Assembly (NCBI GenBank): GCA_965227295.1
Contig: OZ245742.1
Span: 3,904,001 to 3,968,000, forward strand
Source: Leptonemataceae bacterium
Lineage (GTDB): Bacteria; Spirochaetota; Leptospiria; Leptospirales; Leptonemataceae
Length of the DNA: 64,000 nt
Reading direction: 5' to 3'
Made by a program: the position numbers and the translations under genes. Positions 1-64,000 of the stretch are shown here, piece after piece. The first letter of the stretch is position 1. Every line of letters starts with the position of its first letter. Under the pieces are notes generated by a model that ran no database searches, had not been told where the DNA came from, and was given only the letters and a program-made list of their open reading frames with translations.

Positions 1-1
1 G

Positions 2-328
2 GCGGGCCTGGTGATGGCGAAAAGCCCCGGCGGTTACGATAACGTACATCCGCGGCAACAGCAGGCGCGCCTCAGCGGATTCGGCGCCCGGAGCATCGGT
101 GCGCACAACAACGCCATCGAAGGTTTTCCGATCTTCGCCGCCGGCGTGATCATCGCGCACATCGGCAGCGGCGACGCCTTCTGGGCGGCGAGTCTTTCGA
201 TCGCGTACATCGTGATTCGCGTCGCGTATACGGCACTGTACCTGGCGGGTTTCAGTTTTCTGCGAACGGCGGCGTGGACGCTGGGATTGCTGGCGTCGTT
301 GGCTTTATACGTGTTGCCGGCGCTGTAA
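2..328 (+). CDS. MAPEG family membrane protein, probably 5'-truncated by the window edge
   Basis: GYDNVHPR, R..GAHNNAIEGFPIF and RVAYTALY motifs with hydrophobic helices; the frame is open back to the window start. Confidence 0.85.
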   Translation, partial: AGLVMAKSPGGYDNVHPRQQQARLSGFGARSIGAHNNAIEGFPIFAAGVIIAHIGSGDAFWAASLSIAYIVIRVAYTALYLAGFSFLRTAAWTLGLLASLALYVLPAL

Positions 329-329
329 G

Positions 330-1291
330 GCTGAGTTGCAAACCAACGCCCGGGTCGAGGCGGACTGGCTTAACAAAACGACATGCCACAACTCCGAAGA
401 GCCGTAGCCAAAAAAGTCCCTTCAACATTGCGCAACTTACCTTGTGTGTCTCACGGCAAACGCCGCGGGGCACAGCTCTTGAACTACCGGACACGTTTTA
501 TTCGCTCGCTTACGCCCCGAATCGCGGTGTAAGTTAAGGCCAGTTTGGATTAACACTTTTATGGGTACAGCTGGTTCCAGGCGACCACGGAGGTTATGCC
601 GGGGAATGTGTTAAGGCGCACCGGAACGGCGTCTTCACCGTAAGAAACGCTATGGTAGCTGCGTCGCAACCCCGCGTCCGGGTCGATGCGGACCATCTTA
701 ACAAAACGAAAATCCACAACTCCCGCTTCGCCGTAGCCAAAAAAGGCCTTTCACGGTTGCGCAGTTTACTTCATGTTTCTCGCGGCAACCGTTACGAACC
801 GCGGCTCTTGAACTACCTGAAAGTTTTTGTTTGTTCGAGCACGCCCCGAATCGTGGTGTAAGTTAAGGCCAGTTTGGATTAACACTTTTATGGGTACAGC
901 TGGTTCCAGGCGACCACGGAGGTTATGCCGGGGAATGTGGTAAGGCGCACCGGAACGGCGTCTTCACCTTAAGAAACGCGACGGGAGATGAGTCGCAACC
1001 CCGCGTCCGGGTCGATGCGGACCATCTTAACAAAACGACATACCACAACTCCGAAGAGCCGTAGCCAAAAAGTCCCTTCAACATTGCGCAACTTACCTTG
1101 TGTGTCTCACGGCAAACGCCGCGGGGCACACTCTTGAACTACCGGAAGCGTTTTATTCGTTCGAATACGCCCCGAATCGTGGTGTAAGTTAAGGCCAGTT
1201 TAGATTAGCACTTTTTTGGGTACGGCTGGTTCCAGCAGATGAACGGAGGTTATGCCGGGGAATGTGGTAAGGCGCACCGGAACGGCGTCTT
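330..1291 (+). repeat. Tandem array of a ~330 bp non-coding unit (~2.9 copies), locus 1
   Basis: Marker CTCTTGAACTACC at 476, 805 and 1131 (periods 329 and 326 bp); long near-identical blocks between copies. Confidence 0.95.
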
Positions 1292-1327
1292 TATCTCGGA
1301 AAATCCATGAAGCGAATTCGCACAGAT

Positions 1328-1945
1328 CTACACGAAGTCATCGGGCCCGGGGCCGTCGCCCTGGATTTGAGGCATGCAGCGCCGAATCAAGTCGCGCACC
1401 TTCGTCACAATTTCCGACGGCCGGTAGTCTAAGTCTTCGCCGACAACAGTTAAACCCTCGGCCACCAGTTCGAGCAGCGGCAGCAACAGATCTTTCGCCA
1501 CGAAGACCGTGGCGGCGGGGCCGGAGAAACCCAGGCGGTAGCAGTCGGCGTGCACGTCGACTCCGAACGACTCCGCGGTCCAGGCGAGATCCTCGTCGAC
1601 CTCACCGTCCGGGTCGGCGTGGATGTTTTCTATTTTATCGATGACGTCGATGAAAGCCGGGAATTCGGGCAACCAGTGGAGGGCGAGGTGATCGCAGAGC
1701 ACACGATGGCGATTCTTTTCGGAATGGATCAGCAGTACGGCCTTGCGGTACTTTTCCGGGATGCCGTCGGTCGGAAAACGGTTGTCGTGTACCGAGAAGT
1801 ACGTCCCGCGAATGGTGCGCAGCCCGATCTGGGGCAGGTCCGAGAACTCGTGATCGATGTCAGGTTTTGACTGCGCGAAACGTTTTTCGGCGCCTTTCAG
1901 GGCCTCGCGTTCCCAATCTTCCAGTTCCGATTCGTCGAAGGACAT
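1328..1945 (-). CDS. Hypothetical acidic protein downstream of clpA
   Basis: 205-aa ORF; ATG at 1945 preceded by a GGGAG RBS-like motif; host-like codon usage; no family recognised. Confidence 0.7.
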   Translation of the reverse strand: MSFDESELEDWEREALKGAEKRFAQSKPDIDHEFSDLPQIGLRTIRGTYFSVHDNRFPTDGIPEKYRKAVLLIHSEKNRHRVLCDHLALHWLPEFPAFIDVIDKIENIHADPDGEVDEDLAWTAESFGVDVHADCYRLGFSGPAATVFVAKDLLLPLLELVAEGLTVVGEDLDYRPSEIVTKVRDLIRRCMPQIQGDGPGPDDFV

Positions 1946-1987
1946 AAGCACTCCCGCGGCCGGGCCGCTCGTGCCAGTGTATCACAT

Positions 1988-4441
1988 TCAGAACGTGAAG
2001 ACCAGTTCTTTGCCGCCGCCGTCTGCTTTCTCCTGCGCGCTGATCTTGACCGTGCCGCCCTTCGCAAGCTTGCCGAACAGAATCTCCGTGGACAGGGCGT
2101 GGCTGATCTCGGTCTCCACCACGCGCCGGATGGGCCGCGCGCCGAAGCGATCGTCGAAGCCCTTGTCGGCAAGATACGTGCGTGCCGCATCGTCCAGTTC
2201 GAGTTTGATCTTCTTCGATTTGAGCCGTTCTTCGAGCTCGCCCACCATCTTACGCACGATGCGATCGACGTGATCATCGCCCAGGCGGTTGAACTGCACG
2301 ACGGCCGTGAGTCGGTTGCGGAACTCCGGGCTGAACGCGCGCTCCACGGCCTTGAGGTTGCGGTCGGTATGAATGTCATCACCGAAGCCGATGCTGCGCC
2401 GCGACGCTTCCTGCGCCCCCGTGTTCGTGGTCATGATCAGAATGATCTGACGGAAGTCCGACTTGCGGCCGTTGTTGTCGGTAAGCGTGGCGTAGTCCAT
2501 GACCTGGAGCAGGATGTTGTACAGATCCTCGTGGGCCTTTTCGATTTCGTCGAGTAACAAGACGGCGTGGGGTTGGCGATGGATCGCCTCCGTGAGCTGG
2601 CCGCCCTGATCGAAACCGACGTAACCCGGCGGCGAACCGATGAGCCGCGACACGGTGTGTTTCTCCATGTACTCGGACATGTCGAAACGAATGAAGCCGA
2701 TGCCGAGGAGTTCGGCGAGTTGTTTGGCCAGTTCCGTTTTACCGACACCCGTGGGGCCGGCGAAGAGGAACGAACCGACGGGTTTGTCCGGCTCACCCAG
2801 GCCGGCGCGGGAAAGTTGAATGGAGCGCACCACCTGGGTAATGGCCTCGTCCTGGCCGTAGATGTTCGCCTTGAGTTCGTCCTCAATGTTCTGCAACTTC
2901 TTGCGATCGTCGGTGCGCACCGTCTTCGTGGGCACTTTGGCGATGCGCGAGATCATCTGCTCCACGTCCTTGACGGTGACCTTGGGGCGCTTGACTTCTT
3001 CTTGCTGATTATTAGCGGAAGTTCCTTTGTCGTTGTCCGCGCCCGTTTTTTCCAGAAGGGCGCTCGCACTTTCGCGATCCGAGAGCGAGGCGGTAATGTC
3101 GATGTCTTCGTCCTCATCCACTTCGCCGGCCGCCACGTCCTGCAATGTGTCGAGGTCTACCGGGGCGACGTTGTGGCGTAACTTCACTTCCGCGCCGGTT
3201 TCGTCGAGCACGTCGATGGCCTTGTCCGGCAGGAAACGATCCGTGATGTGCCGCGCGGAAAGCTCCACGGACGCCTTGATGGCGCCCGGGCTGTAGGAGA
3301 CGTGATGGTAGTCCTCGTAGTACTTCTTCAGGCCCTCGAGGATTTTGATGCATTCCTCTTCGGTGGGTTCGCGCACGTCGATCTTCTGAAAGCGCCGGGA
3401 GAGCGCGTGGTCTTTTTCGAAGATGCTGCGGTACTCTTTATAGGTGGTCGTGCCGATGCAGGAGATCTCACCGTTGGCGAGAGCCGGTTTGATCATGTTC
3501 GAGGCGTCCAGCGCCCCGCCGCTCACCGCGCCGGCACCGATGATCGTATGGATTTCGTCCACGAAGAGCACGGCGTTCGGGTTCTTCTTGAGCATTTCGA
3601 TGACGGCCTTGAGGCGTTCTTCGAATTCGCCGCGGTACTTCGTGCCGGCGAGCAGGCCGCCCATGTCCAGCGCAAAGACCTCGCGATTCTTCAACGCCTC
3701 GGGGACCTCGCCCTCGACGATGCGTTTCGCCAGGCCCTCGACGATGGCGGTTTTACCCACGCCCGCGTCGCCGACGAAGATGGGGTTATTTTTGCGACGG
3801 CGTGCCAGAATGTGAATGGTGCGCTCCAGCTCGGTCTCCCGGCCGATCATGGGATCGATCTTGCCTTCGCGGGCTTTATCGTTGAGGTTCACGCAGAACC
3901 GGGCGAGGGCGTCTTTGCCCTGGGGCCGGCCGTCTTCTTCATCGGCTTCGCCGCCGTCACCCTCGGTGTCTTCCGCGTCGCCGGTATAACCGGCGTCGAC
4001 TTTCGAGATGCCGTGGGAGATGAACCGCACCACGTCCAGGCGCGACACGTTGTGTTTTTCGAGAAAGAACACGGCGTGGCTTTCTTTTTCTCGAAAGATG
4101 GCCGCGAGTACGTTGGCGGAGCTGACTTCCTTTTTGCCCGCGGACTGCACGTGGGCGATGGCGATCTGCATGACATACTGAAAGCCCAGCGTATACTGCG
4201 GTTCGTAGTCGTCGCCGACGCTGTCTTCCGGCAACGCTTCGATTTCGGTTTCCAGGAATTGCTTCACGTCGCTGCCGATCTCGTTCACGTCGGCGCCGAC
4301 GTGCAGCAGTACGTTGCATGCGGTTTTATCGAAGGTGAGGGCGTACAGCAGGTGTTCGAGCGTTATGAACTCATGCTTGCGTCGCTTCGCCTCTTCGTAG
4401 GCGCGCTGGAGTGTCTTCTGTAATTCATCGCTCAGGTTCAT
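1988..4441 (-). CDS. clpA: ATP-dependent Clp protease ATP-binding subunit ClpA
   Basis: Clp N-domain ([10 protein letters not shown]); two AAA+ modules ([31 protein letters not shown]); IGF ClpP-binding loop; adjacent to clpS. Confidence 0.96.
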
Positions 4442-4478
4442 AATGGTATCTCAACGTTCGTGTGTTTTCAACTCTTCC

Positions 4479-4588
4479 GCGTTAGCGATCCGTAGGGTGG
4501 CGCGCAGCGCCAGTCTCGCCGTCAGGCGAGACCGCAGCGAAGCGGAGCCCGGAGGAGCGCGACCCGAGCGAAGCGAGGGGAACGCCCA
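4479..4588 (-). repeat. Multi-hairpin dispersed element, copy A
   Basis: Reverse complement reads TGGGCGTT...GGGCTCCGCTTCGCTGCGGTC...ACCCT...ATCGCTAACGC, the same architecture as five other copies. Confidence 0.9.
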
Positions 4589-4659
4589 TATAAGCATGCA
4601 TTGATTCTACATTAGCAGCGAAAATTTTTACGGGCCACATAGTCTGTTCCGATCTTTTT

Positions 4660-4770
4660 TGGGCGCCCCCGCCGCTGTGCGGCGGTCGGGCTGCTACGGG
4701 CTCCGCTTCGCTGTGGTCCTCCGCGCTTCGCGCTCCGGACTCGCTTCGCGACCCTCCGCATCCCTGGCGC
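4660..4770 (+). repeat. Multi-hairpin dispersed element, copy B (inverted relative to copy A)
   Basis: TGGGCGCC...GTCGGGCT...GGGCTCCGCTTCGC...GACT...ACCCT...ATCCCTGGCGC. Confidence 0.9.
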
Positions 4771-4785
4771 GAAGAATGAAATAGC

Positions 4786-5145
4786 TTACCCGTCTCCTTC
4801 TTCGCCTTCTTCCACTTCTAAGATGCATTGCAGGGGGTGTTGGTTACGCTCGGCCAGATCGTGGACCTGTTGCACCTTCGTGCGGGCCACGTCGTGCGTA
4901 TACCGGCCGACGATGCTTTTGCCCTTGTTGTGGACCTCCAGCATGAGATGCGTCGCCTCTTCCAGCGCCTTGTGAAAGACCTTCTGCAACACCCACACCA
5001 CGAAGTCCATGGGCGTGTAGTCGTCGTTCAGCATGACCACGCGATACATGCTCGGCTTCTTCGTGCGGATTTTTTTCCGCGTGAGAAGCTGTGTGCCTCC
5101 GCCGTGGTCGTCGTCTTCGTGATGATCGTTGTCTCTTCCGGCCAT
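4786..5145 (-). CDS. clpS: ATP-dependent Clp protease adaptor ClpS
   Basis: [20 protein letters not shown] and HPLQC motifs; start placed at the ATG at 5145 (119 aa). Confidence 0.96.
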
Positions 5146-5161
5146 GTCTGGTTGAGGTCCG

Positions 5162-6361
5162 TTAAACTTCGGGTTGGCCCAGGTATTTGAGCGGCGAGTG
5201 CGTGTTGCTCTCCTGGATGGCCCGGTCGACGTACATCCGCTCGTTTTCCAGGAAACCGCCGATGGCCCGCCGCCCCTCCGGATGCGCCAGCCAGTGCGAA
5301 CTGTAGCACGGCATGGTGGCAAAACCGCGGGCGAACTTGTGTTCGCCCTGGGCACCCGCCTCGAACACCTCTACCCCGTGTTCCACGGCGTAGTCAATCA
5401 ATTGATAATAGCACAATTCGAAATGAAGGCACGAATAATCCGCGACGCAGCCCCAGTAGCGCCCGTACAACTTGCGGTTTTTGTGGAAATTCAGCGTGCC
5501 GGCAACCCAGCCGCCGGTGCGGGCGGCGGCGGGCGGTCCGGGCCCGTCTTTTTCCCGGGCCAGCAGCAGGATCATTCTGTGACGAAACGTATCAAGAATA
5601 CGATCGAACCAGGCGCGGTTGAGGTAGGGGCGGCCCCACTTGCGGCTGCCCGTGTCCATGTAAAAATGATACATGGCCTGCATGTGTTGCGGCTGAATCT
5701 CGTCGCCGGTGAGCGTAAGAATCTCCAGCTTCTGGTCGCGCACGGTTTCGCGTTCTTTGCGGATCGTCTTGCGTTTGCGCGATTTGAGGTCGGCCAGGTA
5801 ATCATCGAAGCTTGCGTAGTTGCGATTCTGCCAGTGGAACTGCGTCGAGAGGCGCGTCAGGAAGCCGCGCTTTTCCAGAATCCGGCTTTCGCGCTCCGAG
5901 AGAAACAAGAAGTGCAGCGAGGAAAGTCCGAGCTCCTCGCAGTACTCGACGACCGCATCCGTCAGGGTTGTGACTGTGCTTTCGTAGTCAGCGTCGGGGT
6001 GGACCAGGAACCGTTCGCCGTTGGCCGGTGTGAAGGGTACGGCGACGAGCCCCTTGGGATAGTACCGCAGTCCCGCGCGCATGTAGGCGTCGGCCCAGCC
6101 GTGGTCGAAGATGTACTCGCCGTAGGAATCGAATTTGATGTAGAGCGTAACCGCCCCGTCGAGCCGGCCGTCGCGTTCCAGCAAGAAGTAGCGCGGTTGC
6201 CAGGATGTGTCTTCGCCGACGCAGCCCGAGGCCTGGAGGGCGTGCAAGAACTCGTACTCCAGGAAGGGATGATCCGGATCGGAGGCGGCGTTCCATTGTT
6301 CGCGCAGATCGGCGAAGTCGGCGGGGTCCGTGTGGATGGTGATCTGCGCACTGCGACTCAT
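5162..6361 (-). CDS. GNAT/FemAB-related protein (DUF482-like)
   Basis: [40 protein letters not shown] and [10 protein letters not shown] motifs. Confidence 0.9.
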
Positions 6362-6405
6362 TTTCTATAGCTAAAATAAGGATCGGCCTCTCATCTGTCC
6401 AGAGA

Positions 6406-6951
6406 ATGGGACGATCGTTGTGGGTCTTCGGTTACGGTTCGTTGATGTGGAATCCCGGCTTTCCGTACGAACTGACGGAGCCGGCAATCCTGGACGGCTG
6501 GCATCGCGCGTTTTGCCGGCTCTCCTGGCGTCACCGCGGTACGCCGGAGGCGCCGGGCATGGTGGCCGGCCTCATGCCCGGCGGGGCATGTCACGGTCGC
6601 ACCTTTCGCGTGTCAGCATCGAACGTCGACGACGTGCTTGCGTACCTCGATGAACGCGAGGGGCCGGGCTATCATCGCCGCGAGTTTCCCGTGCGTTTGC
6701 TTGAGAATCGTACGGCGGATGCGCCGGCTGCAATTGTCTACGTGCCGAATCCCGAGCATCCGACCTACGCCGGCGATCTTTCGCGCGCAGAGACCGTGCG
6801 TTTGATTGCAACGGGCGTCGGCAACTCCGGGCGCGCGGTCGATTACCTGGCCGATCTGGTCCGACACCTGGACGAACTGGGGATCGATGAGCCGGTGTTC
6901 CGGGAGATGCTGAGAGACGTGCAGGGGTATGGGAAGCCACAGGGAGGATGA
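6406..6951 (+). CDS. chaC: Glutathione-specific gamma-glutamylcyclotransferase, ChaC family
   Basis: LWVFGYGSLMW, HRGTPEAPG and YLDERE motifs. Confidence 0.92.
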   Translation: MGRSLWVFGYGSLMWNPGFPYELTEPAILDGWHRAFCRLSWRHRGTPEAPGMVAGLMPGGACHGRTFRVSASNVDDVLAYLDEREGPGYHRREFPVRLLENRTADAPAAIVYVPNPEHPTYAGDLSRAETVRLIATGVGNSGRAVDYLADLVRHLDELGIDEPVFREMLRDVQGYGKPQGG

Positions 6952-7105
6952 GAGGGTGTGAGGCAAAGTGAATTGTTAGATTCATTTGGGCGTCTCCCGG
7001 CCGTCGCGTCCCGCTTGTCGGGAGGCGACTACAAATATTGCTTCATTTGGAAGTTAGAGAATCGATCTCTTAACTGAAAATCATAGTGAAATTGCAATGT
7101 TTTCT

Positions 7106-7261
7106 TGGGCGCCTCGCCGCTTGCGCGGCGACCGGGCTCTCCAGGGCTCCGGCTTCGCCTGCGGTCCTCCGCTGCGCTCCGGACTTGCGCCGTCATCTCC
7201 CGCTCGTCGGGAGATGACAGATGATCCGCTTTGACGGCGCAACCCTTCCGATCCCTGGCGC
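7106..7261 (+). repeat. Multi-hairpin dispersed element, copy C (one arm extended)
   Basis: TGGGCGCC...CCAGGGCTCCGGCTTCGCC...GGACT[long hairpin]ACCCTTCCGATCCCTGGCGC; a 3' fragment of another copy lies at 7334-7368. Confidence 0.88.
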
Positions 7262-7409
7262 GAAGAGCGGCTTCGCCGCAAAACTGTCAAAATACGGCAC
7301 GTTGTATGTTCCGTGGACTTTTTAGTCAGCCCCTCGCTGCGCGACCCTCCGTATCGCTGACGCGAAGAGCCGGCGATCTCCGGCCGTCATACACTTCTTC
7401 TCAATCTTA

Positions 7410-7436
7410 TCCTCGGTCCCTCGGTCCTCGGAGTGG
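7410..7436 (-). repeat. Short CACCGAGG-type tandem repeat
   Basis: CCTCGGTCCCTCGGTCCTCGGAGTGG; related to 8668-8695, 40701-40744, 49417-49445, 49506-49531 and 63910-63936. Confidence 0.7.
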
Positions 7437-7444
7437 CAAATTCT

Positions 7445-8623
7445 TCACACCGCCTCGATCACCATTGCAATGCCCTGGCCGCCGCCGATGCAGAGCGACG
7501 CCACGCCCAGTTTTTCGCCGCGGCGCTTCAGTTCTTTGGCGAGGGTCAACAGCACCCGGTTGCCCGACGCACCCAGCGGGTGACCGAGGGCGATGGCGCC
7601 GCCGTTCACGTTCGTGATCTCGCGTTTGAGACCGAGCATCTTCTCGACGGCAAGGTACTGCGCCGCGAAGGCCTCGTTGACTTCCACTAAGTTTATTTCA
7701 TTTAAGTCTACGCCCGCCATGGTGAGCGCGCGGGGGATGGCGTGCACCGGGCCGATGCCCATCTGATCCGGGGCGCAGCCGGCCACGCCCCAGCCGCGGA
7801 TCTTCGCGAGCGGAGTGAGTCCGCGTTTTTCCACGAACGCCTGCGATGCAATCGTAACCGCCGAGGCGCCGTCGTTGATGCCCGAGGCGTTGCCGGCGGT
7901 TACCGTGCCGTCTTTCGCGAACGCCGGCGGGAGCTTCGGTAACTTTTCAGCGCCCGCCTTACCGCGGATGAACTCATCCTGCTCCACGACGACGTCGCCC
8001 TTGCGGCTCTTGAGTGTGACGGGTACGATCTCGTCCGCGAAGACGCCGTTGTCGCGCGCCGCCTCCGCGGCGCTCTGCGAACGGGCGGCGTACTCGTCCT
8101 GTTCTTCGCGCGGGATGCTGTGGATCTTCGCCAGATTTTCCGCGGTCTGGCCCATCGCGAGATCGACGTGTTTGTCGGTGAGGCCTTCGAGCAACATGTC
8201 CTCAAGTTCGGCCGAGCCGAGGCGATTGCCGAAGCGGGCGCCGCGTGCGGCATACGGCGCCTGGGACATGCTTTCCACTCCGCCGGAGAGCGCGCATTCG
8301 AAGCGGTCGAGGGCGATGCCCTGCGCGGCCTGCACAACGGCTTCGAGTCCCGAACCACACAACCGGTTCAACGTAAGCGCCGGTGAAGTGATGGGCACGC
8401 CGGCCTGCAGCGCGATGTGTCGCGCCAGATAGATGGACCGGGCGTCGGCGGGGATGACGTTGCCGAAGAAGACCTCTTCGACATCGTCCGCGGAAACACC
8501 GCTCCTGTTCAGCGCCGCCTCGCTCACGATGCGTCCGAGTTCGATGGGATGCACGTCTTTTAACGCGCCGCCGAAGTTTCCGAAAGGTGTACGTGCGCCG
8601 TCGATGATGTAAGATTCCTGCAT
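7445..8623 (-). CDS. Acetyl-CoA C-acyltransferase (thiolase)
   Basis: RTPFG, NRLCGSG (catalytic Cys), [32 protein letters not shown] and CIGGGQG motifs; start at the ATG at 8623. Confidence 0.96.
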
Positions 8624-8667
8624 GGCGGTAGAGGCGGGGCGATGATCGGTTGCGTCAAGGGGATTTA

Positions 8668-8695
8668 ACCACCGAGACACCGAGGCACGCAGGGA
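8668..8695 (+). repeat. Short CACCGAGG-type tandem repeat
   Basis: ACCACCGAGACACCGAGGCACGCAGGGA. Confidence 0.7.
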
Positions 8696-8718
8696 AGACC
8701 GGGTATGTTCGTCTCTTC

Positions 8719-8839
8719 GCGTTAGCGATTGGAGGGGTGGCCCGAAGGGCCAGTCTCAGACGCGCAGCGGCTGAGACCGCAGCGAAGCGGAGCCCCGGAA
8801 AGCGCGACCCGGAGCGCGAAGCGCGAAGGGGAACGCCCA
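8719..8839 (-). repeat. Multi-hairpin dispersed element, copy D
   Basis: Reverse complement is closely similar to copy F (62147-62262), with compensatory changes in the stems. Confidence 0.92.
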
Positions 8840-8881
8840 AAAGAAAGACACTTCATATTTCTCAGGAGGATTATATTGTTC

Positions 8882-11800
8882 CTAATTTTCCCCATGATGC
8901 GCGTTGCCGATCAACCGTGCGTGGATCACGTAAAAAACCGGGATGATGATCAACACGCTCGTCGTGCCGACCAGCAGGCCCCAGGTCATCGCCATTACCA
9001 TGGGCGAAATGAACGGATGAAAGCCGCCGATGAAACCGTAGGCCGTGGGGATGAGCCCCGCCACCGTCGTGAACGTGGTCAGGGCGATGGGCCGCAGACG
9101 GGTGCGAGCGCCCTCGCGGACCGCTAATACAAACTCATCGTAACTCAGCGGGCGCAACCGGCCTTCGTCGTCCCGGCGCAGGCGGTTGATGTAATCCACC
9201 ATGATCAACGAGTCGTTTACGACGACGCCGGTGAAGCCCAGGATGCCGATCATGGCGAGCATGGACACCGGCATGGCGTGCAGCGGGAAGGCCAGGAGGA
9301 TGCCCACGAGTCCGAACGGAATCGCCAGGATCACCATGGCCGGCTGGGAGAACGAGTTGAACTGCACGACCAGCAGGAAGTACATGCACACCACGGCGAC
9401 CAGGATCGCGGCGATCATCTGGTTCTGGAAGCGCGCGCTTTCTTCGGCCTCGCCGCCGAAGTTGAGCTTGTATCCCGGGTGCTGTTTTTCGAAGCCGGCG
9501 AATTTCGCCTTAAGATTTGCGTAGACGCTGTTAATGTCTTTGTCGGCCGGGACGTTGCCGGTGAGTTTGTTCGATCGATACGAATTGTAATGAAAGTAGG
9601 CCAGGGGCGAGCGCACCCTGCTTTCGCGGACCAGATTTTCAATAGGGATCAGGTTGCCGGTGAAATTGCGGACGCGTAACTTGCGCAGTGGATCGGCGGC
9701 GCCTTCAGCGGTGTGGGCGTCGGCCAGCATTACGCGAAAGGCAATGCGTTCGTCGGGTGTTTGTAAGTGCGTGACGACGGTGCCGTCGAAGGCCGTACGG
9801 ATGTTGCTCGCAATTTGCGCGACGTGCAGCCCGGACTCGGCGATACGTTCGTAGTTCGGCAACAGCCGAATCTCCCGCTTGCCCTCGCGCATGTCACTGT
9901 TGATGTCGATGACGCCGGCGGCCTGCATTTCCGTGCGCAGGTTCTCGAGGATCCTGCGGCGTTCCGCGTCCTCCGGTCCCATGATCTGGATTTCGACGGG
10001 CTGACCGACGGGCGGCCCGCCGCCGTCGATGTAGAACGAAAGTGTGAACAGGTTCTCCGGATCGATCTTATGCACCTCGGCTTCGATCCAGTCGCGGACC
10101 CACTGCGCGGATTGATCGCGCTCACTGGCCGGGACCAATGTGACCTCCGTCATGAAACTCGACGACAGGAGGATTACCGAATCCGTCCCTGGATCGTACT
10201 CGTGGCCGACGAACGTTTTGTAGGTATGCAACATGCCGTCGGGAATACGATCCAGTACGCCTTCGATACGTTCGGTCAGGCGGTTCGTATAGTCGAGGTT
10301 GCTGCCGCGCGGGACCTGGCCCAGGATCCACATGCGATACGCGCGATCTTTCGGGAACATCTCGAACTCCGCGAACAGTGCACCGAAGACGCTGCCGAAT
10401 AACAGGAAGCCGAGGAACAACAGGCTCGTAAAGTAGGGCCGGGCGAGGCTGTAGTCCAGCACGCGCGTGTAGATCGCCTCCATCCTCACGAACAGACGCC
10501 GCCCGGGCGGTTCGTCGCCGCGGAGCCCCAGGCGTCTGCCGGCAGCACCGATCCACGCACGCAGCGGATCGCTAATGTAGTTTTTGCGAAACTCAGCGAT
10601 GAGCGACGTATTGACGCTGCGCCGGGTACTGCCTCCGTCGCCGGGATGCTCCGTGCCCAGGTGAGCCGGCAGGATCGTCGTGGCTTCGATGAACGACGCC
10701 ACGAGCATGATGATCACCACCGTGGGAATTTCCCGCGAAAAATCGCCGACGATGCCGGGAATGAAGTACATCGGCAGGAACGCGATGATGGTTGTGACGA
10801 TCGTACCCAGCACGGGCCGGACCACGTTCGCGAGGCCCGTCACGGCGGACTCCTGCATGGACAGGCCTTCTTCCTGTGCGCGATAGATGCTCTCCGCGAT
10901 GATGATGGCGTCGTCGACGATCATGCCCAGCACGACGATCACACCGACGAGGGAGATACTGTTGATGGTAATGCCCAGCCAGGGAAAGAGTACGATGGCG
11001 ATGGCAATGGACAGCGGGATGCCGGCCGCGGTCCAGAAGGCGATGCGGCGATCCAGAAACAAAAACAGAATCACCACGAGTAACGTGAGACCCAGGGCGG
11101 CGTTGCCGTACATGATGCCGAGCATATCGCGGGTTTCGATCGATGAGTCCCACGTCGATTCGAAGCGAATCTCCGGCGGCGCGATGCCGTCGCGATACTC
11201 GCCGATGACTGCCTTGATGCGATCCACGGCGTAGATCACGTCGTAGGCCCACTTCTTTGTGACGAAGAGCGAGACGCCCGGCCGTCCCTGATACTTCACA
11301 ATGTTGTAGCGCGGGGCGAAACCGTCCACCACGGTGCCCACGTCCCGGATGCGCACGCTGCCGCCGCCGATGCTGGAACGCACGATGATGTTGGCGACGT
11401 CTTCCGGCGTTTCAAACTCCGAGAACGTGACGATGCCCGTTTCCGTCGTGTAGGATTCCAGGTTGCCGCCGCTCACGCGCAGCTTGTTTAATCGAATCGC
11501 CTCGATGACCTCGTCGAAAGAAATGTAACGTGCGGCGAGTTTGTCCCGATCCAGCAGGATTTGAATCTCCCGATCGCGGATGCCCACCTCCTCGACACCC
11601 GAGACGAACGCCAGATCGAGCAGTTTTTTTCTTAACTGCCGTGCATGGAATCTTAAGAGTCGTTCTCCGGCGACGCTCATGTCGCCTTCCTGCGAAAGGG
11701 TGAGGGAGATCTCGTAGACCGGCTGGTAGTCGATCTTGATGTCGTTCACCGTCGGGCGTTCCTCGACTTCCTCGGGCAGGTCCGAGACCCGGTCCACCGC

Positions 11801-12142
11801 CGTGCGGATGTCGTTCTTCACGTCCTCGGGATCGTCGGCGTCCGGATCGATGTAGACCTGGATGAACGATACGTTCTCCGTGCTCCGCGAGATGTACTTT
11901 TCGATGCCGCTGACTTCTTTGAGGGCCTCTTCCAGTTTGACCGTGACGTTCAGCTCGACGTCCTCCGGCGAGGCCCCGGGGAAGATGGTGGTGATGTTGA
12001 CCTTGCCGAGGTCCACGCGCGGGTAGGCCTGGCGCTGGACGCGCAAGAGCGACGCCCCGGCAATCAGGACGATTAGCACGAGCACGAGGTTCGTCAACAG
12101 GGGGCGCAGAATCAGATAACGCGCGAGCCGGGTCACGAGCAA
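8882..12142 (-). CDS. RND efflux transporter permease subunit (AcrB/AcrD/AcrF family)
   Basis: 1086 aa; FPGASPEDVE, TM4 GMIVDDAIIIAE, GVVVNDSLI and RLRPIALT motifs; TTG start is uncertain. Confidence 0.92.
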   Translation of the reverse strand: MLVTRLARYLILRPLLTNLVLVLIVLIAGASLLRVQRQAYPRVDLGKVNITTIFPGASPEDVELNVTVKLEEALKEVSGIEKYISRSTENVSFIQVYIDPDADDPEDVKNDIRTAVDRVSDLPEEVEERPTVNDIKIDYQPVYEISLTLSQEGDMSVAGERLLRFHARQLRKKLLDLAFVSGVEEVGIRDREIQILLDRDKLAARYISFDEVIEAIRLNKLRVSGGNLESYTTETGIVTFSEFETPEDVANIIVRSSIGGGSVRIRDVGTVVDGFAPRYNIVKYQGRPGVSLFVTKKWAYDVIYAVDRIKAVIGEYRDGIAPPEIRFESTWDSSIETRDMLGIMYGNAALGLTLLVVILFLFLDRRIAFWTAAGIPLSIAIAIVLFPWLGITINSISLVGVIVVLGMIVDDAIIIAESIYRAQEEGLSMQESAVTGLANVVRPVLGTIVTTIIAFLPMYFIPGIVGDFSREIPTVVIIMLVASFIEATTILPAHLGTEHPGDGGSTRRSVNTSLIAEFRKNYISDPLRAWIGAAGRRLGLRGDEPPGRRLFVRMEAIYTRVLDYSLARPYFTSLLFLGFLLFGSVFGALFAEFEMFPKDRAYRMWILGQVPRGSNLDYTNRLTERIEGVLDRIPDGMLHTYKTFVGHEYDPGTDSVILLSSSFMTEVTLVPASERDQSAQWVRDWIEAEVHKIDPENLFTLSFYIDGGGPPVGQPVEIQIMGPEDAERRRILENLRTEMQAAGVIDINSDMREGKREIRLLPNYERIAESGLHVAQIASNIRTAFDGTVVTHLQTPDERIAFRVMLADAHTAEGAADPLRKLRVRNFTGNLIPIENLVRESRVRSPLAYFHYNSYRSNKLTGNVPADKDINSVYANLKAKFAGFEKQHPGYKLNFGGEAEESARFQNQMIAAILVAVVCMYFLLVVQFNSFSQPAMVILAIPFGLVGILLAFPLHAMPVSMLAMIGILGFTGVVVNDSLIMVDYINRLRRDDEGRLRPLSYDEFVLAVREGARTRLRPIALTTFTTVAGLIPTAYGFIGGFHPFISPMVMAMTWGLLVGTTSVLIIIPVFYVIHARLIGNAHHGEN

Positions 12143-12182
12143 AACGCTTTACAGAGACCCGGAAAAGGCAAGCACTATCCCC

Positions 12183-13133
12183 ATGTTCTTTCGGTACCGC
12201 CGCGGCTTGTTCCGGATTATCGTCGGCGCGCTGTTGCCCGCCGCGCTCAGTGCCCAGGATCTGGCTTCGATCCCGACGTTGCAATCGCGGGTTAGCGATA
12301 CGGTCAATTTGTTGAGCGACGAGGAGATCGAACGCATTGAAGCGTTGTCCGCGAGGCTGGAAGAACGTAAGGGTTCGCAGATCGCCGTGCTCACGGTGGC
12401 GTCGACGGAGCCCGAGAGCATCGAACAGTACGCCATTCGCGTGGCGGAACAATGGAAGATCGGCCGGGCCGGGGTGGACGACGGCATCATTCTCATCGTC
12501 GCGCATCGTGATCGCAAGGTTCGCATCGAAGTCGGTTACGGCCTGGAGGGAGCCGTGCCGGACGCCGCGGCGAAGCGGATCATCGAAGAAGATCTGGTGC
12601 CGAACTTTCGTTTTGATCGTTACGGCGCGGGCATCGAGGCGGCGGTGGAATCGCTCATCGAACGCATCGAGCCCGAGGCGCTACCGCCGCCGACGTTCGA
12701 AGAGCGCGCGGATGCCTTCCTGCTGGAGCAGCGCGGCTGGATCGACGAGTACTATCTGCCGTTCGTCTTCGTGGTGCTGGGCTTGTGTTTGGTCATCGCC
12801 CTCGCGCGGAACAGTTTCGTGCTCGGTTTGCTTCTGCCGGTTGGCCTGATCGCTCCGGCGGCGTTGCCCATCGCGTACTTTTTGCACGTGGAGTGGCTGG
12901 TCTTTACCGGCGTTTTTTTCATGGCCTATCTCACGGTGCTCCTGCTCATCTATGGCAACATGAACTCCAGTGGCCGCGGCGGTTCCCGAAGTTCCAGCGG
13001 CTATCGTTCGTCCGGTTACTCGTCGTCCTCGTATAGCAGTAATCGCAGTTACAGTAGTTCGAGTTCTTCGTCGTCTTCGTGGAGCGGGGGCGGCGGTTCC
13101 TTCGGCGGCGGTGGGGCCAGCGGGAGTTGGTAA
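12183..13133 (+). CDS. TPM domain (YgcG family) membrane protein
   Basis: Signal peptide; QIAVLTV, DDGIILIVA..DRKVRIEVGYGLEG motifs; TM helices; Ser/Gly tail ending GGGGSFGGGGASGSW. Confidence 0.93.
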   Translation: MFFRYRRGLFRIIVGALLPAALSAQDLASIPTLQSRVSDTVNLLSDEEIERIEALSARLEERKGSQIAVLTVASTEPESIEQYAIRVAEQWKIGRAGVDDGIILIVAHRDRKVRIEVGYGLEGAVPDAAAKRIIEEDLVPNFRFDRYGAGIEAAVESLIERIEPEALPPPTFEERADAFLLEQRGWIDEYYLPFVFVVLGLCLVIALARNSFVLGLLLPVGLIAPAALPIAYFLHVEWLVFTGVFFMAYLTVLLLIYGNMNSSGRGGSRSSSGYRSSGYSSSSYSSNRSYSSSSSSSSSWSGGGGSFGGGGASGSW

Positions 13134-13182
13134 TCGTAACCTTCCCTGGAACGTTTCACATCGGAGCACGTCGAATCACACT

Positions 13183-13485
13183 ATGAGCAACATCGAAAAC
13201 CTGGTCGGCCTGGAAGTTACGGACGAGGCCGCTTATCAAAAGTATCGCGAAGGCATGTTGCCGATTCTCGCGCGTTACGGCGGCGGCTTTCGCTACGACT
13301 TTCGCATTGCAGAAACGCTGAAGTCCGAAGTCGACGCGAAGATCAACCGATTGTTCATGATCCACTTTCCTGATCGTGCATCGAAGGACGGCTTCTTCGG
13401 TGACGCGGAGTACCTGGCGGTGCGCCGCGAATTCTTCGAGCCGGCGGTGGCGGCGGTGACGATTCTGGCCGAGTACGAGCGCTAG
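13183..13485 (+). CDS. DUF1330 family protein
   Basis: LVGLEVTD..AYQKYR..MLPIL..YGGGF.YDF and INRLF.IHFPD motifs; start at the ATG at 13183. Confidence 0.85.
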   Translation: MSNIENLVGLEVTDEAAYQKYREGMLPILARYGGGFRYDFRIAETLKSEVDAKINRLFMIHFPDRASKDGFFGDAEYLAVRREFFEPAVAAVTILAEYER

Positions 13486-13494
13486 CCTTTTGCG

Positions 13495-14352
13495 ATGAGA
13501 ACCTATTCGCTGCACAGCGGGCTACGCTGGTTCGCTTTTATTCTTCTGGAGATTGGCGTCATGTGCGGCGTCATCATTGGCGCAGGTACGTTTTCGGAAC
13601 CGCTTCGTTATCTCTTCGGCGGATTCATCGTGTTGCTGGCGGTAGGTGCGGTCCAGGCCTGGAGGTCTGGTTGCAAGATCGTCGAGTTGTCGAACGGGCA
13701 GGGCGATCGGCCGCTACTCGTACTAACCATGCCCGGCAAGCGAGTTGAGCTTGATCTGCGAAGCGCCCGCATAGAGCGTACTATGATACCTCTGCATTTG
13801 AAGCTAGCAGCCGAAAACCGAAAGACGGTGGTTCGGCTGCCCTATCAAGGTAGGGAATATGTGGATTGCGAGGCACGCCTGGCTCAATTGGCCCCGCACT
13901 TGTGCGAAATACAGTTGCCGCTGTTCCTGGAACGAAGCTGGCAGCGGGAGGTCTGTATGACTGTTTTGCTGGCGATTTGCATGTTGGCTCTGGGGTTTTC
14001 CATCGATGTCGCCGGGATGTATTGGTGGATCATCACATCGCTTGTCATGGTCGGTTCCGCCAGCGTTGTTGGTGTCTTCTTTTTATTTCGAGGCGTCGAG
14101 TTCACGACGAATCGTATCAGCCTTCTTTACGGCCTTCGGAAGCGAGAGGCGGTACCCGTGAAGCAACTGCTCGGCCTGCGGATGGCGCGGATATCGAGAT
14201 TAAGGCAACTCCAAATTCTCATTCGCGGTCACGATCCAGTGTCGTTACCGGCAGATTTGCCTTTGCCCCGCGGCCTCTCGCCCGGACTCTTCGGCCGGGG
14301 AATTGCTCGACTCTACAACGTCCCTTTTAAGGATCGAAATGAGTCTGAATGA
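13495..14352 (+). CDS. Hypothetical membrane protein (two TM hairpins, each followed by a soluble domain)
   Basis: 285-aa ORF in operon context; hydrophobic hairpins; motifs shared with the downstream gene. Confidence 0.7.
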   Translation: MRTYSLHSGLRWFAFILLEIGVMCGVIIGAGTFSEPLRYLFGGFIVLLAVGAVQAWRSGCKIVELSNGQGDRPLLVLTMPGKRVELDLRSARIERTMIPLHLKLAAENRKTVVRLPYQGREYVDCEARLAQLAPHLCEIQLPLFLERSWQREVCMTVLLAICMLALGFSIDVAGMYWWIITSLVMVGSASVVGVFFLFRGVEFTTNRISLLYGLRKREAVPVKQLLGLRMARISRLRQLQILIRGHDPVSLPADLPLPRGLSPGLFGRGIARLYNVPFKDRNESE

Positions 14353-15343
14353 TTCATCAGGTCCGCCCGTGCCCACAGCGATTCGCTACTCTCTCTCCGG
14401 CCCGCCGACCATTGCCGGCATCATCATCCTCGGCGGCGGTGTGTTGATCACGCTCATCCTGTTGCCGGTCATGATTCTGGAAAGTCGCCCGCTGAACGCT
14501 TGGCTCGCGCTGATCCCGGCGCTTGCGCCCCTGTATATCGGCGGGCTGTGGACGCTCCGCATCGGCCTGAAAGCAGTCACACTAACCGGCACACATATCA
14601 TCTTAACGATGCCCCTGCGAACCGTGCGCAGCATCGCCTACGAGGCCGCGACGGTTTCGCCGGGGAACAGTTTTCTCGCGCGCATTCACCTGGAAATCCG
14701 CGGCCCGGACTCAACCACCGGTTGTGCCACGGTGATCCGCATCCCCATCAACGTACAAACGTATCCGGACCTCGAAGCCGAGCTGATCCGTCGCGCGCCG
14801 CAGTTAATGCACACGGCCATGCAGCGCAACGAACGCGATCCGAACGCGCCCATCGTCGGCAGCCGGCGCCTGGAGTTCAGTATCCTGATCGGCGGCGGCA
14901 CGGCCCTCGGTCTTGCGTTTTATGTTTTGATCTGGGTGTCGTCGCTGTTCGGGCGCAAGCCCATGGAGACCGACGACTGGATCGTGGGCATTCTGTTTAC
15001 GCTTCTTGGCCTGGCCGTGATGGCCGGCGGGATCTATTACGCATGCCGCGGCCTCACGTACATTAAGTTTACTCAAAATGATGTTACGGGCAAGAGTCTC
15101 CTGCGTGAACTCTGGCGCCGCCCCGCCGGGCGCCTGGAAGAAATCGAAATCCAGCGCATTCGCAAAACCGTCAAGGGCATGGAGTATTTCGAGGATCACA
15201 TTTTCCTGCACTTCGCGGGGGCGGGCCCTTCCATTGAAGTGCAGCAGTTGCTCGCCATGCGTACGGGCTACCGGCCGCGGGACCTGGCGGCAGTGCTCGC
15301 GGGGATGTATGCTGTACCGTTACGGGAAAACGCATCCCAATGA
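14339..15343 (+). CDS. Hypothetical membrane protein, probable paralog of the upstream gene
   Basis: 334 aa from the ATG at 14339; same two-hairpin architecture. Confidence 0.75.
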   Translation: MSLNDSSGPPVPTAIRYSLSGPPTIAGIIILGGGVLITLILLPVMILESRPLNAWLALIPALAPLYIGGLWTLRIGLKAVTLTGTHIILTMPLRTVRSIAYEAATVSPGNSFLARIHLEIRGPDSTTGCATVIRIPINVQTYPDLEAELIRRAPQLMHTAMQRNERDPNAPIVGSRRLEFSILIGGGTALGLAFYVLIWVSSLFGRKPMETDDWIVGILFTLLGLAVMAGGIYYACRGLTYIKFTQNDVTGKSLLRELWRRPAGRLEEIEIQRIRKTVKGMEYFEDHIFLHFAGAGPSIEVQQLLAMRTGYRPRDLAAVLAGMYAVPLRENASQ

Positions 15344-15349
15344 AAAACC

Positions 15350-16678
15350 TTGACCGTGATAGACATGCTCCCGTCTGATCACCACATGCGCGCTTATCTC
15401 GCAGATTTGATTGCCGGTGCTTTTGTCTTTCTGTTCGTCTTCGGCGTACATTTTCACAGCTCTAATTCCGACGCCTACTCCGATCCGGTCTGGGCGACCT
15501 GGACCGGGGTCAGTCTGCTGAAAGAAGGCGATGCGGACCTCGATGAGTACGCCGCCTTTGTCCATAAAGTCAACTACGCAACGGTTACAATCGACGGCCG
15601 CCTGTACTACGAGTTTCCCATCGGCTCGTCCCTGGTGGCGATGCCGTTTCTATTCATCGTCGATCATTTGCCCGACCGTTATCTGTTCTTTACGTTGCGC
15701 GGTTATACGAATCGAGATCCCCATCAACTCGTGCACGCCTTTGCGGCCGGCGGCGTCGTGGCCCTGGCGATGCTCGTTGCCTATGCGCTTGCCCGAATTC
15801 ACACGAGTATTCCGGGGGCCGCATGTTTCGCGATGGTCTTTGCTTTCGGAACGAGTCTCTGGTCCACGGCAAGCCTGGCCTTGTGGCAGCACGGTCCATC
15901 GGTCTGCATGCTCTTGCTGACCGTCTATTGTCTGGCAAAGGCGCGGGAGAATCCGCGGTGGGTCTGGCTCGCCGGGGTCCCGCTGGCAATGGCGTTCGTG
16001 GTCCGCCCGCTGAACGCGATTCCCGTCGTCGTGTTGAGCGCGTACGTTTGCGTTGCGCATCTGCGCCGGTTGCCCGGATTTCTGGGCGGCGCCGGGCTCG
16101 TGGCCTTGCCGTTTCTGGCATACAACTGGAGTCTGTACGGCTGGATCTTTTCGCCGTACTACGCGGCGAATCGCATCGCCGGTGCACAGTCGCAGTACTG
16201 GGAGGCGGTGGCCGCGAACCTGGTCAGCCCGGCGCGGGGTCTGCTCGTGTACTCGCCGTTTCTCGTGCTGGTTCCGTGGGGCATGTTCCGCATGTTTCAT
16301 CGCGGGGAACGACCCGCGTTGCTCCTGAGCGTGGCCCTGATTCCTGTGATCCATCTATTCGTACTTTCAAATTTTTCGCATTGGTGGTTGGGCCTGTCCT
16401 ACGGTCCCCGAGGCATGATCGACGTGCTGCCGTTCTTGATGTTCCTGATGTTGCCGTTCTTTGTGCGGGATTTCTGGATGTCGTTACGCCGCGCGGTCAG
16501 AGTGTTGCTCGCCGTGTTTCTGGGAATTTGTATCTTGTGGTCCGGATTCGTTCACTATCGCGGCGCAAACGAACGCGGGCCGAAGGACTGGGGCTTTCAG
16601 CCGCTTTCGATCGACGACGACAGCAGCCGCGTGTGGGATTGGAAGGACCCGCAGTTCTGGCGTGGGCTGGGGGACTGA
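15350..16678 (+). CDS. Polytopic membrane glycosyltransferase-like protein (GT-C/PMT-like)
   Basis: About 10-12 TM helices; early acidic loop (SDAYSD); FPIGSSL, ALWQH, SPARGLLVYSP and WW.G.SYGPR motifs; start uncertain. Confidence 0.65.
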   Translation: MTVIDMLPSDHHMRAYLADLIAGAFVFLFVFGVHFHSSNSDAYSDPVWATWTGVSLLKEGDADLDEYAAFVHKVNYATVTIDGRLYYEFPIGSSLVAMPFLFIVDHLPDRYLFFTLRGYTNRDPHQLVHAFAAGGVVALAMLVAYALARIHTSIPGAACFAMVFAFGTSLWSTASLALWQHGPSVCMLLLTVYCLAKARENPRWVWLAGVPLAMAFVVRPLNAIPVVVLSAYVCVAHLRRLPGFLGGAGLVALPFLAYNWSLYGWIFSPYYAANRIAGAQSQYWEAVAANLVSPARGLLVYSPFLVLVPWGMFRMFHRGERPALLLSVALIPVIHLFVLSNFSHWWLGLSYGPRGMIDVLPFLMFLMLPFFVRDFWMSLRRAVRVLLAVFLGICILWSGFVHYRGANERGPKDWGFQPLSIDDDSSRVWDWKDPQFWRGLGD

Positions 16679-16710
16679 GCCACGCCTTTTTCCGGCCTAC
16701 GCCGTGCGAC

Positions 16711-18360
16711 TCAAATCACCACACCCGGCCGTTCGCCGGTAGGATCGCCGTCGCGTAGCGCGGTCACACCGTTGACGATCACGTGCGCAATGCCTTCCGG
16801 ATACTGCGCCTTCAGGTACGTCGCCCGATCCTGCACGCGCAGCGGATCGAAGACCACCACGTCCGCGGCGTAGTTCAGCGCGATGCGTCCGCGGATCTCG
16901 TCGATACCCAGAATTTCCGCGGGGAGCGAAGTCATTTTGCGGATCGCCTCCTCCATCGAAATTACGCCTTTGTCGCGCACGTACTCGCCGAGCACCTTCG
17001 GGAACGAACCGAAGTTGCGCGGATGGGCCGCGCCGCTTCCGGTGGTGAGGGCGGCGCCGTCCGAAGCAATGGCGCAGTGCGGATAGCGCAGGAGCTTCCT
17101 GAGATTTTCCTCGGACATGCCGAAGCCCACCATGGTGGCGTTGCCGCCGCTCTGGATCAAGATGTCGCAGAGCAGGTCGTACGGGTCCCGCCCCAGGCGG
17201 GCGGCGGCCGCGTCCAGGCGCCGACCGCTCAGCCCGGAATAGGCGCCGCTAATATACGATAGCATTACCTTATCGTAACCACCGAGCGACGTAACCTTGC
17301 GTTCCACGTCCGCGCGAATCGCGGCGCGTTCACCGGAGTTGCGCAGGCGCGCGAGAAAGTCCGCCCCGTCGCCCTGGCGTGCGGCGATGGGAAACAGATT
17401 CGCGAGGCCGTTGTTGTAAGCGATATAGGGATAACGATCGCACGTCGCCCGGCGGCGCAGCCCGCGAGCGGAGTCCAGGCGATCCAGCATGGCGTCCAGT
17501 TTGTTCCAGTTACGCGTTCCCTGGGCCTTAATGTGACTCACGTGTAAGTTAGCACCGGCCCGGCGCGCAATGTCGATGGCCTCGTCCAGGGCCTCCAGGA
17601 CGTGATCGTCCTCGTTGCGCAGATGCGTAACGTACGTGCCGGCTTCCCGGGCGTAGGCGATGAGTTCGCGTTTCGTGGCATAGGCGCCCGGCAGGTACTC
17701 GAGGCCGCTGGAAACGAAACGCCCGCCGCCGCGCATCGCAACCCGCAGGGTTTTTACGGCCTCGCGCAGTTCCCACTCCGTGAGCGCCCGCGCATCGTCC
17801 AGAGCGACGTACTGGCGCAACGCCGACGCGCCGATCATACTCACAACGTTGACGGCCACCTCTTTACGACGGAGGGCGCGATGGTAGCCCGGGAAGTCCC
17901 ACCACACGTCTTCCTCCGGCACGCCGGAGTTCTTGAGATACTGCCGCCATTCTTTGCCGCGGACCCAGAGGATCGGGGCCGGCGAGCGTCCGTCCTGACC
18001 GACGACTTCCGTCGTAACGCCCTGACGAATCTTCGACTCCGCCAGGGGATTCCAGAAGAGCGTGTAGTCGCTGTGGGAGTGCAGATCGATGAAACCGGGC
18101 GCCACGGCCAGGCCGCGCGCTTCGACTTCCTCGGTGCCGGTTTTATTCTGAAGATTGCCGATGGCCGCGATGCGCCCGCGGGAGATGCCGACGTCGCTCA
18201 CGAAACCTTCGGCTCCCGTGCCGTCATAGACCGTACCGCCGCGGATGAGCACGTCGAAGTCTCCGCGAAAGAAGGTGCGGCGTCCGAGGGCACAGCTGTT
18301 GGCCAGCGCTGCCGCGCCCGCGAGTCCGGCGGCTTTTTGTAGGAACTCCTTACGATTCAC
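16711..18360 (-). CDS. N-acyl-D-amino-acid deacylase (D-aminoacylase), Tat/lipoprotein-like signal
   Basis: GGTVYDGTG, APGFIDLHSHSD, QGVTTEVVGQDG, HPRNFGSFPKVLG and ADVVVFDP motifs; N-terminal NRKEFL...LANSC. Confidence 0.92.
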   Translation of the reverse strand: MNRKEFLQKAAGLAGAAALANSCALGRRTFFRGDFDVLIRGGTVYDGTGAEGFVSDVGISRGRIAAIGNLQNKTGTEEVEARGLAVAPGFIDLHSHSDYTLFWNPLAESKIRQGVTTEVVGQDGRSPAPILWVRGKEWRQYLKNSGVPEEDVWWDFPGYHRALRRKEVAVNVVSMIGASALRQYVALDDARALTEWELREAVKTLRVAMRGGGRFVSSGLEYLPGAYATKRELIAYAREAGTYVTHLRNEDDHVLEALDEAIDIARRAGANLHVSHIKAQGTRNWNKLDAMLDRLDSARGLRRRATCDRYPYIAYNNGLANLFPIAARQGDGADFLARLRNSGERAAIRADVERKVTSLGGYDKVMLSYISGAYSGLSGRRLDAAAARLGRDPYDLLCDILIQSGGNATMVGFGMSEENLRKLLRYPHCAIASDGAALTTGSGAAHPRNFGSFPKVLGEYVRDKGVISMEEAIRKMTSLPAEILGIDEIRGRIALNYAADVVVFDPLRVQDRATYLKAQYPEGIAHVIVNGVTALRDGDPTGERPGVVI

Positions 18361-18447
18361 AGGGCTGTTGCATCCTTCCGGACGGCCGTGGCGTAAAGCC
18401 CGAAAAACTCTGTTGACCCGCGGCCCGCGCCGAAACCCCTGAACGGC

Positions 18448-19047
18448 ATGAGCGAAGCGGAGCAGAGCGCGCTATTGTGGGCGGCCTTTGAGCAGATCGA
18501 CGCGGCAAACGGCAACGATCCAAACACCGAGCAAGACGAGGCCGGCAACGATCAGCCCAAGGAACTGCTGTATGCGCGACGCATGACCGCCGAACTCGCG
18601 CGTTTTGCGCCGCAGGCTTCGGAGGCGCTGCAACTGGCTGCGCGGGCCCAGCATATCCGTCGCTGGGAAATCCCGCGCAAAGATTTTCCCATGGATCGCG
18701 CCGGCTATCACCAGTGGCGGACGACGCTCTACAAATTCCACGCGGATCGCGCGGCGGAAATTCTGGAAGGGGTGGGCTACGATGCGGAAACCATCGATCG
18801 GGTGCGGCATCTCATTCAGAAGAAAAGCCTGCGGAGCGACGAGGGTACGCAGACACTGGAAGATGTGATTTGCCTGGTCTTTTTGCAGTACTACTTTCTG
18901 GACTTCGCGAAAGAGCATCCGGAAGAGAAGGTCATCGACATCTTACAAAAAACCTGGAAGAAGATGAGCAATGCCGGACACGAGGCCGCGCTGCAACTGG
19001 ACCTGCCGGTCGAGGCGAAGCGGTTGATTTCGCTGGCGCTTTCTTGA
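18448..19047 (+). CDS. DUF4202 family protein
   Basis: IDAAN..DPN, PKELLYA.RM, AQHIRRWEIPR..FPM.RAGY..WR and QTLEDVICLVF motifs. Confidence 0.9.
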   Translation: MSEAEQSALLWAAFEQIDAANGNDPNTEQDEAGNDQPKELLYARRMTAELARFAPQASEALQLAARAQHIRRWEIPRKDFPMDRAGYHQWRTTLYKFHADRAAEILEGVGYDAETIDRVRHLIQKKSLRSDEGTQTLEDVICLVFLQYYFLDFAKEHPEEKVIDILQKTWKKMSNAGHEAALQLDLPVEAKRLISLALS

Positions 19048-19171
19048 GCCGACGCCCGCCGGCGGCATTCCTACTCATTTACCAGGAAAAAAACTCGACA
19101 CACGCGGGATTTTTCCTTTTCTGTCTTGAATTCCGCAAAATACCGGATATGTACACGAGCGGCACATTAAT

Positions 19172-21469
19172 ATGAAGACATCCAACCCCATCTGGACCGA
19201 CAAACTCAAGGACGCCATGCCCGAGGACCTCGAGCAGCAGATCCACGCATTCGAAACCGAAATGCTTCTGCGCAAAGAGGGCAAGCTCGACGAAAAGCTC
19301 TTTGCCGAGAAGCGGCTGCGTCGCGGGGCCTACGGACAGCGCTACGACAACGGCCAGCGCCATGACGGTCACCAGTCCCGCAAGCTGAACTTCCCGTCCG
19401 TGGAACAGGGGCTCACCAAGGGTCCGGATACGGTCTGGGACGCTCCCGGCATGTTGCGTATTAAAATCCCGTGGGGCGGCATGGACGCGCCGCAGCTCGA
19501 GGTCATGGCCGATCTTGCGGAAGAGTACTCCGACGGCATCGGTCACATTACCACGCGCCAGGACTTTCAACTGCACTTCATTCACATCGAGGATACGCCG
19601 GCCATCATGCGTCGCCTGGCCGCCGTCGGTATCACCACCCAGGAAGCCTGCGGCAACTCCGTGCGCAACGTTACGGCCTGTCCGCGGGCCGGCTGTTGCC
19701 AGGAAGAAACCTTCGATGTCACGCCCCACGCCAAGGCACTCACGCATTTTTTTCTCGGTCACCACGACGTGCAGGACTTCGGCCGTAAGTTCAAGATCGC
19801 GTTCTCCGGTTGCAAACACAACGGCTGCGGCCTCACCGGCCTGCACGATCTGGGCCTCATTGCAAAAACGCAGACGGTGGACGGCAGAGAGCAACGCGGC
19901 TTCGAGTTTTATGTCGGCGGCGGCCTCGGTGCCGTGCCGCACCAGGCGAAGAAGATCTTCGACTTTGTAACCGAAGAAGAACTCCTGCCGTTGTCTCAGG
20001 CCGTATGCCGGGTTTTTGCAAGATTGGGCGAAAAGAAAAACCGCGCCCGGGCCCGCGTAAAATTCCTGGTCGCGAAACTCGGGGACGAGGAGTTTCGGAA
20101 ACTCGTCGAAGAAGAGCGCAAAATCATGCCCGCGGACCCGCGCTGGACCGCGTACCTGGACAACCTGGCAGGCTACCACACTGAAGGCCCGCTGGCGGAT
20201 CCGGGCTCGCTGAACGGCCACCGTCCGGCCGGTTTCGACGCCTTTCTGAAACACAACGTCTACACTCAGAAGCAGGACGGCTACGCCATCGTTACCGTTA
20301 AGTTGCCCCTGGGAGATATTACCGCGGCCCAACTGCGTGCCGTGGCCGACCTGTCCCGCAAATACATGAAAGAAACCGTTCGCACTACGGTGGAACAGAA
20401 CCTGGTGCTGCGCTGGGTCAGTCAGGCCGATCTGCCCGCCGTCTACGAAGAACTGGTGCGGGCCGGCCTCGCCGAGGCCGGGGCCGAGGGCATCACCGAT
20501 CTCGTGGCCTGCCCGGGAACGGATACCTGTAAGCTCGGCATCTCCGCTTCGCGCGGTCTCGTGGGTGAACTGCGCAAACGTTTCATGAGCGGCGATTTAG
20601 AGACGGACGAGGTCATCGAACGCCTGAAGATCAAAGTGAGCGGTTGCTTCAACTCGTGCTCGCAGCATCATGTGGCGGACCTGGGTTTCTACGGAGTCGC
20701 CCGCAAGGTCGGCAATCACACTGTACCGCACTTCCAGGTGGTCCTCGGCGGCCAGTGGGCAAACAACGCCGGGTCTTACGGCCTGCCCATCATGGCGGTG
20801 CCGTCCAAGCGCATCCCCGAAGTCGTGCGGCGCATGGCGACGAAGTACCGGGACGAACGCGATACGAGCGGCGGCCAGCCGGAAACGTTTCAGGCTTTCA
20901 TCAAACGCATCGGCAAGGCGAAAATCAAAGAGATGCTCATGGATCTCACCGAGGTACCCGCCTACGAAGAAGACCGCAGTCTGTACAGCGACTGGCGCGA
21001 TCCCCGGGAGTACACCACCGGGGACATGGGCATCGGCGAGTGCGCCGGCGAAGTCGTCTCGCGCATCGATATGGACCTGGCCGCGGCGGAGCGCGAGCTC
21101 TTCGAGGCGCAGGTTGCCCTGGACTCCGGCGAACACCAGAAGGCCGGGGAGATGGCTTACATTTCCATGGTGCACGCGGCGAAGGGCCTGGTGAAACTGA
21201 GCTGGCTCGACGTGCCGGAGGATCCGGACGTCATCACCGAGCAGTTCCGCAAAAAGTTCTACGATACGAAGTACTTCTTCGATCCCTACGCCGGCGGCAA
21301 GTTCGCGCACTATTACTTCGCGGCCCACGAGGCGGCGCCGGAAAAATTCACGGAAGAAACGGCCCATCACCGCGTGGAAGAAGCCGGCCTCTTCATCGAG
21401 GCAAGCCATAGCTGCAACGCCCGCATGGGAGACGAGGCCATCGCGAATCTCACGGCCGCGGTAACCTGA
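19172..21469 (+). CDS. Nitrite/sulfite reductase (siroheme-[4Fe-4S]) with a C-terminal HEPN-like extension
   Basis: GAYGQR, MLRIKIP, HITTRQDFQLH, ACGNSVRNVTAC, RKFKIAFSGC and Fe-S/siroheme cysteines ACPGTDTC...SGCFNSC. Confidence 0.93.
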   Translation: MKTSNPIWTDKLKDAMPEDLEQQIHAFETEMLLRKEGKLDEKLFAEKRLRRGAYGQRYDNGQRHDGHQSRKLNFPSVEQGLTKGPDTVWDAPGMLRIKIPWGGMDAPQLEVMADLAEEYSDGIGHITTRQDFQLHFIHIEDTPAIMRRLAAVGITTQEACGNSVRNVTACPRAGCCQEETFDVTPHAKALTHFFLGHHDVQDFGRKFKIAFSGCKHNGCGLTGLHDLGLIAKTQTVDGREQRGFEFYVGGGLGAVPHQAKKIFDFVTEEELLPLSQAVCRVFARLGEKKNRARARVKFLVAKLGDEEFRKLVEEERKIMPADPRWTAYLDNLAGYHTEGPLADPGSLNGHRPAGFDAFLKHNVYTQKQDGYAIVTVKLPLGDITAAQLRAVADLSRKYMKETVRTTVEQNLVLRWVSQADLPAVYEELVRAGLAEAGAEGITDLVACPGTDTCKLGISASRGLVGELRKRFMSGDLETDEVIERLKIKVSGCFNSCSQHHVADLGFYGVARKVGNHTVPHFQVVLGGQWANNAGSYGLPIMAVPSKRIPEVVRRMATKYRDERDTSGGQPETFQAFIKRIGKAKIKEMLMDLTEVPAYEEDRSLYSDWRDPREYTTGDMGIGECAGEVVSRIDMDLAAAERELFEAQVALDSGEHQKAGEMAYISMVHAAKGLVKLSWLDVPEDPDVITEQFRKKFYDTKYFFDPYAGGKFAHYYFAAHEAAPEKFTEETAHHRVEEAGLFIEASHSCNARMGDEAIANLTAAVT

Positions 21470-21494
21470 ATTCAACACAAGTTAGCAAGATACA

Positions 21495-22073
21495 ATGGAA
21501 CTACAACACGTTAACGTAAAAATCTACGCCTCCACCCCGGAGGCGGTGTCCCTGGAAGAGGCCATCCTCATCTTCCATCGCTGGATCCAGAACGATTTGG
21601 TCGAAGAGATGCTCATCGACGTCGCCGATTACCAGCACGTTCCGGCGGGCCCGGGCGTCCTGTTGATCGGCCACGAGGGCGCGTACAGCCTGGACCTCGG
21701 GCCGGAGAGTCGTCCGGGGCTGCTCTACAATGTAAAGATCAAACGCGACGGCGATAACGTGGAACGCTTGAGCCACGCTTTGCGTCAGGCGTTGAAGGCC
21801 TGCGCGCTGCTGGAACAGGACGAACTGTGGGCGGGCAAAGTCAGTTTCAATGCCGGCGATGCGCGCATCCTCGTGAACGATCGCGGCGTGCTGGAGAATA
21901 CACCGGAGGCATTCGCCGCGGTGAAAGGCGATCTCGAAAGTGCGCTGAAAAACTTCTACGGCGATCGTGCATTCGCGCTGAACTACGAGCAGGGCGATCC
22001 GCGGCAGCGATTCCAGGTGACGGTGAGCACGGACGTGCCGGTGAGTGTAAAGGATCTTGCGGCGGCCGTTTAA
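21495..22073 (+). CDS. Hypothetical protein downstream of the nitrite/sulfite reductase
   Basis: 192 aa, 25 bp after the reductase stop; FHRWIQ and LIDVADY.HV..GPGVLLIGHE motifs. Confidence 0.8.
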   Translation: MELQHVNVKIYASTPEAVSLEEAILIFHRWIQNDLVEEMLIDVADYQHVPAGPGVLLIGHEGAYSLDLGPESRPGLLYNVKIKRDGDNVERLSHALRQALKACALLEQDELWAGKVSFNAGDARILVNDRGVLENTPEAFAAVKGDLESALKNFYGDRAFALNYEQGDPRQRFQVTVSTDVPVSVKDLAAAV

Positions 22074-22842
22074 TCCACGGAACCACTGCGGCGCGCCCGG
22101 CGTCCTGCTGGTTGTCCTTTTGTTCGTCGCGGGCGTTAACTCACTCACAGCAGCACCTTACAAAACCATCGAGTTCGCTTCCCTCGACGGCCTGCGCATT
22201 ACCGCGGATCTCTATCACGACGGCGACGCGCATAAACCGCTGATCCTGCTCTTCCATCAGGCCCGCTACAGCCGCGGCGAGTACATTCCCATCGCGCCGA
22301 AGTTACAGGCGTCGGGCTTCAACGCCCTGGCGATCGATCAACGTTCCGGACGCGGGGTGCGCGGAGTGCGCAATCGAACGGCGGAGCGAGCCGTGGCCCA
22401 GAACCGCGGCACGGAGTACCTCGACGCGGAGCAGGACTTGCGTGCGGCGATCGCGTACGTTCGCGATCAAAAACTCGCCGCGGGCAAGGTGATTCTCTGG
22501 GGCAGTTCGTATTCGGCGTCCCTCGTCCTGAAGATCGCGGGGGAGGGCGTGCGCGTGGACGGTGTGGTTGCGTTCTCGCCGGGAGAATACTTTCAATGGA
22601 AGGACGCGGACTACATTAAGGCCCACGCAGTAAGTATTAAGCTGCCCGTCTGGATTACCTGCACGCGCTCCGAAGTTGCGGAGGTCCGCGCCATCGTAAA
22701 AGTGATTCCGGGCGATGCGGTGCTGTGGCTGCCGGAGAGTTCCGCCGGTGTCCACGGTTCGAAGGCGCTGTGGGAATCCGGCGTCGCGCGCGAAGAAACC
22801 TGGACGGCGCTTGCGGCGTTCCTCAATCGATTTGTTAATTAA
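22057..22842 (+). CDS. Secreted alpha/beta hydrolase (dienelactone hydrolase-like)
   Basis: DGLRITADLY, LLFHQA..SRGEY, AIDQRSG, WGSSYSAS nucleophile elbow, FSPGEYF and HGSKALW motifs; start uncertain. Confidence 0.85.
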   Translation: MRRPFNPRNHCGAPGVLLVVLLFVAGVNSLTAAPYKTIEFASLDGLRITADLYHDGDAHKPLILLFHQARYSRGEYIPIAPKLQASGFNALAIDQRSGRGVRGVRNRTAERAVAQNRGTEYLDAEQDLRAAIAYVRDQKLAAGKVILWGSSYSASLVLKIAGEGVRVDGVVAFSPGEYFQWKDADYIKAHAVSIKLPVWITCTRSEVAEVRAIVKVIPGDAVLWLPESSAGVHGSKALWESGVAREETWTALAAFLNRFVN

Positions 22843-22844
22843 GT

Positions 22845-23993
22845 ATGATTCAACGTGCCTTAGCGATTCTCGGCGCCGGCCTGCTTTCGATATCCTGCTC
22901 GGCCTTTACGTTCAGTCGGAACATCATTCCCGAAGGACCGGACCGCCTGCGCCTGGTCGCCGTGGGCGACGTGCAGCACGACTACGCCGGCGGCCTGCGC
23001 GATTGGTTCGAGAAACTCGGCCGCGACAAGTACACACCGACGCGGCACATCATCCAGGCCGCCGACCTGGCGTTCGCGAACCTGGAAAGTCCGTACACCG
23101 ATCGCGCGCCCGTCGTGCAAAAGCAATTCGCGTTCGCCACCCATCCCCAGGAGTTCGACCATCTGCTGTGGGCCGGCTTTAATCTGTTCAGTCTCGCAAA
23201 CAATCACTCCCACGACGCCGGAGTGGGAGGCATCACGGACACGCTGGACCTCATGCAACGCAAACATAATGCCGGCGCGCCGATCGTCTGGGGCGGCACG
23301 GGACGCACGCCGGAAGAGGCGATACTGCCGCGCGTGTTCGTCGCAAACGGCCGGCGGGCGGACGGCAAACCCGTATCGTTTCGCACGGCGTTTTTTGCGT
23401 TCGGCAATGTTACGCATCCGTTGGTGAACACCTTCGAACTGGAGCGGGCAGTCGCGGAGATTGCGGAGCTGCGCGCGACGCATCCGGACATTGAGTTGAT
23501 CATCGTTTCGGTGCATCACGGCGCCGAGTACACTCACGTGCCCGGCGATTATTTTCAGTACGCCTACCGTTCACTCATCGACGCCGGCGCCACGATCGTC
23601 CTCGGTCATCACCCGCACGTGATTCAGAGCATCGAGAAACACGGGAAGGGCCTGATCTTTTATTCCCTCGGTAACTTTTCTTTCGGCAGCATTACGTCGC
23701 GGCACCTGCAGGCCGGGGCGAAGTTGCACGGAATCATTGCACAGATAGAATTCGAACGTCGGGCCAGCGGCGTGGTGCCCGCGGAGTTGGTGTTGTATCC
23801 CCTGAACCTGGATAATCGCTATCCGTTGCAGGTGGACGGCCAGGTGCTTGAGCCGGATCCGTTCGTCCCGCGGGTGGTGGAGCAGCCGTTTGCAGGACAC
23901 ATTCTGCGGAACGTGCAGGGTTGGTGCGAGGCACTGCGTGGCAATGAGTTGAAGTTAGTGATTGAGGGCAACATCGCCCGGGCGGTGTTGTAG
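22845..23993 (+). CDS. CapA (PGA_cap) family metallophosphoesterase lipoprotein
   Basis: AVGD, ANLESP, SLANNHSHD.G, SVHHG.EY, GHHPHVIQ and FYSLGNF motifs; lipobox-like LLSISC. Confidence 0.9.
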   Translation: MIQRALAILGAGLLSISCSAFTFSRNIIPEGPDRLRLVAVGDVQHDYAGGLRDWFEKLGRDKYTPTRHIIQAADLAFANLESPYTDRAPVVQKQFAFATHPQEFDHLLWAGFNLFSLANNHSHDAGVGGITDTLDLMQRKHNAGAPIVWGGTGRTPEEAILPRVFVANGRRADGKPVSFRTAFFAFGNVTHPLVNTFELERAVAEIAELRATHPDIELIIVSVHHGAEYTHVPGDYFQYAYRSLIDAGATIVLGHHPHVIQSIEKHGKGLIFYSLGNFSFGSITSRHLQAGAKLHGIIAQIEFERRASGVVPAELVLYPLNLDNRYPLQVDGQVLEPDPFVPRVVEQPFAGHILRNVQGWCEALRGNELKLVIEGNIARAVL

Positions 23994-24021
23994 GATGATT
24001 TCACCACCGAGAGATGCCGGT

Positions 24022-24621
24022 ATGCCCCGGAAAAAACGCGAGTACATCGACGAACCCCACCAGGTCGCACAGGAATACTATGACATCCTGGAGAAAGCGG
24101 AGAAGCTAAGCGCGCAGCAAGTCGAAAAGTCGCTCCGTAAGCTTATCCTGAAAGATGCAGAGTTCCTGGATTCGTACTCATTGCTGCATGAAATCCTGGA
24201 TGACGCGGAGCGTTTCGACGAGGCCGAAAAGATTCTCGACCGCGCTTTCGGCAAGGCGCTGGAGATGATCCTCGATAAAAATGGGCAGTGGCCGGATTCC
24301 CTGGAGTGGGGCTGGCACGAGAACCGCCACATCATTCGCGCCTTACTGAAGAAGGCCGTGGGGCTCTGGATGAAGTATGAAAATGTCCTCGCCCTCGATT
24401 TGCTCAAAAAATTGCTCAAGACCAACCCGAACGACAACATCGGTGCCAGGAACTACATCCTCGCCATCCGCATGGGCATGGACTTCGATGACTTCGAAGA
24501 CCGATTCCGTGAGGGCATGGGTTACGGGATGAAACTCGTGAAATGGTTTGATAAGAATCATCCGAAGTATCCCGACGATTTCTCTGAATGGGTCGAGTGG
24601 CAGAATGCTATGTTGAGCTGA
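24022..24621 (+). CDS. TPR-like helical protein
   Basis: WGWHENRHIIRAL and LLKTNPNDNIGARNY motifs typical of bacterial TPR-like proteins; start at the ATG at 24022. Confidence 0.75.
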   Translation: MPRKKREYIDEPHQVAQEYYDILEKAEKLSAQQVEKSLRKLILKDAEFLDSYSLLHEILDDAERFDEAEKILDRAFGKALEMILDKNGQWPDSLEWGWHENRHIIRALLKKAVGLWMKYENVLALDLLKKLLKTNPNDNIGARNYILAIRMGMDFDDFEDRFREGMGYGMKLVKWFDKNHPKYPDDFSEWVEWQNAMLS

Positions 24622-24784
24622 CCGTCGCATTAGGTGATGATTGGCCATTCGGCGTCCTCTAATTTGAGGAACGCTGCCTTCACGTGAAGCGAGACCGGCC
24701 CGGGTCTCCGGTTGCAATCGGCTACGTTGTGTAGTATACTCTGCACCGTTTTCGTTCGCGCGAAAGCACCAGTTGGAGCATACT

Positions 24785-27700
24785 ATGCAGCCGAATCACT
24801 TCGCCTATTGTCAAAAAATTATTCACCATCGCAGAATTCTATTCGTCTGCGCCGCGCTGGCGGTCTGCTTCGCGCTGCCCATGCAGGCAGTCCGCACGCA
24901 ACCGGTTCCGGTCGCCCCCCTCGATGCGCCAGATTTCGATCGCGCCGCCTTCGATGGCTACTTTCGCGCGGCGCAGCAAAGCAACAGTCAGGCCGGATGG
25001 GAAGAGATTGTCCGCGATGGCAAAATCGCACTCATGGCCGACTGGGAGCTCGCCGCAGACCTTAAGATTGAGGAGCAGGTTGTCGGTGCGACCCGATCGG
25101 ACGCGTACATCAATAATCCGGGTTACATCGACTATCTTCGCAAGACTCTGCTTCTGGAAAAAGAGAAGGCCTTTGCGGAGTGGGAACTGGCCGCGGATGT
25201 TGCGATCCAGAACGAACGTTTGCCGTTCCTCGAACAACTGGCATCAGAGCAGACTACCCGGGCGGATGCGGGCCTGGACCGCGATCTGCGCCGGGGCGAT
25301 CGTGACGCCGGCCAGGGCGATGCGGACGCTGTAAATCGGACCTCAGAGAACTGGAGCGCGCGGTACCGTAAGGCCATCGCCGACGGACTGGCGGCCTATG
25401 ACGCAGCCCTGGAAAACGCTCAGGCCGAGCACGATACCATCGTGGCGTCTCTGGATGCCGCCGAGGCGCGCTTTCAGGAAAACCTGCGCACCATCGAAGG
25501 CTACGAACAGATCGTCCGCGATAATATCCGGACCTCCGTCGGCGGCATGCGCACGTATCTTGAAACGAACGGACTCTTTTATGACGAAGACGACCAACTG
25601 AACGATGCGGGGCTGGAGTTGCAGGATCTAATCGCATCCGTCGAGAACGGTCTGAATAACGATGTCCCCCTTTCACAACTTGCGACCGAAATGCGCGACT
25701 ATATGGACCGGCAAAAAGAACAGGCCGAACTGACCCAACAGGAATGGGCGGCAGACATCAGCGGTCATCGTGATATGGCCGCCTTTAACGTGAGTCTGAA
25801 CGGCGAGGGAGAAAGCGCGATTCATAACATCACGGAAATTATTGCCCTGCATGACCTGCACACGTACGGTCTCGCCGCGGGCATGCACGACGTCATTCGC
25901 GCCCGCAGCGGTGAGACGCGGAACATCACGAGCGTGTCCGCGGACGGCGTGGCATGGAGTTCCAACTACGCGCCCTGTCCGCTGACTTACAGTTCCGGGC
26001 GGAGCGGCGAATCTTATTCGTCGGCTGGAAGCGGCTCGTTAACTTTCGATGCGACCTGCATAGGCGGGGCCTTCAGTGTTCCCGTGTGGGTCACCGAAGC
26101 ACATAGCGAACACGAAATGCGGCTGACGATCTCTTACGATTGGCATGATCCGATTGCCGAAGACAACGCAAACACCTGGCAGGGTTATGTGGACGCGCTT
26201 GCCCCGGTCCTCGCCGAATGGGAAAACGATATCGTGCCGGCCATCGGTACCTGGGAGGCGCAGGTCGAGCTGTTTCGTGCGGACCATGCGGCCTGGCAGG
26301 AGGATGCGGCGGAGCAACGCGCGCGTGCCGATGCGGAACTCGCGGCACGAACGAGCGCGATCAACGCGGATCGCAGTCGCTGGCTGGCGCGCATGGAATC
26401 CAGTTATCGCCGCGGTGAACTGCAATGGCAAAACCTGCAGGTGACGGCGCAAAGCAACGCTGAAGCCATGCTCGCGGCACCGACAGCGAAGGCGAGGGCG
26501 AGTGCAGACAACAGTGTACCGGCATTCGCGGCCGCAAGCGCATCCGCCAGTGCGGCGGCCTCCGTGCCGGTGAGCGCGGCGAGTCCGGCCCTGCCGGACT
26601 TCAGCCTGCTTGCGAACTTCTCGAGTGAGTATCAGACCTCCCTGGGCGGTATGCAGAACACGGCCCTGGCTTCCGCCATGAACGAGCAAGCGCGGGATTC
26701 CCAGGCGGATGCGTCCCATGAGCTGGAGGCGCTGGCGGAGAGCGTCGGTTTCGAAACGGACGTACTGGACGACGGCACAATCCGGGCCACTCGCCGGATC
26801 GCGAGCGGACGGGCACGCCTCCGTGAAGGCGGAGACGCTACCAACGTGAACGACTACGAGGCCGAACAAACGGATCAGGTCCTGGATTTCGCCGCGCCCC
26901 AGGCCGTACGCCTGGCCGAAACCGGCAACCTGTTCAATCACTGGGATACGGCCCAGGTGCAGGACGATTTCGCCGCGAACTCGCAGGATTTCGGCGCATC
27001 CATGCAGGCAAAGTTCGACGAGTCGACGGAGATGCTTGAGACCGCCAACGAGTTCGCGACGCATCGCCAGGAGATGTTTCAACAGAACGCCCTGGCTCAG
27101 GCTTCGGAAGCACAGATGCTCCGCAGCATTGCGCAGAGCATGCTGGGCGGAGCGAATTTCCAGCAGGCCCTGGAAGCATACATGCAGGACCAGGTGGACG
27201 GTGCGGTTTTTTCCGAGATCAGCGCTCTCACCGGCGGTGACGGCCTCATGAGTTCGGTTTTGCGCGGACTTTACCTCGGCATGAACACGCAACAGATCAT
27301 TATGGACACCGCCACCGAGGCGTTCACGACTATGATCGCGCAGGCAACCGGGTTGCCGTCCGGATTGGTCTACGGTTTCGTAAACACCCGCGTACGCTCG
27401 GCGTTCCGGCCGAATCGAGACAACAGCTTCGTCGAAGCGGTACTTACGGATCCGCTGTACATGAGCATCAATATGGCGCAGAGCGCCATTGATCTATCGG
27501 TGGGAGCGGTCTACAATACCGTCACCGGCCGGCCGACGTTCCCGACCTATTCCTATCAGGATGGTGCGATCATTACCGAGAATTCGGGCACGGCAAACTG
27601 GCATAGCGATACCAATCAAGGCGATGGTTTCGCTATTGGACCTTTTATCTATGTCGAGAACAACCCCGACCAGGCATTGATGGACCACGAGATGGCCCAC

Positions 27701-28096
27701 GTGGATCAGTACTATGACCTCGGACCATATCGCCTCGCATCCATGGCGACAGGGCCCGACAGTTACGATGTCGAGCATGACGCCGACAACCGTGCCGGAA
27801 CGTACTCCTACGAACAACGTATCGCCCGGGAAATGGGATTGCTGACCGCAAACTTCGCCGAAGAACTCCGGCGGATCAAACATGATCCGAACTTGACCCT
27901 GACGGAAAAGTATACTGCCCGCCGGGCGGCCTATGAACGTGTGGTCGCGAAGATCAATAACTTCTTGTTGTATTGTTATACTTACGGCGACAACTGTCAC
28001 GGCACTGTGATCGACAAGGCCCAACTTGTCATCAAGCATCTCTATGAGAGTCCCGCCCTTGAGCCCAACTCGTCCACATCAATGGTGAATCCATGA
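24785..28096 (+). CDS. Large secreted protein, TIGR04388-like, with a C-terminal HExxH metallopeptidase-like domain
   Basis: GGAG RBS then ATG at 24785; signal peptide; N-terminal QPVPVAPLDAPDF...WEEIV and coiled-coil blocks resembling Leptospira TIGR04388 proteins (from recall); HEMAH at 27686-27700. Confidence 0.7.
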   Translation: MQPNHFAYCQKIIHHRRILFVCAALAVCFALPMQAVRTQPVPVAPLDAPDFDRAAFDGYFRAAQQSNSQAGWEEIVRDGKIALMADWELAADLKIEEQVVGATRSDAYINNPGYIDYLRKTLLLEKEKAFAEWELAADVAIQNERLPFLEQLASEQTTRADAGLDRDLRRGDRDAGQGDADAVNRTSENWSARYRKAIADGLAAYDAALENAQAEHDTIVASLDAAEARFQENLRTIEGYEQIVRDNIRTSVGGMRTYLETNGLFYDEDDQLNDAGLELQDLIASVENGLNNDVPLSQLATEMRDYMDRQKEQAELTQQEWAADISGHRDMAAFNVSLNGEGESAIHNITEIIALHDLHTYGLAAGMHDVIRARSGETRNITSVSADGVAWSSNYAPCPLTYSSGRSGESYSSAGSGSLTFDATCIGGAFSVPVWVTEAHSEHEMRLTISYDWHDPIAEDNANTWQGYVDALAPVLAEWENDIVPAIGTWEAQVELFRADHAAWQEDAAEQRARADAELAARTSAINADRSRWLARMESSYRRGELQWQNLQVTAQSNAEAMLAAPTAKARASADNSVPAFAAASASASAAASVPVSAASPALPDFSLLANFSSEYQTSLGGMQNTALASAMNEQARDSQADASHELEALAESVGFETDVLDDGTIRATRRIASGRARLREGGDATNVNDYEAEQTDQVLDFAAPQAVRLAETGNLFNHWDTAQVQDDFAANSQDFGASMQAKFDESTEMLETANEFATHRQEMFQQNALAQASEAQMLRSIAQSMLGGANFQQALEAYMQDQVDGAVFSEISALTGGDGLMSSVLRGLYLGMNTQQIIMDTATEAFTTMIAQATGLPSGLVYGFVNTRVRSAFRPNRDNSFVEAVLTDPLYMSINMAQSAIDLSVGAVYNTVTGRPTFPTYSYQDGAIITENSGTANWHSDTNQGDGFAIGPFIYVENNPDQALMDHEMAHVDQYYDLGPYRLASMATGPDSYDVEHDADNRAGTYSYEQRIAREMGLLTANFAEELRRIKHDPNLTLTEKYTARRAAYERVVAKINNFLLYCYTYGDNCHGTVIDKAQLVIKHLYESPALEPNSSTSMVNP

Positions 28097-28563
28097 CGGA
28101 CGGCCACGCGCCGGGACAAACCGAAGAGTTTCGGTACGCCGGATTCGTTCTTCGGGCACTGGCCCTGCTGATCGATCTGACGATCGTGTTTGCACTCGGC
28201 AGCGCTTTTGCGTTCCTGCTCGTGGTGCTGCATGCGGCGGCCGGTTTCGCCCGGCACGAATCGTTCGTACCCGGCTTGCCGCTGCCCGTCTTGAGATTGT
28301 TTTGGCCGCCGCTCTTTGCCTGGTTGATGTTTACGATCGGTGAGTCGTCGGCCTGGCAGGGCTCGCCGGGGAAACGTATCCTGGGCATACGCGTGATTCG
28401 TGCGGCAGGCGGGCGCATCGGTTTCCTGCGGGCGAACGTGCGCTTCTTTGCGAAGATTCTCTCGGCCCTGCCGTTGTGCGCGGGCTTTCTCGCGGTGTTG
28501 TTTACGAAAAATAAACAGGCCCTGCACGATCGCCTGGCCGGCACGCACGTGATTGCGGCATGA
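28093..28563 (+). CDS. RDD family membrane protein
   Basis: YAGF.LR.LA.LID, QGSPGKRILGIRV and KQALHDRLAGTHV motifs; ATGA overlap with the upstream stop. Confidence 0.92.
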   Translation: MTDGHAPGQTEEFRYAGFVLRALALLIDLTIVFALGSAFAFLLVVLHAAAGFARHESFVPGLPLPVLRLFWPPLFAWLMFTIGESSAWQGSPGKRILGIRVIRAAGGRIGFLRANVRFFAKILSALPLCAGFLAVLFTKNKQALHDRLAGTHVIAA

Positions 28564-28577
28564 GCAGAGCCGCTCCA

Positions 28578-30026
28578 TCAGCGTCCGGGTTTGAACGGCC
28601 CCTCGATCGCGAGCACCAGTCCATCCAACTGCAAATTCACGAACAGCGTCCGTCCGTCCGCTGAAAAACAGGCCCCGCATAGTTCCGACCAACTCCCCGC
28701 ATTTCGCGCAATGCGATACACGCCGCCGTCCGGCTTAATGCCCAGCAAATAATTGTTACCGGGCCCGTCCTCGCATACGATCAAGTCCCCGTTCGGTGCG
28801 ACGCATAGATTGTCCGCGTTTTCGAGGATGTCCGAGTTCCGTGGTTCGAGAAAGAGTTCGAGAACACCTTTAGTTTCTACTGAGATATTCTTAGCGCGCT
28901 CCGCCCGGTAGCGCCAGATCTGTCCGCGGGAGCCCAGGCCGCCGGTGGTGCACGCGAAGAAAAACTCCCCGTCCCCGAACCACATGCCTTCCCCGCGATC
29001 GAAGACCGCTGCGCCCCGTGCACGGCCCTGAAGGCGCAGATCCTCCAGCGGCGCTTCCGGTTCGTCCAGATCCACCCAGTCCACGGCCAGGGTCTCCCCG
29101 GGGCGAATGCTTAATGCTCCACGATTGTTCGTTAGCGCACCAGGTGCATCGATCAAGCGCAGCGCCTGCAAGCGTCCGCCGCGACTCAGGTCCGTCCGCC
29201 GGGAACCCGTCGCGCGTTCTTCCGGCACGAAGCGATACAACAATCCGTCCGGCCGGTCCTCGGTCTGATAGACCACGTGACTGTGCGGATCGATCGCCAC
29301 GGCCTCGCGGCGAAAGCGGCCCATCGCTTTCAACGGCACGGCCGCCACTAACTCCGGACGACTGACATCTAACGGGACCGGCACCTCGAATGCATAGCCG
29401 TGATCCACGAGATAACCTTCGTCGGCGTCCGCATCTTTCACGTTCTCCTCGCAACTGATCCAGGCGTTCCAGGGCGCCGGGCCGCCGGCGCAGTTCCGCA
29501 TGGTCCCGCCCAATCGCAGATAGCGTGCTTCGACTTCCGGCGGCGCATCGCCTGCGCGGGGTGCGAGGACAATCGCGCTCACCCCGCCGGGCGCCGGTCG
29601 TCGGCCCGCCCGCCGATCATACAACTTCGAAGCATCCAGACGCGACAGCAGCCGGCCGTTTTTGCCGAACGCGTCGTAGTTGCCGGTAAAACTCCTCCAG
29701 AATTCCGAGGGGTCGAGTTCGTGATTGCACAGCAGGACGGTTCGGCCACCGGGGCCTGGAAAGGCGGCCATGCCGTCGGGCCGGCCGGGGAAGATGAGGC
29801 CGTCGTCCATGGGGTCGCCCCGACGCGCCAGAATCGTGTAGCGAAAATCGGGTGGTAGATCGAGGATCCCGTCGGGATCGGGGCGCAGATCGCCGTATCC
29901 GCGAAGCAGGTAGCCTGGAGCTGTATGGGCGCAGGCGGCGAGGCGGCTCAAGGCCGTGAAGGCGAGGGCGGTTCGCGCGCCGTCGCGGAGAAACTGACGG
30001 CGATTGAGAAAATCGCCGCGGCTCAT
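28578..30026 (-). CDS. phoX: PhoX family alkaline phosphatase (DUF839), Tat-exported
   Basis: NRRQFL twin-arginine signal; PDGMAAF, NHE, NCAGG..PW..WISCEE, MGRFRREA, TED, GEG, DNL, CED and ELCG motifs; start at the ATG at 30026, not 30743. Confidence 0.92.
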   Translation of the reverse strand: MSRGDFLNRRQFLRDGARTALAFTALSRLAACAHTAPGYLLRGYGDLRPDPDGILDLPPDFRYTILARRGDPMDDGLIFPGRPDGMAAFPGPGGRTVLLCNHELDPSEFWRSFTGNYDAFGKNGRLLSRLDASKLYDRRAGRRPAPGGVSAIVLAPRAGDAPPEVEARYLRLGGTMRNCAGGPAPWNAWISCEENVKDADADEGYLVDHGYAFEVPVPLDVSRPELVAAVPLKAMGRFRREAVAIDPHSHVVYQTEDRPDGLLYRFVPEERATGSRRTDLSRGGRLQALRLIDAPGALTNNRGALSIRPGETLAVDWVDLDEPEAPLEDLRLQGRARGAAVFDRGEGMWFGDGEFFFACTTGGLGSRGQIWRYRAERAKNISVETKGVLELFLEPRNSDILENADNLCVAPNGDLIVCEDGPGNNYLLGIKPDGGVYRIARNAGSWSELCGACFSADGRTLFVNLQLDGLVLAIEGPFKPGR

Positions 30027-30089
30027 CGGCACGCCTCGCCGTCGTTTTTTGCTTGATCGAACGGTGACATAAGCAGAACAATCCCGTCC

Positions 30090-31133
30090 ATGCAATACTC
30101 TCAGGAACTCGCCGACATCGCCCGCAAGCTGGCCGCGGACGGTCGCGGCATTCTCGCCGCCGACGAAAGCACGGGCACCATCGGCAAGCGGCTGGCTACA
30201 ATCAATACCGAAAACACCGAGGAGAATCGCCGGGCCTACCGCGAGCTGCTCTTTACGGCGCCGGGCATTTCGGAGTTCATCAGCGGCTCCATTCTGTACG
30301 ACGAAACCATCCGTCAGTCCACGAAGGACGGCACGCCGTTCCCGGAGTACATGAAACAAAACAACATGATCCCCGGCATCAAGGTCGATACCGGCGCGAA
30401 AGCTCTGGCCGGCGGCCGGAACGACGAAAAGATCACCGAAGGCCTCGACGGCCTGCGCGAACGTTTGCAGGAGTACCACAAACTCGGCGCGCGTTTTGCG
30501 AAGTGGCGTGCGGTGATCGAAATCGATCCGGCTGCGCCAGGTGAAGAAGCGCGTCCGTCGCGTTACGCCATCGAAACCAACGCCCACGCCCTCGCACGCT
30601 ACGCGGCACTGTGCCAGGAAAACGGACTCGTGCCGATTGTGGAGCCCGAGGTCTTGATGGACGGCGCCCACGACATCAAACGCTGCTTTGCCGTCACCGA
30701 GCATACCCTGCACACGGTCTTTAAAGCGCTCTACGATCAGCACGTGGTACTGGAAAACATTCTGTTAAAGCCGAACATGGTCATTGCCGGTAAGAAGTGT
30801 GCACAGCAGGCGTCGCCGCAGCAGGTGGCGGAAGAAACGTTGCGTTGCCTGCGCCGCGTCGTCCCCGCGGCGGTTCCCGGCATTGTCTTTCTTTCCGGCG
30901 GTCAATCGGACGAACTCGCCACCGAACACCTGAACCTTATGAACGCTACGGGGCCGCTGCCCTGGCTGCTCAGCTTCTCGTACGGTCGTGCGCTTCAGGC
31001 GCCGGCCCTCAAGGCCTGGGGCGGTGAAGCCGGAAAGGTCGGCGACGCCCAGGCGGCGTTGATCAAACGCGCGAAGCTGAACAGCGCGGCATGCTTCGGC
31101 AAGTACAGCACGGACATGGAAAAGGCGGCGTGA
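30090..31133 (+). CDS. Fructose-bisphosphate aldolase class I
   Basis: GILAADES, GIKVD, FAKWR, VPIVEPEVL, LLKPNMV (Schiff-base Lys), FLSGGQS and SFSYGRALQ motifs. Confidence 0.97.
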   Translation: MQYSQELADIARKLAADGRGILAADESTGTIGKRLATINTENTEENRRAYRELLFTAPGISEFISGSILYDETIRQSTKDGTPFPEYMKQNNMIPGIKVDTGAKALAGGRNDEKITEGLDGLRERLQEYHKLGARFAKWRAVIEIDPAAPGEEARPSRYAIETNAHALARYAALCQENGLVPIVEPEVLMDGAHDIKRCFAVTEHTLHTVFKALYDQHVVLENILLKPNMVIAGKKCAQQASPQQVAEETLRCLRRVVPAAVPGIVFLSGGQSDELATEHLNLMNATGPLPWLLSFSYGRALQAPALKAWGGEAGKVGDAQAALIKRAKLNSAACFGKYSTDMEKAA

Positions 31134-31237
31134 TTTCGCTGTGAGATTCCCGGCTTCAATTCGGTCGGGGCGCACCCGACTTCGCTTTCTTTTTTCGTTG
31201 TGATTCCCCGGCCAGGTCATCACCAGGGAGCTTTTCC

Positions 31238-31882
31238 ATGGAACACCAATTCTGGCACGAACGCTGGAACGAAAACAAAATCGCCTTTCATCAGAGCGAG
31301 GCCCATCCGCTGCTCGTGACACACCTGGGGAGACTTGCGCTAACTGCCGGCCAGCGCGTGTTTATCCCGCTGTGCGGCAAGACCCTGGATGTCGGCTATC
31401 TACTTTCGCAGGGCTATCGCGTGGCCGGTGCCGAACTGGTGGAAAGCGCGGTGCAGCAACTCTTCGCGGAACTCGGCATTACGCCGGAGGTCGAGGCCGC
31501 GGGCAAACTCAAGCGCTACAGCGCGCCGAACGTCGACGTTTTCGTCGGAGACATCTTTGATCTTACGAAAGAAGTCCTGGGGCCGATCGACGCCGTCTAC
31601 GACCGCGCGGCCCTCGTCGCGTTGCCCGAGGATATGCGCAAGCGTTATACACGACATCTCATGGAACTCACAGCCACCGCGCCGCAGTTTCTGATTACGT
31701 TCGAGTACGATCAAAAGAAAATGGACGGCCCGCCGTTTTCCATCAGTCACGCAGAAGTGCGCGAGCACTACGCGGCGCAGTACAGACCGACTTTGATCGA
31801 AAGTGCGGCAGTCTCCGGCAAACTCAAGGGCCGCGTCGAAGCAAACGAGGACGTGTGGTTGTTGCAACCCGGAAGCAGATGA
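31238..31882 (+). CDS. tpm: Thiopurine S-methyltransferase
   Basis: FWHERW, RVFIPLCGKTLD, YDRAALVALP and GPPFS motifs. Confidence 0.95.
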   Translation: MEHQFWHERWNENKIAFHQSEAHPLLVTHLGRLALTAGQRVFIPLCGKTLDVGYLLSQGYRVAGAELVESAVQQLFAELGITPEVEAAGKLKRYSAPNVDVFVGDIFDLTKEVLGPIDAVYDRAALVALPEDMRKRYTRHLMELTATAPQFLITFEYDQKKMDGPPFSISHAEVREHYAAQYRPTLIESAAVSGKLKGRVEANEDVWLLQPGSR

Positions 31883-31885
31883 AAT

Positions 31886-32217
31886 GGCAAACGCCGCGGG
31901 GCACAGCTCTTGAACTACCGAAAGCGTTTTGTTCGTTCGATTACGCCCCGAATCGTGGTGTAAGTAGCGGCCAACGTACATTAAGCCTTTTATGGTTACG
32001 GCTGGTTCCAGGCGACCACGGAGGTCATGCCGGGGAACGTGGTAAAGCGCACCGGAACGGCGTCTTCGCCGTAAGAAACGCGACGGTAGCTGAGCCGCAA
32101 ACCGACGTCCGGGTCGAACGCAGCATTCTTTGCAAAACGAATTACCTCAACTCCCGCTTCGCCGTAGCAAAAAATGTCCTTACACCATTGCGCAACTTAC
32201 TTCATGTTGCTCACGGC
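31886..32217 (+). repeat. Single copy of the ~330 bp unit, locus 2
   Basis: 332 bp from GGCAAACGCCGCGGGG to CTCACGGC; fills the gap between two convergent stop codons. Confidence 0.95.
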
Positions 32218-34221
32218 TCAGCCATCCACCTCCAGTACGAGATGCAATTCCGGCGTGGCCCAGACGGCTTCCGTCGGATGCCGCCTCGGATCATTGTCGA
32301 CGCGAATCGCGGCCAGGGCCGCGCCGCTCTCATCGAGGACTTCCATCCGGCCCTGGTGCAATCGATGCCCGTATTTCCGCGGCGGAACGCGGCGAAATAA
32401 CACCTGGCCGTCCGCGGTCACCGTGTCGACGTAGTGCGGATCGCTGTAGTAACCCGTAAGCCGGGCATCCTCTGAAATTAAGGGCCGGGAAAAGATCTCC
32501 CGGCCGTCCGCCAGGTTCCAGATGCGCAGCCGTTCTTTCGCGCCCGTCGAGAGGACGCGGGCACCGTCGTGGGAAAAGGTGATGCTGCTGATCGCGGCGG
32601 AGTGACCGAAAAAGCCTGAGCGTTCCTCCAGGCCGTCCGGGCCGGAAGCCAGGACCCGAATCCCTTCCGCCGGATTCTCCGAACCCACCAGCAGCAGCAG
32701 CCCGTCCGGAGAATACGCCATGGCCGAAGCCCGTCCTGGTACGTCCAGGGCGTGCAGTACCCGCCCGGATTCCACGGCCAGCAGATAGACGGTGTTTCCG
32801 TTACGGTCGCTCACGGCCAGGAACCGGCCGTCATGGCGATGGGCGATGATGGTCCGAATGTTATAACTCAGGTCTTCCGGCCGCTCCCGGTACGTCGCAA
32901 TGATTTCGCACGAAGCGGTGTCTGCGATCCGCAGGCCGTGATCGGAGATGATGAGCCGGTCATCGGTCAGGTGATGCGAGTTTTGCGGCGGCCCGCCCTC
33001 CAGATAGTTACCCGGCTCGTCCTCCTCCACCGTGCCCAGCGGATGCCCCGTGAGGGCGTCCCAGAAATGCGGCTGCGAATACAACAGCCGACCGGACGGA
33101 TGCGAAAACATCACGCGCGAGTGATCCTGCGATCGCAGGTCCGCTCCGTCGGCTCGATACCGGTCCGGTTCGTAGACCTGGAGCCGCCGGCAGTCTCCAA
33201 TCACGGCCACGGTCTCGCCGTCATCCGTCACCGCGACGACATCCCCAAAACGCGGGGCCAGTGGGATGCGGACATCGTTTTCGAAGTCCAATGGATCGAT
33301 CAAACGCACGGCGGCGTATTCGAGGACGGCGAGCCGGTTTCCCCTCGAAGACAGGGCAAGAGAACCGAAGGGCGACGGCGTGGAGCCGCTCGCGATCAAG
33401 CTCGTCTTCAGCGCGCCGCCCTCGCTGAAAACTTCGTAGACCAACAAGACGCACTCTTCTTCGCTGCGTTCACCCCGCAGGGCCAGCCGCGAGCCGTCTT
33501 CGGAGAAAGCCCCTTCAAAGAGAAAAGCCAGGCGGCCGGATTCGTCCCGGGTATCAATCTCCGCGAGTACGTTGTCATGAGCATCCATGATCATCGGTGG
33601 TGAACGTCTGCGGCCGGTACGAATCCAGACGCCCGTGCGCGCGACGCGTTCCCGGCTGCGCCCGCGGTTCGGAATCGTGTCGATGCCGTTGTCGGAGGAG
33701 ATCCGGAGCGCACCGGAGACCTGGCGTGAACCGTACACGGGCTCGTACTCGATTTCGATACTGCCGTCGGGAGCCACGCCGGCCCAGGTACACCGGCCGG
33801 CTGCATCGAGATGTATGTCGGCGACCAGGCCGGAATCCAGACCGACCACGGGTGGTCGGAGAGAACGCAACCACGCAGATCGAACGCCGCCCTGACGTTC
33901 GGCGCGCCATCTTTCGAGCTGCCGATGGAGCAGGGGCGGACGGTCGTCGCGCGCCGGGAGGAAGATCTTTCGATCCGGGCAGTCGAACCACCAGCAGCGA
34001 TTCCACAGACACGGAAAGAGCGTTTCCGGATACTCACTCAGCCAGGCATGATCGAGGCGCACCGCGACGCGCACGTGTTTCAGGATACGTCGCGCTCCTC
34101 CGTTGCCGGCGGCGCGCTCTTCACTCGCACGCAGAAGATTCAGGAGCCGGGAAACACCGCCGCTATCCAGGGCCCTCTGCAAATCCGCGAAGTCGGGGAT
34201 CAGGCCGGCCGTGTCTTCCAT
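32218..34221 (-). CDS. WD40/beta-propeller protein with an N-terminal helical domain
   Basis: GHSAAISSITFSHDG...LRIWN, YSPDG and FSEDG repeats; N-terminal LFPCLWNRCWW.D.P and WLRSLRPP motifs. Confidence 0.75.
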   Translation of the reverse strand: MEDTAGLIPDFADLQRALDSGGVSRLLNLLRASEERAAGNGGARRILKHVRVAVRLDHAWLSEYPETLFPCLWNRCWWFDCPDRKIFLPARDDRPPLLHRQLERWRAERQGGVRSAWLRSLRPPVVGLDSGLVADIHLDAAGRCTWAGVAPDGSIEIEYEPVYGSRQVSGALRISSDNGIDTIPNRGRSRERVARTGVWIRTGRRRSPPMIMDAHDNVLAEIDTRDESGRLAFLFEGAFSEDGSRLALRGERSEEECVLLVYEVFSEGGALKTSLIASGSTPSPFGSLALSSRGNRLAVLEYAAVRLIDPLDFENDVRIPLAPRFGDVVAVTDDGETVAVIGDCRRLQVYEPDRYRADGADLRSQDHSRVMFSHPSGRLLYSQPHFWDALTGHPLGTVEEDEPGNYLEGGPPQNSHHLTDDRLIISDHGLRIADTASCEIIATYRERPEDLSYNIRTIIAHRHDGRFLAVSDRNGNTVYLLAVESGRVLHALDVPGRASAMAYSPDGLLLLVGSENPAEGIRVLASGPDGLEERSGFFGHSAAISSITFSHDGARVLSTGAKERLRIWNLADGREIFSRPLISEDARLTGYYSDPHYVDTVTADGQVLFRRVPPRKYGHRLHQGRMEVLDESGAALAAIRVDNDPRRHPTEAVWATPELHLVLEVDG

Positions 34222-34237
34222 GGAATCATCGATCGCA

Positions 34238-34834
34238 CTAACTCAGCCGCCCGGTTTGCACGTTCACCCGCACCAGAATGAAACTGAACAGCAAACGATC
34301 GATGGCGCGATCGAGGATGATCTGTTCGCGCTCGTCGATCTTGCCGTCGGCCAGGGCCTTGCCGAGAAACTGAATGAGTTGCGGCAGTCGTTGCTTGCGC
34401 GTTCGCGCGAGCCAGAGCTGAAACTCGGAGATTTTGATGTTGCGATAGCGGCCGAGCCGGCCCTGGCCGCGCCAGCGGTTTTGCTCGAACGTAACGAGCA
34501 TGCGATAGTCGTAACGCAAATTTACAGCGGTGTAGCGTTGTTTGCGCGAAAGCAGCGCGCGCAGTTTTACGAAGTGATTCAACGTCTCGTCGATGGCAGA
34601 CGTGAGTTCAAAACGTTCCTGACCCACCAGGAAACCGTCGTCCGAAAGCAGTCGGTCGTACGTGGCCTGGAGGCCGTTGAGACTCAGGATGCACAGTTTC
34701 AGCCAGGCCGCCGCGTCGTCGCCGTTCTCCGGCGGTTTCGGAATCAGGCCGCTGATGCGCAGATTGCCCTCGTCCGAAATTTCCAGCGTGTTGGCGGTGG
34801 ACGGCATGGTGACAGAGATCCCGCCCGCGCGCAT
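34238..34834 (-). CDS. Hypothetical protein
   Basis: 198-aa ORF (alternative start at 34807); host-like codon usage; 16 bp upstream of the WD40 gene. Confidence 0.7.
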   Translation of the reverse strand: MRAGGISVTMPSTANTLEISDEGNLRISGLIPKPPENGDDAAAWLKLCILSLNGLQATYDRLLSDDGFLVGQERFELTSAIDETLNHFVKLRALLSRKQRYTAVNLRYDYRMLVTFEQNRWRGQGRLGRYRNIKISEFQLWLARTRKQRLPQLIQFLGKALADGKIDEREQIILDRAIDRLLFSFILVRVNVQTGRLS

Positions 34835-34908
34835 TGCCGCAATCGATTTGCGGCGATGCTAACTTAGAATTCGCATGACGATCGGCGCGGGGCGCGCACG
34901 GTGGCGTC

Positions 34909-36225
34909 GTGCGACTGTCTCAGTTCGGAGAAAAGTTTCGTGGGAGTTCCGGTATCCTGGAACTCATGGACGACCTGGATCTTGCGCTGAACCAACCGCG
35001 CGCTCCCGGTGCGCCGGAGTTGCTCATGCTCGGCGGCGGGAATCCGGGCCGCATTCCGGAACTGGAGCGCCGCTTCCGTGCGGAGATGGAGCAACTCCTG
35101 AACGACGGTGATCGCTTCGAACGTTTGCTGGGCGTCTACGACAGGCCCGTCGGCGCCGGGGACTTCGCCGCCGCCATGGCAAAGCTGCTCCGGGATCACT
35201 GCGGCTGGGAGATCGACGCGCGCAACGTCGCACTCACGAACGGCAGCCAGAGCGCGTTCTTTATGCTGTTCAATCTCTTCGGCGGCCGACGGGCCGACGG
35301 GAGCCGGGGACGCATTGTGTTGCCCATCGTGCCCGAGTACATCGGTTATGCGGACACCGGCATCGACCCGGAACTCTTTCTCTCGGTGCGGCCGCGCATC
35401 GACATCCTCGAAGCATCCGACGCGCGTCGTGCCGGTGTCTTCAAGTACCAGGTCGACCTTGATGCGTTGCGCGCGACTCTGGATGATTTGCCGTCCGGGG
35501 AAGACGCGGCGGCCCTGTGCATCTCACGTCCGTCGAATCCTTCGGGCAACGTGGTTCCCGACGACGACCTTCGGCGACTCGCCGACCTCGCCGCCGCGCG
35601 GGACATCCCGCTGATCGTCGACGCGGCCTACGGCGGCCCGTTTCCGGACATCGTCTTCGGCGATGCGCAACCACTGTGGCGTCCAGGAATGATCGTCACG
35701 CTCAGTCTGTCGAAGTTCGGCCTGCCGGGTTTGCGGACCGGGATCGTCGTCGCCGACGAAGAAGTGATCGAATGTCTCGGCCGCATGAATGCCGTGCTGA
35801 ATCTGGCCGGGGGGAGTGCCGGGCCGGCGATCGCCCTGGAGTTGGTCCGCAGCGGCGAACTCATTCGCCTCTCCCGGGACGTGGTGCGTCCGTACTATCA
35901 GCGCAAGTCCGACGCGGCCACCGCGCGTTTCCGGGAACTGTTTCGAGATCTGCCCGGCGTACGCCTGCACCGTAGCGAGGGCGCGTTCTTTCTGTGGCTC
36001 TGGTTTGAGGGCCTGCCGATTTCCACGATGGAACTTTACCGGCGACTGAAAGCGCGGGGAACCCTGGTGGTGCCCGGCCATTATTATTATCCCGGCCATG
36101 CTGGTGAGGATTGGCCACACGTGCACGAGTGCATTCGCCTGAGTTACGCTCAGGCCGACGACATCGTCGAGCGCGGACTGCTTTCGGTTCAGGGAGAAGT
36201 CCGGCGTGCGTACGGGTTTGATTGA
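34909..36225 (+). CDS. avtA: Valine--pyruvate aminotransferase
   Basis: SGILELMDDL, MLGGGNP, TNGSQSAFF.LFNLF, PEYIGY, SRPSNPSGNV, SLSK.GLPG.RTG and EGAFFLWLWF motifs. Confidence 0.93.
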   Translation: MRLSQFGEKFRGSSGILELMDDLDLALNQPRAPGAPELLMLGGGNPGRIPELERRFRAEMEQLLNDGDRFERLLGVYDRPVGAGDFAAAMAKLLRDHCGWEIDARNVALTNGSQSAFFMLFNLFGGRRADGSRGRIVLPIVPEYIGYADTGIDPELFLSVRPRIDILEASDARRAGVFKYQVDLDALRATLDDLPSGEDAAALCISRPSNPSGNVVPDDDLRRLADLAAARDIPLIVDAAYGGPFPDIVFGDAQPLWRPGMIVTLSLSKFGLPGLRTGIVVADEEVIECLGRMNAVLNLAGGSAGPAIALELVRSGELIRLSRDVVRPYYQRKSDAATARFRELFRDLPGVRLHRSEGAFFLWLWFEGLPISTMELYRRLKARGTLVVPGHYYYPGHAGEDWPHVHECIRLSYAQADDIVERGLLSVQGEVRRAYGFD

Positions 36226-36255
36226 CCCCGTGCTTTCATCAATTCTGATTGTTAG

Positions 36256-37950
36256 ATGCGCCGGTTTCTCCCACGCGCTCTTCGGTCCGGGGTGTTTTCC
36301 CGGACCCTGTCCCGGGACCTGGCCACGGGCCTGGTCGGTGTGATTGCGCTGGTGCTCTGTTGCGTCGGTCTGTTCATCTATGTTGTGAGCGAACGGAAGA
36401 CGGAGAACGAACTGCGCTTCCAGGCCGAAGAACTCGTCGACGAGCTCGCCGATCTTTTGCTGCCTCACGTGGTAAACCTGGACCGGGATCGCATTTCGCA
36501 TCTGGCCCACGCCTATCTCCAGGGCGGCCCGCTCCGTTCGGTCCGCCTGTTGGATGCAAACGACGTCGTCCTGACCCGCGTCCGACAACCGGGCATCTAC
36601 GGCGAAGACGAGACGGCCTTTGAGCTGAGCCGGGAACTTTACGACGAGCAGGGCCTGCGCGGCCGGCTTATTGCGACGTTTTCCCATCGTCCCGCCGACG
36701 ACCGACACCGGGAACTCTTAATTTCCATTCTGCTCGTCTTTGGATTTGTGACGGTGACTGTCATTTTTTCCACGCGCCTGCTGTTGCAGCGGATCCTGGC
36801 CGCGCCGTTGGAAGGTCTGCGCCGGGGGATCGATCGCATCGCCCGGGGAGACTATCGCCATCCGTTGCCGGTGCTGCCCCAGCGCGACCTGAACGCCATC
36901 GTGGAGAGCGCGAATCGCATGGCCCGGCAAATCGAGCGGCGGGACATGGAAATCAAGGACTACGCGGCAAGCCTGGAAGAAGCCAATCGCGAGCTGGAGC
37001 GCAAAATCTTCGATCTCGAACGGGCCCAACTGGAAATCCGGAACTCCGAGGAAAAGTACAAACACCTGGTCGAGAGTTCCAGTGACATCATCTTCTCCCT
37101 GGACGGCGGCGGGCACATCGTTACGATCAACGCCGCCGTGCACCGACTCCTGGGATGGAACCCGGACGGCCTGGTGGGCCGGCAGTTCACGGACCTGCTC
37201 TTTCGCTTCGATGAAAAGACGGCCGATCTGCGCGAAAAGCTCGTGCAACAGCACTTCCACAATCTCCGGGAGTCCCGGCGGCCCGCGGTCTTTCGCATGG
37301 ACTTTCGCACCAGCCAGGACGAGCCCCGGGAACTGGACGTGCGTCTGGAGATCATGCGTGAAAACGGTGACGCCGGCGCGTTGATTTTCGGCAAGGCCGG
37401 CAGCGCGCCCGAGGACGTCATCAGCCGGCATTGTTCCCGGGAGGTGCGGCGTTACGTTATCGGCAACTATCTGACCGTGGCCGACCAACTGGCGCACGTG
37501 CTCATCACCAGTACGTCCCCGCGCCTGAGTGACGATGACGACGCGGGCATTCGCATCGGCCTGCGGGAGATTTTGATCAACGCCATTGAGCACGGCAATC
37601 TGGGAATCAGCTTCGACGAAAAGAGCGCGGCCATCAACTCCGGCGAGTACTACCAGCTCATTACCGAACGCCAGCGGGACCCTCGTTACCGCGATCGCAA
37701 GGTTACGATCATCTACGCCTTAAGTTCCAGGCGGGCCTCGTTTCTCGTTCGTGACGAGGGCGCCGGCTTTGATTACGAGGATGTGCTGCGACAGGATCCG
37801 GTACCCACCGACGTCTATCACGGTCGGGGCATCGCCATCGCCACGCGTTTTTTTGATACGGTTCGCTATCGCGGGCGGGGGAACGAGGTCATTCTCGTGA
37901 AACTCTTTGAGCAGGGCCCCGGAGCCGTACCCGCTCCGCCCCGCGGATAG
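36256..37950 (+). CDS. Membrane sensor: two TM helices, HAMP, coiled coil, PAS, RsbW-type HATPase
   Basis: HAMP (PLEGLRRGIDRIARGDY); PAS (LVESSSDIIFSLD); LREILINAIEHGN, DEGAGF and GRGIAI boxes; no HisKA H-box seen. Confidence 0.85.
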   Translation: MRRFLPRALRSGVFSRTLSRDLATGLVGVIALVLCCVGLFIYVVSERKTENELRFQAEELVDELADLLLPHVVNLDRDRISHLAHAYLQGGPLRSVRLLDANDVVLTRVRQPGIYGEDETAFELSRELYDEQGLRGRLIATFSHRPADDRHRELLISILLVFGFVTVTVIFSTRLLLQRILAAPLEGLRRGIDRIARGDYRHPLPVLPQRDLNAIVESANRMARQIERRDMEIKDYAASLEEANRELERKIFDLERAQLEIRNSEEKYKHLVESSSDIIFSLDGGGHIVTINAAVHRLLGWNPDGLVGRQFTDLLFRFDEKTADLREKLVQQHFHNLRESRRPAVFRMDFRTSQDEPRELDVRLEIMRENGDAGALIFGKAGSAPEDVISRHCSREVRRYVIGNYLTVADQLAHVLITSTSPRLSDDDDAGIRIGLREILINAIEHGNLGISFDEKSAAINSGEYYQLITERQRDPRYRDRKVTIIYALSSRRASFLVRDEGAGFDYEDVLRQDPVPTDVYHGRGIAIATRFFDTVRYRGRGNEVILVKLFEQGPGAVPAPPRG

Positions 37951-37967
37951 AGCGGGGCGGAGCGGGT
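37929..37967. terminator. 16-bp perfect GC hairpin with the TAG stop in its loop; possible terminator or 3' stabiliser
   Basis: ACCCGCTCCGCCCCGC-ggataga-GCGGGGCGGAGCGGGT; no U-tract follows. Confidence 0.5.
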
Positions 37968-37976
37968 CGCTGCGAT

Positions 37977-38708
37977 GAAGACGCCGTTCCGGTGCGCGCC
38001 CCACATTTCCCCGGCACAACCTCCGTGGGTGGGGAACAACTGCCGCGGCCACGACAAGCGTGGCCTTGCCCCTGGAACAACCGCGGCGTTTGCCGTGAGA
38101 CACATAAAGTAAGCTGCGCATTGGTGAAGGGCCTTTTTTTGCTACGGCGAAGCGGGAGTTGTGGTAATTCGTTTTGCAAAGAATGCTGCGTTCGACCCGG
38201 ACGTCGGTTTGCGACTCAGCTACCGTCGCGTTTCTTACGGCGAAGACGCCGTTCCGGTGCGCTCTACCACGTTCCCCGGCATGACCTCCGTTCATCTGCT
38301 GGAACCAGCCGTAGCCATATCAGGCTTAATTTACGCTGGCCTTAACTTACACCACGATTCGGGGCGTAATCGAACGAACAAAACGTTTCCGGTAGTTCAA
38401 GAGCTGTGCCCCGCGGCGGTTGCCGTAAAAATAAGGAAGTAAGTTGCGCAATGTTGAAGGGCCTTTTTTTGCTACGGCGAAGCGGGAGTTGTGGTAATTC
38501 GTTTTGCAAAGAATGCTGCGTTCGACCCGGACGTCGGTTTGCGACTCAGCTACCGTCGCGTTTCTTACGGCGAAGACGCCGTTCCGGTGCGCTTTACCAC
38601 GTTCCCCGGCATGACCTCCGTTCATCTGCTGGAACCAGCCGTAACCATATCAGGCTTAATGTACGCTGGCCTTAACTTACACCACGATTCGGGGCGTACT
38701 CGAACGAA
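37977..38708 (-). repeat. ~330 bp unit, locus 3 (~1.9 tandem copies plus a degenerate fragment)
   Basis: Reverse complement of the locus 1/2 unit; GCCTTTTTTTGCTACGGCG at 38131 and 38461 (period exactly 330); fragment at 37977-38027. Confidence 0.95.
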
Positions 38709-38722
38709 TCGAACAGTTGTTG

Positions 38723-39223
38723 CTAAAACAGCTTCGTCGCGTCGCCGTGTTCAAGATGGACTTTGCGTTGTTCGTCCGGGAGCACCAGGAAGTACTCGTC
38801 GTTGTCGTCCACGTGCAGGTACTCGACCAGGGAGGCCATGGCGGGGCCGGTGAGGCGGGCCGGGACGTCTCGTTCCGGAATGATGACAGCGAGCAGATCG
38901 TCGCCGTAAATGCGCAGAGAGTTCCCCGGGACGCGCAGGGTTTCGCCGGAGTCGAGGACGAGGCGCAGACGTACTCCGCCGGGGTCGTCCGGATCGGCTT
39001 CCGGGTAGGCCGCGGTTATGAAGAGCGGAAAACCCTCGACACGATCCAGGTAGCCGTGTTCTAAAAGTTCGCCGAAGCGATTGATGATGTAGTAGCCGTC
39101 GCCGTCCTGGCGGAGGTTCTGTTTGAAGTACGTGAGCACGCCTTCCTGGAAGATTTCGTTCTCACGAAAGAACCAGCGGCCGTCGGCGGCGATGGTGATT
39201 CCGGGTCGTGTGGTGCGGGCCAT
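38723..39223 (-). CDS. DUF1285-like hypothetical protein
   Basis: ITIAADGRWFF.ENEI...VL.YF..NL..DGDGYYI pattern. Confidence 0.7.
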   Translation of the reverse strand: MARTTRPGITIAADGRWFFRENEIFQEGVLTYFKQNLRQDGDGYYIINRFGELLEHGYLDRVEGFPLFITAAYPEADPDDPGGVRLRLVLDSGETLRVPGNSLRIYGDDLLAVIIPERDVPARLTGPAMASLVEYLHVDDNDEYFLVLPDEQRKVHLEHGDATKLF

Positions 39224-39639
39224 CAGGGATCAGTATAGTTATAAAGGATTACGGTTACCACCCCGGATTCGAGAGTGAGATTGCCCGTCTCCACGTACTG
39301 GTTCGCGTCGGTGGGGGATCCGGTGATGAGCGTGTTCGTGGTGAAGTCCCGGGCCGTGACCCAGGCGCCCTCGGCCCCCCGGCGCCGCGCCTCGCCGCGC
39401 AGATAGCGGCGGAAGTTTTCGTTTTGCAGGTCGGCGGACGGATCCCGGACGATCAGAGTCCCCAGGCGTTCGTAGGGGCGTGACGGCGGGCGGACGCGGA
39501 TTTCCACTTCTTCGACGTCGGCGCGCCGGAGATTGGGATAGTCGTCCTCGGGATAAAACTCCGCGGAGTAACAGCCGCCGAGGAACAACGTGATGAAAAT
39601 CGCGACAGTAATGTGTGATTGCGTGAAATTTACTTTCAT
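39223..39639 (-). CDS. Putative lipoprotein
   Basis: MKVNFT...LFLGGC lipobox; P.RPYE.LG and EARRRGAEG pattern of small YbjQ-like lipoproteins; start at the ATG at 39639. Confidence 0.75.
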   Translation of the reverse strand: MKVNFTQSHITVAIFITLFLGGCYSAEFYPEDDYPNLRRADVEEVEIRVRPPSRPYERLGTLIVRDPSADLQNENFRRYLRGEARRRGAEGAWVTARDFTTNTLITGSPTDANQYVETGNLTLESGVVTVILYNYTDP

Positions 39640-39671
39640 TTTCCCGGCCGCACCGTGAAGTCTGTAGTGGC

Positions 39672-39986
39672 ATGGATTCCAAACAAGATCGGAGCAACAC
39701 CGGAACCACATCTCAGGCGGGCGGAGCCGCTCCCGGGGGGGACGCCTCCGGAGCATTCGAGTACTGGAAGGCCGTGGTCCCCATGATCGCGGACCTGATT
39801 CCTCTGTTCTTCGATAAGTGGGCGGAAGTCAATCACCGGGCGACGTTTCAGGATCTGGAGCGGGACCAACAGCGCCTGGCGCGGCGCCTCGGCCGTCTGG
39901 CCGGCCGCATGCGTTGGTACCAGACCGCGTTTTTCCTGTTGCTGCTCTGGAATATAGTTTTGACCGTATTCCTGATCATCAAGTAA
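39672..39986 (+). CDS. Small hypothetical protein with a C-terminal TM helix
   Basis: 104 aa; coiled-coil segment then a hydrophobic C-terminus. Confidence 0.65.
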
Positions 39987-40003
39987 ATTCAACGCCTGCC
40001 GGT

Positions 40004-40681
40004 ATGGATAAAGATCCGCAAAAAAAAGAAAACCCGCTCCGCATCGGCGTCTGCAATCTTGACGAACTCGAAGAGAAGGTCAAGGCCTTCCGGATCATGA
40101 ACCAGTCGGCGCTGAAGAAACGCTACATTCTCTCCCGGGAAGTCGTCACCGCCCCGGGCGGCAGCATCCTCCTGTCCAAGTCCGCGGAAATCGACATCTC
40201 CCGGGCCAAGCTCCTCCGCCGGCACTTCGGCAGCGACGACGCGTTCAAGACGTTCCAGCCGGACGAGGGCATCGTAATCATCTCGGACATGTCGAGCCCC
40301 GAGGGCATTTCGTTGTCGATGGACATCGTCACTCAAATCATGAACATCGGCGGCGGGGCCTACGAGGGTTTCATCGATCGCGTGGACAGCTTCACCGATT
40401 TTTTGAATCTCTTAAAGAAGGCCCTGTTTCCGAAGCTGCTCATCATCGGCTACATTCCCCCCGAGCGTCTGGAGATGGAAAAGATCAACTTCGTGCGCGC
40501 CAAACGCGTCGATCACTACGTCCGCGCCATCGAGCTCACCCACAGCACCACGAAGACCCAGCCGTACTTCCCGAAAATCAAGCAGGTGCACATCGACACG
40601 GGCGACGCGAAGTCCTGGGGGCGATTCATCATCGAGATCGTGCGCGAGTATACGAAGCCGTACTTCGTTGAGGACTTTTAG
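40004..40681 (+). CDS. Hypothetical protein
   Basis: 225 aa from the ATG at 40004; strong host codon bias; no function recognised. Confidence 0.8.
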
Positions 40682-40700
40682 GAAATCGAGGCAATAGATA

Positions 40701-40744
40701 ACTCCGAGGATCGAGGAGCCGAAACGGTGCCTCGGTCCTCGGAG
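40701..40744. repeat. CCGAGG-type inverted pair forming a hairpin
   Basis: CTCCGAGGATCGAGG...CCTCGGTCCTCGGAG. Confidence 0.65.
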
Positions 40745-40822
40745 TCCATCCTCTTAAAAACGCCCGGATCGATCTACAGGCGTCTAAAGCATTTCCTCGA
40801 ACGGCCGATTTTGTATAGTATC

Positions 40823-41599
40823 ATGACCCGCACCGCTTTCATGCTCCTCACCGCCCTTGCGATGGCCGGCGCGTTGTTCGCCGGGGAGGCCGACGATCTC
40901 TACAAGACCGCCCTGGAACAGGACGATGCCCGGGCACTACAGACGCTCTTTCGGGCGCGCAAGCTGGCACCGAAAGACGCGCGCATTCATTATCGCATCG
41001 GTTATCTGTATCACAAGATGAACCGCCGGCCCGAGGCGCGGCAGTCCTACGAAGAGACCATCGCCCTGAAACCGTGTCACACCCGCGCGTTGAACAACGT
41101 CGGGAACATCCTCTACGATCAGGGCGAACGCGAGCGAGCCGTGGCGGTGTATCGTCAGGCGATTCAGTGCGACGCCGACTTCTTTTCCGCGCACTATAAT
41201 CTTGCGAACCTCTACCGGAAAGAGGACAAACTCCAGGATGCGGAGCGGCACTATCTCAAGGCCATCTCATCGCACTCCGACCATTACCGCAGCCATCACA
41301 ACCTGGGTTTGATTTATTTGCGCCGTGCGAAGGATCATCTCGACGACGGGGCGAGTCCCGAAGAGGTCCGGAAGAACGAGGACTTTCGAAAAGCGCTCCA
41401 GCACTTCGATCGGGCGTGCAAACTGAATGTGCGTGACCCCTTGAACTTCTACAATCGCGGCCGGGCCCACGCGTTGGCCCAGGATTACCAGCGCGCGGTC
41501 TCCGACTACAAGCGGTCACTGTCGTTGATCAAACGCGAATCGGCGTTCAAAAACCGCCTGCGCAAAAAGATCCAGGTCCTGGAAGTGAAGGGTCGCTAA
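40823..41599 (+). CDS. Secreted tetratricopeptide repeat protein
   Basis: Signal peptide; several TPRs (ALNNVGNIL, AHYNLANLY, SHHNLGLIY, FYNRGRAH). Confidence 0.9.
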   Translation: MTRTAFMLLTALAMAGALFAGEADDLYKTALEQDDARALQTLFRARKLAPKDARIHYRIGYLYHKMNRRPEARQSYEETIALKPCHTRALNNVGNILYDQGERERAVAVYRQAIQCDADFFSAHYNLANLYRKEDKLQDAERHYLKAISSHSDHYRSHHNLGLIYLRRAKDHLDDGASPEEVRKNEDFRKALQHFDRACKLNVRDPLNFYNRGRAHALAQDYQRAVSDYKRSLSLIKRESAFKNRLRKKIQVLEVKGR

Positions 41600-44079
41600 A
41601 CCTTATAAAACTCGACGTTGCCGGCCAGTTCTTTCGGTAGGTCCTCGCCGTATTTGCGGTACTTGACTTCGAGTTCTTTCAACTTGCGGTTGCGGATGTT
41701 CTTGAAGCGGTTGTGAATGTCGGCGTAGGCCGGCTGCGACGCGATTTCGTCGCGGATCTTCTTCGCGAAGGGCACGTGCCGGTAAAAGATTTGCCGGGCC
41801 ACCTTGTTTAGCTTCAGGACACCCTCGGCCTCGTATTTGATCCACGAGATGTAGTCGTTCGTAAAGCGGTCGCGGTCCGTGCGGAAACGTTTGAATTCCG
41901 AGGACAGCTTCTCTTTGATTTCGGGGCTCAGGTCGCGATTCTTTTTGTAGAATTGTACGTAGTCCGTATAATCCGCCGTGATCGACGGCTGGGAGACGTT
42001 GTTCCAGTCGGCGCCCATGATCGTTTTCGTAAGTTCCCAGCGAAAGGCCGCCGTGGCCTCGAGGAGTAGCGTTAGAAGATCGGCCGTGGCGAACGTCGGT
42101 ACGATGATACGTCCGCGCGAGGACTTGGAGCGGGTGGAGGTGTCCTGCCACATCATTACTTTTGTGCCGATGCTGGGTATGATGATGAAGTTCGGGATGA
42201 CGCGCATCTGCACGAACTCTTTCAAGATGCCGCGTTCTTCGTCGTTGATCAACACCTCGCGGTGGTAAGCCGAAAAGTCGACGCTGAGCAGGTTGTCGAT
42301 CTCGTCGCTCAAACGTTCCGCCGTTACGAAGGCCTTTTCCAGCGGCATGGTGATTTGATAGCGCGTTAGAATGGGGAAGGCCGACGTCGGCTGACCGGAC
42401 GTGAGACGCGTGTTGACCTCGAGGAAGTTCTGGATTTCGTAGCGGATGCGCTTCTCCGGCGTGTTCATCTCGTCCGGTAGATCGGACTCGCGTTTCCAGC
42501 CGGCGCTCTTGTTTTCGCCCTTGAGTTTTTCGAAGTAGGTGAGGCCCATCTCGTCGACACTGGGCGGCTCTTCTCTCCGGCCGACGAGCTCCAACCAGTC
42601 AATGACGTTGTGCACCGGATGATTGGCCCGGGTGGTATCCTCGGCATTGTAGAGATAGGCGAGGTGTTCGTCGTCGAGCAAATCCTCGTCGAAGAAACCG
42701 AAATAGAGCATGAGCTTCACGGCCTGGGGCACCTGGCCTTTCGTCTCTTGAAACTTGAAGAAGGCCTTCTCGTAAGTCTTCCAGTAGATTTGCCCGATTT
42801 GCCGGCGGAGCTTGCGCGGATCGCCGCCGGAGTCCATGGGGTTCTGCATCGCCTTGAACTTCTTGAGCATGTCGACGATGCTCTTGGTTTCTTCGGCGGG
42901 CATCTGCAAAAACGACATGATCTTGCCCGGCGAACCGTGCAGATCCTTGCGAATGGCTTCGATGTCCACGCCCACGGATTCGACGTGCTGTTTTTTCTCT
43001 TCGACTTTCTGCACGTCCTGGTTGGTGTTCAGGAAGGTGTCGATCTTTTCGAGAGACGGATGCACGTCCGGATACTGGATGCCCTGGAGCTGCCGGTAGT
43101 TCTTTACGAACGTGTCGATGGAGTGATGCACGTACTTCAGAATGGCCGTGAACTCTTCCAGGGGCACGCTGGTGAAGCCGGAGTTGAGCAGATCGGAGAG
43201 CAGATAGAACTTTTCGGCGTAGCAGTAGTCGCCGGACACCAGGGATTCCATGGCGACGTCGACACTTTCCTGGAGGGCGTAGACCTCGCCGGAACCCTGA
43301 ATGACGAAGCCGGCGAGTTTCTTCGCCATGCCCTCGAGGATTTTAACATCGGCCTTAAACATCGCTCCCTGGATGTTAACGGGCAGGCCGAGCAGGCGGC
43401 GTTGAAAATTAAAGTCGTCCAGGTGGAAGGCGGAGTCGAACTCGTAGCTTTTTTTGAGGATGCTCGAGTGATCGCCCTGGAGCCAGATTTGATTGATGGG
43501 TTCCGGGATTTGCCCGCCGTTTTGCTGGAACTCCGAGACCACGACCTTAGCCGTGGAGACCACCGGGTCGATGACGGCGTCGGTGGGCGGCGGCGCGTCG
43601 TCGTCGGCGGGCCCGGCCTCGAAGGGCTGCGGGTTACACTTAAAGTAGGCCACGGCCAGGTTGTCGATGGTCTTCAGTAGATTTGCGAGATAGCCGGAGT
43701 GGTTCTTCACGGCGTGCTGGATGGCCATGGTCTCGTTCATGAGCGAGCGCACGGCCATCATGCCGACGTTCAGTTTGCCCAGGATGAGCTGGGTGAACTG
43801 GCCGCCCTTTGGAATGGGAAACGCGCTGATGACGCAGTCCGTGGCGGTGATGTAATGACAGGGATACTCCTCGCCGGATACGAGGGAGGCGAAGCCGGGG
43901 ACGCTGTTCGGCCCCAGCTTGTACATGCGGCGCTTGCCCTGGGAGTAGTAACGATTGAGGGCGAAGATCTCGCCCTTGTGCAGGATGGTCAGCATTCCCG
44001 CAGGCTGACCCGCTTCAAAGAGCACGGTCCCGGCGGGGACCTGTTGTTGCTGAAGCGGTTTCGAGGTATCGAGGGCCAC
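41596..44079 (-). CDS. Large cyclic nucleotide-binding domain protein (spirochete type)
   Basis: N-terminal VPAGTVLFEAG...ILHKGEI cNMP-like fold followed by a long helical region; start probably the GTG at 44079 (ORF track gives 44109). Confidence 0.8.
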   Translation of the reverse strand: MALDTSKPLQQQQVPAGTVLFEAGQPAGMLTILHKGEIFALNRYYSQGKRRMYKLGPNSVPGFASLVSGEEYPCHYITATDCVISAFPIPKGGQFTQLILGKLNVGMMAVRSLMNETMAIQHAVKNHSGYLANLLKTIDNLAVAYFKCNPQPFEAGPADDDAPPPTDAVIDPVVSTAKVVVSEFQQNGGQIPEPINQIWLQGDHSSILKKSYEFDSAFHLDDFNFQRRLLGLPVNIQGAMFKADVKILEGMAKKLAGFVIQGSGEVYALQESVDVAMESLVSGDYCYAEKFYLLSDLLNSGFTSVPLEEFTAILKYVHHSIDTFVKNYRQLQGIQYPDVHPSLEKIDTFLNTNQDVQKVEEKKQHVESVGVDIEAIRKDLHGSPGKIMSFLQMPAEETKSIVDMLKKFKAMQNPMDSGGDPRKLRRQIGQIYWKTYEKAFFKFQETKGQVPQAVKLMLYFGFFDEDLLDDEHLAYLYNAEDTTRANHPVHNVIDWLELVGRREEPPSVDEMGLTYFEKLKGENKSAGWKRESDLPDEMNTPEKRIRYEIQNFLEVNTRLTSGQPTSAFPILTRYQITMPLEKAFVTAERLSDEIDNLLSVDFSAYHREVLINDEERGILKEFVQMRVIPNFIIIPSIGTKVMMWQDTSTRSKSSRGRIIVPTFATADLLTLLLEATAAFRWELTKTIMGADWNNVSQPSITADYTDYVQFYKKNRDLSPEIKEKLSSEFKRFRTDRDRFTNDYISWIKYEAEGVLKLNKVARQIFYRHVPFAKKIRDEIASQPAYADIHNRFKNIRNRKLKELEVKYRKYGEDLPKELAGNVEFYKV

Positions 44080-44191
44080 TGCCACAACCATCCACCTTGC
44101 CGGGGCCATCGGTAAAGCAAAATTCCCCGAACAAAGCTCTTACACTTACGCATCCCTGACGCGAATAGAAATGCCTTCCGGTTTTGGGAAA

Positions 44192-44908
44192 TTACTGCGG
44201 CTTCCACGGACCGTCCCCGCGGGTTCCGAAGAGGGCCGTGCCGATGCGGATCATCGTTGAGCCTTCTGCGACGGCAAGCTCCCAATCCCCCGACATGCCC
44301 ATGCTGAGTTCGCCGTCCGGCAGAATCTCGTCGCGCAGTTCGCGCAGTTGATGGAAGACCTCGCGCGTCCGGCCGGCGTCCTGGCTTTCGGGACCCATCG
44401 CCATAAAGCCGCGGAAGATCATTGCGTCGTCGCCGGGAAATCCATCGGCGTTACGCACTTCCTCGATGGACATGCCGCCGGCTTTGCTTGCCTCGCCGGT
44501 GAGATCCACCTGGATGAGATAGCGCAGGGGCATGAAGTTCGCGTCGCCGTCATCATCCGCATACTTGCGCACGGCCTTGTGCAAACTCTTCAGTGCGCTC
44601 CAGGATGAAGCCCCGTGGACCCAGTGGAAGAGACCAGGGATCTGCCGGGCCGCGCCGGATTGTAACGGGCCGATGTGATGATAGACGGGAAGGGCGTCTG
44701 TGTTTAGAGCGGACACATCCACCAGCGGGAACTTGTCCCGCGCCTCGTTCTGGCGATTCTCGCCGAAGTCCCGCAGACCGGCGTCCAGCATCTCCCGGAT
44801 GCGCTCCGGGCCGTGGGTCTTCGAGACGGCGATGATGCGGACACCGGGACGGCCGAGTTCTAACAGCCGCTCCCGGATGGAAGCGATGCGCTCGCGGGGA
44901 GAGGACAC
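44192..44908 (-). CDS. yggS: YggS family pyridoxal phosphate homeostasis protein
   Basis: IIAVSKT, FGENR..E, HHIG.LQS and LSMGMSGDWE.A..EGSTMIRIGTALFG motifs; start probably the GTG at 44908. Confidence 0.93.
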   Translation of the reverse strand: MSSPRERIASIRERLLELGRPGVRIIAVSKTHGPERIREMLDAGLRDFGENRQNEARDKFPLVDVSALNTDALPVYHHIGPLQSGAARQIPGLFHWVHGASSWSALKSLHKAVRKYADDDGDANFMPLRYLIQVDLTGEASKAGGMSIEEVRNADGFPGDDAMIFRGFMAMGPESQDAGRTREVFHQLRELRDEILPDGELSMGMSGDWELAVAEGSTMIRIGTALFGTRGDGPWKPQ

Positions 44909-44915
44909 CGGGGGA

Positions 44916-45443
44916 TCAGGAGCGGGTGAGATGGGCGACTCGTGCCGGATCGAGCTGCTTGACGCCACCCTGTTCCAGCAGGCGCGCCGCATCGACGCTG
45001 TCCGCGGACGGACCGTTGAAGTTCAGTGCGTAGAGGTTTTCCATTTCGACCTGGACGCTCTTGAGCGAACGCATGAGATGCTCCATGCGATCGGCCGTGG
45101 CCTTGCTGAGTGCATCCAGGTTCGGTTTCTGTCCGTCCTGGAGCTCCGGGAAGAGGGGTTCCTCGCCGAAACGCAATGCAGCGCTGATCTGCTCCGGGTT
45201 GCGGTTGAGATACTCGCTGCGGCTCTGCTCGCGGGAGTACTCGCGCTGCACGCCGCTGAGATCGGCCTGGAGCTTCAGCAGCCGGGATTCCAGCGAGGAC
45301 TGGGACAGACCCTCCGCGGAGTTCGTGGACCCGGCCTTTGCGCCGACGCCGACCCCGTCCCCGGCGGAACGCTGGTTTTCCTGGCGCCGTTCTTTGATGA
45401 TGTTTTCTGCGGAATTGAGGAGTGCTTTGCCTGAGATTTGCAT
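44916..45443 (-). CDS. Coiled-coil hypothetical protein upstream of yggS
   Basis: 175 aa from the ATG at 45443; heptad-rich; C-terminal LDPARVAHL. Confidence 0.75.
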   Translation of the reverse strand: MQISGKALLNSAENIIKERRQENQRSAGDGVGVGAKAGSTNSAEGLSQSSLESRLLKLQADLSGVQREYSREQSRSEYLNRNPEQISAALRFGEEPLFPELQDGQKPNLDALSKATADRMEHLMRSLKSVQVEMENLYALNFNGPSADSVDAARLLEQGGVKQLDPARVAHLTRS

Positions 45444-45523
45444 GGTTCTGGACCTGCTCGTATGATTTATGTCACCAATTACAATTGCAATCAAAATCGT
45501 GAAGACCTGAGTCCTCTATAGGT

Positions 45524-45551
45524 CTATCGACGAGTCTCCGGAGATTTTTGA
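45524..45551 (-). promoter_or_regulatory. Candidate sigma-28 (FliA) promoter
   Basis: Minus strand TCAAA-N15-GTCGATAG versus the consensus TAAA-N15-GCCGATAA; about 80 bp upstream of the ATG at 45443. Confidence 0.5.
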
Positions 45552-45666
45552 CTGTTTTTCCTGAACATCGCCGCGTTTTTCGGATTTTTTTTGGCGTCCC
45601 ATTACGGCCGGGACCGAAGAAAAGGCTTTACACGGCCCGTACCGTGGCGCGACATATTCCGGAATT

Positions 45667-46656
45667 ATGGACCGTGCGCGCCTCGTTACCGCCCTCGCTC
45701 TCGTCTTTTCCATGTTTTCCGTTATCCTGGGCATCGCCAACATCGGCGTGCGGAGTTCGGACTCACCGTTCGTGAGTGACACGGAGAGCTTTCTCAGCTC
45801 CGGCACGGCCGGCATCGCGCTCATTGAGGTGCACGGCGCCATTCGCAACGGCTACGGCTCGAACGGGGCGGACTCCATCGTGAAGCTGCTCGACGCGGCG
45901 AAGACAAACTCTTCGGTCCGCGGCATTCTCCTGGACGTGAACAGCCCTGGCGGGGCCGTGGGGGCCACGAAGAAGATCTACGACAAGGTCATGGACGTGC
46001 GCCTGGTGAAGCCGGTCGTCGCCGTGGTGACGGACGTCGCAGCGAGCGGCGGCTATTACGTCGCGAGCGCTGCGGATCAGATCTTCGCCTACGAGGGCAG
46101 CATTCTGGGCAGCATCGGCGTGATCATGCTGCGCCCGGACGTCTCGGATTTTCTCGCGAGCTACGGCGTCCGCATCGAGCCCATCACCGCCGGCCGTTTC
46201 AAGGATATGTCGTATCCGTTCCGTCGGCTCACGGACGAAGAGCGCCGCATGTACGACGACATGATCGAGGCGGCCTACCAGCAGTTTCTGGAAGATGTTT
46301 CCAAAGGGCGCAAGCAGGGCAAGGACACCGTCGAGAAGTGGGCCGAGGGCCGGGTCTTCTCCGGTAAGTACGCGAAGTCCCAGCAAATCATCGACGACAT
46401 CGGCGGACGGGCCGAGGCCGTAGCTGCTATTAAAATCATGTTAAAAACGAACGAGGACCTGCCGCTGCTCGAACCGCCGCGCACGTTCTTCGAAGAGCTG
46501 TTCTTCAGCTACGATGCTTCGTTCGGAAGCCGCGGGGGCGGGGCCGGTGCCCGCTACGAGGACCTGCTGAGCGCGCCGGTGCTGTATCTGTATCCGGACG
46601 GTGCGGGTATGCTGCTCGACCTGCTCGAAGTGAGCGCGGTCGGCGCAAAACGATAG
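45667..46656 (+). CDS. sppA: Signal peptide peptidase SppA (S49)
   Basis: VNSPGG, AASGGYYVASAAD, GSIGV and GRFKD motifs; N-terminal TM helix. Confidence 0.93.
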   Translation: MDRARLVTALALVFSMFSVILGIANIGVRSSDSPFVSDTESFLSSGTAGIALIEVHGAIRNGYGSNGADSIVKLLDAAKTNSSVRGILLDVNSPGGAVGATKKIYDKVMDVRLVKPVVAVVTDVAASGGYYVASAADQIFAYEGSILGSIGVIMLRPDVSDFLASYGVRIEPITAGRFKDMSYPFRRLTDEERRMYDDMIEAAYQQFLEDVSKGRKQGKDTVEKWAEGRVFSGKYAKSQQIIDDIGGRAEAVAAIKIMLKTNEDLPLLEPPRTFFEELFFSYDASFGSRGGGAGARYEDLLSAPVLYLYPDGAGMLLDLLEVSAVGAKR

Positions 46657-46677
46657 GCGATAGCCCCGGCGAAGATC

Positions 46678-47274
46678 ATGCGCGAAGCCGTTCTCAATTT
46701 TCTGACCCTCTGCCACATGGCGCTCCAATCCCCCGGCGAACTTTCGACCGGCCTTGAGCGCACACCCCGGCGGACTCCGATTCTGGGGACGGTTCTGTTG
46801 CTGTCATCGCTCAGTACGGCGACGGGCATGTTCTACATCCGCGATTACTACCACTCCACGTTCTTCGCGGCCATTTTCTTTCTGACGCTGGTGCACATCG
46901 GCATTGCGGTGTTGTGGTCCGTGTTGCTCGGTTGCGTGATCGACGCTCTGGTTTCCCTGCGCAGCGCCGAGCGTGCGGGCAAGGCCTGGAACACCGCCGG
47001 TATGTTGATCATGTCGACTCTGCCGAACATTTTTCTGATCGCGTTTGCCGTGCCGGCCCGCCTGCTGCGGAACCCGGAGCTACTGCTGGTGCCCGCGCAA
47101 CTTTTGTTGATGGTCTGGGCCGTGTGGATCGCCGTGCAGGGCATCATCTATCAGTACGAGCTCACGGTCCGTAACGCGGTGCTGATCTACCTGCGTTCGT
47201 TGGGCATCGTGCTCGTGTTTCCGTTTTTGTTTTTTCTGTTCATTACCCTGGAACTCACGGGGTTAATGCAGTAA
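46678..47274 (+). CDS. Yip1-like five-TM membrane protein
   Basis: 198 aa with five hydrophobic segments; lies between sppA and surE. Confidence 0.7.
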   Translation: MREAVLNFLTLCHMALQSPGELSTGLERTPRRTPILGTVLLLSSLSTATGMFYIRDYYHSTFFAAIFFLTLVHIGIAVLWSVLLGCVIDALVSLRSAERAGKAWNTAGMLIMSTLPNIFLIAFAVPARLLRNPELLLVPAQLLLMVWAVWIAVQGIIYQYELTVRNAVLIYLRSLGIVLVFPFLFFLFITLELTGLMQ

Positions 47275-48056
47275 TGTCCGGTCGGCGCATCCTGGTGTCG
47301 AACGACGACGGCTATGACGCGCCCGGCCTGCGTTGCATTGAAGCAAGCCTGGCCGCTCTCGGCGAGGTCTGGGTCCTCGCCCCGGATCGCGAGCGTTCGG
47401 CTACGTCCAACGCGCTGACGATTCGCGAAGAACTCATCTTGAAACAGGTGGGCGAGCGTCGCTTTTCACTGAACGGCTATCCGGCGGATTGCGCGAACGT
47501 GGCTTTTTTTTCGGGGCTGCTGCCGCCGTTTGATCTGGTGGTTTCGGGCATCAATCACGGGCCGAACCTGGGCGACGACGTGCACTACAGCGGCACGGTG
47601 GCGGTGGCGCGCCAGGCCGCCGTGCACGACATTCGTGCCGTGGCCATCAGTTGCGCGCACTACGATCCGTCGGAACTGCATTTGCAGCGAACGGCGAAGT
47701 GGCTGGCCGCCTGGCTGCGGGAAAACCTGGACGGGCTGCGCGTCGGGAACGTCTACAGCATCAACTTTCCGCCGGAAACGCCGGAGGTTACGCTGGACAC
47801 ACCGCTCCCGGACGTGCGCTATACGTATCAGGGCAAGCGCACTTATAAAGACGAGTATCACGTCCTGGACGGAGAGGGGCACTGGCTGCTCCGCCTGAAA
47901 GAAACGGAGTTCGGTCACGTGAAGCAGGACCACTCCGACAGCGAGGCCGTGGCGGACGGATTTGTTTCGGTGACGCCCCTCAGCACGTTCACCACGGATC
48001 GGCGGGAATTGCATAAATGGTTCCGGAAGACGAGAACGAAAACGACTTCGAGCTGA
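47274..48056 (+). CDS. surE: 5'/3'-nucleotidase SurE
   Basis: ILVSNDDG..APG, GYPADC, DLVVSGINHGPNLG.DV.YSGTV and VSVTPL motifs. Confidence 0.96.
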   Translation: MSGRRILVSNDDGYDAPGLRCIEASLAALGEVWVLAPDRERSATSNALTIREELILKQVGERRFSLNGYPADCANVAFFSGLLPPFDLVVSGINHGPNLGDDVHYSGTVAVARQAAVHDIRAVAISCAHYDPSELHLQRTAKWLAAWLRENLDGLRVGNVYSINFPPETPEVTLDTPLPDVRYTYQGKRTYKDEYHVLDGEGHWLLRLKETEFGHVKQDHSDSEAVADGFVSVTPLSTFTTDRRELHKWFRKTRTKTTSS

Positions 48057-48763
48057 GTCCCGAAGCGGCCGGCGTCGACTTTGAGGTCGGCGAAACGTCC
48101 GCGGTAGACGGGGACGCCGGCCAGGACTTCGAACACAAGATCCTGGAGCGGATCCTCGGTCTCAAGCAGATGATCAAGGACGGCCTCGGCGGTCCCATCG
48201 AACTGCACGAGCTGGGCATTTGTTATTTTCATCTGCATAACTTTCGCCAGGCATCGCAGTTCCTGGCCGATCTGATCGAAGAGTACGGGGACTACGTGGA
48301 GATCGCCTCGGTGATGGCGCTCCAGGCGTTGTGTTTGATCGAAGACCGGGAGTTCGCGGCGGCCGAGAAGATTTTGAACGAACGTGTGAATCGCTACGCC
48401 ACCGATACGCGGCTCATCTCCATGCTGGCTCACGTCTACGAAAAGACCGGCCGGGAGCTGGACGCGATTCAGATGCACCGTCGGGTGCTGGAGCTGGACC
48501 CGGACAGCATCAACTCCCTGAACAGCCTGGGCTATCTTTTGACATTGCACGGCGAACGTAAGGATCGCATGGAGGCCTTCGATTGTCTCAAGCGCGCTCT
48601 ACAGCAAAAGCCCGATCATCCGGCGTACCTGGACAGCTTCGGTGTCTTTCTTGCAAAGCACGGGGATCGCCAGCGGGCGCGCCGGGCGTTGCTGCGAGCG
48701 TTGCAGCGCGCTCCGGGGAACGCGGAAATTCTGGCGCACATTCGTGAGTTGCTGGAAAAATAG
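48017..48763 (+). CDS. Tetratricopeptide repeat protein
   Basis: TPRs including SLNSLGYLL and PAYLDSFG; overlaps the end of surE. Confidence 0.85.
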   Translation: MVPEDENENDFELSPEAAGVDFEVGETSAVDGDAGQDFEHKILERILGLKQMIKDGLGGPIELHELGICYFHLHNFRQASQFLADLIEEYGDYVEIASVMALQALCLIEDREFAAAEKILNERVNRYATDTRLISMLAHVYEKTGRELDAIQMHRRVLELDPDSINSLNSLGYLLTLHGERKDRMEAFDCLKRALQQKPDHPAYLDSFGVFLAKHGDRQRARRALLRALQRAPGNAEILAHIRELLEK

Positions 48764-48824
48764 AAAATAATCTTGCCCTCGATTCGGTGGACGTTAAGTG
48801 AGAGTATCTGGAGGTTCTCATTTT

Positions 48825-49406
48825 ATGAAACGTACGATAGCATCCCTTCTCGTTGTGTTGTTGCTGATTCCCACGATGGGCAGCCGCTGCTTCGGCGGTT
48901 TTGTTCTGACGCGCAAGTGGCACGGCTTCATCAGCGGCATCAACAATAAATGGCTGCGCTGGATTGTCTTTCTGATTACGTGCATCGTCTACGGCATCGC
49001 CATCTGGGTGGATGCGATTATCTTCAACTCCATCGAGTTCTGGAGCGGTTCGAATCCCATGGCTCACGGCGACTTCGACGAGAACGGCGAGTTCGTCCGC
49101 GTCCAGGAGAAAGACGGCGAGAAAGTCGTCTACACCTACCGCCAGTACGGCGAGGTGCTTTCCATCGACATGTACAAAGACGGCGACTACCGCGGGAACA
49201 TGACGCTGCTGCGCTCGCAGCCGGGCGTCTTCTATCGTGATGTGGACGGTCGTTTGGAAGAGCTGGACGTCTCGCGTCTGAACGCGGGCGATCGTCAGGT
49301 CATCCACATGCGCGCGAACGGCAAAGTCGTAGAAAGCCGCGAAGTAGAAACGCGGAAGTACTACGAAATGTCCCGCGAATTCGAAGGCGCCGCTCCGGCG
49401 TACTGA
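48825..49406 (+). CDS. DUF3332 family protein (probable lipoprotein)
   Basis: GGAGG RBS; signal peptide then CFGGFVLTRK; NKW and D.IIFNSIEFWSGSNP motifs. Confidence 0.85.
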   Translation: MKRTIASLLVVLLLIPTMGSRCFGGFVLTRKWHGFISGINNKWLRWIVFLITCIVYGIAIWVDAIIFNSIEFWSGSNPMAHGDFDENGEFVRVQEKDGEKVVYTYRQYGEVLSIDMYKDGDYRGNMTLLRSQPGVFYRDVDGRLEELDVSRLNAGDRQVIHMRANGKVVESREVETRKYYEMSREFEGAAPAY

Positions 49407-49416
49407 GAAGAGGGTG

Positions 49417-49531
49417 ACCACCGAGGCTCCGAGGTCACCGGGGGAAGAGTGGGAGAGATTTCGTAGCTGATTGCATTCAGGTAATGATCGCTCTCTGGTT
49501 TTTTACTCAGTGTCCTCGGTGCCTCGGTGGT
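49417..49531. repeat. Inverted pair of CACCGAGG-type repeats around a 60-bp spacer (REPIN-like)
   Basis: ACCACCGAGGCTCCGAGGTCACCGGG (49417-49442) and CTCAGTGTCCTCGGTGCCTCGGTGGT (49506-49531). Confidence 0.8.
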
Positions 49532-49549
49532 TGATTCGATTTCGCTTCA

Positions 49550-50470
49550 TTGAAACTCGAACAGGAAACCGTCGGCCCGTTCTCGAAGTTCACGTTCACC
49601 AAAACGATCCCCGGGCAAAAGGCCTCGTCTGCATTGAACGTCTTTCGCCTGGGCGATACGCTCATTGACGGCGGCAGCGAATCCGCCGCGCCGTTTTTGA
49701 TCGAGGCCATGGCCGAAGATCCGCCGCGGCGCATTTTGCTCACGCATCAGCACGAGGATCACATCGGCGGACTCGGTCGGCTCGTGCAGGCCTGGGGACG
49801 CCTGCCGGTGCATGCTCCGCGGGAGCACCTGGAAATCATTCGCAGCGGTTACACCGTACCGCAGTACCGCATCGATCACTGGGGCGATACGCGGGCTTAT
49901 CCCGATCTGGAGCTGATTCCGTACGACGCCGGCGATGTTTACAATGCGGGCGGTTTTGATTTGGAGATTCTGGACACGCCGGGTCATACCCCGGGGCACA
50001 AGTCGTTCGCCTTAAGAGACGGTGAGCGCATCTTTGTGATCAGCGGGGATCTGTATCTTGCACCGCGCCTGCCGAATGCGTTTTTCGAGACCTCGGTGCC
50101 GGACATGATCGCGTCGCTCGATCGCCTGGCAGCTCTGGGCGATGAGTTCACGCTGATGCCGAGCCACGGCGGACCGTACTCCGACGGCGCCAAACGCGTG
50201 CGGCAGTTGCGTGACTGGTATGTAAAGGAACGGGCCGCGATTCTTAAGATTCACCGGGAGCAGCCCGCCGCGGATTACAACGCGATCTTCCAGGCGCGGC
50301 ACGATTTCTACAATCCCATGGAGTTGCTGTCGCGCGGTGAACTCAGCCGTTGCGCCTTGATCCGCGGGGTCATCGATCCGGTGGTGGAGTTGCCCGCGAT
50401 GCCGATTGTGCTGGATGCGAAGTTGTACGCCGCGAGCCGGAAACGGATTGAGCAGCGGGGGAAAGGCTGA
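49550..50470 (+). CDS. MBL-fold metallo-hydrolase
   Basis: LIDGG, LTHQHEDHIGG (HxHxDH), TPGHTPGH, SGD and PSHG motifs. Confidence 0.9.
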   Translation: MKLEQETVGPFSKFTFTKTIPGQKASSALNVFRLGDTLIDGGSESAAPFLIEAMAEDPPRRILLTHQHEDHIGGLGRLVQAWGRLPVHAPREHLEIIRSGYTVPQYRIDHWGDTRAYPDLELIPYDAGDVYNAGGFDLEILDTPGHTPGHKSFALRDGERIFVISGDLYLAPRLPNAFFETSVPDMIASLDRLAALGDEFTLMPSHGGPYSDGAKRVRQLRDWYVKERAAILKIHREQPAADYNAIFQARHDFYNPMELLSRGELSRCALIRGVIDPVVELPAMPIVLDAKLYAASRKRIEQRGKG

Positions 50471-50538
50471 TGCTGAAATCTACTTGCGGCCATCCGTGCC
50501 CGCGTGCCGACGCACGCTGACATCTCCCGGCGGATCCT

Positions 50539-50826
50539 CTACATTCCCCGCAATTCGTAGACGCGGATGCCTTTGATAAACGGGCACTTCGCCGCGATCT
50601 TCTCCGCGGCGTCCAGGTCCGGGGCTTCGATGATGTTGTAGCCGGTGATGGAATCCGGTCCCCAGGGGAGTTCTGTGACGCCGGCCGCGGTGATTTGCCG
50701 GCCGCCCATGAAGCCGCTCTGCGCGACGTTGACGTCGGTGATCGAGGCGAACCATTCCTTCCAGGCTTCCATGATTTCGGGCGTGGGTTGTTCGAATCCG
50801 TAGTGCAACAACAGGAATTGCTTCAT
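50539..50826 (-). CDS. YciI family protein
   Basis: MKQFLLLHYG, MEAWKEWF, ITGYNII.A.DLDAA..IA..CP and IRVYE motifs; start at the ATG at 50826. Confidence 0.85.
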   Translation of the reverse strand: MKQFLLLHYGFEQPTPEIMEAWKEWFASITDVNVAQSGFMGGRQITAAGVTELPWGPDSITGYNIIEAPDLDAAEKIAAKCPFIKGIRVYELRGM

Positions 50827-51091
50827 AAATGCAGGCTCACTCAAAACACAAGTCTCCCACCCCCGTGGGTGGTTTGGTGGTGGGTGATGACTGGTGTACT
50901 TTTTAAAGGCGCGGCGCTTTAGGTCAGTCGGCTTTAGCAGAGGTTTTCGCATCCGTCAACCCGGAAAATGTCACACCCCTGTGCGATGATAGCGTGGGGG
51001 AATCTACGCTATGGGATGGTCAGAATCACTTTGCCGGTATGCCGGCCGTCGCCGAAATATTGAATCAAGGCGCCCCGTGCGACGCGATAGC

Positions 51092-51838
51092 TTACGCCAT
51101 CTTGCGCGCAATTTCCGCCGGCCGCGCGACAGCGATCAGATGATCCCCGCGTTCGAAGATAACGTCGGGCTCCCGCCGCTTGCGTACCCGCCGTGCGGAG
51201 ATTACCGGATCACGCAGGCCCATCATGAAAAGCGTATCCTTCGTGAATCCGCCGGCGATCGCGTCGCGCAGCTCGTTCTCATCCAGGCCGCGCCGCCATT
51301 GTCGGATCATCTTCGCCGCACGAAAGATCAGCGGCGGCGGCAGTTCCCGGGACATCTGCGCGAGGCCCTTCGCCCAGGGCGACGGTCGGAAAAACGGAAA
51401 GAGCCGGGCTACGGTGTTTCGCATGGGCCGGTACGCAAACGCCGGGACGAGGTCCGCGGCGCGCGCGAGCTTGCCGGCGACATTCGAAAGATCGGCGCCG
51501 CAAAACGCCGTGGAGATGAGGACAAGTCGTTTCGGCTGCAGCAGGCCTTGCGCGATCCATTCCTGGGCGATCATGCCGCCGAAGGAACAGCCGACGAGTA
51601 CGTCCGGTTCGCTAATAAAACTTTTTCTATTGTTAGTGGGCCGGCTGTAATCATCGAAGAGGCGCGCCGCGAATTGTCTCAGGGACTCACGACGTTCCGG
51701 CGCAATGTACTCCACGTGCTCCGCGACGATGGGTTGTTTGCGTCGGGTGTTGATGTGATGGATCAGCGGGTCGTACATGGCCCCGGTGGCGCCGAGGCCA
51801 GGCAGGAAAACGTAGCGTGCTGCGGAAGATCGAACCAT
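51092..51838 (-). CDS. Alpha/beta hydrolase
   Basis: FLPGLGA, GCSFGG (GxSxG), G.RDPVI and GDH motifs; start at the ATG at 51838. Confidence 0.85.
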   Translation of the reverse strand: MVRSSAARYVFLPGLGATGAMYDPLIHHINTRRKQPIVAEHVEYIAPERRESLRQFAARLFDDYSRPTNNRKSFISEPDVLVGCSFGGMIAQEWIAQGLLQPKRLVLISTAFCGADLSNVAGKLARAADLVPAFAYRPMRNTVARLFPFFRPSPWAKGLAQMSRELPPPLIFRAAKMIRQWRRGLDENELRDAIAGGFTKDTLFMMGLRDPVISARRVRKRREPDVIFERGDHLIAVARPAEIARKMA

Positions 51839-51866
51839 GTTCTGCGTCAGTATAACGTACCGGCGC

Positions 51867-53084
51867 TCACCAGTCGATCCCTGCGCCGGCATCGAGCAGC
51901 GCCGCTCCGAAATCGCGGCCGAGATAAGTACTGTTGGCGAGCACGATGAGGGCGAGGTCATCCTCCGGGTAAATCCGCAGATGCGCCGTGAAGGCGGCGC
52001 CGGCTCCGGCGTGAGCGATGTAGTGGCGGCCGCGAGGATCCGTGCGTTGAAACCAGGCGAGGCCCATCTTCGCCGGCGTGCCGTCCGGTGTTTCGGTGGG
52101 CAGTCCCGGGGCGAGCATCGATCTTATGCTCTCCGGTTTTAGAAGCGTACCGTCGTCTTCCAGGAACGTTACGGCAAAACGCGCGAGGTCCGGGGCCGGG
52201 CCGATCAAACCCGTGGCGCCCTGTTGGTCGGAGAAGACCGTGTTGAACCAGATGCGTCCGCCGGAGTCTTCGCGATACGCGCGATCGGTATCGATGTAAA
52301 ACGGCACGATGCAACGCATGATGTCCCGGGGATGGGAGCCGGTCATTGTCAGCCGGGCGCGGCCGACGTCGAAGGCGGTGGCATCCATGTGCAATGGCTC
52401 CAGGATTTGCCTGCGCAGGTACGTCTCGTAGTCTAGGCCGCTTTTTTTTTCGATGAGTGCGGCCAGAACCACGTAGCCGATGTTCGAATACGCGGAGCGA
52501 CTGCCCGGTGTGAACTGCAATTCGTTGTAGTTCGATAACTTATCTTTAACAAAACTTAGCTGATCCAGGCCGCGGCCGCCGCGGGCCGCGCGGTCTTCGG
52601 TGTAGTGGATCCAGCCGATGATCTCCGGACCGGTGTTCGGCAGGCCCGAGGAATGTTGCAGGAGTTGGCGGATCGTCACGGACGCGTGCCGCGGATTTTT
52701 GTCGTCGACGATGGTGCCGAAGAACGGCAGGTGTTTCGCCACCGGGTCGTCGAGATCCAGGGCTCCGCTTTCCGCGAGTTGCAACACGGCCACGGCGGTA
52801 AAGGGTTTCGTTACGGACCACCATTGCGAGGCGGCGTCGATGTGCATGGGCGTGTTGCGCGGCCCGTCGGCGAGTCCGGCGGCGTGGCTGTAGACGATGC
52901 CTTTGCGTCGAGCGGCAATGAATGTGAGCCCCGGCGGTTCTCCGGTCGCGGTAAGATCATTCAAGAACTTCGTGAACTCCGCCGGAGTGCGCAACGAAGC
53001 GGGCACGTCCATGGCCGGCGGGAGGACGGCACAGCCCGCGAAGAGCAACAGGCCGCACGAGAAACACACAGTGATTCGGTTCAT
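51867..53084 (-). CDS. Serine hydrolase, beta-lactamase/AmpC-like, lipoprotein
   Basis: Lipobox LFAGC; SVTK (SxxK), LLQHSSGL, YSN (YxN) and HAG motifs. Confidence 0.92.
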   Translation of the reverse strand: MNRITVCFSCGLLLFAGCAVLPPAMDVPASLRTPAEFTKFLNDLTATGEPPGLTFIAARRKGIVYSHAAGLADGPRNTPMHIDAASQWWSVTKPFTAVAVLQLAESGALDLDDPVAKHLPFFGTIVDDKNPRHASVTIRQLLQHSSGLPNTGPEIIGWIHYTEDRAARGGRGLDQLSFVKDKLSNYNELQFTPGSRSAYSNIGYVVLAALIEKKSGLDYETYLRRQILEPLHMDATAFDVGRARLTMTGSHPRDIMRCIVPFYIDTDRAYREDSGGRIWFNTVFSDQQGATGLIGPAPDLARFAVTFLEDDGTLLKPESIRSMLAPGLPTETPDGTPAKMGLAWFQRTDPRGRHYIAHAGAGAAFTAHLRIYPEDDLALIVLANSTYLGRDFGAALLDAGAGIDW

Positions 53085-53091
53085 GGGAGGA

Positions 53092-54237
53092 TCATAACCG
53101 ATCCACGGGAGTCGTAGTCCTGGCTTCGGAAGTTCGGACTCGTTTTAGTGATCGCTTGCGGTACTCCGCCGGTGTGATCCCGCTTATTTCTTTGAACACG
53201 GAGTGGAACGAGGACTTCGACTGAAAACCCGCTTCGAAGGCGATGCGCAGGATCGAGTACTCCGCGAAGGCCGTATCAGCCAGCAGGCGCCGGGCTTCTT
53301 CGATGCGGTAGCCGTTGACGAAGGCAAAGAAGTTCTTTCCGTAGCGCCGGTTGATGAAACGCGACAAACGGTGGATGGGAACGCCGAGCGCGTTCGAAAG
53401 ATCCTGAATCGTCAGATCATCCTGACGCCAGGAACCTTCGCGCATGTACGCTTCCAGGCGTTCTGCCAGGTCGCGATCCGCGGTGGGATCCGGAACATCG
53501 TCCGGCGCGGATGCCGTCGTCGCCTTAAGTTCGGGGGCGTCGTCCCTGGCAGCAAAGGCGCCGCGGTAACCGACAGCGAAGACCCAGAAAGCGACCAGGA
53601 CGTAGAGTGACTGATCAAAGAGCGGCCGGCCGACAATCAACGCGCCGCTGCGGAGCAACAGCGCCGCCGTCCAGATCGCGGCGTTGATGGCCAGGGCCAC
53701 GCCCGGCCAGACGTCACGACGGGAGTAGTAGGCCTCGCGCCGACGCCGACGTTCACGGAGAGGGATTGCGATCGCCGCGATGGTGTACGCCAGTCCCGCG
53801 GCGATGATCGTGAAGTCCAGGATCGCAAATACCGGCGCTTCGCCGCGGAGGTAATTTGCAAACAGTGCGGCCTTATGATCGGCACTCCTCAGAAAAAACG
53901 GGGACTGATAGATTTTGAGTCCGATGAACGGCAGCGTATGGATCACGTCGATCGGACGCAGGCCGCCTCCGCCGGCGAGGGCGCGCACGTAGAAGTAGAG
54001 CATCGGCCCGTGCAAGATCGGCAGGCCGTAACGGATGCCGATGAGATGCGGAAACATGAGGACCAGGCCTTCCGTGTACAGGATGGTGCTACTGAGATCG
54101 ACGGCGAGCAGGACGAGCCAGGCGGCCAGGATGCGGTTGGCGGATTGGTTGCCGGCATTGCGTCGGAACAAGAGAGCGAGCGCCAGGATCAGCGAATGGA
54201 CGGCGGCGAGCTGGAGGATGATGGTGGTGGGGGACAT
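53092..54237 (-). CDS. Membrane-anchored AraC family transcriptional regulator
   Basis: About 6-7 TM helices; C-terminal NFF.FVN.YRIEEA and IAFEAGFQSKSSF HTH. Confidence 0.92.
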   Translation of the reverse strand: MSPTTIILQLAAVHSLILALALLFRRNAGNQSANRILAAWLVLLAVDLSSTILYTEGLVLMFPHLIGIRYGLPILHGPMLYFYVRALAGGGGLRPIDVIHTLPFIGLKIYQSPFFLRSADHKAALFANYLRGEAPVFAILDFTIIAAGLAYTIAAIAIPLRERRRRREAYYSRRDVWPGVALAINAAIWTAALLLRSGALIVGRPLFDQSLYVLVAFWVFAVGYRGAFAARDDAPELKATTASAPDDVPDPTADRDLAERLEAYMREGSWRQDDLTIQDLSNALGVPIHRLSRFINRRYGKNFFAFVNGYRIEEARRLLADTAFAEYSILRIAFEAGFQSKSSFHSVFKEISGITPAEYRKRSLKRVRTSEARTTTPVDRL

Positions 54238-54287
54238 GATACCGTGGTGACGATGTCCGATTGCCTGATGGGATCTTACAACTCTTT

Positions 54288-54388
54288 GCGCCAGGGATCG
54301 GAAGGGTCGCGCGTAGCGCGAGTCTCGCCGCAGGCGAGACCGGAGCCCTGGAGAGCCCGACCGCCGCCGCAGGCGGCGGGGGCGCCCA
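54288..54388 (-). repeat. Multi-hairpin dispersed element, copy E
   Basis: Reverse complement TGGGCGCC...GTCGGGCTCTCCAGGGCTCCGGTC...GACT...ACCCTTCCGATCCCTGGCGC; lies just downstream of carB. Confidence 0.9.
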
Positions 54389-54427
54389 AAAAAGGATTTT
54401 TGCTAACTCTTCGTGATCTATAGTTAA

Positions 54428-57823
<3,396 letters not shown>

Positions 57824-58013
57824 AATAGGTAATGGTAGAATTTTTCAGCAGGGATGTCTGTCCAGTGAAATGGGCGGGCGGATGGGTGTTCCGTTGCCTG
57901 AAAAATAGGCAGATTGCGGTTAGAAGGCAAGGGGATTGGCTCCGAGGACGCCGAGCGGAAGATGGGGAGGGTGGCGAATTTTGCACGCGCGCGTGCGAAA
58001 TTGGGCGAGTGGG

Positions 58014-58568
58014 TTATGGGGTGGCGAAGATGTCGGCGATGTCTACGGCGAGCTCCGGCAATACGGTCGATTCGATCAACCCACGCTCGCGCAATTCCCG
58101 GGCTGCTTTGAATTGCCCGTCTTGCAATCGCAGAATCCGCAGCGTTCGTTCCGCGGGATCGACGATCCAGTACTCGCGCACGCCGTACTGCTCGTAGCGA
58201 GCCTGTTTCTTTCCGAGATCGTAGTGCGCATTCGATGGCGATAGCACCTCAACCACCAGGTCCGGCGCGCCCTCGATCTTGACCGCGCCGATGATGCTCC
58301 GGCGTTCTTCAGAAATAAAAATCACGTCCGGCTGGTAGGTGTTCGTCTCGGAGAGATATACGTCGATGGGAGAGATGAATACGTCTCCGCCGCCGACCTC
58401 CTTCAGGTGGGCCTTGATCTGCCAGTAGATTTCTCCGGCAATGCGTTGATGATGCGGCGTGGGCGAGGGACTCATAACCAGATCTCCGTCGATGAGCTGA
58501 TATGCCGCGCCGTCATCTAATCGAGCGTAGTCTGCATAAGTCCGGGGTGTCTTCGTTTCCGGCGGCAT
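58014..58568 (-). CDS. Uma2 family (DUF820) putative endonuclease
   Basis: YQLIDG...SPSP..HQ, QPD, GAPDLVVEVLSPS...D...K and GVREYWIVDP motifs. Confidence 0.93.
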   Translation of the reverse strand: MPPETKTPRTYADYARLDDGAAYQLIDGDLVMSPSPTPHHQRIAGEIYWQIKAHLKEVGGGDVFISPIDVYLSETNTYQPDVIFISEERRSIIGAVKIEGAPDLVVEVLSPSNAHYDLGKKQARYEQYGVREYWIVDPAERTLRILRLQDGQFKAARELRERGLIESTVLPELAVDIADIFATP

Positions 58569-58706
58569 GGCTGCATTGTAGCACAGGGGCGAACCGAGTC
58601 AAGCCAGGTGGTCGCACTAAATACAAAAATTCCCCATCGCACCGTCGAAAAAGTGTACACCAAAATGTCATGACAGCGTTCGCGCGATGCCCATGCTGTC
58701 GCCTGC

Positions 58707-59846
58707 ATGCACGCCTTTCTGTATGTGACCCTGCCGGCGATTTGCCTGCTCATTGTCTTCGCGGCCGGTGAACTCGCGGTTCGTAACATACGTCGGCAAA
58801 ACGTCTGGCTTGCGCTGATCTTCCTTGCCTACGCCCTCGTATTGCTGCGCGCCTTTCTATTGTTCTCCGGCTGGATGCCGGCGGTACCTCTGTTGTACGA
58901 ATCCACGCTGCCGGTAAATTTCTGGATCGGCCCGCTGATCTACATCTATCTGCGCGAGGCTTTGGGTTTGCATCGCGCCGCGCATTCATCGCTGACGAAT
59001 CTGCGTGAAATCCTGCCGCACTTCGTTCCCGGCGTGCTGGTCTTCGTGTTGACGATCCCCAACGTGATGCAGCCCGGCGCGAGTACGATCGAACGCATCG
59101 CCGTTGCCGGGGCGTTCTTTGACGGCGCGGCACATGGTTTGTTTTCGGATCCGTACCTGCTCCTGACCCCGCTCGCGCTCATCCATGTTGCGATCTACCT
59201 GGCCTTGCTCGTGCGTTCGATGCTACTGCTGTTGAATCTGGAAACGCTGCGCCGCCAGGCAACGGTGCGCGCCTTTCTGTCCATGACCGCCCTGGCATTG
59301 ATCAGCACGGGCTGCGCCTTCGCGGGCATACTCTTCGCGCAACGAGAGCTGGTGGAGTTCGCCATCGGTCTGCTCGCGCTGGTGGTGCCGTTGCTGTATG
59401 TTTATCAGAAGCGCTATCCGGATCTCTTTGACGTGCTGGAGGGGCTCCTGCGTACGGAGCGCGAAAAGCGGGCGCGCTATCTGCAATCGCAGTTGGCCGG
59501 CGTGGATCTGACGAAACTGGAGCGACGGCTGACGGAGTTGATGGATGCGGAACACGTGTATCGCCGGGACGATCTCACGCTGCCGGCTCTCGCGGAGTTG
59601 CTGGATACGACGCCGCATCGATTGTCGGAGTACCTGAACAGGATCCGGCAGATGAGCTTCTCCGAGTACGTGAATCGCCGTCGGGTGCAGGCGGCCCAGG
59701 TCCTGCTCCTGGCGGAGCGGGATCGCACCGTGCTCTCGATTGCGTTCGAGGTCGGCTTCAATTCCAAATCCGCTTTTAACAAAGCTTTCGTTCGATTCAC
59801 GGGAGACAACCCGGCGCAGTTCCGAAACCAGGGAGTGAATTCATGA
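58707..59846 (+). CDS. Membrane-anchored AraC family transcriptional regulator
   Basis: TM region; SFSEYVN.RRV..A and IAFEVGFNSKSAFN.AF HTH. Confidence 0.92.
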   Translation: MHAFLYVTLPAICLLIVFAAGELAVRNIRRQNVWLALIFLAYALVLLRAFLLFSGWMPAVPLLYESTLPVNFWIGPLIYIYLREALGLHRAAHSSLTNLREILPHFVPGVLVFVLTIPNVMQPGASTIERIAVAGAFFDGAAHGLFSDPYLLLTPLALIHVAIYLALLVRSMLLLLNLETLRRQATVRAFLSMTALALISTGCAFAGILFAQRELVEFAIGLLALVVPLLYVYQKRYPDLFDVLEGLLRTEREKRARYLQSQLAGVDLTKLERRLTELMDAEHVYRRDDLTLPALAELLDTTPHRLSEYLNRIRQMSFSEYVNRRRVQAAQVLLLAERDRTVLSIAFEVGFNSKSAFNKAFVRFTGDNPAQFRNQGVNS

Positions 59847-59920
59847 GGCGCGCGCAATTTTTTTGGGCTCACTTTATAAGTCCGGTCGATCGAGCCGGAC
59901 GAAGCCGTTAAGATATCGTC

Positions 59921-60322
59921 ATGAAAACAGCCATTCGCATTCTCACGGTCGATTCCCTGGCCGGCCTGGCAGTGGGCGTCCTGACCCTGGCGCTTACGCC
60001 GTTGCTCACCGGGCCGTTCTTTCAGTGGCCGATCGAATACGTCTTTTTCATCGGCGGGGCCAACGTCCTGTACGGTTGCTACTCCGGTCTGCTGGTGTTG
60101 AGCCGGCGTCGCCTCGGTCGCGTCCCGGTGGCCGGCGTAATTCTGTTGATCATCGCCAACAGCGTCTGGGCCGGGCAGTGCTTCGCGCAGATCTGGTGGC
60201 TGTCCCACGGTAAACCGCCGATTCTGCTGCTCGTGCACATGGGCCTGGAGGCGCTGTTCGTGCTCGGCCTGGCGTTCGTTGAGGCACGGGATGTACTGCC
60301 GGCGGTGGGCGAGCGGAACTGA
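59921..60322 (+). CDS. Small four-TM hypothetical membrane protein
   Basis: 133 aa; hydrophobic; ANVLYGCYS, IIANSVW and EALFV.GLA.VE motifs. Confidence 0.75.
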   Translation: MKTAIRILTVDSLAGLAVGVLTLALTPLLTGPFFQWPIEYVFFIGGANVLYGCYSGLLVLSRRRLGRVPVAGVILLIIANSVWAGQCFAQIWWLSHGKPPILLLVHMGLEALFVLGLAFVEARDVLPAVGERN

Positions 60323-60382
60323 TTCGCCGGATCCGCTAAAAATTCTCGACGCTATCGCGGCCAGACAGGACACCCGAATTCC

Positions 60383-60841
60383 ATGAAGGTCGTGCGCCGT
60401 GTGCTGTTGATCCTTGTGCTGACCCCGCTGCTGTTGTTCGGCGGTTATCTCATCTACGCGCAAACGCTCATCGGCGTGCATCCGAAAACAGTCGCGTACT
60501 ATCAAAAATTATCCGGGGAACTCCGTCGTCGCAGGCACTCGCCGAACTACTTCATCTTAACCACGATCCGCCCGCGTTGGTTGAACGAGCTGCTGCGTCC
60601 TTTCGGCGCGGCACCGTTCAGCCGGCACGTGCACGCGGAAGCCGTGGACCTCATCGTCCTGGATGTGAACGGCGACTGGTCGGCCGATGCGAAAGACGTC
60701 GACATCGTCTACGATGTTTTGAATCGCGTGATCGTGCGCGACGGCGGCGGGGTGGGGACCTACAAGGGCGAGCCCTTATTTTTGCAATACCAGATGATTC
60801 ACTTCGATTGCCGCGGGCATCGGGCGCGGTGGCACCGCTGA
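60383..60841 (+). CDS. Peptidase M15-like (D-Ala-D-Ala/Hedgehog fold) protein with an N-terminal membrane anchor
   Basis: R...N...GAA..SRH-x6-D and GVGTY...IHFDCRG zinc-ligand pattern. Confidence 0.75.
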   Translation: MKVVRRVLLILVLTPLLLFGGYLIYAQTLIGVHPKTVAYYQKLSGELRRRRHSPNYFILTTIRPRWLNELLRPFGAAPFSRHVHAEAVDLIVLDVNGDWSADAKDVDIVYDVLNRVIVRDGGGVGTYKGEPLFLQYQMIHFDCRGHRARWHR

Positions 60842-60856
60842 GGCCCGCGGCAACGT

Positions 60857-61867
60857 TCAAATTATCTTCGTCTGTTCGATGAACCAACCACGCGCGGCGG
60901 TGGTGACGGCTTTCTGGACCGTCTTCCATTCGAGGCCGCTCGCTTCGAGTTCGGCGCCCGATTCTTTCTGAACGTCCTGTGTGAAGGCAGCCAGAAAACG
61001 ACCGGTGTTGCGCGGATCGTAGACCGCATCGCAGCTTTCCGTCGCGATCTGTTCGAGGCGGTTCGGCGTGACGAACAAGTCCACGAACTCAGCGATGTTG
61101 CGCGCCGTTTCCGGATCCACCGTCGCCGGCGCTTTGCTGCGTACGACCTGATGTTTCTCGCCCTTGGCCTTGAACATGTACTGCCCAAGCATCTCGCGAT
61201 CGATGGTTTGCGCATCGCCGGCGAGGCCGACCGGAAAATAGACCAGGCCTTCGCCGGTTCCTGCAACACCGAAGCGTGCTTTCACAAACGGATCGCATGC
61301 TTCCACGGCGCTCACGCGGGCGTTGATGGCGTCCACGGCCGCGCGCATTTGACCTGGATTCGTCCAGTCGATGTCCACGTCGGGTTCGTCCCACGGCAGG
61401 ATGTGTACTCCCGGAAGTGGACCGAGGCGTTCTGCGATCCACTCCGGTCCCATGTAGACGTCTTCGCCGATTTGTATGGAAAAGACCGCGAAGATTTTTT
61501 CGGGAATGTCGCAGATGGCAGCGCCTTTCTGGATTCCCGGCCCGCACCATTCGCCGAAGACCGTCATCGTCACACCGGTGGGAACCGTGGCCGCGAGCGT
61601 CTGCCAGCCGGCGTTGTTTTCCTGAAGCCACCGCGCGAAACCCGCGTTGTCGTTTTCGACGGACAGTACTGACGTGCGGCTCTGGGGCGAGACCACGCCG
61701 TCGCACAGGCTGATGCCCGCGTTCGTCCCGTGGAGTTTTACTTTCGGCCGGTAGCGGATCGGACCGTTGTGTGCGACCGTGGTCGGTCCCACGCGTTCCG
61801 CGTAGATCTCCACCGCTCGCCGCACATGGCTGAAGCTCTCAATCGACGGCCATTTGATGTGATTCAT
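60857..61867 (-). CDS. ATP-dependent RNA ligase family protein (Rnl2-like)
   Basis: Motif I KLHGTN, QSR, motif III FGEWCG.GIQKG, motif IV GEGLV and motif V FKAK; AGAGGA RBS before the ATG at 61867. Confidence 0.88.
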   Translation of the reverse strand: MNHIKWPSIESFSHVRRAVEIYAERVGPTTVAHNGPIRYRPKVKLHGTNAGISLCDGVVSPQSRTSVLSVENDNAGFARWLQENNAGWQTLAATVPTGVTMTVFGEWCGPGIQKGAAICDIPEKIFAVFSIQIGEDVYMGPEWIAERLGPLPGVHILPWDEPDVDIDWTNPGQMRAAVDAINARVSAVEACDPFVKARFGVAGTGEGLVYFPVGLAGDAQTIDREMLGQYMFKAKGEKHQVVRSKAPATVDPETARNIAEFVDLFVTPNRLEQIATESCDAVYDPRNTGRFLAAFTQDVQKESGAELEASGLEWKTVQKAVTTAARGWFIEQTKII

Positions 61868-61896
61868 GTTTCGTTCCTCTAACTTGATGGGTACGC

Positions 61897-61935
61897 AAAA
61901 AGGGCGGGCCTCCGTTCTTCCGGATGGACCCGCCC
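61897..61935 (-). terminator. Intrinsic terminator in the 5' leader of the RNA ligase gene
   Basis: Minus strand GGGCGGGTC-ca-TCCG-gaagaa-CGGA-GGCCCGCCC-TTTTT, ending about 30 nt before the ligase ATG. Confidence 0.8.
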
Positions 61936-61964
61936 CCTGCACGTCTTCCCAACGATGCGTACGG

Positions 61965-62036
61965 TCAGGGCCCGTCCCGGCTCCCCGTTACCCATGCGGC
62001 GCAAGGCCGTGCGTCGTTGTAAAGATGCGTATTCAT
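61965..62036 (-). CDS. Putative leader peptide MNTHLYNDARPCAAWVTGSRDGP
   Basis: 23-codon ORF whose TGA lies about 30 nt before the leader terminator; no clear SD; below the ORF-track size cutoff. Confidence 0.5.
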   Translation of the reverse strand: MNTHLYNDARPCAAWVTGSRDGP

Positions 62037-62146
62037 TGCGTGTGTTGGATGGATTGGACGAAGGAAAGTTGCATTTTGTTACGTTTTTCAGGTGTTGGCG
62101 GTCCGTAAAATGCAAATCACTAATTGAATATAAAATTATATTAGTT

Positions 62147-62262
62147 TGGGCGTTCCCCTCCGCTTCGCTCCGGGTCGGGCTTTCCGGGGCTCCGCTTCGC
62201 TGCGGTCTCAGCCGAAGACGGCTGAGACTGGGCCTTCGGCCCACCCCTCCAATCCCTAACGC
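62147..62262 (+). repeat. Multi-hairpin dispersed element, copy F
   Basis: TGGGCGTT...GTCGGGCTTTCCGGGGCTCCGCTTCGCTGCGGTCTCAG...CTGAGACTGGGCCTTCGGCCCACCCCTCCAATCCCTAACGC. Confidence 0.92.
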
Positions 62263-62314
62263 AAGAATTGAGAGTTCGCGGCCGTCGTATTCTTTCCCAC
62301 ATCCTGCAAAAAAC

Positions 62315-62342
62315 TTGACGCATGCGTCACTTTTTTTAAGAT
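62315..62342 (+). promoter_or_regulatory. Candidate sigma-70 promoter with an overlapping palindromic operator
   Basis: TTGACG-N16-TAAGAT; perfect palindrome TGACGCATGCGTCA at 62316-62329; 18 bp before the monooxygenase ATG. Confidence 0.6.
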
Positions 62343-62360
62343 GCGGCCCTGAGGCCCTCC

Positions 62361-63893
62361 ATGAACCAGAGCAAACGCAACCCGTCCGTCGTGATCGTGG
62401 GAGCCGGTATGACCGGCATCCTCATGGCCATTCGCATGCGCGAGGCCGGCATTCACGACGTCGTCATCCTGGAAAAAAAAGAAAAGATCGGCGGGACCTG
62501 GCGAGAGAACACCTATCCCGGCATCGCCTGCGACGTGCCCGCGCATTATTATACCTATCGCTTCGAACTGAACCCGCACTGGTCGAACTTCTTTGCGCCG
62601 GGCCGTGAGATTCAGCAGTACTTCGAAGGCGTCGTTGAGAAGTACGGCCTGCATGAGATCATTCATTTGAACGAAGCGGTGACGGCCGCATCTTATAAAG
62701 ACGGGAAGTGGACCGTGAAGACGAGTCAGCGCAAGACCTACGTCGCCGACTTCTTTATCGCGGCGACGGGCATTCTGCATCATCCGGCCATGCCGAACCT
62801 CAAAGGCCTGCAAACTTTCGGCGGGCCCATGTTTCACACGGCGGAGTGGAACCACGACGTGCAGTTCGGTCCCGGCGTGCGGGTGGGGGTGATCGGCAAC
62901 GGCTCCACGGCAGCGCAGTGCGTGCCGGAACTCGTGAACAGCGGGGCGGAGGTTACGGTATTCATGCGCACGCCGCAGTGGATCGCGTATTTTCCGGACT
63001 TTCGTTATCCGCAATGGTTCAAAAATTGGGTGCGTCGATCAAGAATGTTGCTGGCGTTGCAGCGCCGGATCGGTCGCTATACGATGCTCTTTTTTAACGC
63101 GGCGACGGCCGGCGTTATGCCTTACAAGAAACTCGTGGAATGGATCTGTAAACTCAGTCTGCGCTTTGGTGTTAAGGATCGCGAGTTGCGCGAACGACTG
63201 CGGCCGGACTATCGTGTCGGTTGCAAGCGCGTGGTCATCAACGCCACGTTTTTCCCGGCCATCCAGAAAGAGAACGCGCACATCGTCCAGACCGGCATCG
63301 ATCGGGTTACGAAGCAGGGCATTGTTACGAAAGACGGCAAGCTGCACGAGCTGGACGTGCTCGTATGTTCCACGGGCTTTCATCCGTTCTACTTTATGCG
63401 TCCCATGAACCTGAAGGGCCGCGGCGGCCTTTCCGTCGATACGGCCTGGAAAAAACGCATCGATGTTTACAACTCGGTGCTGTGTCCGCAGTTTCCGAAC
63501 ATGTTTCTCATGCTCGGCCCGTACACGCCCATCAGTAATTTTTCGGTGATTGCCATGTCCGAGTGCCAGGCCGATTACATCATGCAGCTCATCGAGTTGT
63601 GGCGCGAGCGTGTCTACGATGCGGTCGAGCCGAAAGTCGAAGCGGTGGAGCGCTTTCGCGAAAAAGTGCGCCAGGGTCTCGCTGGTTCGGCCTGGGCGAG
63701 TGGTTGCAGTTCGTGGTACTTAAGCGATAGCGGTGAGCCTCAGGTGTGGCCGTTTACGTGGCGCAAGTACGAACAAGAGTTGGCGCGACCGAAGTTAGAG
63801 GACCTGGTGTTGGAGAAGATCCAGGCGAAGCCGCCGCGTAAGAAGGCGGCTTCATCAAAATCGAAGCGGAAGCGGGTGGCCGTGGCGGGGTAG
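62361..63893 (+). CDS. Flavin-containing monooxygenase (Baeyer-Villiger type)
   Basis: GAGMTG, GGTWRENTYPG..CD, FGGPMFHTAEW (FxGxxxHxxxW), GNGSTA and STGF motifs. Confidence 0.94.
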   Translation: MNQSKRNPSVVIVGAGMTGILMAIRMREAGIHDVVILEKKEKIGGTWRENTYPGIACDVPAHYYTYRFELNPHWSNFFAPGREIQQYFEGVVEKYGLHEIIHLNEAVTAASYKDGKWTVKTSQRKTYVADFFIAATGILHHPAMPNLKGLQTFGGPMFHTAEWNHDVQFGPGVRVGVIGNGSTAAQCVPELVNSGAEVTVFMRTPQWIAYFPDFRYPQWFKNWVRRSRMLLALQRRIGRYTMLFFNAATAGVMPYKKLVEWICKLSLRFGVKDRELRERLRPDYRVGCKRVVINATFFPAIQKENAHIVQTGIDRVTKQGIVTKDGKLHELDVLVCSTGFHPFYFMRPMNLKGRGGLSVDTAWKKRIDVYNSVLCPQFPNMFLMLGPYTPISNFSVIAMSECQADYIMQLIELWRERVYDAVEPKVEAVERFREKVRQGLAGSAWASGCSSWYLSDSGEPQVWPFTWRKYEQELARPKLEDLVLEKIQAKPPRKKAASSKSKRKRVAVAG

Positions 63894-63909
63894 TGGAAGA
63901 GAAGAATTT

Positions 63910-63936
63910 ACACCGAGGCCCCGAGACACCGAGGGA
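63910..63936 (+). repeat. Short CACCGAGG-type tandem repeat
   Basis: ACACCGAGGCCCCGAGACACCGAGGGA just after the monooxygenase stop. Confidence 0.7.
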
Positions 63937-64000
63937 AGAATGAGGAATGCGAATTTACACTTAAGTTCAGGTCGTGTTCGACCCTAAAAATCGTTCAATA

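Follow-up and report, generated by a model that had tools for sequence, protein, structure and literature searches.

The armZ gene (PA5471) of Pseudomonas aeruginosa is preceded by a short leader ORF, PA5471.1, which is followed by predicted terminators, and a review describes a proposed attenuation mechanism in which impaired or stalled ribosomes lead to read-through (PMC12057347). In Listeria monocytogenes, the leader rli80 of hflXr (lmo0762) is reported to be a ribosome-dependent attenuator that includes a small ORF and terminator/antiterminator folds and is induced by ribosome pausing (PMC6310831). The vmlR leader of Bacillus subtilis is likewise reported to be a ribosome-dependent transcription attenuator (PMC9226507). 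Leaderless short-ORF attenuators are known from mycobacteria, where polycysteine uORFs are reported to sense cysteine by means of runs of Cys codons (bioRxiv 10.1101/834739).

In the window analysed here (the whole stretch of 64,000 nt from a Leptonemataceae bacterium), a minus-strand gene encoding an ATP-dependent Rnl2-like RNA ligase is preceded by a short uORF and an intrinsic terminator. Directly observed are the anatomy of this leader, its strong and rare hairpin, a layout that recurs in homologous loci, and position-specific complementarity within the leader. On balance, and with modest confidence, we favour on the basis of sequence and folding models a ribosome-coupled transcription attenuator, by which the ligase would be transcribed when translation of the uORF lags; the enzyme would then probably be made only when protein synthesis falters. 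The mechanism proposed is of a known kind, that of the armZ, hflXr and vmlR leaders, and a literature search found no report of such an attenuator for this ATP-dependent Rnl2-like ligase family. To our knowledge, there are very few systems for which it is understood how bacteria sense the need for RNA-repair enzymes; RtcR-controlled rtcBA is the one usually cited. A leader reading the pace of ribosomes would be a simple and general answer, as the translation machinery would report its own damage and thereby switch on a ligase that probably mends tRNA. The finding also opens a way into the function of a large ligase subfamily that is so far uncharacterised.

In the mechanism proposed for armZ, impaired or stalled ribosomes restructure the leader RNA to the benefit of a gene for coping with damaged translation (PMC12057347), as would be the case here. 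Unlike the ligase leader, that of armZ controls an anti-repressor of an efflux pump and not an RNA ligase, and the two sequences are unrelated. The host of armZ is a gamma-proteobacterium and its leader ORF has a conventional ribosome-binding site. The hflXr and vmlR leaders, as described, have a small ORF and alternative folds, as the ligase leader does, and switch on a translation-rescue factor when ribosomes pause, as is proposed for it; they differ by drug-specific arrest motifs in their peptides (RLR in rli80), none of which is common to the ligase uORFs, and by gene products that act on ribosomes and not on broken RNA. The ligase leader also follows the four-segment 1:2, 2:3, 3:4 pairing logic of trpL-type attenuators and, in the model of the window, their outcomes (no ribosome, termination; early stall, read-through; full translation, termination), whereas it lacks tandem regulatory codons, precedes no biosynthetic operon and has related leaders that, in six cases out of eight, are predicted to read through without any ribosome. 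The mycobacterial type is resembled by six of the eight ligase-leader uORFs, which start 7–20 nt past a putative -10-like hexamer and therefore may be leaderless or nearly so, with no need for a Shine-Dalgarno sequence; it differs by its Cys-codon sensing, and the promoters and starts of the ligase leaders are putative.

The ligase gene (60857–61867, minus strand) encodes a protein of 336 aa and is preceded by a Shine-Dalgarno-like GAGGA (61875–61879) 7 nt ahead of its ATG at 61867. The assignment to Rnl2-like enzymes made in an earlier note from the letters of the DNA holds: the protein scores 37.9 bits against Pfam PF09414 (cut-off 27), its best sequence match is T4 Rnl2 (chains 1s68/2hvq, E 1e-4), and its KLHGTN aligns with the motif I lysine of that enzyme, which lies in a KxHGTN motif in both. 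K44, H46, G47, N49, E106, K233 and K235 are invariant across 29 homologs. The AF2 model (pLDDT 90.4) has its full-length T4 Rnl2 counterparts 2hvr and 2hvq as top Foldseek matches (E 1.7e-11, more than 360 aligned columns), with a TM of just 0.46 because the domain orientation differs; as in T4 Rnl2, a nucleotidyltransferase domain is followed by a C-terminal domain that is helical (residues 258–335). The identity with T4 Rnl2 is nevertheless just 17–19%, and the NCBIfam Rnl2 equivalog model TIGR02307 is not passed (19.5 bits vs a cut-off of 197.15). Judged by its sequence, the protein is Rnl2-like, not an Rnl2 orthologue, and is placed in a separate, uncharacterised bacterial subfamily that is often fused to a tRNA-binding domain. 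This subfamily comprises at least 1374 proteins at E <= 1e-10, many of them fused to the domain PF01588; one protein, P0002, is 83% identical to the ligase. It is from these fusions in many family members, and from them only, that a role of the ligase in tRNA repair is suggested. The description of the ligase as stand-alone in the earlier note is true of the locus, but an RtcB ligase is encoded elsewhere in the same genome, and the leader of that rtcB contains no hairpin.

An intrinsic-terminator stem-loop (61935–61902, minus strand) followed by a T5 tract (61901–61897) is located in front of the ligase gene, its foot being extended by the pairing of 61944–61940 with 61897–61893. The hairpin goes beyond chance: folded as 61945–61890, it reaches -34.1 kcal/mol for a shuffle mean of -20.1 (z -4.97), and none of 200 shuffles folds as well. 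Taken as a whole, the 201-nt leader is of unexceptional stability (z -1.58; 16/200 shuffles as good). According to a census based on crude gene calls made for this analysis, the genome contains 24 intergenic sites with a hairpin of equal strength (dG <= -25) and a T-tail, 15 of which are 3' of genes and four of which, including that of the ligase, are found in the 683 divergent intergenic regions. The last T of the tract is only 29 nt away from the ligase ATG, and the upstream gene, which encodes a flavin monooxygenase (62361 onwards), is divergent from the ligase; therefore, transcription of the ligase must cross the hairpin. A sigma-70 scan detected no promoter-like site between the terminator and the ligase, where there would be no room for one.

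Such a hairpin could be an ordinary constitutive terminator, which would end a small RNA or a tiny gene lying between a nearby repeat element and the ligase, or would insulate a gene acquired horizontally at the border of an insert, the ligase being then expressed only by leak-through and the complementarities described below being due to chance. We consider this unlikely, and the lack of space for a ligase promoter beyond the hairpin speaks against it. The surroundings are compatible with it: the ligase and its leader belong to an insert of about 4.5 kb (57824–62308) that two genomes of the same genus (G001 and G002) lack at this site, carB and the monooxygenase gene being divergent neighbours there, and next to the ligase, between the leader and the monooxygenase promoter region, lies a copy of about 130–170 nt of a dispersed repeat (62108–62285; 55 matches in its own genome at E <= 10, this locus included, covering query positions of about 76–253 of the intergenic DNA). 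Other divergent regions also have strong hairpins, as counted above, and a distance of about 30 nt between a stop codon and a terminator is normal, 40 such cases being found in the genome.

The uORF (61965–62036, minus strand; 23 codons, MNTHLYNDARPCAAWVTGSRDGP) extends from an ATG at 62036–62034 to a TGA at 61967–61965, which is 29 nt away from the hairpin core. The uORF, the terminator with its U5 tract, the RBS and the ATG of the ligase are all at the minus-strand places given in the earlier note, and the layout that it recognized is indeed that of a terminator-containing leader; translation also agrees with it that the uORF peptide has no run of one amino acid, nor are there tandem regulatory codons. 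A 13-codon ATG mini-ORF (62033–62074, minus strand), whose TGA overlaps the uORF ATG (ATGA), is a possible feeder of ribosomes to the uORF. No Shine-Dalgarno sequence can be read ahead of the uORF, and the sigma-70 scan gave no minus-strand promoter in the window; a candidate promoter found by eye (ATGCAA-17-CATCCA), 9 nt before the uORF ATG, agrees with the consensus at just 5/12 positions. Public sequencing runs contain this DNA as contigs in two runs of one study, and no RNA run is listed among them. By itself, the uORF is within chance (16–19% of shuffles): when the 180 nt upstream were dinucleotide-shuffled 2000 times, 320 shuffles contained a comparable ORF, defined as an ATG ORF of at least 15 codons that ends 10–45 nt before the hairpin. 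In the reading favoured here, the uORF would be translated.

Both the frequency of such ORFs in shuffled DNA and the missing Shine-Dalgarno sequence would be expected if the terminator were conditional but under the control of a ligand, a small RNA or a protein that binds RNA (which might be the ligase), with a uORF that is incidental to GC-rich DNA. This explanation appears rather unlikely to us. In leaders of 66–68% GC, long ORFs are to be expected because few stop codons occur, the uORF peptides are not conserved, and position-specific complementarity does not require a ribosome per se, all of which is in keeping with it; against it, a search of 4227 Rfam families gave no match at E <= 10 on either strand of 61500–62700, and the comparison of homologous leaders (see below) argues in the same direction.

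The antiterminator strand (61958–61978, minus strand) spans the 3' end of the uORF, stop codon included, plus the 7 nt that follow, and pairs with 61943–61926, i.e. with the foot and the 5' arm of the terminator. An anti-antiterminator strand within uORF codons 2–8 (62014–62031, minus strand) pairs in the folds with 61955–61940 when the ribosome is absent. In the constrained fold without ribosome, 62019–62014 is paired with 61955–61950; with an early ribosome, 61971–61967 is paired with 61936–61932 and 61962–61958 with 61943–61939, and a further helix (61977–61974 with 61929–61926) enters the terminator 5' arm. The two alternative pairings that had been named in the earlier note are recovered in these folds. 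The foot pairing given there as antiterminator does form, but alone it would leave the GC core of the terminator intact and arm-invading helices are needed; a switch is plausible because the helices between 61977–61967 and 61936–61926 invade this arm. In the model, the antiterminator pairing requires a ribosome that masks the first half of the uORF and disappears once the ribosome is about 8 codons or less from the stop, each of the three modelled states of the window using distinct helices. The energy of the duplex between the arm and the antiterminator is no better than that of shuffles (equalled in 402, 665 and 197 of 1000); what stands out is its position alone, and antiterminator strength was dropped as a statistic, shuffles being equally strong. 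In one fold, a long-range helix (62104–62097 with 61931–61926) that would close a riboswitch-like domain was also observed; it has no counterpart in the relatives.

The effect of ribosome position was estimated with a ribosome-mask partition-function model, for which the transcript was taken as far as the hairpin loop. The probability of upstream pairing of the terminator 5' arm was computed for an early and for a late ribosome, and the late value was subtracted from the early one. This model is an equilibrium and not a kinetic one, assumes a ribosome footprint of 28 nt and uses early and late positions that were picked after seeing the data. In the window and seven homologous leaders, the differences are 0.55, 0.90, 0.63, 0.31, 0.32, 0.50, 0.51 and 0.46, values that are reached by 0, 0, 1, 3, 4, 2, 0 and 1 of 60 shuffles of the upstream part, respectively, with shuffle means near 0. 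In all eight leaders, a ribosome about to complete the uORF would sit on the best partner of the terminator 5' arm. Forty ordinary gene-end terminators of the same genome, used as controls, have a mean difference of -0.05 (sd 0.34); 4/40 reach 0.31, the lowest value among the leaders, and 2/40 reach 0.46. In silico only, the leaders thus have an antiterminator that is incompatible with the terminator and is hidden by a ribosome at the end of the uORF, and the presence of the early-vs-late switch in 8/8 leaders speaks against a constitutive terminator. The same control bears on the idea that a strong hairpin and a chance ORF merely coexist with no joint function. The chance frequency of the uORF and the unexceptional duplex energies are in line with such a coincidence, but natural terminators do not show the switch, the layout recurs elsewhere, and, for the three nearest loci, the combination of uORF position and antiterminator position, under criteria picked after seeing the data, is found in 101, 50 and 57 shuffles out of 2000; coincidence thus seems highly improbable.

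Under the favoured ribosome-coupled attenuator, the switch would operate as follows. Transcription would begin somewhere upstream of 62036, and about 170 nt ahead of the ligase gene would act as the attenuator. A ribosome keeping pace would be at the last 8 or so codons of the uORF while the terminator is being made; it would cover the antiterminator strand 61978–61958, so that the terminator (61935–61902 with its U5 tract) would form and the ligase would be off. A ribosome lagging or stalled in the first two thirds of the uORF would melt the helix between 62031–62014 and 61955–61940, and the freed antiterminator strand would pair with 61943–61926, allowing the polymerase to read through and the ligase to be made. 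Without any ribosome, the model predicts termination in the window and read-through in most related leaders (6/8). Termination would therefore be conditional in this scheme, with slowed translation as the presumed cue, whether it results from broken tRNA, ribotoxins, antibiotics or starvation; RNA damage, ribotoxins and antibiotics, as proposed in the earlier note, are putative inducers. A more specific version makes the uORF a sensor of tRNA integrity: an anticodon nuclease or other ribotoxin would cut particular tRNAs, hungry ribosomes would stall early in the uORF, and the antiterminator would form and lead to a ligase that reseals tRNA, which would close a loop between damage and repair. 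Five of the first eight uORF codons in the window are NAY (Asn, His, Tyr, Asn and Asp), and NAY codons are read by the queuosine-family tRNAs, which are targets of colicin E5-type nucleases; we hold this version to be decidedly unlikely.

The comparison of upstream regions of homologous ligases that the earlier note had called for reveals the uORF, antiterminator and terminator arrangement in three phyla. In eight leaders (from Leptospirales-like bacteria, Myxococcota and Acidobacteriota, the window included), an ATG uORF stops 27–37 nt before a strong hairpin. Within the order, the ligase is encoded by just 3/156 genomes, its own included. The other two copies encode proteins that are 58–60% identical to it, are found in different neighbourhoods, have on the strand of the ligase a hairpin with a T-run (z values of -6.84 and -4.50; 0/200 shuffles each) and carry ATG uORFs of 22 and 30 codons that end 31 and 27 nt, respectively, before the hairpin. 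A clade of tRNA_bind-ligase fusions from Myxococcota (L047, L179, L180, L182 and the partial L181; 50–66% identical) has kept a promoter-like block (TTGACA-17-TATCCG in L047, L179 and L180; TTGACG-17-TAACCA in L182), followed after 8–20 nt by the start of ATG uORFs of 35–47 codons, which end 27–37 nt before a conserved hairpin (GAGCCACC..GGTGGCTC and a T-rich tail). The end of these uORFs (GGCTCCAC) is complementary to the 5' foot and arm of the hairpin (GTGGAGCC). These Myxococcota leaders provide culturable relatives. The Acidobacteriota copy, L081, has the same layout; the order-level search around its genome covered 2 genomes.

These leaders share neither sequence nor a common fold between clades, which makes a fixed site for a protein or an aptamer for a ligand less probable; the words common to the window, L010 and L011 are of just 7–9 nt (E >= 0.4). 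Terminator control without a ribosome is also disfavoured by uORFs that stop at 27–37 nt from the hairpin in eight leaders of unrelated sequence and that, in six of them, have their ATG 7–20 nt after a -10-like hexamer, as seen by eye. The uORF peptides cannot be aligned and no peptide motif could be established as common to all eight; a Trp followed by a Gly/Arg-rich tail, present in 7/8, was discarded as being within what GC-rich ORFs yield. In the tree, one clade unites the three Leptospirales-like ligases (support 99) and a second one four of those from Myxococcota (96). As the loci thus share ancestry, they amount to about four independent lineages, and the common ancestry of the three nearest loci suits a constitutive terminator, while the maintenance of a leader before the ligase across three phyla and differing gene neighbourhoods does not. 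When the uORF criterion, set beforehand on the first three loci, was applied to further loci with a leader hairpin, 5/7 passed it (null: 97–521 of 2000 shuffles). The two that failed are L125, with no uORF, and L078, with GTG/TTG uORFs only.

Most of the ligase family has no leader hairpin. A family-wide leader terminator was rejected, hairpins being about as frequent on both strands: any hairpin was found in 19/77 forward and 17/77 reverse cases in the genome set, and in 12/69 and 9/69, respectively, in the metagenome set (strong ones, 1 vs 1 of 69). A metagenome scan for closer relatives of the ligase gave a best identity of 47%. The hairpins of L022 and L089 turned out to be terminators of upstream co-directional genes, and L195 is a misfit that has a long perfect palindrome instead. 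In L194, a 64% relative of L078 whose hairpin was missed by the scan because its tail is insufficiently T-rich, a 29-codon GTG uORF was seen by eye to end about 28 nt before a GAGCCCCCTC..GAGGGGGCTC hairpin.

The succession of uORF, terminator and Rnl2-like ligase gene that the earlier note had read on the minus strand is confirmed, coordinates included. Along this strand, 5' to 3', a dispersed-repeat copy (62285-62108) is followed by an AT-poor spacer of about 70 nt, which carries a 13-codon mini-ORF (62074-62033) whose TGA overlaps the ATG of the 23-codon uORF (62036-61965). After a 29-nt spacer come a GC-rich stem-loop (61935-61902) and its U5 tail (61901-61897), and a further 29 nt, including GAGGA, separate this tail from the ATG (61867) of the 336-aa ligase CDS (61867..60857, minus strand). 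The hairpin folds at -34.1 kcal/mol versus -20.1 kcal/mol for shuffles (z -4.97; 0/200 shuffles as stable). Over its whole length, the leader is not unusually stable relative to its shuffles (z -1.58), and the leader region has no Rfam match. As the nearest upstream gene, a flavin monooxygenase gene (62361, plus strand), is divergent from the ligase, the hairpin is the terminator of no upstream protein gene.

Sites combining a hairpin and a T-tail were searched in 2560 intergenic regions of the genome, delimited by crude gene calls made for this analysis (4511 genes, long ORFs picked by GC3-GC2). At dG <= -22, the scan yields 42 correctly oriented sites past a gene 3' end, 7 antisense sites in tandem regions and 12 sites in divergent regions; tightening the threshold to dG <= -25 reduces these numbers to 15, 5 and 4. 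These counts by region type indicate that most strong sites of the genome are real terminators. Strong hairpins that sit in a divergent region and point into a gene are rare in this genome, the ligase leader being one of the four such sites at dG <= -25 (683 divergent regions). That the ligase hairpin is likewise a plain terminator, ending a small transcript that lies at the border of the ligase-bearing insert, is quite unlikely; neither reading of the sequence nor a sigma-70 promoter scan finds a fitting promoter-like site between this hairpin and the ligase ATG.

Two genomes of the same genus have carB next to the monooxygenase gene, in divergent orientation. These two genes are separated in the window by about 4.5 kb (57824-62308) that are absent from that site in both of these genomes. 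Besides the ligase and the dispersed repeat, this insert carries genes encoding a Uma2-family putative endonuclease (58014-58568, minus strand) and a membrane AraC-family regulator (58707-59846, plus strand), and two small unknown genes (59921-60322 and 60383-60841, plus strand). The ligase is scarce among relatives (3/156 genomes of the order, its own counted), and the other two copies are placed in different surroundings. It is an accessory gene travelling with its own leader. The dispersed repeat (about 130-170 nt), located at the edge of the insert (62108-62285), is also found at about 4468-4588, 4658-4718 and 8714-8841, and has 55 matches in the genome at E <= 10, the locus itself counted, with 72-96% identity and on both strands. 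A perfect hairpin (62205-62214 / 62219-62228) lies within it, as does a 16-nt direct repeat (62158-62173 / 62190-62205), and the whole resembles a MITE or REP-like element. Directly upstream of the monooxygenase gene, a 30-nt palindrome (62308-62337; AAAAAACTTGACGCA / TGCGTCACTTTTTTT), kept in both same-genus genomes, overlaps the sole sigma-70-like promoter call of the region and is probably an operator or bidirectional element.

The ligase scores over the cut-off for Pfam RNA_ligase, its alignment with T4 Rnl2 runs through the motif I lysine (KLHGTN) and its motifs are kept across 29 homologs. In fold comparison, its predicted structure (pLDDT 90.4) is matched best by full-length T4 Rnl2, followed by trypanosome REL1 and Naegleria Rnl5. 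As it has these Rnl2-like features but scores far under the cut-off of the NCBI Rnl2 equivalog model, it belongs to a separate, uncharacterised subfamily. This subfamily is large (at least 1374 proteins at E <= 1e-10, from 7215 candidates), and many of its members, chiefly cyanobacterial and myxobacterial, possess the tRNA-binding domain PF01588. At loci from cyanobacteria (L014-L088) and other phyla (L047, L078, L081), many ligase frames remain open over 100-150 codons 5' of the ligase domain, and these forms have the tRNA-binding domain in N-terminal position; no published description of this fusion architecture was found.

The two other copies of the order, L010 and L011, encode ligases 60% and 58% identical to that of the window. 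On the ligase strand, both have a strong hairpin with a T-run, located 82 nt (L010) and about 190 nt (L011) ahead of the ATG. The gene upstream of L010 is likewise divergent; that of L011 is a tRNA-Gly gene with a separate terminator. In L011, the stretch from the leader hairpin to the ligase start contains two direct copies of an approximately 26-nt repeat (1320-1345 and 1396-1421). No shared sequence was found among the three leaders. They carry ATG uORFs of 23, 22 and 30 codons (window, L010 and L011), with stops 29, 31 and 27 nt ahead of the hairpin, and in all three the best complement of the terminator 5' arm overlaps the last uORF codons. An ATG ORF of at least 15 codons with its stop 10-45 nt ahead of the hairpin is not found beyond chance (320, 345 and 379 of 2000 shuffles), nor is the duplex energy of arm and complement unusual (402, 665 and 197 of 1000 shuffles match it). 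Both positions combined occur in 101, 50 and 57 of 2000 shuffles, for criteria chosen after data inspection. The same uORF definition, fixed on these three loci, was then found at 5/7 further leader-hairpin loci, L078 and L125 being the exceptions. That the layout arose by chance is very improbable.

In the comparison of homologous leaders suggested in the earlier note, the layout recurs at loci that have a leader hairpin; such a hairpin is not general across the 77 unique genome loci and 69 metagenome loci surveyed. Some hairpins, such as those of L022 and L089, are terminators of upstream genes. The uORFs of L047 (Myxococcota, fusion form) and L081 (Acidobacteriota) have 35 and 36 codons, start with ATG and stop 29 and 35 nt ahead of the hairpin. 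The relatives of L047 obtained by an order-level search (match in 13/73 genomes) retain a promoter-like block, a T-rich tail and a uORF of 35-47 codons varying in sequence and length, whose conserved end complements the conserved hairpin at its 5' foot and arm. In a FastTree tree of 155 ligase sequences, from which a length filter removed L081 and L182, leader-bearing genes occupy at least three places. In L195, a 60% relative of L078, a long inverted repeat, near-perfect and with arms about 40 nt in length, between T and A runs replaces the uORF-hairpin leader, about 130-250 nt ahead of the ligase start.

The probability that the terminator 5' arm pairs with upstream RNA was modelled in eight leaders, with the transcript truncated at the hairpin loop and the ribosome, given a 28-nt footprint, moved stepwise along the uORF. 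While the ribosome occupies the initial part of the uORF (early), the arm is predicted to be mostly paired (0.5-0.97) in all eight; at most about 8 codons from the stop (late), it would be largely free (0.02-0.6) in all eight, giving modelled early-minus-late differences of 0.31-0.90. Differences are near 0 when the upstream part is shuffled, each locus reaching its observed value in 0-4 of its 60 trials. Forty ordinary terminators of the same genome, 10-45 nt past a real gene stop, served as natural-sequence control; their mean is -0.05 (sd 0.34), with at least 0.31 in 4/40 and at least 0.46 in 2/40. In the window, the model has separate helices in each of three ribosome states, among which are both alternative pairings proposed in the earlier note. 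Without ribosome, uORF codons 2-8 would pair with the post-stop region and the antiterminator strand would fold on itself, leaving the arm free. With an early ribosome, 61977-61974:61929-61926, 61971-61967:61936-61932 and 61962-61958:61943-61939 would occupy the terminator foot and 5' arm, and a late ribosome would free the arm once more.

The best-supported reading, which we regard as somewhat probable, is that the leader works as a ribosome-coupled transcription attenuator: termination would follow when the uORF is translated in time, and read-through into the ligase gene when its translation lags. The recurrent layout and the modelled switch support this part of the earlier interpretation; we infer the translation of the uORF, which no Shine-Dalgarno sequence precedes in the window, as well as the transcription start, the behaviour of the terminator in vivo and the kind of stress acting as cue. 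In relatives, a -10-like hexamer recognized by eye lies 7-20 nt ahead of the uORF ATG, from which it would follow that the uORF is leaderless or nearly so. It is unlikely that the terminator is controlled by some non-ribosomal factor. The attenuator reading proposes the same type of mechanism as the leaders of armZ in Pseudomonas (PMC12057347), hflXr in Listeria (PMC6310831) and vmlR in Bacillus (PMC9226507), which are established or proposed stall-sensing leader-peptide attenuators. A full-text literature search found no such leader for an Rnl2-like ligase. A leader of this kind is likewise absent from the rtcB gene of the genome, which encodes an unrelated RNA-repair ligase. A known type of regulator would here be joined to an uncharacterised ligase subfamily, which merits a bench test.

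Seven of eight uORF peptides (loci concerned: window, L010, L011, L047, L081, L179 and L182) have a Trp after Ala, Ser or Thr, followed by a Gly/Arg-rich tail, which may merely reflect GC-rich codon content. The same may hold for the end of the window uORF, Gly-Pro-UGA, which is a poor termination context.
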